NCBI GenBank assembly: GCA_036867785.1
Contig: CP145410.1
Coordinates: 806,001-870,000, forward strand
Direction of reading: 5' to 3'
Source: Plasmodiophora brassicae
Taxonomy: Eukaryota
Length of the DNA: 64,000 bases
The position numbers were made by a program, and so were the translations under genes. Position 1 is the first letter of the stretch. Each line of letters begins with the position of its first letter. Positions 1-64,000 of the stretch are shown here, one piece after another. The notes beneath the pieces were generated by a model. It did not search any database. It saw only the letters and a list, made by a program, of their open reading frames with translations, and was not told the origin of the DNA.

Positions 1-352
1 CGGTCTAGCCAACATCCACATGGTGATCTTGCTGGGCCTGACAGTCTCGCTTGGCACCGCGCTTACTCTGTAGGAACGTTTGATGATGGCAATTCCGGGT
101 CGGTACTCAGCTCGGCGCACGCCAATGCAGGTTTCAGGTCGAATTACACAAGCAGGCAGCAGTGTCGAGCAATACAAAACGGGAATGAACTTACTCGGCA
201 GATGATTCTCAGGGTGGGCGCGCGCGGGTCGGGATTCCGCGCACTGTGACCGTCGGTGGCGCAACCGCCATCGTCGTGTTGACGAGTGAACCGGATCGGT
301 CCAAGCGGGTACGAGTTGGCGCCACTTTGCCCTGATCGCGCGCACGTCCAGC

Positions 353-2093
353 ATGCTGCGCACCGTGCTTGGTACGAGCGCCATCGCGGGTGGTATCGGC
401 ACCGGGTTGTTTGCACATTACTACGAGCACGACGTTTGCAGACCGCCCGATCTGTACTATCACAAGGCAGGTCCAACCCGCACACCGAATCTTCAGTGAT
501 TAGTAACACGCACGTCCCCACCTAAAGGACTCGCTGAACGTCAATCTCGTTCGGAAGTGCCCTTCGCTAACGAGCAAATACGAGCCGACATTCTGGATGT
601 TCGGGGCGCACCTTCAAACGAGTATATTCATGGCAGGCAGTATGCTCAGGCGTGGGTGCAGTGACATCCGTCTCTTTCAGTCCTGGGGGCGTTCTTTCGC
701 GCACGGCCGGCCGTGAATCTCCAGCGCGACATTGTCGAGTGCCGCGACGGCGGTCATCTGTCGCTGACCTGGGAGGCGGACTCATATATGGCGTCGAGGG
801 ACGACACGCCGATCTTGCTCATTCTTCCCGGTCTGACGGGGTCGTCACGGTCGAAGTACATTTGCCAGCTTATGAAAGATGCTTCCAAGCAGGACCTGCG
901 TCCCGTCGTCCTTGGGTACCGCGGCTTCGACGTGAATCTGAGGGTAGGCGCAAGCTGTACGCCCGCCCCTCATGTGGTACCACTACTGAACCGTTGGTAC
1001 AGACACCAATGGTCACGACCTGCGCAACCGTTGGCGATGTCGAAGACTCGCTGATGTTTCTTCGTAAGAAGCACCCAGACGCACCGATCTATGCGATAGG
1101 CTTTTCTATGGGTGCTAATATGCTAGTCAAGTAACGGTTCGGCGCCGGAATCTACGTTCGGTTTGGTCACACGTGATACGCCAGGTATCTCGGCAGCTCG
1201 CACCGAGAGGGACGACCTCAGATCGTTTCTGGCGCTGTGGCGGTGTCGAATCCGTTCGACTTCGTCAAGCTATCCATCAAGTACCGCCCGAAAGTGTCAT
1301 TAGCAACCATTCAGCTTGGCTTACGGGTGTTGATTGCAGGCTGAGGGAATTCTCCAATGAGTGGCTCTATAGCAGACCTCTGTGCATGCGCGTGAAGTGG
1401 TTCATCAATCAGCACCAAGAGTAAGCGACTTCTTGGTGGGTAGCTGAGCTTCGTTGACTTTAGGTTGTACAGGAATGCCCAAATCCTTGCTGAGCGTGTT
1501 CACCCAACAGCCTTTGCGGTATCCGAGTACGCCTGAATGCGAAACGGTTACGTGCTGAACAGAACAAGTCAGGCAGCGACAATATATGAGCTTGACGATC
1601 GGCTGTCGAGGCATCTGTACGGGATAGCAACTGTCGAAGAGTACTACATGCTGTCGTCAGTATGCGTCGTCCTGATGACCGCATTTCATTGCAAATGACT
1701 GATCGCGACCGTATCCAGAGCCTTCACTTTCTCGAGGATGTTGACTGTCCACTCCTGCTGCTGAACGCTCGCGACGATCCGTTTCTGGGAGGGTACTTGG
1801 GTTTGGTCGGATCATGCGACTGCCGCTTCGAGTGACTGGTTGCAGCGAAATACCTTACGAGATGTGTCAACGAAATCCAAATTTGATGCTAGCGGTAACT
1901 GAACGCGGTGGCCATGTTGCATGGACCACGGGCGTCTTACCGCGCTCGTGGATGCTGGAGACCACCCTGCAATGTCGGTCCTGGCATTCCGCCGAACTGA
2001 AAACGTCTGACAGATGGTATAGACCTCAGTGCACTTCGATGCTTGCACATGGTTGACCGAAGGCACGACGAGCAGGAAGCTCGCGGCCATTAA
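353..2093 (+). CDS. ABHD1/2/3 (YheT-like) alpha/beta-hydrolase, multi-exon
   Basis: Spliced reading: MLRTVLGTSAIAGG...CPSLTSKYEPTFWMFGAHLQT...DGGHLSLTW...LILPGLTGSS...IYAIGFSMGANML (GxSxG nucleophile), LNARDDPF (acid), TERGGHVAW (His); stop TAA 2091-2093. Confidence 0.85.
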
Positions 2094-2116
2094 ATTTTTA
2101 ATATCTCGATACGATT

Positions 2117-2966
2117 AATTAGAGCACGCTCCATATATGCGCCCGTACGGCATCCGTACGGTGTCTATGATCAGTACATTATGAGGTTGCATTGACGTGT
2201 TGCCCATGATGTGCTCCGGTAGGGCACATCGTCAGGCGTGTTCTAGTTGGTTATGGGTACAGCTCCTCGGCCATGGATTGCACAGTATGATTGGGCGGAA
2301 GAGCGTGGCCAGATCCAGACGCGAGCCATCTGCCCGGTGCCCCCCATCGCGGCGCTACATACATGCAACTCCGAGGCTTCTCATTGTCGCCCTCGATCAG
2401 CACACCACATCGCCGGGTGAAGATGCCCGTGAGCACGCGCTCGCTGTCGCACATGGACATTGCCGGTGCGTCTGCCCGAGCGGCGAATGTCTTGCGCAAC
2501 ATCCTGCGTGACCGGTCGCTCATGAGGCACCTGAGCGAAGAAGATCTGCGTGACCGCGCCATCGCCGCTGCCAAGGATGTCCTGCAGCAGCGGCTCGCGT
2601 CTGGATCTGGCCACGCTCTTCCGCCCAACCATACTGTGCAATCCATGGCCGAGGAGCTGTACCACATTACGACCGAGAGTATGTCGGTCGATACAACGGA
2701 CTCGCCGTCGTCGTATCGCTCGACGCCATCGTCGACGCCACCGCCGCCGCCGTCGTATCCGTCGACGCCATCTTCGACACCATCCCCACCACCACCGGCT
2801 GAATAAACCCGCACACACAAACTAGAACACGCCTGAAGATGTGCCCTACCGGAGCACATCATGGGCAACACGTCAATGCAACCTCATAATGTACTGATCA
2901 TAGACACCGTACGGATGCCGTACGCCGAACAGGCGGCATGGCGCATATATGGAGCGTGCTCTAATT
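2117..2966. mobile_element. Non-autonomous fold-back/MITE-like element with long terminal inverted repeats
   Basis: 2117-2143 pairs with 2940-2966, 2144-2248 with 2820-2924 (1 mismatch) and 2256-2327 with 2592-2663 (1 mismatch); CGATT direct repeat at 2112-2116 and 2967-2971; no transposase motif seen. Confidence 0.65.
2363..2806 (+). CDS. Orphan ORF inside the fold-back element, with Pro/Ser/Thr-rich tail
   Basis: Open frame M(QLRG...)MPVSTRSLSH...PSSTPPPPP; AATAAA overlaps the end of the ORF; start could be 2363 or 2423. Confidence 0.45.
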   Translation: MQLRGFSLSPSISTPHRRVKMPVSTRSLSHMDIAGASARAANVLRNILRDRSLMRHLSEEDLRDRAIAAAKDVLQQRLASGSGHALPPNHTVQSMAEELYHITTESMSVDTTDSPSSYRSTPSSTPPPPPSYPSTPSSTPSPPPPAE

Positions 2967-3304
2967 CGATTGATGAGTGGGGACGTGTCTGTTTCATGTG
3001 CCGGATCGTTGCCGCCGGGTATCGATCCAGATATCTGCTAAACAGAATCGCTCCTGAAATTGTACGTTCGTTGGGGGGTATCCGGCGTCGCCGTGTCGAG
3101 GAGGTTGTACCAGTGTGGTGTCTTAAGGCGGTGTTCAACGCGCGCGCGTTATTGCACAGCCCGGCAACGCCAGGAATCTTGCAGGAGTCACGATCTCGAA
3201 CCTCGAGCGACGCGTGTGCCCCTGTGCGCGTGTCTGATAGGTGCCTAGCGATTCCCGCTGTCCACATCGATCGAAGGCGAGAACGAAGAGGACACCCGAA
3301 CACC

Positions 3305-4818
3305 ATGTTGTCGATGCTGGGATCGGTCATCAACAGCGGCACAGGGAACGATGCGGGTGAGTTCTCTCCCGAAACCAACGTCGCCGAGATCATACCAGGT
3401 GCGCTGCTCGCATAGCGAGCCAGGCGACGGCCACATGCTGAATCTCATCCGTTGTAGGGCGGCTCGTGTTCATGTGCTGCCCGGGGACCTCAGGGCCGCC
3501 ACCGGCACACTCCAAGAATGCTATTCTGTTCACGGTCGACCGCGTCCTGAACTACGAGCCGTTCTTCGCCGACTTCGGTCCCCTGAATCTTGGCCAGCTC
3601 TACAGGTTCTGCCAGATCGTCGAGTCCAAGCTCCAGCAGGCCAGCAACGTCAACCGGAAGGTGATCATGTACACGGCCAGGGGGCCGCAGAAGAAGGCCA
3701 ACGCCGGGTACTTGGTTTGCGCCTACCAGGTCCTGATCCTGAAACGAACGCCCGAGGAGGCATGGGCCCGGATCGCACACATCAGCCCTGGGTTCATTCC
3801 GTTCCGGGACGCGTCCATGCAGGCCTGCCTGTATAAGTTGACGATTCTGCACTGCCTGCAGGCGCTCGCCGCCGCCGTTCGCCTAAAGTTCTTCAACGTC
3901 GACACGTTCGATGTGTCCCAATACGAATTCTACGAGCGCATCGAGAACGGCGATCTGAACGTCATCGTGCCGAAGAAGTTCGTGCACTTCAGCGGGCCGT
4001 CGAACACGAACCGCGACGCCGACGGGTACCCTGCGAAGACCCCCAACGACTACATAGACACGTTCAAGAAGCTAGGGGTCACTGACATCATACGGCTGAA
4101 CAAGAAATGCTACGACAAGAACAAATTCACGAAGCATGGTTGGTCGACGGGTTGTCCGGTTGCGGTGGGAGCAGGGCACTGATCCCTGGTATGCGACAGG
4201 GTTTCAGCACCACGAAATGTACTTCATCGACGGGACAACGCCAAGCCTGGCGCTGCTCGAGAGGTTCATGAACGTGTGCGAGCACGCAAAGGGCATGGTG
4301 GCCGTGCACTGCAAGGCCGGCCTGGGAAGAACGGGAACCTGCGTCGGGTGCTACCTGATGAAGTTCTACCGGATGACAGCCGCAGAGGTGATTGCATGGC
4401 TACGAATTTGCCGACCGGGGAGTGTCCTTGGACCCCAACAGCAATTCCTGGAAGACATGCAGGCACTCATGTGGCGAGAGAACGACAAGCTGCGAAAGAC
4501 ATCGCAGGCGGCGGCCGAGAAGAAGACGGCGATCCCATACGCTATCGAGAAACAGCTTGCCAATGTAAGCCAGGCTCTGGGCCGTGAGTCGGCCACAACT
4601 GATGCGTCACCTGGCAGGTGTCCTTCGCCGAAGAGATCGCTACGTCCGGGTCTGCCAGCAGGAAAGGCGACGAAGTCGTGATCGAGAGCCAGGGCAACAA
4701 GCTGATCCACCAGAAGTTCGACGCGCAGCACCGGAAGTCGGTCACCGAGAAAGACATCGATATGGACAGCGAGATCTCGTTTGAGAATCTGCCACGAGCG
4801 CTGTCCCACTCACGGTGA
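3305..4818 (+). CDS. CDC14: Cdc14 dual-specificity phosphatase
   Basis: [53 protein letters not shown]; three introns inferred; an unspliced last intron would give a stop at 4681. Confidence 0.95.
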
Positions 4819-4965
4819 TGGCCCCATTCGCCCCCGGGAGCGCACGATGCGATCTGAACGCCTGGAAATCCCTCTAGCAGACATACACGCATCACTTTCG
4901 ATAGCCACGCTCCCCACCGCTATATTGTCAAACAGCGTCGCCGGAAATCGAATAGCACAGCGTCG

Positions 4966-6759
4966 TCATGAGGACTTTGTCGGAGCGAAACGGGTAAACC
5001 CCTCCGCCCTGAAGTCAACAGCATGAACGCGTAGAGCATGTTCGTATGCGGCTGGCAGGTGATCCAGAATCCCGGGTAGGCAGATGAGGGCGGCGCGCAA
5101 CGTCATCCGCAGGAATGATTCCCCATGCAGCGGGCTGGTCGCCAGTTTGATGGCCCCGAATATGAACGCGTGCCTATCCTCGTTTTCGCGACAGTCCTGG
5201 ATATCCTCCGGATCGGCGACAATACGATTGAACGAGGTGATGAAGCGCTCGCTGATATGGTGCTTGAAACCGAGCCCGCACGGCACCTTCGGGACAAGGT
5301 CCTGTGGTCGCCTGAACCTTAGTTTTGGTCGACAGATCGACGACTCGGTCCAACGTACGTTACCGAACACAAACCGCAGAGCAATCAACGGGTCCCCGTA
5401 CACCTGCTCGAAACGGGCCCGGTAGGCCGAGTTACCCGTGCGCGGTTGCCCAAACGTGAAGATGCCTTTGATGCGACGTTGAAGGTCAGGGTAACGGGTA
5501 GCTGTCTGTGCGAACACGGATGCCAGCGCGCCTCCAGAGCTGTGCCCAGTCAGGAAGATGCTTTTAGACGCGTTCCCAGGGCCATTAACAATAGAGACGA
5601 TCTGGTCAAACAGGCAGTTTTCACGCGGTTCAAACAAGGCGTTGTAGAATTCAGCGTGTACGCCTCCAATGTCAGAGAAAGTGTTCATGACCGAGCATGC
5701 GTCGGATCTCCAGCTCACAAGGTCGAGCGCGTCGGCCCCGACGAACGCAATCATAATGGAGTTGCTGTTGCTGCAGACATAACCGGCAACATCTGGCCGG
5801 AACTTCAGCGTCCCCAGCTGTTCCTCATCGTAGTGGGCGTCGGTGCCAGCGTACCGGTTGCACGCGAACCCATCAAAGCGTAAACCCCACCGGGATGCGA
5901 TAACGTCTTTGATGACTAGTGGATGCTCGTATGCCAGCTTGGCAAACTGGCTCATGAAGTGCGCGTTGAATGGGTGATCAATCGGTGACGATCCCGACTC
6001 ACGATCCATAATAATCGGAAAGCGCGGCGACTGGATATCATACTACGGGACGATTGCCCATCAGCACCCATGCATGACCCCAAACAGCAGATATATTGCA
6101 TACCTCTTTCGGGACGTCAAACTCGGGCGCGATAACGTTCACGATTGAGTAGACACATGAGACGTCGGAGTCAGTTGTGTAGAAACCACTGAACATCTTG
6201 GACAGAAGCCATTCAATGCGCCTCATCAGTCCTACTTGCTATTGGTGACACTAGGTAACACCAATCCACGTGGTAGTACCTTTGACGACGATGGCAATGC
6301 CCAGCTTCTGGCAAACCGTAAGGACAACATTGTAGATTGTGACCTGGTACACGAACGCGAGCGAAATATTATATGCACTTATAATTCGGGACCACACCAG
6401 CTTGACGTCTTCGTTGTAGTCGGCCTCGATCAACTCGAGGCAACCATTTACCAGCGTACGTAACCATCCATGAGACGCAAGTATGTATTCGTCTGGCGAG
6501 AAATGCCATCAAACATCCGGTGCGACCGAACCGTATGCCACCCCTACCGCTCTCATCCCAGGCAAAGCGGAACGGCAAGCACACAAGTTCGACGACAGCA
6601 AGGTATGGCCAGAGCAGCACCTACGGTCTCCCCACGTCAACATACACAAGCACATTTCCCCACGCTGAGCGAACGCACCCTGACGACGACCTTGAGGACA
6701 TTCGGCCACACCTCTTCCTCAGCATACGCCTGGCACTGCTGCTCACCAGCGTGGGACAT
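4966..6759 (-). CDS. Class 3 (fungal/plant-type) triacylglycerol lipase with N-terminal hydrophobic region
   Basis: FLTGHSSGGALA, GGVHAEFY, FTFGQPRTGN, DLVPKVP, DHLPAAY; upstream exons inferred and start uncertain. Confidence 0.8.
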
Positions 6760-7082
6760 GCTAGACCGATTTCGAGGGCAGCGTTTTATACCGGCTCTGC
6801 CGTTTCGAAGGTGTTGCAAACGCGATCGAAAGCTATAAATCGCGCGGAAGCGGGTCGAGACGCCGACGCGGGCAGTCAAACCCAACGACGCCGGCTTTCT
6901 TGGGCCTACGGCAATGTTTTGTGGGACCGCCGGTTTCAATTTTCATCCCCAAAAACCGGCCGCTCCGCCTCGCGACTCTTCGTGAGCGTGTTCCACACAG
7001 CAGTTGCTCCGGCGCGGTAACGTCGGCCGAAACAGCCGGACCGGCGTTATTAATAGTCTGGTTCGGTTCATGCACGAAGCAG

Positions 7083-7640
7083 ATGCAGAGCTGGCTTGCG
7101 CTGTGTACGACGGTTCTGCTGGCATGGTCGTGCTCCGGCGCTTGTAATTGCACGCTGGATGTCGCTCAAGTGTGCGGGTCCGACGGGGTCACGTACAGGA
7201 ACAGCTGCCTGGCGCTGTGTTCCGGAGCGGCTGTGGCGAAAGCGGGACCCTGTTCGTGCACTTGCCAACCATCGTCGCCCTCCGACACAGTCTGCGGTAC
7301 GGACGGTCGTGCACACAAGAGCGCCTGTGAGGCGGAATGCAACTCTGTCAAGGTTGCATATACGGGCTCTTGCATCCAGCCGTGCTCGTCATCGGACGCG
7401 GCGACGACATCGATGCCGGTATGTGGAAACGACGGACAGACGTACCCGAACCCATGCGAAGCGCGCAACAAAGGCATCCTCATCAGCAGCCAAGGTGCAT
7501 GCAGCGGCCAGCCCGTTAAATGCGACTGCCCCGACCAAGTCGCTCCTGTATGTGCCTCGGATGGCAGCACGTATTCCAGCAGCTGCAAAGCGAAGTGTAC
7601 CGGCGTGTCCATTGTACACCTGGGCGCTTGTACGAACTAA
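7083..7640 (+). CDS. Secreted four-domain Kazal-type serine protease inhibitor
   Basis: Signal peptide MQSWLALCTTVLLAWSCSG; four repeats VCGSDGVTY / VCGTDGRAH / VCGNDGQTY / VCASDGSTY. Confidence 0.92.
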   Translation: MQSWLALCTTVLLAWSCSGACNCTLDVAQVCGSDGVTYRNSCLALCSGAAVAKAGPCSCTCQPSSPSDTVCGTDGRAHKSACEAECNSVKVAYTGSCIQPCSSSDAATTSMPVCGNDGQTYPNPCEARNKGILISSQGACSGQPVKCDCPDQVAPVCASDGSTYSSSCKAKCTGVSIVHLGACTN

Positions 7641-7857
7641 CTCCTGATCATGTGCTTCCTAAGAATCGAACTGTAACGGTCAAGACAGCATCGGTTTCTT
7701 GATAAACAAGCGTTTGCTGCTGTAGGTAGTGGCAAGCAGAAACAAGAGGCGCAACCGGTTGTGTCAGTAAGTACTCAGTAGAACTAGCCGCGCCTGTGGC
7801 TGTGGCCGCAGCGGTGCGCATTGCGTCTGCGCAGTTCAATGCTGTTGTTGCCTGGCA

Positions 7858-10800
7858 ATGGCGGCAGTCAGTGAAATCATCGACCTGTGCGGTTCGGATG
7901 ACGAGAAGGCTGCCGAAGCGCCTGAGCAAGTACAAGAGCATGCCAATCCGCCATGGGTCCTGCTGGGATCGGTGAAGCGCGCGCACTTGCTGTGGATGCA
8001 AAGCGCGATGCTGACAGCGAATGGGCAGATGAAGTCGCATGTCACCGTTCTAACGAACAATGTACAAACTCTGTTGGAGCGAGGGCCTGATGTAATCATC
8101 AAGCAGGACCCGTTCAAAGCCGACTTCGCGATTGCGGTGTACGGCAGTCCTGAGGGGTTGCCCGTGGGCTACTTGACCCAGAACGTATGCGCGGCGTTTG
8201 AATCCCTGGTGACCGGTAATATGGTGTCTTTGTCGGCCACTATATCCGAACGTGCTGTCAAACGTCAGCGCCCTGTTCGCGATCATCCAGAGCTATGCTC
8301 GGTCGCGCTTGCAATTACGATTTCAGTACGACCTGCTTTGATGCCTGGAGTCTTCCGGAGGCTTCAGGATTCTGGCCTTCCTGTCATGTATGAGCCCGGC
8401 GCTTACGAACATGCGTCACAACTTACGGCTCGAAAGACGGTCCCGTCGCCAGGTCCGCCAAGCAAGGCTAAGAGCGGCCTGCTGCAGCTGTTCGATGCAG
8501 CCCTGGAGTCTGTCGACAAAGAGGCGGAGCAAATGGAACCATCTTGCTTGATAACGACTCCGATGTATGGATATCAGAAAGCCGGTCTAAGCTGGATGGC
8601 GCGGAGGGAGAAGTCAGACGGGAATTCCGGTCTCCAGAACGTCCTCTGGACCAAGCTTAAAACTGCGAACGGGGACATCTATCACAACGTCCTAACTGAC
8701 GAAACAAGGACCAATGTGCCAACTGGGTTCAAAGGCGGCATACTGGCCGATGAAATGGGCCTAGGGAAATCCCTACAGATAATCGCTTTGATCGTCTCGA
8801 ACTCGTCACAAGGTGACGGCGCCAGTACCGGGCCTTGTTCTCTTGGGTCGACCCTCATTGTGTGCCCTGTCTCTGTTGTCTCCAACTGGACGAACCAGAT
8901 CGAGCGGCATATATCACCTGATGCGGGTGTCCGTACAGTCTTGTATCATGGTCCACATCGTTCAACGCTGAATCTCGGTAAGCGACATTCTGTTAGCACC
9001 CTTGCGTCTGACGGATGAGCGAACTTTCGCTTAGACGATGTCGACATTGTTATCACGACGTACGGAACCCTGACCACCGACTATCGGTCAGTGAGCCCAG
9101 ACAAAGAGGACTCGACACCCCCAGCACTCTTCAGGAAGTCGTGGCTTAGGGTTGTACTTGATGAGGTCCGGTGTGTGTCCCGGCGTGACGAATAGCGGAA
9201 ATGTAACTCTGTCTCTCTGTAGGCGCACGTCATCCGCTCTCGACGTAGCCAACAATACTCTGCTGCTCTGGCTCTACAGGCGGACCGGCGTTGGTGTCTG
9301 ACAGGAACTCCTATCCAGAACCAACTTGACGACCTGTACTCTCTTCTGGCATTTCTTCGAGCTGAGCCATTGGACGGATATGCATCTTGGTCAACGATTG
9401 TTCTGAATCCTTTCAAGTCTGGCCGGCCAGATGCTGTGCGGCGCGTCCAGGTATGCTCTCGCGACAGCAATTCTCTAGTTGCTGTATAACCCGCTGCTAG
9501 TCGATTATTCGGGCTCTGTGCCTGCGTCGAATGAAGCAAGTGGAGTCATCTGACATTGTATTACCGAAGAAGACGGTGAGAGTCCTGAAAGTCCAAATGT
9601 CGAAAGAAGAACGCAAGCTCTACAGCATACTTCTGCAAACCGGAAGGGTCGGTGCTCGTGCGGTTTGTACTTTGGGCCGGGTTGACGCTGCTGTACAGGA
9701 GCAACTTGGGCGAATGCTGAAATCTGGAATTCTACGCGGAAACTATGCCAACGTCCTTGAAATTCTGCTTCGAATGCGAATGTGTTGCGATCATCCGGTA
9801 TGCTGACGCGGCTCGTGATGTTTATGCATATATTGCTGGCTAAACTCACGGCCAGTGCCTGGTGCCGTCACATATGTTCGATGGCGATCTGCCAAAGTCA
9901 ACGCAAACTGCAGATAAACATCGAAGCCCGGTTCAGGTCAGGAACAATTTGCCGGTGGCCAGATCACCGTCTTATTAGCTATCAGGTCCTGCTTGACGTG
10001 CTCAGGGAATCCGGTGACGAAGATTGTTGCTACTGTCTGTCATCCGTTGTGTCACCGTCCATTACACCATGCGCGCATCTGTTCTGCCGGGTCTGTATCA
10101 CTGAGTTCGTCGAACAGCACGGGTCGTGTCCCGTGTGCAACGTCAAGATAGGTAACCCAGTGGCGTCCTTCTTGCAAAGCCTCTATCAATGTTACGGACT
10201 GTAGATCTGGGCGCTGTTGTCGATGCCAACGCGATACAGAACGAGGACAGTAAACAGCAAGCTCAGGCTCCAGCAGTTGTCAAGGAACCGGCGCTGTCTG
10301 CCGACTACGTTTCTTGTAAGGTCCGACGACTGCTGTCTATGTTAAATAGGTTTGTATCGGGAAGCGTTTTCCGTACTGGCCGCTCTGGCATCTGATGAAA
10401 TTGTATAGATTTCGTCGTGAAGATTCGTCCATCAAATCTGTGATTTTCTCCCAGTGGGTCTCCATGCTCGACCTCGTTGTCAAACCTGCACTGGAACGTG
10501 AGGGATTTTCCTTTGTTTCGCTCGACGGGAAGATGTCCCGGCAACAACGGGACGAGTCGATCCGTTCGTTTCAAGCAGACCCATCCATTTCGGTTTTCGT
10601 CGTATCCCTACAGGCAGGTAATCTTGGCATCACATTGACAGCCGCCTGTAAAATCTTCATCCTTGATGTGTGGTTTAATCCGGTACGTCGTCTGTACAAT
10701 AATTGCCCTCCTGATGTAAACATGGACTACGTGTCAGGGTGTTGAAGATCAAGCCATCGATCGCATCCACCGCGTCGGGCAGACACGTCCTGTTGACGTA

Positions 10801-10941
10801 TACCGCCTCGTTGTTCAGGGTTCCGTTGAAGAAAGAATACTTCGGCTGCAGGACAGAAAGAAGGAGATCATGTCTCAGGCTATCAGCGTAAAACGAACAG
10901 AGAAGGACGTAGCCGAGGAACTGCGGGAGTTACTCAGTTAG
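7858..10941 (+). CDS. Rad5/HLTF-like SNF2 helicase with RING finger (HIRAN-like N-terminus)
   Basis: [46 protein letters not shown] CxxC...PCAHLFCxxC...[27 protein letters not shown]. Confidence 0.92.
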
Positions 10942-11016
10942 TGGTCTGGACACAACCCAGTTTCGTACATTTGCATGTATATAAATACAGATTAGGTAGT
11001 CCAGATTGCAGGTCCT

Positions 11017-12216
11017 CTACGTTGTCCACTTCTGTCGAGCTGCCATGCCGACCAGCAACATGGTAACCAGGATCCCATTCAGAAGTGCAGCCCGTTTGAC
11101 GAGTCGCCCAACCGTTGACTGGATATCCCGTGTTTGTTCACGAAGCGCCTCTTCGGTTACATAAAGAGCACGCAGCGGCTCTTCGCTTACATGATGAGCT
11201 CGGCCCCTTTCGTCAACAGCAGTATCGGGTTTGTGATCGGCATCCGGCATCACGGCTGGAGTGGGGTCAGTCTGGGTGGAGACTGATGCAGTGATGGTAG
11301 GCACAGTCACTGCATCGGACGGTGCAGATACCGGACGCGTATCAGGTGGGGGCGCCTGCGCGACCGACTGTTCCTGCGGTAAGGAGTTCAGCCGCCTCTG
11401 ACAGTCCATGTAGCGTAACTCCTCAAATGAGAATTTCGCAAACTCAGTCGAGGCAGTGATCGAGACGATACGGGCGCGCGAACCCGGTGTTGAGCGAATG
11501 TTGTCGCGCGAATCAGGAACATACAGTGAAGTATGCTGCGATGCAGTGGCATCCTTAACATTCTGGAAATGAGATAAGAATTCTTCGCGAGCCAGTTCAG
11601 TGATGCCAGCAGCATGGCCGTCGCAGTTGGCCAGTTCTCCTTCCGCGTCCGACGAGTCGTTGCCCGACCTGGTATCCGTATTGCTGGAGAGTGTGGGCTC
11701 CTCAGTCATATCTGGGACAAACATGTTGAACATCAGCAAATGGTTACTGGTAGAAACCAACGCCAACGTACAGAAGTCCTGGGTGCGAGACGCTGCGATC
11801 AACGATTCTCCTGACGAAGATACCGAACCGTATGTGCCACTTAGCAGAGGGCCGTCGAAATGGTGAACTCGGACAAAGTCAGGTCGTTCATGTGCGTACA
11901 GATCCGTCTCAACGGCGACACCAAGCCGCCTCGCCTCGTCGAAATCCCTTGCTGCGTCATCGTAACGACGCAGAGCGTTCCGCGCTCGTCGTCTGTGAAG
12001 GAACGCCAACCCGGTCGGCGTTGCTTCTATCGCATCGTTCGCGTCTCGTTCCGCCTCTTCGAACATGCCCGCCTTCATCAGCGCATCCGACCGCGCGCAT
12101 AGCAATCGCCCCTTCTGTTCGCGATCGCTCGCGGGCACCATTTCCAACGCACTGGACAGGAAATCGGCATCAGAGGCGACGGAAACATCCCCATCGCCGT
12201 CGAGGTCAACCCCCAT
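11017..12216 (-). CDS. TPR-repeat protein with GLEBS-like motif and C-terminal transmembrane helix
   Basis: TPR-like helices (LLCARSDALMKAGMFEEAERDANDAIEATP...YDDAARDFDEARRL); ITASTEFAKFSFEELRYMD; C-terminal ALLNGILVTMLLVGMAA; the ORF is open back to 12303. Confidence 0.7.
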   Translation of the reverse strand: MGVDLDGDGDVSVASDADFLSSALEMVPASDREQKGRLLCARSDALMKAGMFEEAERDANDAIEATPTGLAFLHRRRARNALRRYDDAARDFDEARRLGVAVETDLYAHERPDFVRVHHFDGPLLSGTYGSVSSSGESLIAASRTQDFCTLALVSTSNHLLMFNMFVPDMTEEPTLSSNTDTRSGNDSSDAEGELANCDGHAAGITELAREEFLSHFQNVKDATASQHTSLYVPDSRDNIRSTPGSRARIVSITASTEFAKFSFEELRYMDCQRRLNSLPQEQSVAQAPPPDTRPVSAPSDAVTVPTITASVSTQTDPTPAVMPDADHKPDTAVDERGRAHHVSEEPLRALYVTEEALREQTRDIQSTVGRLVKRAALLNGILVTMLLVGMAARQKWTT

Positions 12217-13149
12217 ATTTTGTCCAAACGACGCGTCGCCGTGCCCGGCTGCTCCCGCATCGGCGCATCGCCGATCGAATAAAAAAAGTAACGGGGACGT
12301 CATAAACCTTCGCCCTGGAGGGCCCCGTTGCCAGTTCGCTATGGTCTATCAAGCGCCCCGGTCATGATAACGTTTCCGACGTCATCGTGCACCACGCCTG
12401 TACGACGACGTCATGCGCCAGCGTCCCGGCGGTGGGAACATGCAGAGAGCGCAACGGCCTTGCGCTGGTTCCACGGCTTGCGCTGGAAGCAGCACATGGC
12501 CCTGAAGATGGCGATGGACTCTGGCGGCGCAAGCTCAGCCCATACTCGGATGTATTCTCATTATCGGCCCCTGCAACGACTTGGTTCGGGCAGACGCGGT
12601 CTTGCATCCCCAAATCGCCTGGGGCTCGTTCCAGGCTTACTGGCCTGACCATACGACTACGAGATTGATCGCTGCTCCTCTACTCACACTGGCCGCGTCT
12701 TCGACCGCTGGCGAGCTGCCCTGCATCCAGGGCGATACGTGAACTCGCTTGAATCCTGTGAGAGGGGACAAGCAGGTCGCCTGTTAACAGCAATATCCAG
12801 ATCCGGCAGGAAGAGCATCCGAATTATTATAGACGTGTTCGGCCATCGATAACAGGTGCGCAATCGTGGTCCCCAGAACGATTGGTTGCACTACGAGGTC
12901 ATCATGGGGGAGCTCCAATCCACAGTGGACGACGTGGATCCAGAGCTCCAGCCTGTATGCGATCCTCGTGGCGACCGGGGTGTCGCTTCCGACGCGGCAG
13001 ATGGTGTCGGTCCGGGAGAACTGTTTCGATTCCCGGTGTGGAAGACGCTTATCCAATCGGACTGCAATATTGTTGTTGACGACACTGGAGTGACGTCCAG
13101 CATCGTCGTTCGACCGCTAACGACGCGTCCAACCAGTAGCTATCTGTGT

Positions 13150-14286
13150 TTATCTCCACAGTATGTGGTCAGAGCTGTTTGGCACAGCTGAGTGCAGGTC
13201 TGGGTTTCTTGCAGATGTTATTTCGCCGGTACCGCGATGGGGCATCGCATCGGTAACGATAGACCCATCGTATTGTCGTGCATCCCGCGACATCCAACGC
13301 TCATGGCCGTCGAGATGGCTATGGGCTGATCTGCGCTTGACGACAACCTGGGATTTCGTTAATACTTTGTGCACGATTATGAGTGAGATTATCAGCGACA
13401 GGAAACGAGTGATCGAGGAGACGATCAGTCGTGGCAGTTGGACTTCAAGCGGGTTCACGAATTCGCTCATGACTATCAGGCAGAACTCGGACCCATCCAG
13501 CATGAACTGAAAGAAGACGAGTCGAAGGAGAGTAAACGATTCGGCGCCGACTCGAGAACTGGAAGAGGCGTTCCTGACGAATTGCCGGTATCCGACGAAA
13601 CCGTACCCCAGCACGAATGTCCAGGAACACGAGCAGAAGAGGAAGACGGCCGTTAAGTTGTAGTACTGAATGGAAGCTACCGTTCCGCCTCTCGATGCAG
13701 ATGCAAATCGGCAAACCAGCTCTCCTTGCTGCTGGTCAGCCTGTAATTGCTGCGACGTCGCCACCATGACGAATGTAGATAACGTGCACACGACTTGCGT
13801 CGCCTTTGAAACGAGGGATTAAAAGGCCTGATTATATACGGAGAGTATGGCATGAACCAGTATTGCATAAGTGATGTAGCGCGCGCCTTGTCTGTTCATC
13901 GCAAAGAACGTGATCAAGATTCTCTGAACGAACAAGTGGAAACATGATAGCAAATCTGTGCATAGACCTCATGGTCAAGCTATGCGTTTCGGATGCCAAA
14001 ACGCTGTTACAGAAGGATTCTGTCGCTACCCAGAGCTGGCAGTATTGAATATCGGTGACGGACAGCACTAGGTGGAGAGCGGCAACAACGCAGGCGACGC
14101 TGTTGATGGCGCAAAGCTCCATAGCGATCCGACTGCTGGCATGTCGCCTGCACCCAACAAAGGCTCGTACTACGCAAGCGTCAAGCTTCTCTGCTGTTAC
14201 CTGTACGCCGCGTTGTAGATCAGGAAAAGGGAGAAGAATCCGTTGACGGCAACTAGTAACAGGTTGGACGTCAGGACTCCAACCAT
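13150..14286 (-). CDS. Orphan GPCR-like seven-transmembrane protein
   Basis: Spliced reading from MVGVLTSNLLLVAVNGFFSLFLIYNAAY gives about 7 hydrophobic segments, with Cys at the top of TM3 and in the loop before TM5. Confidence 0.65.
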
Positions 14287-14818
14287 TATGGATAACTACG
14301 TCCGGCGCTCCCTCCGAGCCACAGTCGTCATCGTCACCCTATAGTGCCCTCTGTGACTGCGCCACAGAGCCATCCCGGCATCGGGATCGGTGCACGTTTT
14401 CTGTGACCGCCTGTCCTGGCATGATTCGAACGCTGTGCGCTGTGCGCGGACGGCAGGTAAGGCTGCACACAAATAAACGGCCGTATACGAGCACGTGACC
14501 TACTAGAAAGGACTCAATAATGTCCCGCCATTTTCGGTGGTTAACGGCGACGAATACCCTGGTCAGTCGCCAGCGAATTCGAGAACAGGACACGTCAGCA
14601 CCGCTGACCTACGTGACCACCAAACTGTAGGAGAGGACAGAAATAGGCGGTCCGCCAGCTGCTGTCCGTGACAAAAATAGCGTGCGCAGGAGTACCGACT
14701 GGTGCTCGACGGCACCTGAAACTGGAAATAGAGCGTTTGCTGACGATCAGTTGTCGTCGCTGTCGGTGGTCTCGGACGAAGCCGACCGGGCGTGTGCATG
14801 CGATCAAAGGCGAAAGCC

Positions 14819-15460
14819 ATGGCGCCCGAAAACGAGCGCGTCTTCTGGAAGGGTGGCGGTCTAGCTGAAGCGTCGAGTCAAGCGGACGAAGACAATGCCG
14901 GGTCGAGCGCGGACTCATCAACGACGTCATCGTTCCCGCCGTTTGCGCAAGATACGTGCAGTGAGGAAACGTCTGCAATGGCTTCAGAACAGGCACTACA
15001 ACGGAGCGAGGCCCCGGGAGGGACGCTGTCGAGGGCAGTTCGGCACAACTTGTTAGCACAATGGGGCGTCCCTCCAGCAGACAAGGCAGTGGTCAGGCAG
15101 ATCGCCGAGCAGTTCAGGCGCCGGCTTCCTGAGTCTGACCTATCCATTGGCGATATTCTTCCTCAACGGGTTCTTAGCCGCCAGGCTGAGCTCTACAGCA
15201 TGATCGCGTCTCTTAGGGGTCGTGTCCTGACCTCCACGAATCCGGAAGAGATCAAGTCATTAGTCGATGCATTCAGTATGCATTCGACAGAACTGCTGCG
15301 GGACGATATGGTTATTGTTAGCAGGACACGTGCCATGTGGGTCGAGAACAAGTTTGCTGCGATGCATGCATCCTGCGTCAGAAGGAAAGCTGCCAAGCCG
15401 ATGTTGGTCCAGGAGGACACTGTTAAATCTGCATTCCGCCACGTGGCACCAAGTTCATAA
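14819..15460 (+). CDS. Hypothetical protein
   Basis: Intronless 213-aa ORF MAPENERVFWKGG... with a helical C-terminal half; no family recognised. Confidence 0.55.
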   Translation: MAPENERVFWKGGGLAEASSQADEDNAGSSADSSTTSSFPPFAQDTCSEETSAMASEQALQRSEAPGGTLSRAVRHNLLAQWGVPPADKAVVRQIAEQFRRRLPESDLSIGDILPQRVLSRQAELYSMIASLRGRVLTSTNPEEIKSLVDAFSMHSTELLRDDMVIVSRTRAMWVENKFAAMHASCVRRKAAKPMLVQEDTVKSAFRHVAPSS

Positions 15461-15550
15461 ACGAAAAGCGGGTTGATATTCTAACTTGGACAGTTACGAT
15501 ACACGGATATGCTAGATGAGTGTCTGTAATGAGTAGTGATTCTGCGCCGT

Positions 15551-18202
15551 CTAGCTGGTGGATTTGGAGAGGGATGTCAGGAACTCAGAATAGCTCATCA
15601 CCGTATCCGTGCGATCCAGAATCAAACAGTCGAAGAATTCCTGAACGCAGGCCGGCCGGTGCTTACGGGATGGATCATCTGATGGCTGACATACGATCCG
15701 CAGTTGTTGGCACGTGACGCTCTGCGAACGCAGGAAGTCAATGATGTTGTGCAAGCGGGACAGGACGCCGTCCCGGCCAGAGCTAGCCGTGATTGGCATC
15801 AGCTCAATGCTGTCTGGAGGCGCCGAGAAGACGGTTGTCATTCCGAAGCATTCCTGAAGGAAGTGAGGAGAGATTGACCTTCCGATCCACAGGAATATTG
15901 TTAAGCCATTGTCAGCAAGATAGGCGCCGTCAAAAGACAGTTCTGCAGCGGTCGCGTTGATCTCGACAGGAAGCGTGACAATGCCGGAAGCATCTGGCAG
16001 ACCCTCTTGGGCGTGCAGCTGATGAACCGGGTAGATACGAGGCCGGAGGTAGGTATCAAGTGACTGGCAGTTCATACTTCGGACGTTCGCAAGGGCAATC
16101 GACCTCTCGTCCGACGACATGGAGGAAGAATCTTTGAATGCAGGGCACTTCAAAAGGCACAACGTCATCATTGGCAGGTACCTGAGGGTGTCGGGATACT
16201 CTTCTTCGCGAGCAAGAGACACATTGTAGTTCCTGATCGACTTCCGGTATGCAATCAGTATGTCTTTGCAGGCCGTCTCGATCAGTTGCCGTCCCTTAGC
16301 CAATGACGATTCCAGGCTAGGCGTCAAAGCCTTCTTGGCAATGCAGTTAACGAGCGCGTGCAGGTCGACATAGTAGAACAGGTCCTCAAGCTTGTCGACA
16401 ACTGGTATCATGTGGTTGTGCACACGGATTCTTCGTTCGCCATATGAGGCGGTGTAGAGAAGTGCCACCTGAATAATGATGGCACCATGCGGCGGCGTCT
16501 CCTCATGGGCAAGCTCAACCACGAACGAGTCATCGGCAGTGCAATTGGGCACGGAGAGCAAGTCAGTGCCGCGAAGAAAGAAGTTGCCTTCGTAGCCAAC
16601 GATTTTAGACCCCTTGCTGACTCGAACACGCATAACCGCCTCCCAGGACTGTTCACAGGTCAGGACACGGGATAGGTCAGAGCGAAGGCATTCCCCTGAT
16701 CTGTGCTGGTCGAAATTGGAAAACGAGAACACCCTTCCTCCAGATAGCTGGCAGAGAGCGATGGTCGTTGCAACATCGCAGTACTTGTCTGGGAAGAGAA
16801 ACATGTCGGCACGAAGTTGAACACGGGCATACTTAATGCCCCAGGTCTTGTAAAAGTCCATAGCTGGTTTCAGCAACGCCACTTCGTTCGACGAGGAAGC
16901 GCCCGTCTCTCGATTTCGGAGTCGGGCCGGACCAAACGAAGGTAGAGCGGTCGAGAAGAATAGGACTTTGCCACCAATTGCATTGGCGACACGGTGTGCA
17001 GCAATCACCGCTGCACCTAACGACGATTCAACATCCTGTGTGTCGGCATGCATTGACGGCAACGACTGGAGCAAATGTTCAACGAGCGGCCTGGATTCCT
17101 CGAGATTAACGAGATAATCGTCAGGGAAAGGCAGGAAGAGATCTTCAAGGTTCGGAAGAACCATCATTTGCGGACGCGACAGCTTGGGACGCAGGGAATA
17201 CAAGTGGATGTGGCTGTCGAACGTGATGAAGGCAACCTTTGTGCGTGGAATCGTTACAAGGAAGTCGAGGAGCCCATAAACCGTGTTGCACACTGAGTCC
17301 AGAACGCCCGTCCTGATTGACCTTTGCGACACATCGATGGCGAAGACAAAGACAGGGCATTGGGGAGGCCGAACCATGTACTCGGCTGGTGCAACAATCT
17401 CGATCGACGAACTGCAGAGCTCGGCACGATTCACCTTGTCGAGTCGATCGCCATGCGCATCCAGGTCGCAAAAGTACCCGCTAGTTACGTCATTGGAACG
17501 GCCACACAGACAGCATCGCCAACTCGATCCCCCGTTGATGAACTTGCAGAACGGGTTAATGTACGCTCGGCACGCTTTGCAGCGGATCACGCCGAGGCTT
17601 TCGAAATTAACGACCGGTAGAGGCCCATGCTCAGCTGTTGGCACGGATGGTTCCGACGACACTTCGGCCAGCGGCTGAACCGTCATCGAATACGGCAACC
17701 CAGACTCCAGTCGCAGTGCCTGTGATCCTGGAAACGCGGCGACGGACAGCGACAGGAACCGCGGATCGCAGGGCGTCACATTCGCTGGGAAAATGGACGA
17801 CGACTGCCAGCTGTCTGTACCCTGCTGAAGCGACATGTTCGCCATCTGATCGACATACTGCTCCTGGTACCCGCCTTGTTCTGCATACCCATATCCCTAG
17901 AAGTTACGCAAGACATCAGACCCGCATCCACCACAGCAATGGGAAATACGTTTTACTTGGTCGTATGCAGTGGCATCATACGATTGTCCTGATTGATAGT
18001 ACCCCTGGCCTTCCGCATAGGCATCCTGTCCGTGGTCTTGCTGGTAGTATCCCTCCTGGGTCTGATACCCACCATGTTGCTGGTAATCGTATCCCTGTGG
18101 AGCACCGTACTGCGATGACGGTGGCGCTGGCGCTGTCCCGTACGGGTCAGCATCTGGATACGCGGGCCGACTAGGGCCTCCTCTCGCAGCAAATCCAGAC
18201 AT
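15551..18202 (-). CDS. SEC24: COPII coat subunit Sec24
   Basis: IRCKACRAYINPF zinc finger, APAEYMVRPP, FAIDVS, EAVMRVRVS, GERRIRVH; Q/Y/G-rich N-terminal exon. Confidence 0.96.
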
Positions 18203-18416
18203 CGTTGTGGCCCGAGGCGTCGACAGACTCGATCGAGCCTTGCGACAAAAAAACGGGACCGTCGATATGCGGATTTTGTTGGCGCTCGAAACTCTCTCTC
18301 TCTCTGGGTGGGGGGCTTCGTTGGAGTCACCATCTACCTGCGACATTTGTCATTTTCATCCGGGGCGGGTCGTTGACGTTCATCGAATCGCTTCACGAAG
18401 AGCACAGGTGAAGAAA

Positions 18417-20059
18417 ATGTCGCTGGTTCGATTCGGCCGCCGCCTGTCGTCGGCGTCTGCACGCCGAGGCTTCGCGACAATGTTCAATAGTTGGTGGGCG
18501 GGACGGGCCGCAAAGCCACGGGTGTACTGATGATGGGCCGTGCCCTAGTCGACGCTGGATTGTCGGCAGAGGAGACCGAGTTCCAGAAGATAGCGTTGGA
18601 CTTCGCAGCGAAGGAGATCGCACCACATGCGGCCGAATGGGATGAGAAGAAATTCTTCCCGAAGGAGACGCTGCAGAAATGCGCTCAACTCGGATTCGCC
18701 GGTCAGTACATCCCGCAGCAGGTCAGGCCAATGAAGACTGATGTCAGGTCCAGGCGTTTTCGTGGACAGCGAAGTCGGTGGAAGTGGTCTGTCACGCCTC
18801 GAAGGGTCAATTATATTCGAGGCGTTGGCCACTGGGTGCCCAGCAACATCCGCCTACCTCACCATCCACAATATGTGTCTCTGGATGATTGACCAGGTCT
18901 GCGTCGTGCTACGCGCTGTATACAAAGCAATATGTAACCGCGACCGTTCGTTGTTAGTTTGGCTCAGACGAACAGAGGAAGTCTCTGCTGCCCGGTCTGT
19001 GCTCGATGGACCAGTTTATTTCGTATTGTTTGACGGAACCTGGCTCCGGGTAAGATTCAAAGATCGACGTTGCCTCTGTCGTAATATAACCTCCCATGCT
19101 ACGCGTAGGTCGGACGCGCAATCTCTGTCGACTTCGGCCAAACGACAAGGCGACTCGATCATTTTGAATGGCACAAAGGTCAAGCATTGGCAACGCGCAG
19201 ACTGTCCTGGCTAAGCTCAGTTGCACAGGCTTTCATTAGTGGTGGTGGTTCGAGCGATTTCTATCTGGTCATGGCTCGGGAAGAAACCGATCAGATATCG
19301 TGCTTCTTGGTCCCCAGAGACGCACCTGGCGTCAGTTTCGGTGCACAGGAAAGGAAGGTGACAACGTCTCCTTCGTAACGAATAAGCCGCACTGTAACGC
19401 TTGGAGATCAGCTTGGCTGGAACTGCCAGCCGACATGTGCCGTTATTCTCGAGGATGCCGAGATTCCTGCCACGAATATGGTCGGTCCTTCCGGAGACGG
19501 TTTCAAAATTGCCATGCAGGCGCTTGACGGCGGGCGTGTCAACATTGGTACAAACTTTACAGTGGCCCTGCGCGCCTCCTAACCCATCGCTCAGCTTCCT
19601 GCTCGTTGGGTGGAGCTCAGTGCGCTCTAAACCACACTCTCGACCACGTCCGCGTCCGGTCCCAGTTCGGGAAAACGCTGTCCATGTACCAGAACGTCCA
19701 GTTCAAGGTCGTGAGGATTGCTGCGGACCGTTGCCAGGACCCTGAAACGCTGGCTGTGTATATAGGTTGCTGACATGTCCACTCAACTACATGCGGCACG
19801 GTTGCTGGTTCGCGACGCCGCAAGGAACCTGGATCAGAAGACACCGAATCGCTCGGCCGTCTGCGCAATGGCGAAGCGGTTCGCGACGGATGCCGGCTTC
19901 GACATCATCGATGAATGCTTGCAGCTTCATGGAGGTTACGGCTACCTGAAAGACTATCCCATCGAGAAGCTCCTGCGCGACACGCGCGTGCACCGCATTC
20001 TCGAGGGTACGAACGAGGTCATGAGGATGATCATAGCCCGCAAGGTCCTGCAGGAATAG
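18417..20059 (+). CDS. Mitochondrial acyl-CoA dehydrogenase (isobutyryl-CoA dehydrogenase, ACAD8-like)
   Basis: [65 protein letters not shown]; Arg/Ser-rich presequence. Confidence 0.92.
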
Positions 20060-20320
20060 AGCACCACCCACGTCAGATTCGTTCCGTCCTATGTTCGCGT
20101 GCCGTCTGCCATATCGTCCGTTCAGGCAGACGTTCCAGTCGTCACTGACCGACACATAGAGCTCTCTTCACAGACGGCGCCACATAGTACTCGGATCGAT
20201 CCCGCCCGCTAGCCATAACGTCGCCCCGTCGACGTGTCGGCGCTGGCGCTGTAAGCCTAGTATCGCGCGCATCGTTAGGAAGCGCGTCACGAAGCGATTG
20301 CCCTGCTCTGAGGCCGCTTC

Positions 20321-22272
20321 ATGGATCGCCGGTACAATATCTTGGAGGTCCTTGGCGATGGCACGTTCGGCCAGGTCATGCGTGCCATCAACAAGACGAC
20401 CGGCGAGACCGTCGCCATTAAACAGATGAAGCGGAAGTTCTACACGTGGGACGAGTGCTTGAAACTACGAGAGGTACCGCCCATCGCCTGGATACGCGCC
20501 CGGGAACGTCTGCCGTCTAACACCACCGGTTACAGGTGCGGTCTTTGAAGAAACTGTCTCACGTGAACATCGTCAAACTCAAAGAGGTTATCCGCGAAAA
20601 GAACCAGCTGTTCTTCATATTTGAATACCTTGAGCGCAACGTGTACCAGCTGATCAAGGATCGGGAGGCACGCCTGGACGAAGCCCGCATCCGAAACATC
20701 ATCGGGCAATGCTTGCATGGCCTGGCGTACATGCACAAATCCGGGTTCTTCCATCGCGACATCAAACCGGAGAACCTGCTCGTCAGCGGCGACCTGGTCA
20801 AACTGGCTGACTTTGGCCTGGCTCGCGAGATCCGCTCGCGGCCGCCGTACACCGAGTACGTCAGCACTCGATGGTACCGTGCACCCGAGGTCATCCTACG
20901 ATCGCCCAACTATAACGCGCCAATTGACATCTGGGCGGTGGGCACCATCATGGCTGAACTGTTCACATTGCGGCCACTGTTCCCTGGCGAGACCGAGACC
21001 GACCAGATCTTCCGAATATGCTCGGTGAAAGGGCCGCCGACGCTTGCCGACTGGCCCGAGGGCGTCGCCCTCGCCAACGCCATGAAACTTGCGTTCCCGC
21101 CGTTCAACCCGACACCACTGCAAACCCTGATCCCACAGGCCAGTTTGCATGCGGTCCACCTCATGACTCTGTTGCTCCAGTACGATCCGCTGAAGCGCCC
21201 AACGGCAGCCGACGCCCTGCAGCACCCGTTCTTCCAGAGCGGCATGCCCATCATGCGATCCCTGGCACTGGACAACGCCAGCTCGGTCACCAGCGATGTA
21301 TACCGAAGCAGTAGTGCGGCAGCGGCCCCCATCAGCCGTCTGGACAACGCTCTCCAACAAGCGCAGCCGATACCGTCTGCGGCAACACATGGCGTCCGGT
21401 TCGACGTCGGCAACGGCTCCCGGCGGAACAGCATCGACAGTATCGGGCACCGGTCGAACTCCTCGGGCGACATCACCGAGTTCGTGAAACCTCGTCGGCC
21501 CAGCGACCCGGGCCTCGTCGCGACCGGCCTGTCGTCCCGACGAAGCAGCAGTGAGTCGGGGATTCTGCAGACGTCTCGAAGAGGAAGTCGGGATTCGCAG
21601 ACGAGCACGACGGTCGATGCGCTGGCATCTGCTGCCGCTGCCATGGGCTTCACCGGCGGCAACCTTAGCCGGCGGTCGAGCATCGGGTCAGAGCACAGTC
21701 AGACGCGTCGCCTCAGCAACGTAGACGCTGCGTTGGCGGTGGCGGCTGCCAACGCAGCCGCTGCTGCAGGGCGGCGTGGAAGTGGGGCACACGGAACGCC
21801 TTTATCGTTCGTCATCGCTCCTGATCGGCGTGGTTCCGGTTCCGGTCGAGCTCTGCTGAACGCCAGGGCGGTGGCGGCAGCGGCTGCGTCAGGCCCAGCA
21901 AGCCAGGCGCAGATCACGTCGATGCCATTGTCGAGAATTGCGAACCATACGCCAAGGCCGGCGCCAGCGACATCGGCGCCACTTTCTGTTGGCAAGGACG
22001 GCCCAGGACTGGATGGATCAGTCGCGAGTGGACGGCCTCATCCCGTCATGGGCAGACCTCGTGGTGCACCTGTGCAGCTGGAGTACTCGTCGTACGCCAA
22101 GGAGGCACAGCAGCAACAGGGTCCTGATCGACCTAAGGTGGATATCGACCTCGGGTTCCTGCAACGTGCCGCTGCTGTGTCTGGCGCAGCTGCTGAACGA
22201 TCGGGACCTATCGCTGGGCGACGTGCCGTCGAGGCCAACGGTCCCACAGGTGTCAGTCGGCATCGATTCTGA
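20321..22272 (+). CDS. MAK/ICK (RCK family) CMGC protein kinase
   Basis: [60 protein letters not shown]; one intron. Confidence 0.95.
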
Positions 22273-22363
22273 AGGCGCACAGCAGGTTCTCTAGTTTAAT
22301 ACACCTTGCCACTTTGGCAGGTGTTGGATCAGCTGATGTTGTCGCGGGTAACCGGACGGGAGA

Positions 22364-23031
22364 TCATATCGCGCAGCCGTCGATTCTCCAATGCCAGCCT
22401 GGTGAATTCAACCGAATCGATTGTATCTGCATCAGGAAGGGACTCAGTCGTAGTCGTTCTTCACGGGAGCATTGCGTACCAGAATCATTGAACTTGGGAA
22501 CGTTTGCCATCTGTGTGCGATAAAGCATGTTCAGTGAACGCTCATACCTAGACGAATGCACTCGACCACGTACAGAACATTTCGTAGCTAGTCGTTGGAG
22601 GTCGACTATGCCAAGGGTCTTCTGCCCACTGGCAAGCACGTTAAAGACGACTTGGTGGGGCGTCAGATTTCCAGCGTTGACGATATATGAGTCGGCTCTG
22701 TACGAACATTGCAATTTGTCGGATTCCCGTCCTGGCTGCTGGAACATGGCGGCAATGTTGCAGAATTTCTGGAACGACGTGTCTGTCTGCCCGACATAGA
22801 TGCTCTTCAGCAGCGCAAGCAGCATCGGGTTCGCATTTGCCAGTGCTTGCTTGTCGAGGCTTTGATACCGTTTTCGTAGACCGACGACGTCCGCTTCTGT
22901 CACTTTGTCCGGTAAACGTTCCTGCGTTCAGGATAGGTGAAACGTTTCGTACAGCCGGTGCTTCTGGAGATGGACTGTAGAAGGTCTCTCGATAGTTGTA
23001 ACTGGCTCAGAATATCATCGTCCGTCGACAT
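22364..23031 (-). CDS. Hypothetical protein
   Basis: Consecutive minus-strand ORFs MSTDDDILSQLQLS... and VTEADVVGLRKRYQ...; 3' end uncertain. Confidence 0.45.
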
Positions 23032-23455
23032 GCGCGCGCTAGTAACCAACAATCTCTCTTCCTGCCCGGTGCGCCAACTGTAGCGTCTACACTCTGTGAC
23101 AACTATCACCGGTGGCAGCAAGGGCCGCTGCGGGGTCAAGTACGGTCATGATCATGTGACGGGGTGGCACCAGCATCTGTGCAGCATCATCCGAGTACAG
23201 TACTGGGACTCTGCAACCTCGAAGAGCAACCGATGCCAACCGCCTCTGAACAATAATATTGCCGACGAGGTCTCATCGTTTCTTTGAGCAAGTGTCGACT
23301 GAAATTGGGGACAACAACCGATGCACGTCCGCGAGCCCGTTGACGACACCGTACATGCACATTCATAAACCGTGATTTGTCACAAAACAACACATACATT
23401 TATTTCATTGCCACGTTGAGCGTAATGCAGCAAGGGTCAAAACAGACGACGCAAA

Positions 23456-25635
23456 TCATATAACGTTCAGGTCCCGCAGCTCCTGCTCTTGAAGTTTCTT
23501 CAGGTTGGCACGGTTCACAAACTGAGAATCAATGTCAAAGTTTGAAGGAAACACTAAGACATAGGGTCCCCGTACATCTTGGTATTCCTTTGTCAACTTA
23601 AAACGCGGGTATGGGTCTGTTCGCATGAGTTCGACGACTTCCAGCTGGGCGATATTGAACACGTTAACGAGGTCTTTGTACTTCTCCTTCAACAGAGGAT
23701 GGACACCATCATCCACGGCAGACGCTGCCGAACCATATCAACTGTCAGTGGGCACTGCATTTAATGGCCTGGTCCCCGCACTGACTTGATTTCCGATGCT
23801 GTTTGGGCTGGTTCTGACCGTCGTCTGCAACAGTGGCATCGACGACGAGTGACGAGCGGTGTAAATTCTCAACCAACGGGTACATCGAGTTACGATGCTT
23901 TCCGGCCGTCTCTGAACCTGCGTTCGTACCAGGCGTCGAAGCCGGGTCCCCGTTTTGTTTGGGGGCAGTCTGCGCTTTGTACTTGCTGTTCAGATTGGCG
24001 ACAGCCTGCTCGACGCGCTGCCTCTGCCCAGCGCTGATGTTAACTTGCAGACGGGAACCTTCCTTGATGTAGTTCGCGTTGATATCGTTGACTGCGGCCA
24101 AGATGGCCGGCAGTTCAGCCAGATTCAAGCTCTGTTAGCGTCACATTTACATACCATCGAAAACTAATATGCATAGCGCTTTTACCACGGGGGTCTCTTG
24201 GGAAGCTCCGTACAGATGCGACCACACCATTTCGCGATAGGATTCGATTTCAGACCAGAACAGAGCAGACTCGACACAGAAACATCCGATCTAGCAGGAA
24301 CTGTCAACGTTGCGCTGCACTGATGCGATGAGACGGGTAGACTATACCAAGTACTTCTGGAACGCGGCAAACCCTTCTGGCGACTTGAGGATGCCAGCGA
24401 GAGACGTAATGTCACCGGTCTGGTGGTTGTCGCTCGACGCATCCAGACGTTCGCCGTATGACTTTACGATTGGGATCATGGTTGTCTGGATGAACAGCAG
24501 CAAGGCGAAAACCAGGGGCAAGAAAGCTTTGATGTCGGACACCTACAGTAGTTAAGGAATCAGCGGTTACTCAGTATAACACGAAACGAGGCCTACAATG
24601 ATTCCGTAGGACGACGGGACAATAGTGAACGCGAAAGCAAGGGTCCAGTCAAGAACGAGCAGCCAGAAGATGGTCTTTAGCTCATTCTTGATGCCGAACG
24701 CGTCGAAAGTTTTGCGAAGTTTCAGTGCAAACACGAATAGTCCCAGAAGGTAGGCGACGCCGACAACTGGGATGAGCGCATTGTACCAGGTTGGTAACGT
24801 GCACACGTTTTGCGGGATATCCGTATACTTCCCTGAAAGCTCAGTTCAGTGACAGGTTGCAGTGTTGGGCAAATCGACGACGCTGTTACCAGACAAGGAC
24901 AGATAGACGGCAGGGCCGAAAAACAACACGGTGTTGAATATCGTGTACATGGCAGTGAACGCGTCCGAGATGAAGAATCGATGATTGGAGTACCTGGGAA
25001 CAAGTCAGTCCTACGCCGAGAGAATACACCATCCATTGCCCACCATGTTTCTTTGCCGTCCATCGTTTTCTGACCACCCATACTCTGAGTCGAAATGCTG
25101 CTCCGACGCTTGTCAGCTACAGTCGTTTGTTTGCCTCTCAGCTGAGAGCGCTCGTGCTATACACACGAGGATGAGTCTCTGATGGCCAGCCTTCTGGAAC
25201 AGAACGTACAGCGAGTTCGAATTTGAAGAACATGCGCCAGGAACGCAGTAAAAAGATCGAAGATATGAAGCCGATTGCGACAGGGATCTGCCAGACTTCG
25301 AAGAGGCAGCTGACAGCCTAAAGTGGGGTAAGGAACGCGTTACAATTGGTACCTAAACACCACCGACCGGAAACATCGCCATCGTGCAGCGTAAGAAGGT
25401 CCCGAGTAAAAACCTACGACAGGTAAGCGATTAATGTACCTGGCACAACGTCTTTTCTCATGCGTACGTACGCGATATTCGTAAGAAGAGACAGACCGTT
25501 GTCACGGGCCTTGATGGGTTGCACATCACGCCGAACGTACATCCAGATGGCACCTCCAATGTACAGGATGCCGGCGCCAGCCATCCAGATCAGGAAGAGC
25601 CAGAACGTCGCTGGATTGGAAGAGACCAGAACCAT
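23456..25635 (-). CDS. 7TM-RGS protein (membrane domain fused to regulator of G-protein signalling)
   Basis: TM1 followed by RRDVQPIKAR; further TM exons (DAFGIKNEL); RGS box ILKSPEGFAAFQKYL...YIKEGSRLQVNIS...VFNIAQLEVVELMRTDPYPRF. Confidence 0.88.
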
Positions 25636-25899
25636 GGTGGCGTCGCTGGGTCCACGGGCCTAGGCAAGCTGGTACGACGGCTATTGGTCACGTCACGTCT
25701 GCGCACACGCCAGTTCCAGCTCCTCGATGCTTGCCGCCTGACACGCCGGGTAGGGACAGAGCACGAAGGCAGCCAAGAACGAGCGCGCACGACCCTTAAG
25801 GAATGATGCCGACCGCAGGACCGGGTACCATTGATCGGTCTTAGTTCAATCAAGATATTTCGCTAAGCTAATCGTCCTTCGATCTTGAGGCATACGACT

Positions 25900-25919
25900 A
25901 CCTACCTATATAGGTAGGT
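25900..25919. promoter_or_regulatory. Perfect 20-bp palindrome in divergent promoter
   Basis: ACCTACCTATATAGGTAGGT lies between the starts of 7TM-RGS (-) and CEP290 (+). Confidence 0.35.
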
Positions 25920-26075
25920 TCCCCACACCCTTGGAATCTCTGGATCCTTTCGCTTGCAGCAATATCAGCGTTATTATACCATGACTTGGTGACAACGCAA
26001 AACGGCAGAAAGTTCAACTAGACCAGGCGTTTTTTGGCGCCTTCAGGACCTGAGCCGAATCTCGCCTGATGAGCG

Positions 26076-29000
26076 ATGTCGGAACAGCAGCCGGGCAGTA
26101 GCGCATTGGTAGTTAGAGCACCTCCAGGCTCAGCCGCTGCGTTTCTCGACAAGAAAACACAACGTGAGCTGGAGGATCAGATTCAGCAGTTGAAGGGCGA
26201 ATGTGCCCAGAAGGATGCCATCATTGCCGACCTGACGGCGATATCGTCCACTGGACGGTTGCAGGTCCGGACAACGAATCACTATATTCGTGCGATATCA
26301 CCACTATGTTGACACTCGGGTATGTAGAAACAACTCCAGAAGGCGTTAGAAGATAATCGCGATCTGAAGAAGGAGATATCTCGTCTCTATGAGGAGCAAC
26401 AGAGTGTATGTTCAGTGATTCACCAGGCCTGTAGCTTTGCGGTGTTGAACCTTCCGTAACAGGTCGCAGAACTGCAAGCTAAGCTAGAAGCTCAAGAGGC
26501 GACCACGCAATCTGTTCGAGATGAGTTCAGTGAGTTTCGAGAGCAGACAAGAATTGGTATCGAGCAAATGAAGCAGGTAAGCGCTGTCATTCTTAGGACG
26601 TGCGATGGCGTTCGTTGATTTCTCCTATAGGATCGTGAACGGCTTGACGCGGAGCTCAATGACGTTGATTCGCGTGTTCAGTCGTTCCGTCAGGCAGAAC
26701 ATGACGCAGTGGCTACAGTGTCCCAGCTAGAGGAAAGGGTAAGGCCGCGCCGCCTTTAATGCAATTCCTATACTTAACTGACTTTATCTTTTGTGTGGTG
26801 AAACAGGTCGAAACGTTGGAAGAAGAGCTAGCATCTCAAACGCAGCTCGTCCTCAAACTCAAAGACGGAACGCGACTTGGTATTGCTATTCGAATAGGAT
26901 GGTAACCGGAGTTGCTGACGACTATTGCAGAGGAGCTGGAAGCTACAATCAGCACACTCACACAATCCCTGTCTCAAAAAGAGTGGGAGAGAGAGCAGCT
27001 TGAATCAGAATTAGCCACATCCCGAGATGAGTACGCGCAAATCGTTAAGAAATACGAAGAGTTCGAGCACCGTATTCAGGTTATATAATGTGTTTCGTTG
27101 TCGTTTCTGTTCTCGGCTGATGCTGAATCATTCTGACAGTCTGGACTTAATGAAGCCTCTACCGAAGTACAAGTTCAGTTGGTCAAGTACAAAGCGCTGG
27201 CATCCGAGAGGTAAAAACTGTGAATATAGAGACCACTTCTTTTGACAGTGTCCTCTAACAGGGAATCGGAGCTAGTACGTGAACGCGAACGATACGCCCA
27301 GCTCGAAAGTCGTGTGCAACGAACTGATAGGGAGCTTCTTGACGCATATGAGCAAATTCATCAGTATGAGGAAGGTCACTACAACCACTATATCCTGAGG
27401 TTCATAAACTCAGGCAGTCCAAATAGGTTATGGAATCGACGAGGCGATGCGGGATCAGAGAAAGCTGAAGGCTGCAATGATTCTGCGTGAGGAAGAAAAT
27501 TCTCAGCTATCGGCGAAGTTGAGCGTACGCGAAGGGCAGCTACAACGACTAGCCGATGAGAATGGGTCAGCTTGCCTTAGTTTACAAATCGTGATGGTTT
27601 AACAATTGCTTCCAGTATCTTGAGGCTGAAAGCAGGAGTCGACCCGAGTTGGGGCGTAAGTGAAGCTGAGCTTGAACTTGAACACAACGTTGAAAAAGAG
27701 AAGCTGAACTCTCTCGTTGAATACTACAAAGAACATACCGAGCGATTGGAGCGCGAGAGGTATATACCAGTAGGCTCTGGTATCAGCTCCGGGACTCATT
27801 AAGTGTCAGGGTTGAGTTACTTGAGGAACTTCGTCTTAAGGCCGTTCAAAACGGAGAATCCGGCGTAGTTTACTTTGGACTTTCTGCTGACAAAATGCAT
27901 TTACTAGATCAGGTTATGGATGTATCACTGATGCATATTACTGGTGATGCTTAACGCGTCTTCTTTAGTATGCCGATCGCCTTCGTGAAGGTGATACCAG
28001 TTTGCCTGAAACGGACGAGACAAGTCGCATAAAAGGCCAGCTCGCGGATATGTCTTTACAGCTGGAAGAAATGCGGAACAAATATGCCGAAGTTGTTACT
28101 TGCTCTTCCTGTGGTATAGTCGGATATATCTGACGCTGTCTGCTTAGGTTGCCGTTGAGCGGAATGAGCTGCGACTCTCTTTGCAGAACGTCATGCAGAA
28201 GCAAAATGACGATCGAGTGGATCGCATTCTCGAAGGTATTCGTCAACTTCAAGCTGGTCAAAAGGCCGATGAGATACTTTTTATACCAAACGAGCTGGAT
28301 GGTGAAGTTACCCCTCAGCGAACTGATAGTGGAACTGTCCCAGTTTCAATGTAAGCTGCGTTCGACGGTTCATAATCTGGTGACTGAATCTGTTATCAGC
28401 TCTGCCGATTCTCCGGTTAATAATCATCCTGGAAATGTCGGCGCCGTGAAAGCACCCACACGAGGTCCTATCAGGTAGGTCACTGCTTGCTGGTTTCACG
28501 TCCCTGTGATGATGGATGACACTAGGAGTGAATTATCCGCCGAGCTGCTTCTTTGTATGGAGGAGCTGGTTGAATCTCAACAGCTGCTACAACAATCACA
28601 TGCAACAATTGCGAAATACGAATCATCGATGGCGCAGTTGAGCTCCCAAGTCCATGCGTTGGTCTACAAGCAGGGCGAAGTTACCAGACGTTTTAACAGC
28701 GAAAAGGCAGAAATGGAAGCTAGGCTCGAGGAGATGGTTGTTTCAGTTGCCCAACTAACAAGTGAACGCGATTCTGCTGTCGCGACAGTAGACCGTCTCA
28801 AGAAAGATTCAGATACCACAACCCTTGTGGACGAATATCGACGGTATGCTCGTAGTGTACAGCTTTTCTATATTGAAGCTGACCATGGCACAGTCAAATT
28901 GCGGTTCTCCAGTCGAACGAGATATTAATGACACGCAAGCAAAATGTTCTTGAACATACTCTTTCGGCCCTTGAATCGGTATACATCTCACCTCGGCTCT

Positions 29001-32000
29001 TTAGCTAAACTTACTTATTCGCATCGTCAGCGCGAGGCCAGTGCACGCGATGACCGGATATCCCTGGAGCGAGTCTTACATGCCCGCATTGTCCAACTGG
29101 AGGACGCAGTCAGTGCCTTGCAACAACGTCTCTCGACGACCGAACAACAGCTTCGCAACTCAGTATCCCAACACGTGTACGATGCTCTGCTCCGACGTCA
29201 TGCCACCACACATGCAAGGTATTTCCGAGAATACGTGTCTTGAACAAACTCAAATGACCATGGTGAAGGTTATCGGAATGTCTCGTCTTTGAGGCTGAAG
29301 AGCAGGTTCGCTCCCAGGAGTACAGTGAACTTCGTCAGAAAGCCGACTCCCATGCTGCTGATGCTGCACTAGCCTTGGAGAAAGTTGCTTCTCTCGAGGC
29401 CGCCCTCGTTATTCTTCAAGGCAAACTTGATAGTATTTCTTCAGGCAATGACGACCGCGTCCAACTAGTAGCGCAAGTTGCTGCGTTAGAAGTCAGAGAA
29501 GGGAACGCTATTCGTAGCGTAGCTCGCCTTGAGCAGCATGCAGCAGAGGCTTCTGGAAGATACGCCCAAGTGTGTGCCGACCTATCTGCGCTTGAAAAAG
29601 GTCACCATGACCTCCTTCTACGCTACCACAAAGCACGTGATGAAGCGGAGAAGCAACGAGAAGCGGCTGCCGCTTCTGACGCAAACCATGAGAAAGCAAT
29701 AGCCGATCTCCAATGCCAGCTCTCAGCTGCCCGACGTGATGCTGCACAGGCAAAGAAGCTACTCCAAGTTGCAAAGACGCAAGCTTTGCAACTTCGCGAA
29801 GGTCGTGAACAAGTGGAAATGGAAATTGAAGGCACATTAACAGTGAGGGTTTTGAGGTGATTGCCGATTAATCGATGAACAGGACTCCGTCTCGCGCTGA
29901 TTGACGCCCAGACTTCTAGCGACGATCAAGCGAAGATTGGTAGCTTGCATCATGAGTTAATTGCGACCCGTCTGGAGCTGCGCGAGCTTCAGCGTCGATG
30001 TGAATCACATCCGGATGCTGTCAACCGGTTTGGCATGTGTAGCTGGTACTGTTTGCGGAACCAACTAAATGGTACAGGCTTGAAGCTGAGATCTTGCGTC
30101 AAAATCAAGTTCGAGATGAGCTGATGGCGTCATCTTTCGTTGAAAATTCCGCCCTTCGTGCCCGAATCCGCTTCTTCCAAGTATGCCTGGCCGAAATCAA
30201 TACGCTGAACGCTGGTGTTCTCAATGCCGATCAAGCAGCAGCTCTACAGAATACTAATCGATATCTGTCACGAAGGCTTGAGTCGGCAAGAACTGGTAGC
30301 CACCTCATCATGCATCTCTCGAATGCGCTCGGTGATAACAACCATTCCGTCCAGAGGTTGTGCAGGCGGATCATCGACGTCGGCAAGCAGACCTGGCATT
30401 GGCACAGATGAGGGTCGAACTCGACAGCGCTAATGAGTTGGCAAGTACGTTCACTCAACTTCGGGGGACGTCCAAACAGTCTTCGCCACAAGCGACAGAA
30501 GAGCGACTGCAGATCCAGATCATAGAATGGAACAAGCGCCTCAAACATTTGAAGCTCGTTAATATGCAGCTTGAGGTTTGGCCATCGTCACCACTTTGTC
30601 GACGTGGAATTTATGTTTGTTGTTAGCATCAGTGTGCGTCGCTTCAACACAAGATTGCCTTCCAGGAAAAGAGCCTGTCTGAGAACGCCTCGGAGATAGT
30701 TCGTTTACAAAATCTTGTTGCTGAAAAGGTTCGAACATCTTGTGTCCTCGACACGTTATCTTCTTATAACAATTGCCAGGATTCTGCTCTTGAAACGCAT
30801 CAGTTATACTTCAAACAGCAGACCTCGTCAATGCTTGAACTCGCCCAGAAGCGCTCTGGAAACCCTGGAGGTGAAGCCGTCACCTCTTCTGATCAGTCCG
30901 CTCTGCAAGCACACTTCGAATCGGAAATTGGGCGGCTCCATGCTGAAGTGCGTTCGGCGAGCTCCATGATCGATTCCAAGAATGAAGTCATCGAGCTCTT
31001 ACGGCAACAAGTGGCACGGTCGGTGTCGTCCCCGGTGGATGTATAAGCTTTACCCTAAAACTTGGGCAACGCAGACTTGAATCCCAGATTAGAATCGATG
31101 CCGACCGAGAGAACGAAGCTGGGAACGCCAACTTTGAGCAGGCAGACGCAGCCAAAGATCGTATTCTGAAAACAGCTGATCTCACCATTCGTAGCCTGCG
31201 GAACCTGTTGAACCAGAAGAATGATGCACTAGGCAAATATCGGTAAACGTGCGACAACCTGACAACGTTTTCGCAACCGTTAACAAACTCGTTTACAGAG
31301 AATTGTTGCAGCGCGCTCTGTCAAAATATCAGACCGAAAAGGAGGTTGACCAAATGGCTCTGGAGCGATTGCACACTCAGTTAGTCGAAGACAAGGCTGA
31401 ACATTCTGCTGCGCTGCACGCTGCGTTGCAAAGAATCTCAGAACTGGATCGAATTCCTTCAACGTTGATACCCTCGGCACGACTTGATGAAGTCGTCGCG
31501 GAGAAGGATGCTCGCAATCAGGTAGGCCTATCATTGTCACTCTACGTTCGCACGCCATTATCGTGAACGCTGCGTTATAGGCTCTGTCGGTGGAATTACA
31601 AAGTGTGCAGAGGCTTCTACAGGCAGCCAATGAGCGGTGAGTTGCCGAACTTAAACTGCTTACTTCGCTGAAACATCACACTTCAGAATCGCCCAGCTCC
31701 AAACACACGAGCAGGAACTCGAGGTGCATGTCAGGTCATTAGAGGCAGATCTAAAGCCAAGTCATGAAACCGAAAACTGCCTCGCAAGCATGCGGGAGAA
31801 ACTTGCCGAGAAAGATCGCAAGCAGAAGCACCTCGAAAACGCAATTATGCAGTTAAAGGAGGAGCTAGTCAGTATTGCCAACCGTGTTACTCCTAAGCAG
31901 GTACGTTGTTTTATCGCACGTTTCTCTGGTAAATAACGCTAACTGAACTACAGAGCGTTGAGTCAGAAGCGACGCAAAAGTCAATCGATGCTCTTCGAAC

Positions 32001-34358
32001 CGCTTTAAAAAAGGCTGAATCCCAGAAAGTACACGTTGAACAACGGAACCGGTGAGCTGCGACTTGCGACAGTGTACTCCAGTTCTCTTGTGAACAATCG
32101 AATAGGCAAATCATCGGAGAACGTGATTCCCTCAGAAATGAGTTGGCATCGCTGCGGACAACAACAAAGGAACGTAACGAAGTGACAGAATCAGAAAGGG
32201 CCCTTCGCTCACAAGTCGAATCACTTTCTGGTAAGCTCGAGAGCGCTCAGGCAATGTATCTGTCAACGAAAAAGCGGCTGCGAACAGCCCAAATGGAGTT
32301 GTCATCAGGTTTGATCCATTTACTGTATGTTTGCCTTTCCTTACCGACATGGCATGCTGTAGTTCAAACAGAGTGCGAAGCCCTTCGAAAGCGTACAGTT
32401 GAACATGAAACGACGATCCAGACTTTAAACTCATCGATGGAGGAGCTGAGGCGCGGCTTACAGCAATCTGCTAACCGTCAGTGTTCGTTTCATCGATATT
32501 CCTCAGCATCGGAGTGACGTTATACATTTGTAGCGTCTCAAGTGACACAGTCATGCAGTCCTATTCGTATGCCAAGTCCAAGCAATGCCGGTGTGCAAGT
32601 ACCTGACGAGATAGACGGTAGCGCATCCACCGGAGCGTTCGAGAACTGGGAACAGCTGAAGAAACTGTCGAAACGAATCGATAACCTCAAGGTTTAGGTA
32701 GTTTGCATCTCATGCTGACACGGTAACTAAGGAAACCATTAGGCGAAACTCAAAGAGCGCAGCGAAGAACTTCGGGAATCGCGGCAGACAGCCTGCGAAT
32801 TGGAGCGCCGGTTGAAGGCTGTCGAAGTTGAAAAGCTGAACTTGATTGCTGAGCTCCAAACTGCGGAGGCCCAGCATGCGAACGAGGATAACCTTATTGC
32901 GGATTCAGTCAGTCATATTGTCGGACCCTTGGCAGTTAGTGGTGCTTAACTATCCGCCGATCAGGCTACTATGGAATCTATTGAAGAGCTTCGGGCGCAG
33001 CTGTTCGAAGCGCATGAGCAAATTCATTCTCTACAACAAAAGTATGGCATCGATGTTAAGAGTGAGCTGTCGCTGCTCATTATCTTGCGTTTTAGGCTGA
33101 ACGTCGAATGCACCGCTGTGCGAAAGCAGTTGGAGTTCGAGAGGGATGAACTTCGCCTGCAGTTGAAAGAGCGTTTGCCACGTACCCGTCATGACAACTC
33201 GAAATTGAAGCAAGAAAGAGACGTCAGTGGTGCTCGAACAGTTCCGGTCAAGGGTACTGATGCGGCTTGTTGCCCCATATAGGAGCTTGCTGAGCGAAAT
33301 CTAACGGTGTGCTGTGAAAATCTCGACCTGCGATTCGACAAGGAACATTCAGCGATAGTGATACAACGGTTGCGAAAACGCATCAAACAGCTAGAGCATT
33401 ATAAGAACTTCAAGGGCAATGAGCGTTCTCACTCCGGTGGACAACCTGCCAAGGTAATCTGAAGAGAACGTCATTGAAAAGCTTTCGGTTTTAATATGGA
33501 ATGCAGGATTCGAAGATCGAAGCCGAGCTTAAATCAACAGTCGAGTCCATGGGTCAGATTATTGACCGGTTGAAGTCCGACAATGAGACGCTTCGAATGA
33601 ACTCGCATTCTCACCTGAAGTACTCCGAAGCCGTGAGGGCTTTGAAAAAGGTACTGCTGGTACTCGTCGACTGATAGTTAGAGATAACCAAAACGGCGGT
33701 AGGCTAAACAAGACTGGACTACCGAAGTCCAGTCTCTAAAGGCAGAACTTCACGCGAAGTCTGAGCAAATTGGTGCAATGGCTCGTGCAGACTCCTCGCA
33801 GAAGGTTGCCATGAGAACCATTCGCAAAGAATTGACACGGGTGGGTGCGCTGTGTTCCTAAACCAGACCTCTGTTGAATCCCCTACTGTATAGGTCAAAA
33901 AGGAGCTAGTTGCCAAGGTGGCAGAATGCGAACTGCTGTCAGGCTCGGTGACCGCTCTCGAGAAGCAGGCCGAGCTCTTGAGGAAAAGCCTTGAGAAGGC
34001 CGAGGCAAAGGACCGCGCGCAATCGCGCCCGCGTAATAACGCTCTTTGTCGCCACCGACCATTGTGTCCTCATGTCCACTTCTCAGATTCGCCTATGCAT
34101 TCGACTGGGATTCAAGATCTCGAACGGCAGTGTGCGGATCTCATGGCGGAGAACGAGGTAGTACTGGGCGTATTTGAACGTGCGCCCGATGCTTGTCTTA
34201 CTTCCGCCACGTAGGCCCTGAAAACGGAACTCAGTGCATTTGACATGACCTTCTTTGACGAGATCGAAGACCTGAAGTATCAATATTCCGAAGTGTCCAA
34301 ACGGCTCGCACAGTATAGAGCACAGTTCGGCGATTTACCCGCCGTTAAGCAAATATAA
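26076..34358 (+). CDS. CEP290: CEP290 ciliary transition-zone coiled-coil protein (many short exons)
   Basis: Long spliced coiled coil; YEE|GYGIDEA, LIDAQTSSDDQAKIGSLH, ENLDLRFDKE, and C-terminal ELSAFDMTFFDEIEDLKYQY resembling the CEP290 C-terminus. Confidence 0.85.
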
Positions 34359-34574
34359 ATTAAACTATGCCCATGTTTCTGGTACTGGGCGTTCTACCCT
34401 AGAGTAGGAAGCGTCGTACATACGCCTGCCGTCGCGAGGGTGCGTCTGGCTGTCGCTAATCTGGCGCCAGTTTTACTTTCAGAAAATCTCGTCTGAATTG
34501 GGCCTGTGCCGACTACGTGGATGCCATCCTTCCTGTTCCCGGCTTCGGCGTTGCACGTATCAGTGTGTATTGTT

Positions 34575-35739
34575 TCAGCGTCCTACGTTGCGAAGTAGGT
34601 CGATCCTGCTGCCGAACGGTGCTGATGGCGCCGACTGCCGCAAGCGGCTTTCCATGCCATCCTGGTTTCTGCCACCAGTTGGACGGTCCTGGCGGACCTG
34701 CGATGATGACAGCGAATACTGCTGCCGAGAGCGATCCTGGTAGAGCCGTGGCGACGAGTACGAATATGGCTGACGAGGGCGTTCCAAGAACGAAGGCATC
34801 ACCAGAGACGATGGACTCGATAGGTTCCCAACTTGGACAGCAGGCAAACTCGGCTCGCCATTTGGCTGTACATCATCATCAATTTCGGTCTCCGCCTCAG
34901 CATGAATCGATTCAGCCTCCGGCTCCAGTGACAATTGCTCCAGTGACAATTGCTCAATCAGGTTGAGGTTTCCGTTCGACAACGGCGCATTCTGGTCAGG
35001 ATCCGCTTGACCCTTGATGGTTTCCTGCACTTTTCTGTCAGGCGTTTGGTCGGCGTCATCAACGGGTGAAGGAGACGGCGACGGGGTTCTGTGCAACTGG
35101 GCAATACGAAGGGCCTCCTGGGATACGCTCCTGAGTTGGTAATTCGGAAAGCAGCCGACTAGTTTGTGCCTATCATGGTTGGCGGGGAACCTGACATTAA
35201 ACGAAACGCCCTCGTAGTCGATCATGACTGGGTAGTCCTTATCTTCGCCGTCGTCGAGCCACTGAGCGACGACGTTCGGAAGAACGCCTGACGATAACGA
35301 CGGGCAGATTGAGGTCTGCCAGTGACCCATGATGAAGAGCAGATCGCGGTTGAGGATAACCTTCGGAAGCAATTTCTCTTTGGTAAACGGTGACACGCAG
35401 AGGTAGGCTTGCTTCTCCATTGTGCACCATTTCTGCAACGTTGCCAGATCGTACGTGTAACCATCCGATGCCACGATCGGGTATGTCAGTAGTTCGAACG
35501 AGAGCGGGTCGTGGAACGCTATGCGCAAGGCAGCAAGTCAGTGATGCTATTGGATCAACGCGATGCACGGCCAAACCTTCCACGCGACCGACGTGACATG
35601 CGGATCCATCGTCGGGTGGGGCACCAAACCTGGTTATGCCAGTTTGCCCCACAACCTTGAACGTAAGGTACGCATCGACGAGCGTCCTCGCCGAACTGAT
35701 CACAACAGAAACGACGATGGCGGTGAGAATCGACACCAT
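34575..35739 (-). CDS. U-box domain protein with N-terminal hydrophobic anchor/signal
   Basis: MVSILTAIVVSVVISSA; AFHDPLSFELLTYPIVASDGYTYD...SPFTKEKL...ILNRDL; disordered C-terminus. Confidence 0.7.
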
Positions 35740-36076
35740 AACGGACGAATCGAGCAAGCGCGCGGCGTTGACGTTGTGGCGGTTTGCCGCCGGTACACCT
35801 ACCAACGCGTGTCGCGCTATTCCGATTTCTGATCTCCCCAGGGCGAGAACTCCGCGAACTTCGCCGCGGCCTCCGTCTGCCGACAGACGCTTCGCTACTG
35901 GCCAATTACCAGCCAAATATGGCATCTCCACCGCCGTTGCTCTTGCTCTGCTACTAATCCTTTACGTGGCCGAAGCGTGCTACCACGTCCACGCCGGCCC
36001 AAACGGCTACTTAGCGCAAAGCAATTGAACGTTATATCACTGTCGTTAGCTCCCCAGACGCCGGAGGAGGCCATCG

Positions 36077-36917
36077 ATGGGCTTGGAGTCGATCTCGCAG
36101 ACCATCAAGCAGGGTGATTAACAGAACTGCGCTGGTGTTGGGTCGACGTGGCCAATCAGCACCATCATACAGGCGCAGACTGAGGCCCACCAGCGAGTAG
36201 GTATGGACGTTTTATCCATCTCCTGTGCAGGCTCCTGCTGCTGTTCTCCGTTTGTCAGCAGAATCATGTTCAGACGGTATCGGCTGGGAGGCGTTATTTA
36301 CTTTTCCAGAATACGAGTGGGCTGAGGGAGCCGGCGAGGTTCGGTTAATTCATCACAGGGCCGTACTACCGACCCGTGCATACGTTGAATGCACGAATGG
36401 GGCAACGTTTTGCCACACGTTCAGCGTGCAGTTCGTGGCTTGGCAGTGGAATTGCGGTTGAACCGAGGGGGACATGGCGTACGGCGACGAACTCGGTGAG
36501 GCGGTTGACGTCGAGGCCGCGGAGATTGATGAGGGCGAAGGTGTCGTCGCTGGCGGCGACCCGACGAAAGTCTACGAAATGATCACCAGCCACATGCAAG
36601 ACATTCTGACGTCTGTGAAATCGGATCTGATGTACAGCTGACCACCGCCCAAACTCGATACTGTAAACGGTGCTGATGTGTGATGCGATCAGAGCTCCAC
36701 TGCAGGACGCGCTCGATTGGGTCCAAGGTGAACTGACAGAGAAGGGCCATTCCATGCTGGACGACGCTAATGAGCAGACCAAGTAGGGGAGCGTAAAATC
36801 CCGTTTCAATTTCTCTCATCCTCGATCACGTGGATCAGTTCGACCGTCACCCGCGAGATCGACTACGTCAACAAGTGCTGCACGACATTCCAGAACAGCA
36901 TTCGTCGGCGCGCCTGA
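36077..36917 (+). CDS. Hypothetical protein(s), gene structure ambiguous
   Basis: Clean spliced segment MAYGDELG...SDLI|APLQDALDW...|STVTREIDY...RRRA* (36474-36917); upstream exons from MGLESISQ (36077) do not join unambiguously. Confidence 0.4.
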
Positions 36918-37207
36918 ACCGAATCCTGCAGACTTGCGGCTGTTGAGCAATACCATTGCGTCGTTAGCGTTCTCATGGCCCGTCCAATTGTGTGTGTGTG
37001 CCTAGACTCAACAAGCGACAGCGACTGTCGGCGTGGTATATTTAGAGCGGTAGGGGTCCGGTCACAGGACACGATCGCCAATCGGGACGACATCCTGGCC
37101 TATTACGCCCCGACCTGACGTCAGCCGCGAGGCGCGAGTCTAAATCGAGCGCAAGGGATTGCCGACCAGTTGGACGGCGATCGTGAACAGCCCATTACCC
37201 ATTGGGG

Positions 37208-38742
37208 ATGAGTACCGTGACAGTCGCTGGTGACGGCAGCGTGGCGGAGGCCCTGCAAGGCCTGCGCCTGCCGACAGGGTACACTGCAGACTACGTCGTC
37301 CTGGGGTTCCCTGATAACAAGTCCACTGTCCTCTGCGTGGTCGCGACCGGGTTCGGTGGGATCGATGCGGTTCGCCCTCACCTCACTGAAGACCGTTCCC
37401 TGTTTGTCCTTCTTCGCTACTCAGTTGAGGTCAACGGGCACCCGACGGTCAAGTTTGCGCTGATCGACTGGACACCTTCGAGCCTGCCTCCGGTTCGTAA
37501 GGCTCTGCTGTCGACGCTGCGTGGATCGATCCTGGAGATCTGTTCGCCGTATGCAATCAGTGTTGACTGGAGCGACAAGAACGACATCGACCCGGAGCGC
37601 ATCGTCGATCGCATCGCTGCTGCCGCCGGCGTCAAGTCGAACGTTGTGGACAAGTCTGCTGTGGCCGCAGGCGCCCAGAAACCATCTGCATCCGCACCGG
37701 CAACGTCGTCCGCGCGAGCCGCTCCTCGAGACTTGAAACTGGCAGACGCGGTTCAGTTCTCTCCCGATGTCGTCGAGGCCGTTAAGACTGTTCGCCTTGA
37801 CACGTCGTCCACGGATTGGATGACGTGCTCGTATACGTCCTCGGCTACAGTCGGGGACGTACGATCCGGATCGAACGGTTTCGACGGGTTCCTGGAGCAG
37901 CTGTCGGACGACGTCGCATCGTACTCGTTCCTGCGGTTCCGTCAGGTGGTCAACAACGTCGACACGGTGAAGTTCGTGTTCGTGTCGCTGATTCCTGCAG
38001 CGACGCCTCCTGTCCAGCGTGCCAAGTACAGCACCCACCGCGGTCTCGCCCTGCAGACCTTGCAGCCGTTCCACTACGAGTTTGCTGTCGACTCGAAAGC
38101 GGATCTCAGTCTCGATCGCATCAAGAAGAAAATGGAGGAACTGGTAACGACGGTCACACTTGCAGAAACGGCCGGCAGGTTCTCATTCGTGCACCTGAGC
38201 AGACTGGGCAGCGGTCTATGGTGCGTTCTACGGCTGAACAGCAACGCGCGACGCAGCCAGCAACTTCGAAGATGCCTGGCGTTAGCGCGCCCGTCAAGTC
38301 AGAGGAGGGCATCAAGATCGTTGACGAGAAAGGAATGACCGCTGCGATTTCGGCTGTCCACAGTGGTGCGTCGACGTGGCTGGTGACTGCATTCACCAGC
38401 GATGGCGGACTGGAGGTCGTTGCCCATGGAGTCGGCCAGGCCGATGCTATGTCGAAAGCAGTGCGTTCCGACACAGTCAACATCTGCCTGATCCGCGTCA
38501 ACGATATCGTTGATGGGCACGACACTATCAAGTTCGTGCTGATCATTGTCCAAAGCCCTTCTGTATCCCCGCTTCGTCGCGCGCGTTTGGCAACCTCCAC
38601 CGGTGCCGCCAAGCGCCTGTTCGAGCCATTCCACGTGGACTTTTTCGTCGACGCCATCGGCGACATCACCCACGACCAGATTGTTGACAAGGTCGCATCC
38701 GCATCCGGCTCCAAATCACACGTTGTTCGGCAGGCAAAGTAG
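37208..38742 (+). CDS. Triple ADF-H (coactosin-like) actin-binding protein
   Basis: Three repeats: TVKFALIDW...RKALLST, TVKFVFVSL...RAKYST, TIKFVLIIV...RARLAT; one intron at about 38179-38241. Confidence 0.85.
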
Positions 38743-38926
38743 CCCGTCGCGTTCCTTTGATTGAAGTACTATGCTACAACATCGGTATCATTTGCCTATA
38801 CGGTGGTCGACCTTTTTTGCGGGCACCAGTCATGCCGGGGCCCCGGTTGACTGCACCGTCGTGGCTGCAGAGTCGCCAATGTAACGCCATAACGGTTCGG
38901 TTCGGGTTGAAGTGGGTAGGGCAATC

Positions 38927-39981
38927 ATGGCGATTGCCCGCTGTGGCGGCCGACGATGGCGGAGTTGGCGAGCGGGAGCGGCGCCGCCCTGCAAGCTGAC
39001 GAGGTGCAGGAACGTCCAGCGTATCGGAATCCTGTGGGCGATGCCGAGCGACCTGGCGCGGGAGGTGGCGGGTTATTTGAATGATGTCGACGCGGCATCG
39101 CTGGGGATGACGTGTCGCCGTCTGTTTGAGGCGGTTGCGACGATGATGCGATGGAAGGAAGCCGACCTGACCTGCTGCCTCTGCATCAACGATATCCAGT
39201 CGATCGTTCGAGTCTCTTGTCGACTGTTGACGTACATCGACCTCACGTTTTGCGAGCTGATCACCAATGACAACCTGCCCATGTTGGCGTCGTGCCGCCA
39301 GCTCCGTTACGTGTCGTTAATTTCGTGCACAAATATCGGTGGCGATGGGTTTGTTCCCGTTGTCCGGCACCTTCTCAACGCGACTCAGTTGGCGAGCGGC
39401 GGGACAATGGATCTGGCTGGGTGCTACCGGATCGTCGGGCAGCGTGATTGCAGTTTGGCGCTCATCGATCTAATGGCTGCTGCAAAGTGCTCCATCGATA
39501 TCGGCATCTGTGAACGATGTACGATCTGTATCGGACAGCTGTGCAGTGGGTGCGAAGAGATCGTTTGCGACGCGTGCTGCAAGGTTCAAGTCTGCGAACA
39601 GTGCTCCATGGCGTGGTGTGAGAACTGTCATATGGTTGTATGCTGTGGATCGTGCTTGAGCACGGTGAGGCTCGGCGTATTTCTTTCTGGAAACAGCAAC
39701 TGATTGATTCCGTTAGGTGTGTGACGTCTGCGACAATGTTGCAATCTGTGAAATGTGCAGAGTCTGCAGTTGCAATGGTCTGGAGTGTCGACCGATCGAA
39801 GCGTGTTTTGCGTGTTTTGGTGGTAAACTGTCTCCCGACGTGTTACTTGGGTTTGCTGTCTGACTTGTCTTTGTGCCCTCAAGTGCATTGCTTCTACGAC
39901 TGCATCAAGGACGATGAAGAGACTGGCAACCTGGCCATCAACGAATTTGCGTCAGCTCTCTCTTACGAGAATACGGAGTAA
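38927..39981 (+). CDS. F-box/LRR-like protein with Cys-rich (CxxC repeat) C-terminus
   Basis: MPSDLAREVAGYLNDVDAASLGMTCRRL F-box; LTYIDLTFCELIT / LRYVSLISCTNI LRRs; more than 8 CxxC motifs; start uncertain. Confidence 0.7.
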
Positions 39982-40088
39982 ACCGTATTGTTTCACTGTA
40001 TGCCGATGTGCGAGGATATAGATTCTTTGTCTGGGCGAAGATATCTAATTGATCGATCCGAATCCGAAGCTGTTGCTCGGCCAGCGGA

Positions 40089-40976
40089 ATGGCGAATCGT
40101 GGCGAACAGAGACGCCCTTCGACCGCCGGTGGCTCGAAGCCACATGGCCTGCAGACCACCAGGAAGTCGGAACATTACTTTTTCTCCAACTACCAGCTGA
40201 CGAACAGGTACCCGTCGCTGATGCGACCATATTGACCGCCGAGTCGTAACTAATCCGATAGTGCCGTTGCGTCCCGTTCCAACATACCTGCCTATACGCG
40301 GCCGTCCAAGCCAACGATCACGCGTTCGTACAGCACTGTCAAGAGCGAATACCAGGACAGCATGTCTCAGGGCATCAAGCCCAAACTGTCAACGACAGAA
40401 TGTGAGTGTCCCGCAGTTCACACTTGCGAATTCAGCTCAATGCAACAAATCCAGTGAAATCTAATCCATCCAAGAGAGTGCACGGGTCAGGAAAGAAGCT
40501 ATTTGACGGTATCCCGCCTTCGTTGGCATACAAGGTGTCTAAACGTGAGAGGCTGCTCGTAGGGCTCGTTATGGCAGATGTTTACCGGGTAGAGACACTA
40601 ACATTACTATTATTTGATGGCGTCACAGGCCAGTCAGTCTCCCGTAGGCCCAGAACACCGTTGGAACTGGGACAAACCACCAAAGACTCGAGTCCCAGAA
40701 ACGGGCCTCGCGCGAACATCTGACGAGGCGACAAGGCGTGCCAAGTTCAATGCAAACCACCCTAATTCAATGGATTCGATTATCAGACATTGGAGGGAGA
40801 GAATGGCGGTTTCCAGGAGCCAAGAACCGGTCCACTATCATCGAAAGAACCTGTTCAGCAGGCAGAGGTTCATTGACGGGACTGCCGACATCAAGCAAAT
40901 TATCCATGACTACCCTTACGACTCAACTGGCCTAACGCCAAACCTGATCGATCCAGCCAATGTCAAACCCTTGTAA
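40089..40976 (+). CDS. Hypothetical basic low-complexity protein
   Basis: Spliced reading MANRGEQRRPSTAGG...KSEYQDSM...HPNSMDSIIRHW...IDPANVKPL*. Confidence 0.5.
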
Positions 40977-40985
40977 CGTTCGCCA

Positions 40986-42227
40986 TCAGTAAATACTTGA
41001 CAATGTATTGGCCTCCTTGTCGGTCGTTTCAAGGGTTTCGATACACTTGCCAGCTGTCGTCGCCACGCCTTCGTGAATGCAAAGACGTTTGCCAAATGTG
41101 TGAAGGTCGTCGATCTCCTTCAAAGCTGCCTCTTTCTGGCGGTTGAGCTTGTGATAGGCAAACAATGCCATTAGGAGCGGTAGGTGCCATAGGGAGCTAC
41201 GGAACAGTGACCGAGCGGACGCGTCCGATGGCGCGCTGTAGAACTGGAATGCGTTGTAGAGAATGAAGGAATTCGCCGCAAGTCCATGAGCAACAAACAT
41301 GCCGTTCGTCATACCGGCTGCTGTCGTGGCAACAGGGAGCAAGAATAACATGCCCGTATAGATGAGAGACGCGCGAGCTGTCGTCTTTCCATCGGCGTCA
41401 TTCAACGACAGCATTCGATAGCCACCTAACGAGACTAATTACAAATAGCGATCAGCGTATATCACTGACGTGGTCGCATACCGGATCGATAGTCGTGCCG
41501 AAGAATCCAGGCCAAAGACAAGAAATGAGGCATCTGCCACAGGAATAGAATGGATGAAAGAGCAACCACCTCGGGCGCAAACAAACACCCAGTTGCTGCC
41601 GTCCAACCCATTACTGGCGGAATCGCTCCGACGATCGCACCTGCAGTAACTGATATATCAAACATCATGGTAGACGAGACCATGAATTGGAGGGCACGGA
41701 CCGATCTCCGTGTTCCATGGAGTTATCTTCTTCAGTGGAGTGTATACGTTTGTGTAGAAGACGAGGTTCGCCAGCCCAAGGGCAGCCGTCAGAGGATTCG
41801 TCCCGGCGCACAGCACGGCTAGTCCGGCCCCTCCAGTGACAGCGCTGAGACATCAACGTCGGAATGTGACATGTCCGATAGGAATAATCCTTGACAGAAT
41901 TACCCGAACAAGGAGGCCTGTTTGACATTGATTCGACCCGACGGCAGCGGCCGCGATCGTGTCCGCTTCATTTTGGCATCGCTTGCAATCTATCAATCCA
42001 GGTCTAACCATGCACCATTTCATCAACGATGCCTAAACGACCTCGATGATCTGATTGAAAGCGCCGGCACTGCATGCAGTCAGCAACGTGCCACCTACGG
42101 CCGCCGCCAGCGCCACGCCGTCAAGAGGGCTCCCAGCGGCCAGGAATCCAAACCCGGTCGTTGTCGCCACCAGTCCCGACAGCCGCAACTTGGACAGGCG
42201 CGGCATGCATTGCACCAGGCGCAGCAT
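40986..42227 (-). CDS. COX10: Protoheme IX farnesyltransferase (heme O synthase)
   Basis: [65 protein letters not shown]. Confidence 0.93.
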
Positions 42228-42630
42228 CGACGACTGGCCACTCCTGATCCTGGGCACGTGAACGACGGACCCGCCTTCACTGTCGAAAAAAACAAAGTGC
42301 CCAGTTCCAACTGCCAGCGGAAAAACGGCATCACGCTCAACCCGCGACCGTGACAGCAAAGCTGCCCCCAAAATTCTCTGGGACGACAGGAACCGGTACG
42401 AACTGGTATGATGTCCGAAGGAGACGGGTAGGTGTGATGACCGGATTCAGGTGCTGGCCGTCGTGGTCGCAACTGACCCTGGTCTGGAAATAGACCTATA
42501 GCCGTGCTATAAGGTGGCGGCTGGCGGCAAATTGGGGTTTGCCTATCGGCCAGTTTGCGCAGTGCGACGGGGTTTCGTTCAGTGTCACCGCGACCGTGTC
42601 GCCCCACCTGGACGCGTACAGCGCTTCCTA

Positions 42631-43386
42631 ATGGGCGCCCTGGGCAAGTTCAGCGTCGTCGCGGTCAAATCGGCGCTACTCTGTTTGCTGGTCTGGCCGT
42701 TTTCGTACCTACTGGATCTGCTGGCGAATCCCCGTGCAGCGCTCGTGTCTGTGTTTGCGCTCAATTCCCTGCTTGCCGTCTATTCCATCGTGTCAATGTC
42801 GAATTCGGCTACGGGCGCCCACGACAAGGCGCTCGTCATCCCAATGCTCCCGTCAATTGCAATGACGACGACGTTGATCGGATACTATATCGGCGCAGTG
42901 AATGCATCCGTGTTTGTAATTATCGCAGCGATATTCGGTGTCGTCTGCATTGAAGGTATTGTGACGCAACCTCCTAGTTGTTTGCGCTTACTGAAGTGGT
43001 ACCACTAGGGATTGTCCTGCTTTCTGTTCTGATGGGGAACAGCAGGGAGATCGTCGTACAGCAGGCAACAACTTCGATCGGGATCTTGTCTCCGCTCATC
43101 ATGTCTCTCGTCTGGCTAGTAACAAGCAGTGGTGCTGCTTTCCGATATGGATGCCTGATATCCGTTATCGCATCATTCTGCAATGTCCTATTCAACAAGT
43201 TAGCCCACGAGTTACTAATGCGCGGCTATAACGTGTGGCATCTGACTCGGCTACTCAATGTTTAGGGCATCGCTCTCAGTCGGGTTTCCACAGATCCCTG
43301 GGGACACTCCTTCTACGCCAACAGTTATTCCGGCGAGACAGCTCAAACGCGAAGCCTCTCAGCGCGAGCGGCGTGCACGCCAATAA
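42631..43386 (+). CDS. Multi-pass membrane protein of unknown function
   Basis: About 6-7 hydrophobic segments across three inferred exons. Confidence 0.55.
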
Positions 43387-43553
43387 CTCTTCATCATTCT
43401 ATCTGCTCTTTAATATACAATCGACTACATTGCCCATGCCATTCCAACATAAGTTCTGCGTTACTGTTTATGTTCCGGGGTCACTGAAAAGTGCGATCGC
43501 TGATTGATGTCAAGTTCCGGCCCTAGACACGAGACGCGATTCCAAAGCGTATT

Positions 43554-44145
43554 ATGGGAACCTGCTGCTCATGTGTGCGACGCCGCCGCCGCCGGTCTCT
43601 GTCGTCTAGGGGAGGATCGCGAGATCGTCTGCTTCGAGATTCGACAGCGCCGACCCTGCCGCGGCTGGACCCGGGCCAGGCACGATTTAATGGTCATATG
43701 ATTGAGACGCGGCTTGGGAAAATCCAGGAACCCGTGCGATCGTAGGCCTGGCTGTATCGTCCAAGGAACAACAGTCTACTGACCAACCGTACAGTGAGGT
43801 TGGCGACGTGTCTATGTCCCAAGACGGCGTTCGAATACGCCTACCGATATTGAAGAAGAACTGCACGTTAGTTGTGCTACCAGACGACCGAAACCACCGT
43901 ATATGGGCTCGTCTGGAGTATTCCGATGGCAAGTCGTACCAGTCGTCTCAAGCAAGCAGTACCCTGGCGCGGTTACATGACGCCCGAGCAGGGTACATCG
44001 ACATCATATTCCCCGTCGAGGAACACGAAATTATTGTCAGTGGGCGATTGGCGTGGAGGTAGGCGGTACTTCATTGCACGTTTGTGCTAGTCCTTTCGCT
44101 AAGGGAAGTACCTGTTCAGAACGTCCGCTGGCGTGTCGTCAGTGA
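43554..44145 (+). CDS. Hypothetical protein with N-terminal dual-acylation motif
   Basis: [14 protein letters not shown]; three inferred exons ending ...PLACRQ*. Confidence 0.55.
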
Positions 44146-44380
44146 AATTAGAGGCTGGCGGTTAACTATCTACATAGCCATTGAAATATATAACTGGTCT
44201 GGTCCGTCCGCACCGCAGTTGGTGCCACGCCGTTGCTCGGTCTCGTCGATCGAAGACGGTCCAGGTAGGTGTCACTGCGAGGATCAGGTCCAGGACTGTG
44301 ATCTGTACCTGTACTCCGGCAACTGGGATTGGGCACGGACTGCGCGCGACGGTTGGCCTCGGCGACAGTCGGCGGTCGTC

Positions 44381-44866
44381 ATGCCCAAGTACTACTGCGA
44401 TTACTGCGATCGCTTCCTGACGCACGACTCCTTCCAAGGGCGCAAGCAGCACAATCGCGGCAAGAAGCACCAGGACAACATTCGGATCTACTTCTCGCAG
44501 TTCCTGTCGACGCACGGCCCTGGCGGGGTCCCGCTGACCGAAATGTACCCGAATGGCGTGCCACCGTATTTCGGGATGCCTCCCCCTATGCCTCCCGCCG
44601 TAATATCCTTGTGGTAATTCGCCACGCTACAGCATCTGACATTGTGCTAGGGGTTCATGGGAGGCCCGCCGCCACCATTCCCTTACCCGCCACCAGGACC
44701 GCCCCAGTTCGGCGCTGGCATGCCTCCGCCCCACATGCCGCCTCCACAAGGTGTAATGCCGATGCCCCCGCACGCCATGCCTGTTCCACCGCCTGGTATG
44801 CCCATGCCGGCGCCACCTCACATGCCAATGCATCTTCCTGTCGGCGCCCCTCCACCTCCCCAATAA
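44381..44866 (+). CDS. SNRPC: U1 snRNP protein C
   Basis: [17 protein letters not shown]...[10 protein letters not shown]; Pro/Met-rich tail; one intron. Confidence 0.95.
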
Positions 44867-45053
44867 AGCTGTCACTGCCTGCAGATATACGGTCGTCTAT
44901 TCATTGTCTGCTACATGCTTGAGCTTAGCTTAGGCACATGCAGGTGAAGCAGCAGCAGTACGAGGACTGTGAGTACCTATGTGTTGGTAGATAGAAGCGT
45001 CGAAACGCGGCGGCGTCGACGGTGCACTGCGGAGTCCGCGTCTCCCAGCGACA

Positions 45054-46259
45054 ATGCACGACCGGCAGGAGAACGGCGACGGCGAAGAGTGCCAGCCGCA
45101 CGCCTTCTGGGACACTCAGCCAGTGCCGCGCCTGAACGAGGTCATCACGGACGACGGTGCCCATGGGCCGATCGACAAGCCACGTGTTGTTGCTGACGTG
45201 CGACCTACGCCGTACGCGCTGCCGGAGCCGTACGAATGGTATGACCTGGACATGACCAACCCAGAAGAGGTTGACCAGCTGTACGACCTCCTGACGAAGA
45301 ACTACGTCGAGGACAGCGATGCCATGTTCCGCTTCGACTATTCTCGCGAGTTTCTTTGCTGGGCGTTGATGCCGCCTGGGTTTCGTCGCGACTGGCACCC
45401 GGCCGTGCGCATAAAGTCGTCCAAGAAGCTGGTGGCGTTCATCAGCGCCATCCCGGCCAAGGTCCAGGCGTACAACAGCGCGATACCGATGGTGGAGATC
45501 AACTACCTGTGCGTCCACAAGAAGCTGAGAAACAAGCGGCTGGCGCCAGTGCTGATCAAGGAGATCACGAGGCGCGTGAACCTGACAAACGTATGGCAGG
45601 CAGCCTATACCGCCGGCGCGTTGCTGCCGAAGCCCGTTGCGCGAAACCGGTACTATCATCGTACGCTGAACGCGAAGAAGCTTGTCGATGTCGGCTTCAC
45701 CCAGCTGGGGCGTCGTATGACGATGAAGATGATGCAGCGGCTGTGTCATCTGGAAGACGAGACGTCGATCCCTGGCCTGCGGCAGATGACGCCCGAAGAT
45801 GTACCGGGCGCACATGCATTGCTGTCCAAGTACCTGTCCAGTTTCAAGCTGTTCGCCCGTTTTGAGCCTGAAGAGTTCGCCCACTGGTTCTCACCTCGCG
45901 ATAAGATCGTGTACGCGTTCGTCGTCGAAGATCCGAAGACGCACGAAATCACAGACATGATCAGCTTCTACAGTCTGCCGTCGTCTGTTCTTGGGCATCC
46001 AGTGCACCAGACTCTGTACGCCGCGTTCTCTTTCTATAACGTCGCCGGCTCCGTCGAATGGCCGGTTCTCATGCGCAATGCGCTGATCCTTGCCAAGCGC
46101 CACGGCTTCGATGTCTTCAACGTATTGAACATCATGGACAACGACAAGTTCCTGGACCCGTTGCGATTCGGCAGGGGTGATGGCAATCTTCATTACTACC
46201 TGTACAACTGGAAATGTCCCGAGGTGGCCTCACCTGGCGTCGCCTTAGTACTCATGTGA
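45054..46259 (+). CDS. NMT1: Glycylpeptide N-myristoyltransferase
   Basis: FWDTQPVP, NYVEDSDAMFRFDYS, EINYLCVHKKLRNKRLAPVLIKEITRR, FGRGDGNLHYYLYNW; intronless. Confidence 0.97.
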   Translation: MHDRQENGDGEECQPHAFWDTQPVPRLNEVITDDGAHGPIDKPRVVADVRPTPYALPEPYEWYDLDMTNPEEVDQLYDLLTKNYVEDSDAMFRFDYSREFLCWALMPPGFRRDWHPAVRIKSSKKLVAFISAIPAKVQAYNSAIPMVEINYLCVHKKLRNKRLAPVLIKEITRRVNLTNVWQAAYTAGALLPKPVARNRYYHRTLNAKKLVDVGFTQLGRRMTMKMMQRLCHLEDETSIPGLRQMTPEDVPGAHALLSKYLSSFKLFARFEPEEFAHWFSPRDKIVYAFVVEDPKTHEITDMISFYSLPSSVLGHPVHQTLYAAFSFYNVAGSVEWPVLMRNALILAKRHGFDVFNVLNIMDNDKFLDPLRFGRGDGNLHYYLYNWKCPEVASPGVALVLM

Positions 46260-46473
46260 GAGCACACCCTTTTGAATACACTCGAAAGAACCCGTGCCCC
46301 GGCCCACGATAATCTTCTGTCACGCTGAGTATCCCATGAGGGCGACCTAATGTGCATCAATGCTATTTATTTCCCTTCCGAGTCCCTTCCACCTCATGAC
46401 AGCGAGAACGCAGCCGGCGCGCGTCAGTAATCTGCTGAACATGTACTTGTACTGTACAAGAATAATATCGGTT

Positions 46474-46771
46474 TTAAGGTTCAATCATTTCGCTTTCAAA
46501 ATCGTCCTCGTCTTCGAATGAATTCAGGTCGTGCCATTTCTCGATCTCTGTCTTCAGGAACGCCATGATTTCGTCGGAATCTTTCACGAACAGGTGCCGC
46601 GAGTCCAACTCGTCCAGAATGAACGACGTTTTCGTTGCGTTGAGATGGCGCAGATACTCCCTCAGCGCAACGTCGCTACGATTTGCGCAGTGTCATGGAA
46701 CCGTGTCAGAAAAACGTTGCCCAGAGACGTTCCCACCATTCAATGAGACGCCCCCTCATGAGCCGCACCAT
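46474..46771 (-). CDS. TFB5: TFIIH p8 subunit (Tfb5/GTF2H5)
   Basis: Two-exon reading MVRLMRGRLIEC|DVALREYLRHLN...FILDELDSRHLFV...; absent from the ORF track. Confidence 0.88.
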
Positions 46772-47255
46772 ATCGACGAAGCGATATCGGTCGTCACGGA
46801 AGGACGAGCTACCCGAACCCGCAGCGCGCCTTCGGACACGGACGCCGTGGTGTGGGCCAGCAAGGCGGAAGAAAGACCTCAAAGTCAGACTATGGCCATA
46901 AGCAAATCCCCCGATGTCTAAAACAGATACCTATGTAGGTAGCGGCGTATCGGTGATGGCCGCGCGTCCTTACACCAGACTGAACCGCATGTTCAGTGAG
47001 ATGACTGGCGCAGTACTAGAGGACGGTATCAGTCCCTCCATTGGGGTTCGCGCGGCAGTTAAACGCTCTCTGTCTCAATTGTGAACACTGTGTCCCGATG
47101 GCGACGGTATACGGGCTTTCGAAACAGGATGGGCAGTGTGGTGTGGGAACCGGCAATCGGATACGTCAGCTAGAAATAGCGATAGTGGCAGTCGGCGACT
47201 GGCGAATCGAGTTGGACGTCGCGGCAGCAGACTGCGCGTTTGTGCGGCCGCCATC

Positions 47256-49254
47256 ATGGCTCTGGCGCCGTTTGCCATGACGGTCCTGTACGGGTCGCAG
47301 TCCGGCTGCGCGCAGGACGTCGCCGAACGAATTGCCCGGCATGCTCGACTCTGGCAGGTCCCGGTCACCCTGTCGTGCATGGATGACTTCGGCATGGTAC
47401 GCATTGTGGACCTTCGCCTCTAATGCGATTGCAATCGCGTGCTGATTGCGGTGTTGCTCCAGGAAAGGCTAGAGAAGATCATGGCTGATCACTACCACGT
47501 CTTCGTAGCATCGACCACAGGACAGGGTGTTGCTCCTGATAATATGAGTCGGCTGTGGCGGTCGTTGCTGAGCAAACGCCTTCCTAGCAACCATCTAGAG
47601 CATATGCGATTCGCTGTGTTCGGGTTGGGAGATTCGTCCTACCCGATTTATAACGCAGTTGCGAGGCGTTTATTCCAGCGTCTGCTCGACCTGGGCGCTG
47701 TTGCGTTCTATCCCAGAGGACTCGGTGACGACCAGCACGACCTGGGCTATGATGGCGATTTCATGCCCTGGATGGATGGCATGTGGCGTAGGCTTCGCGA
47801 GCTTCATCCCTCACTGGACGCCATGCGATTGGATGAACTTGCACCGAGGTACAAGGTCTCTTTGGTGGATGGTGTCCCTGACGACCATGTACCTCTGGGG
47901 TCATTTGGCCAGGGAGTTGGTCGGTATATACCCCTTCCGGCGCCTGTTCTCGATAGTCGCCGGATCACGCCTGAAGATCATTTCCAAGACGTCCGGATCG
48001 TGGAGCTCTCAGCCCGACATGTACGATACACTCCCGGTGACATTGTAACTATTGTTGTATGGTGCAAAGTTTGCTGGTTCCTAAACTCATTACTGATCAG
48101 TTGATCATCCATCCAAGGAATTCAGTGGAAGCGGCAAGACAATTCATTGTTGACAGGATTCGCATGGATCCGCTCACTGTTGTCGTTATTGAGTGCAAGG
48201 ATGATGACGGCAAACTCCCAACTGGTTGCAAGGTGACGATCCTCGATCTGTTTGTCCGGTTCCTGGACATATTCGGCACTCCTCGGCGCCACTTCTTTGA
48301 GGTTTGCCTCTGAGGTATTGCCTTGCCCCATCGTCGGGCTGACTTTGCTGTTCAGTTCTTAGCGCAATTTGCAACCGACGATGTGGAGAAAGAACGTCTA
48401 CTGGAACTGTCATCACCTGAGGGCCAGGCCGACCTTCTTGCTTATAACTTCAGGGAACGCAGAACATACGCCGAGGTCTTGAACGACTTCCCTTCTGCTC
48501 AGGTCCCGCTTGCACGACTGTTAGAAGAGGTTCCACGTCTGGCTCCCCGGCAATTCTCCATCGCGTCATCTCCTCGTGCTCATCCGGATCGTATCCAAAT
48601 ATTAGCGGCTATCGTGGAGTTCCAGACGCCTTATAAGCGACGTCGTGTGGGATTGTGCTCACATTTCCTGAGAACGCTGAAGGTTGGCGACTCTGTTGAC
48701 GTCTGGTCGCGATCTGGATGTTTATCTATTCCACCGTCTCCCGTTCCGATGATCATGGTCGGTCCGGGCACTGGGATTGCTCCATTTCGTTCTATGTGCA
48801 ATGAACTGTCATTCCTGCACGACCGGGGGCCATCAGAAATCCGGGTCTACTTCGGCTGTCGATACAAGGCCAACGATTTCTACTTCGAATTTGAGTGGGA
48901 CCAGCTGCTCAGCCGTGGCACGATCACCGCGTTTGTGCCCGCTTTCTCAAGAGATCAACCGAACAAGGTGTATGTTCAGGATCAGCTGCGAGAGCAAGGC
49001 GCCGACGTTTGGCGAATCCTGAGTGGCGGCGGCGTGTTCTATTTGGCGGGGTACGTCTCGTAAGGTTCTGGCTCTGCGTCTCCCGTTGCTGAGTATGGCT
49101 TGCTTTTGACAGGTCGTCGAACAGTATGCCCAAGCAAGTGCAAGATGCTATAATCGATATCTGTATTGAGTACGGCCACATGACGGATGATGATGCCCGA
49201 ACATTCGTGAGGCAATTGCAGCGTCGCGGCCAGTATGTTATTGAAACATGGTAG
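47256..49254 (+). CDS. NDOR1: NADPH-dependent diflavin oxidoreductase 1 (Tah18)
   Basis: VLYGSQSGCAQDVAE, STTGQG, FGLGDSSY, DHFQDVR, PRQFSIASS, MVGPGTGIAPFR, C-terminal ETW. Confidence 0.92.
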
Positions 49255-49586
49255 CCATTGTTTCCGACTTCGAGGGATTGCCGCGCGCTCGAAGCACTCC
49301 TATCGCAAACAGTGACAACACGTCGTTCGCATAGTGTGCTTCCCGGCGCCCTTGTCGGTGCTGGAGTCTGGCAGTGTCCGCTTTGACAACTGCGATAAGG
49401 CCAGAACGGGTCAGTTAGGGCGGTAGTTCTAGCCTATACAATAACTCAGCAGACGTGTTCGATTCTCACGCTCGATCGAAGCAGGAGAGACATGGAGAAA
49501 CACGCTGCTAACGCGGTTAAGCCAACTGGCCGCCGTTAGCCGGTTGGGCCTCGAGAGACGTATCAGTTGTATTTGGAACACTCGAG

Positions 49587-64000: not shown

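Follow-up and report, generated by a model that had tools for sequence, protein, structure and literature searches.

A fold-back structure with MITE-like arms encloses an orphan reading frame between two genes of Plasmodiophora brassicae

The structure described here lies in a window of 64,000 nucleotides (64 kb) of the P. brassicae genome, and all coordinates refer to this stretch of DNA. It is located between two plus-strand genes, of which the upstream one encodes an alpha/beta-hydrolase and the downstream one a Cdc14-type dual-specificity phosphatase (Pfam domains DSPn, 9.9e-44, and DSPc, 3.9e-13). The hydrolase gene is strongly expressed and contains ten clean GT..AG introns of 49-61 nt, as determined from contigs of three RNA runs; an additional AA..TA joint was observed at 463/525. 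The TAA stop codon of the hydrolase gene occupies positions 2091-2093, and the element starts 23 nt further on. No transposase had been visible in the original prediction, and the domain search led to the same result: neither the element nor any of the 36 long ORFs of the window, which represent ordinary housekeeping genes, encodes a transposase domain, and no candidate for an autonomous partner occurs among these ORFs.

Direct reading of the sequence revealed a fold-back of 850 bp (2117-2966) with the pentanucleotide CGATT on either side. The left repeat (2112-2116) is located 19 nt past the hydrolase TAA and is identical to the right one (2967-2971); we regard the pair as a candidate target-site duplication. 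The outermost inverted pair (I3; 2117-2143/2940-2966) is complementary at 27 of 27 positions. It is followed by the pair I1 (2144-2248/2820-2924), which has a single mismatch at 2231/2837 and can be extended to 2251/2817 at the cost of a second one, and by the inner pair I2 (2256-2327/2592-2663), which comprises 72 bp, also with a single mismatch (2290/2629). These repeats, their mismatches and the CGATT at both ends had all been correctly described in the original prediction. The two sides are of unequal length. When reverse-complemented, the left side (2117-2327) aligns to the right side (2592-2966) with gaps of 15 and approximately 149 nt, as the right arm contains 15 additional nucleotides (2925-2939) relative to the left arm and 156 nt of the right arm (2664-2819) are found opposite a spacer of 7 nt (2249-2255) in the left one.

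Between the outer arms, the arm alignment delimits four segments. The left copy of the inner repeat, I2L (2256-2327, minus strand), is an antisense copy of approximately codons 57-80 of an ORF that is located further to the right, and carries the mismatch position 2290; a contig of independent field DNA matches it with no other letters. A unique centre or 'loop' of 264 nt follows (2328-2591, plus strand), in which the 5' portion of the ORF is located. I2R (2592-2663, plus strand), from which the inner repeat was copied, lies inside the ORF, and its mismatch position 2629 is synonymous, falling on a third codon position. The 156 nt that occur in the right arm only (2664-2819, plus strand) comprise the tail of the ORF, its stop codon and 13 nt beyond. 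The predicted folding energy of an 886-nt stretch was -578.5 kcal/mol, compared to -317.2 +/- 6.3 kcal/mol in 20 shuffles (z = -41.6). The 27-mer end occurred twice in the window versus 0.00 times expected (100 shuffles), and the repeats of the fold-back were the only ones of at least 30 nt in the 64-kb window.

Support for the structure came from independent sequence data. Twenty of the 24 public runs listed (nine studies) contained no less than half of the words that were sampled from 1900-3200. Contigs of four runs were aligned to 400-5000, namely X8, a DNA run from a plant metagenome, and X14, X16 and X18, which are not recorded as RNA and were taken as such from their spliced GT..AG joints. 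Contigs of X8 covered 400-2173, 2201-2285, 2256-2327, 2298-2621, 2634-2861, 2866-2924 and 2895-5000 with zero differing letters. By this cover, the flank/arm, arm/spacer and arm/centre junctions are all present in an independent field sample. An assembly artefact had been named as a possible refutation of the element; at the level of words, the fold-back is not an artefact, since the structure is reproduced in independent field DNA without a mismatch, and the contigs, which are built from 31-letter words, are equally compatible with a flipped 264-nt loop.

In the original prediction, the arms had been regarded as terminal inverted repeats of about 130 bp. The inverted pair is real, but each arm is itself a complete small unit with 13-nt terminal inverted repeats of its own, and this unit-level anatomy is new. 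The left unit (2117-2248, plus strand) has a size of 132 bp and reads from an A end at 2117-2129 to a B end at 2236-2248, without the 15-nt segment of the right unit. The right unit (2820-2966, minus strand) has a size of 147 bp, including 2925-2939, with its B end at 2820-2832 and its A end at 2954-2966. The A and B ends form 13-nt inverted repeats that agree at 11 of 13 positions. Exact matches to the end motif were restricted to the four unit ends throughout the 64 kb, with 0.30 expected at no more than one mismatch. A single-mismatch match at 49032-49044 was rejected as a unit, its alignment scores of 40-42 being those of the window background (maximum 45). For the left unit, a closing terminal stem of 14 bp is predicted (-57.1 kcal/mol, z -5.29), and likewise for the right unit on the minus strand (14 bp, -63.7 kcal/mol, z -5.21); both z values (-5.3 and -5.2 when rounded) refer to one strand. 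The units contain no unit-sized ORF, and ORFs overlapping the arms had no Pfam match. No direct repeats were found within the arms, the sole direct repeats of the element being those in the tail of the ORF (2703-2798). Each outer arm is thus a discrete MITE-like unit with its own terminal inverted repeats.

Neither single unit is surrounded by matching flanks; only the composite has the CGATT pair. An AATT duplication with AG...CT termini, which had been put forward as an alternative reading of the borders, is unlikely, as AATT is part of the end of another genomic copy, seen in a loose end behind 2966. TA, TTAA and TWA were also considered as target sites and dropped, since they left the two flanks without a matching direct repeat.

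BLASTN, motif search and local alignment yielded no further copies of the unit within the 64-kb window, where sensitive BLASTN with the element matched its own arms only. A 31-nt stretch of the unit gave no loci in a metagenome collection, from which P. brassicae is evidently missing. Copies elsewhere in the genome became apparent from contig junctions. At the B end, three different sequences abut in X8, with loose ends behind 2251, before 2821 and before 2832. At the A end, one other sequence abuts in X8 (behind 2966) and one in the RNA run X18 (behind 2964). One contig of 1047 nt, X8-19, matched 2176-2251 with 5 other letters (5/76) and diverged thereafter. Its depth was 73.6, compared to 68.6-71 for flanking P. 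brassicae contigs, and its junction recurred in the RNA run X14, which belongs to a different study. This matching depth and the recurrence of the junction indicate that X8-19 originates from P. brassicae. Of the X8 contigs, 8 of 24 were less than 99% alike. The summed word depth was 222-254 in the arms and 69-71 in the flanks, a roughly threefold difference that is not a copy number. As evidenced by contig junctions in one metagenome and three RNA runs, the arms belong to a small dispersed family of MITE-like units, of which three or more copies exist elsewhere. Other copies, which had been suggested as a check of the element, therefore exist for the outer-arm unit, and they have different flanks. 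The arm unit combines several features by which MITEs are recognized: its size is below the approximate limit of 800 bp, it lacks coding capacity, its termini are inverted repeats, and its copies are dispersed, sharing their ends but not their flanks.

The composite as a whole behaved differently from its arms. No second copy was found, and no variant contig of 2298-2621 occurred in the four runs. These runs also lacked a joint of 2116 to 2972, which is what an empty site would give, although rare alleles can escape contigs. The earlier proposal of a non-autonomous, cargo-carrying transposon is accordingly upheld in part: the arms are of transposon type and the 5-bp repeat is perfect, but neither a second copy nor an empty site of the composite appeared in the four runs. 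Automatic annotation of P. brassicae as tabulated in PMC13547706 (Table S5) counts 812 TIR-type elements, which are not described there. No mention of MITE-type or inverted-repeat elements was found in the P. brassicae genome and pangenome papers searched, and a literature search for miniature inverted-repeat elements in Plasmodiophora returned, among the matches listed, only papers on Brassica or of a general nature.

The ORF enclosed by the arms (plus strand) encodes 147 aa if translation starts at the ATG at 2363 (2363-2806), or 127 aa from the ATG at 2423 (2423-2806), which is the version on record (P0001). It contains I2R, and I2L is an inverted copy of its codons, so the description of an orphan ORF with an inner repeat antisense to part of itself was accurate. 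The tail of the ORF is rich in Ser, Thr and Pro and contains 21-nt periodic repeats (D1, 2703-2798). The 127-aa protein matched only itself, both among 5.8 billion clustered proteins within length limits and among 1.84 billion representatives of any length. No look-alike was obtained from the ESM Atlas, and Pfam contained no family for the ORF or for a longer antisense ORF (2251-2871). The G+C content by codon position in 2423-2662 was 0.69/0.475/0.75 and similar to that of the neighboring genes; overlapping frames, including the longer antisense ORF, did not display this neighbor-like pattern. In X18, an RNA contig (2343-2837) spans the ORF with no intron. It starts with a 23-nt loose end, which we take to be a sequencing-adapter tail and which weakly hints at the 5' end of an RNA in the vicinity of 2343. 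Based on the RNA cover and the neighbor-like G+C content by codon position, we take the ORF to be transcribed and probably coding; it is probably a species-specific, putative protein gene.

Transcription extends into the arms. RNA contigs in which the last intron of the hydrolase gene is spliced reach 2205 (X14) or 2230 (X16, X18), which places no less than 89 nt of the left unit in the 3' UTR of the hydrolase mRNA. Another RNA contig (2634-2867, X14) runs from the tail of the ORF into the right unit. Overall, RNA contigs covered 2023-2230, 2298-2621, 2343-2837 and 2634-2867. For the path 2298-2621, present in the RNA runs X14 and X16 as well as in the DNA run, reads must cross both borders of the loop, the one with the last 30 nt of I2L and the one with I2R. 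Positions 2231-2297 (X16) and 2231-2342 (X18) were uncovered by RNA and were not used to place transcript ends. A joint at 2230/2837 in X16 and X18, which would connect opposite strands, is most readily explained by an assembler path across 87 nt that are common to the arms, and was not counted as a real RNA. No single RNA contig comprised both complete arms. Contigs assembled from 31-letter words are unable to span arms of at least 72 nt, and they are strandless. Because RNA covers parts of the arms, the loop and the ORF, double-stranded RNA might form, either within one RNA or between two. As judged from the sequences, a hydrolase mRNA carrying one unit and an RNA of the orphan gene carrying the mirrored unit could pair over approximately 130 nt.

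How could such a structure have arisen? The reading we prefer, with about even confidence, is an inverted duplication at a transposon end which was then integrated as a whole with a 5-bp duplication. The process would have started from one unit located just 3' of the small orphan gene. By aberrant transposition or re-replication, as in the composite insertions of maize Ac/Ds, 375 nt comprising the 3' third of the gene, its tail and the unit would have given rise to an inverted copy on the opposite side of the gene. Such inverted copying would make both outer ends of the structure the A end of the unit. A transposase acting on these two A ends may have integrated the whole 850 bp at CGATT between the hydrolase and Cdc14 phosphatase genes, duplicating 5 bp. 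Subsequent losses of 15 nt and of about 149 nt would have shortened the left arm to its present 211 nt, and two substitutions would have occurred. Since the two arms would have been fused off-centre and unequal in length, the 264-nt 'loop' would need no extra event.

Several features of the arms are consistent with this order of events. The arrangement of I2 and the unit is collinear between the arms, with matching orientation, and both are equally diverged, by 1/72 in I2 and 1/132 in the unit, compared to 5/76 for the nearest other copy. One inverted duplication of 375 nt explains such collinear and equally young arms better than three separate events. Nine nucleotides of the 15-nt segment recur in another genomic copy (X8, loose end before 2159), which makes the segment ancestral and implies its loss from the left arm. 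This partial presence in another copy, together with the position of I2R in frame in the ORF, points to the right arm as the parent. The difference of 149 nt would similarly represent a loss from the left arm, although the 7-nt spacer is also compatible with an insertion into the right arm. Re-replication of a donor might be expected to leave a second copy of the ORF; none was seen in the four runs. Because the composite showed no second copy in these runs, the case for mobility of the whole is made by the one 5-bp duplication.

The strongest competitor is an inverted duplication in place, which we consider a possible but less probable origin. The orphan gene and one unit would be native to the site, an error of replication or repair (template switch or fold-back priming) would have placed the 375 nt in inverted orientation upstream, and CGATT would be due to chance or be a by-product of repair. 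Such an origin agrees with the lack of a variant contig of the middle, with the absence of the empty site from the four runs, with the collinear arms of equal and low divergence, and with the finding of the locus in runs of nine studies. However, it requires the duplication to end exactly at the A end and next to five identical nucleotides. We estimate the chance of a CGATT pair abutting two A ends at about 1/1000 for fixed positions, and the left border is, in addition, a terminus that is also used by other copies. As the perfect 5-bp repeat abuts identical A ends, we favor integration of the whole element over duplication in place.

An interpretation that fits either origin is that of a hairpin-RNA locus, as had also been proposed in the original prediction. 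According to PMC13547706, P. brassicae produces small RNAs of 21 nt in a pathway that includes two Argonautes and a Drosha-like enzyme, and palindromic loci yield miRNAs. Either I2 (72 bp) or the units (about 130 bp) would give rise to double-stranded RNA that is processed into 21-nt siRNAs by PbDRL, which we consider doubtful; a dampening effect of these siRNAs on the orphan gene and on further unit copies appears similarly improbable. RNA contigs over parts of both arms and the loop and the extreme stability of the predicted stem are in favor of such a locus. It also has a precedent in maize, where inverted duplications from aberrant transposition trigger siRNAs when transcribed from a flanking promoter (10.1101/2020.01.07.897926, as summarized there). 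However, none of the 238 of 240 published miRNA rows compared (Table S8 of PMC13547706, all but 217 and 237) matched the element beyond chance seeds of 8-11 nt. The 5' 8-mers of these rows were compared by eye, a procedure that can miss matches, to all 8-mers of 2096-2990 on both strands; 14 rows had a shared 5' 8-mer, none of them longer than 10 nt. Pb-miR193 has an internal 11-mer in common with the unit and is alike at 16 of 21 positions, and chance alone would account for about one match of this kind. The small RNAs reported in that publication comprise 234 miRNAs in the table and 78,890 siRNAs outside it, with siRNA and PHAS loci listed in the coordinates of a different assembly. Rfam returned no matches for 1900-3500 at E values up to 1. 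More speculative still is the full scenario of a newly born hairpin-RNA gene in a Dicer-less rhizarian, in which aberrant transposition would have created the hairpin, transcription aided by the hydrolase gene would generate double-stranded RNA of 72-130 bp, and siRNAs produced by PbDRL would tune the orphan gene and silence the family.

Separate insertion of one unit to the left and another to the right of the gene, combined with an independent inverted duplication of 72 bp, would account for the completeness of each arm with both of its ends. We consider this very unlikely, as it calls for three events that happen to be collinear, adjacent and equally young (1/132 and 1/72), neither unit has a flanking duplication of its own, and the two units resemble each other far more than they resemble the nearest other copy (5/76). 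Mis-assembly, to which long inverted repeats are in principle prone, is virtually ruled out by the recovery of all junction words, with zero other letters, in independent field DNA and three RNA runs, and by the 20 of 24 listed runs in which half or more of the sampled words occur.

The fold-back is a real but fairly ordinary structure made by transposons. It represents known kinds of elements, a MITE family and a fold-back or composite insertion, and no description of the unit family was found in the literature searched. Its value lies in the fact that transposons of P. brassicae have so far only been counted by automatic pipelines, and that this locus provides a clean and datable example, with two substitutions in 204 aligned nucleotides. 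It illustrates how a small family of DNA transposons reshapes a gene-dense region, in that a unit supplies part of the 3' UTR of the hydrolase gene and an orphan gene is enclosed. If small RNAs arise here, the locus would offer a naturally occurring hairpin as a substrate to the unusual Dicer-less RNAi pathway described in 2026 and serve as a test case for the birth of small-RNA genes in Rhizaria. If the locus does represent a newborn hairpin gene, the self-silencing of composite insertions that has so far been documented in maize would extend to a different supergroup. If no small RNAs arise, it would be an ordinary inverted duplication associated with a transposon.

Among known systems, Foldback (FB) elements of Drosophila and similar elements of other eukaryotes have long inverted arms, a variable middle that can contain unrelated DNA and usually no transposase gene; the arms of FB elements consist of tandem subrepeats, and FB elements are multi-copy and flanked by 9-bp duplications. 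The fold-back of P. brassicae shares with FB the long inverted arms, the middle of non-transposon DNA and the lack of a transposase gene. In contrast to FB, each of its arms is one discrete unit, the flanking repeat has 5 bp, and only the arms are repeated. The unit resembles MITEs in being small, non-coding, dispersed and self-folding and in having terminal inverted repeats, but differs from them in that its family is very small (at least five units including both arms) and the unit itself is not AT-rich. Pack-type TIR elements carry gene fragments. The composite is similar to these in having TIR-type ends around non-transposon DNA; unlike them, it encloses an ORF without a parent gene or relative in the protein sets searched.

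Young genes for miRNAs or hairpin siRNAs may originate by inverted duplication of their target gene, a model updated in PMC3237417 as outlined there, and a palindromic region that generates miRNAs is depicted for P. brassicae in Fig. 2G of PMC13547706. Like such genes, the fold-back consists of a near-perfect inverted part of a gene beside the same gene, with arms that are partly derived from a transposon, in an organism whose 21-nt small-RNA pathway is functional. It differs in that none of the 238 inspected miRNA rows of the published table maps to it.

The closest parallel is provided by maize Ac/Ds. There, composite insertions result when alternative transposition is followed by re-replication and the aborted forks are fused. 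In these insertions, a transposon end together with the donor flank is duplicated in inverted orientation, and target-site duplications mark the borders (10.1101/2020.01.07.897926, as summarized there). The maize composites have been observed as they arose, are kilobases long, have hAT ends and 8-bp duplications, and siRNAs have been demonstrated for them (10.1101/2020.01.07.897926), whereas the history of the fold-back is reconstructed from one locus of 850 bp with a 5-bp repeat, an unclassified unit and no visible donor copy. As far as the maize composites are described in that summary, both systems nevertheless have in common an inverted transposon end joined to donor-flank DNA, unequal arms fused off-centre, an outer target-site duplication, an interior free of transposase and transcription from a flanking gene.

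RNA contigs, built from 31-letter words of the public runs X14, X16 and X18 and aligned to positions 400–5000, were observed to begin at 2917, 2923 and 2942, at low depth and in three studies. All three positions lie within the A-end part of the right repeat unit, the MITE-like right arm of the fold-back element (2820–2966, minus strand). From these starts, in the stretch 2917–3456, the contigs extend toward the Cdc14-type phosphatase gene, and a GT..AG intron of 59 nt (3397–3455) is spliced in X14 and X18. There is only a weak hint that the Cdc14 mRNA may carry a long 5′ UTR with an intron and may start in or beside the right repeat unit.

Upstream of the element, some ten GT..AG introns, very short at 49–61 nt, interrupt the alpha/beta-hydrolase gene over 463–2023, and all of them are confirmed by spliced contigs from the three RNA runs. 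The contigs contain an additional joint in this gene, at 463/525, with the ends AA..TA. Across the aligned stretch, word depth was by far the highest for the alpha/beta-hydrolase contigs.

Within the element, approximately 35 nt of the GC-rich, Ser/Thr/Pro-coding repeat in the tail of the orphan ORF (2721–2755) are shared with another transcript in all three RNA runs. The contigs of this transcript depart from the ORF tail on either side, leaving loose ends ahead of 2721 and beyond 2755. Its source is probably a gene that is unrelated but has a low-complexity repeat of a similar kind.

A frame of 206–210 codons is open on the antisense strand (2251–2883, minus strand); it crosses the element and exceeds the length of the ORF on record. 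G+C content by codon position displayed no coding-like periodicity in this frame, and no Pfam family was matched. The frame is probably a side effect of the high G+C content together with the mirrored arms.

Further downstream, an open frame on the plus strand (6765–7637) encodes three Kazal-type serine-protease-inhibitor domains (Kazal_2, 1.3e-23), and its product is a candidate secreted inhibitor in this plant pathogen.
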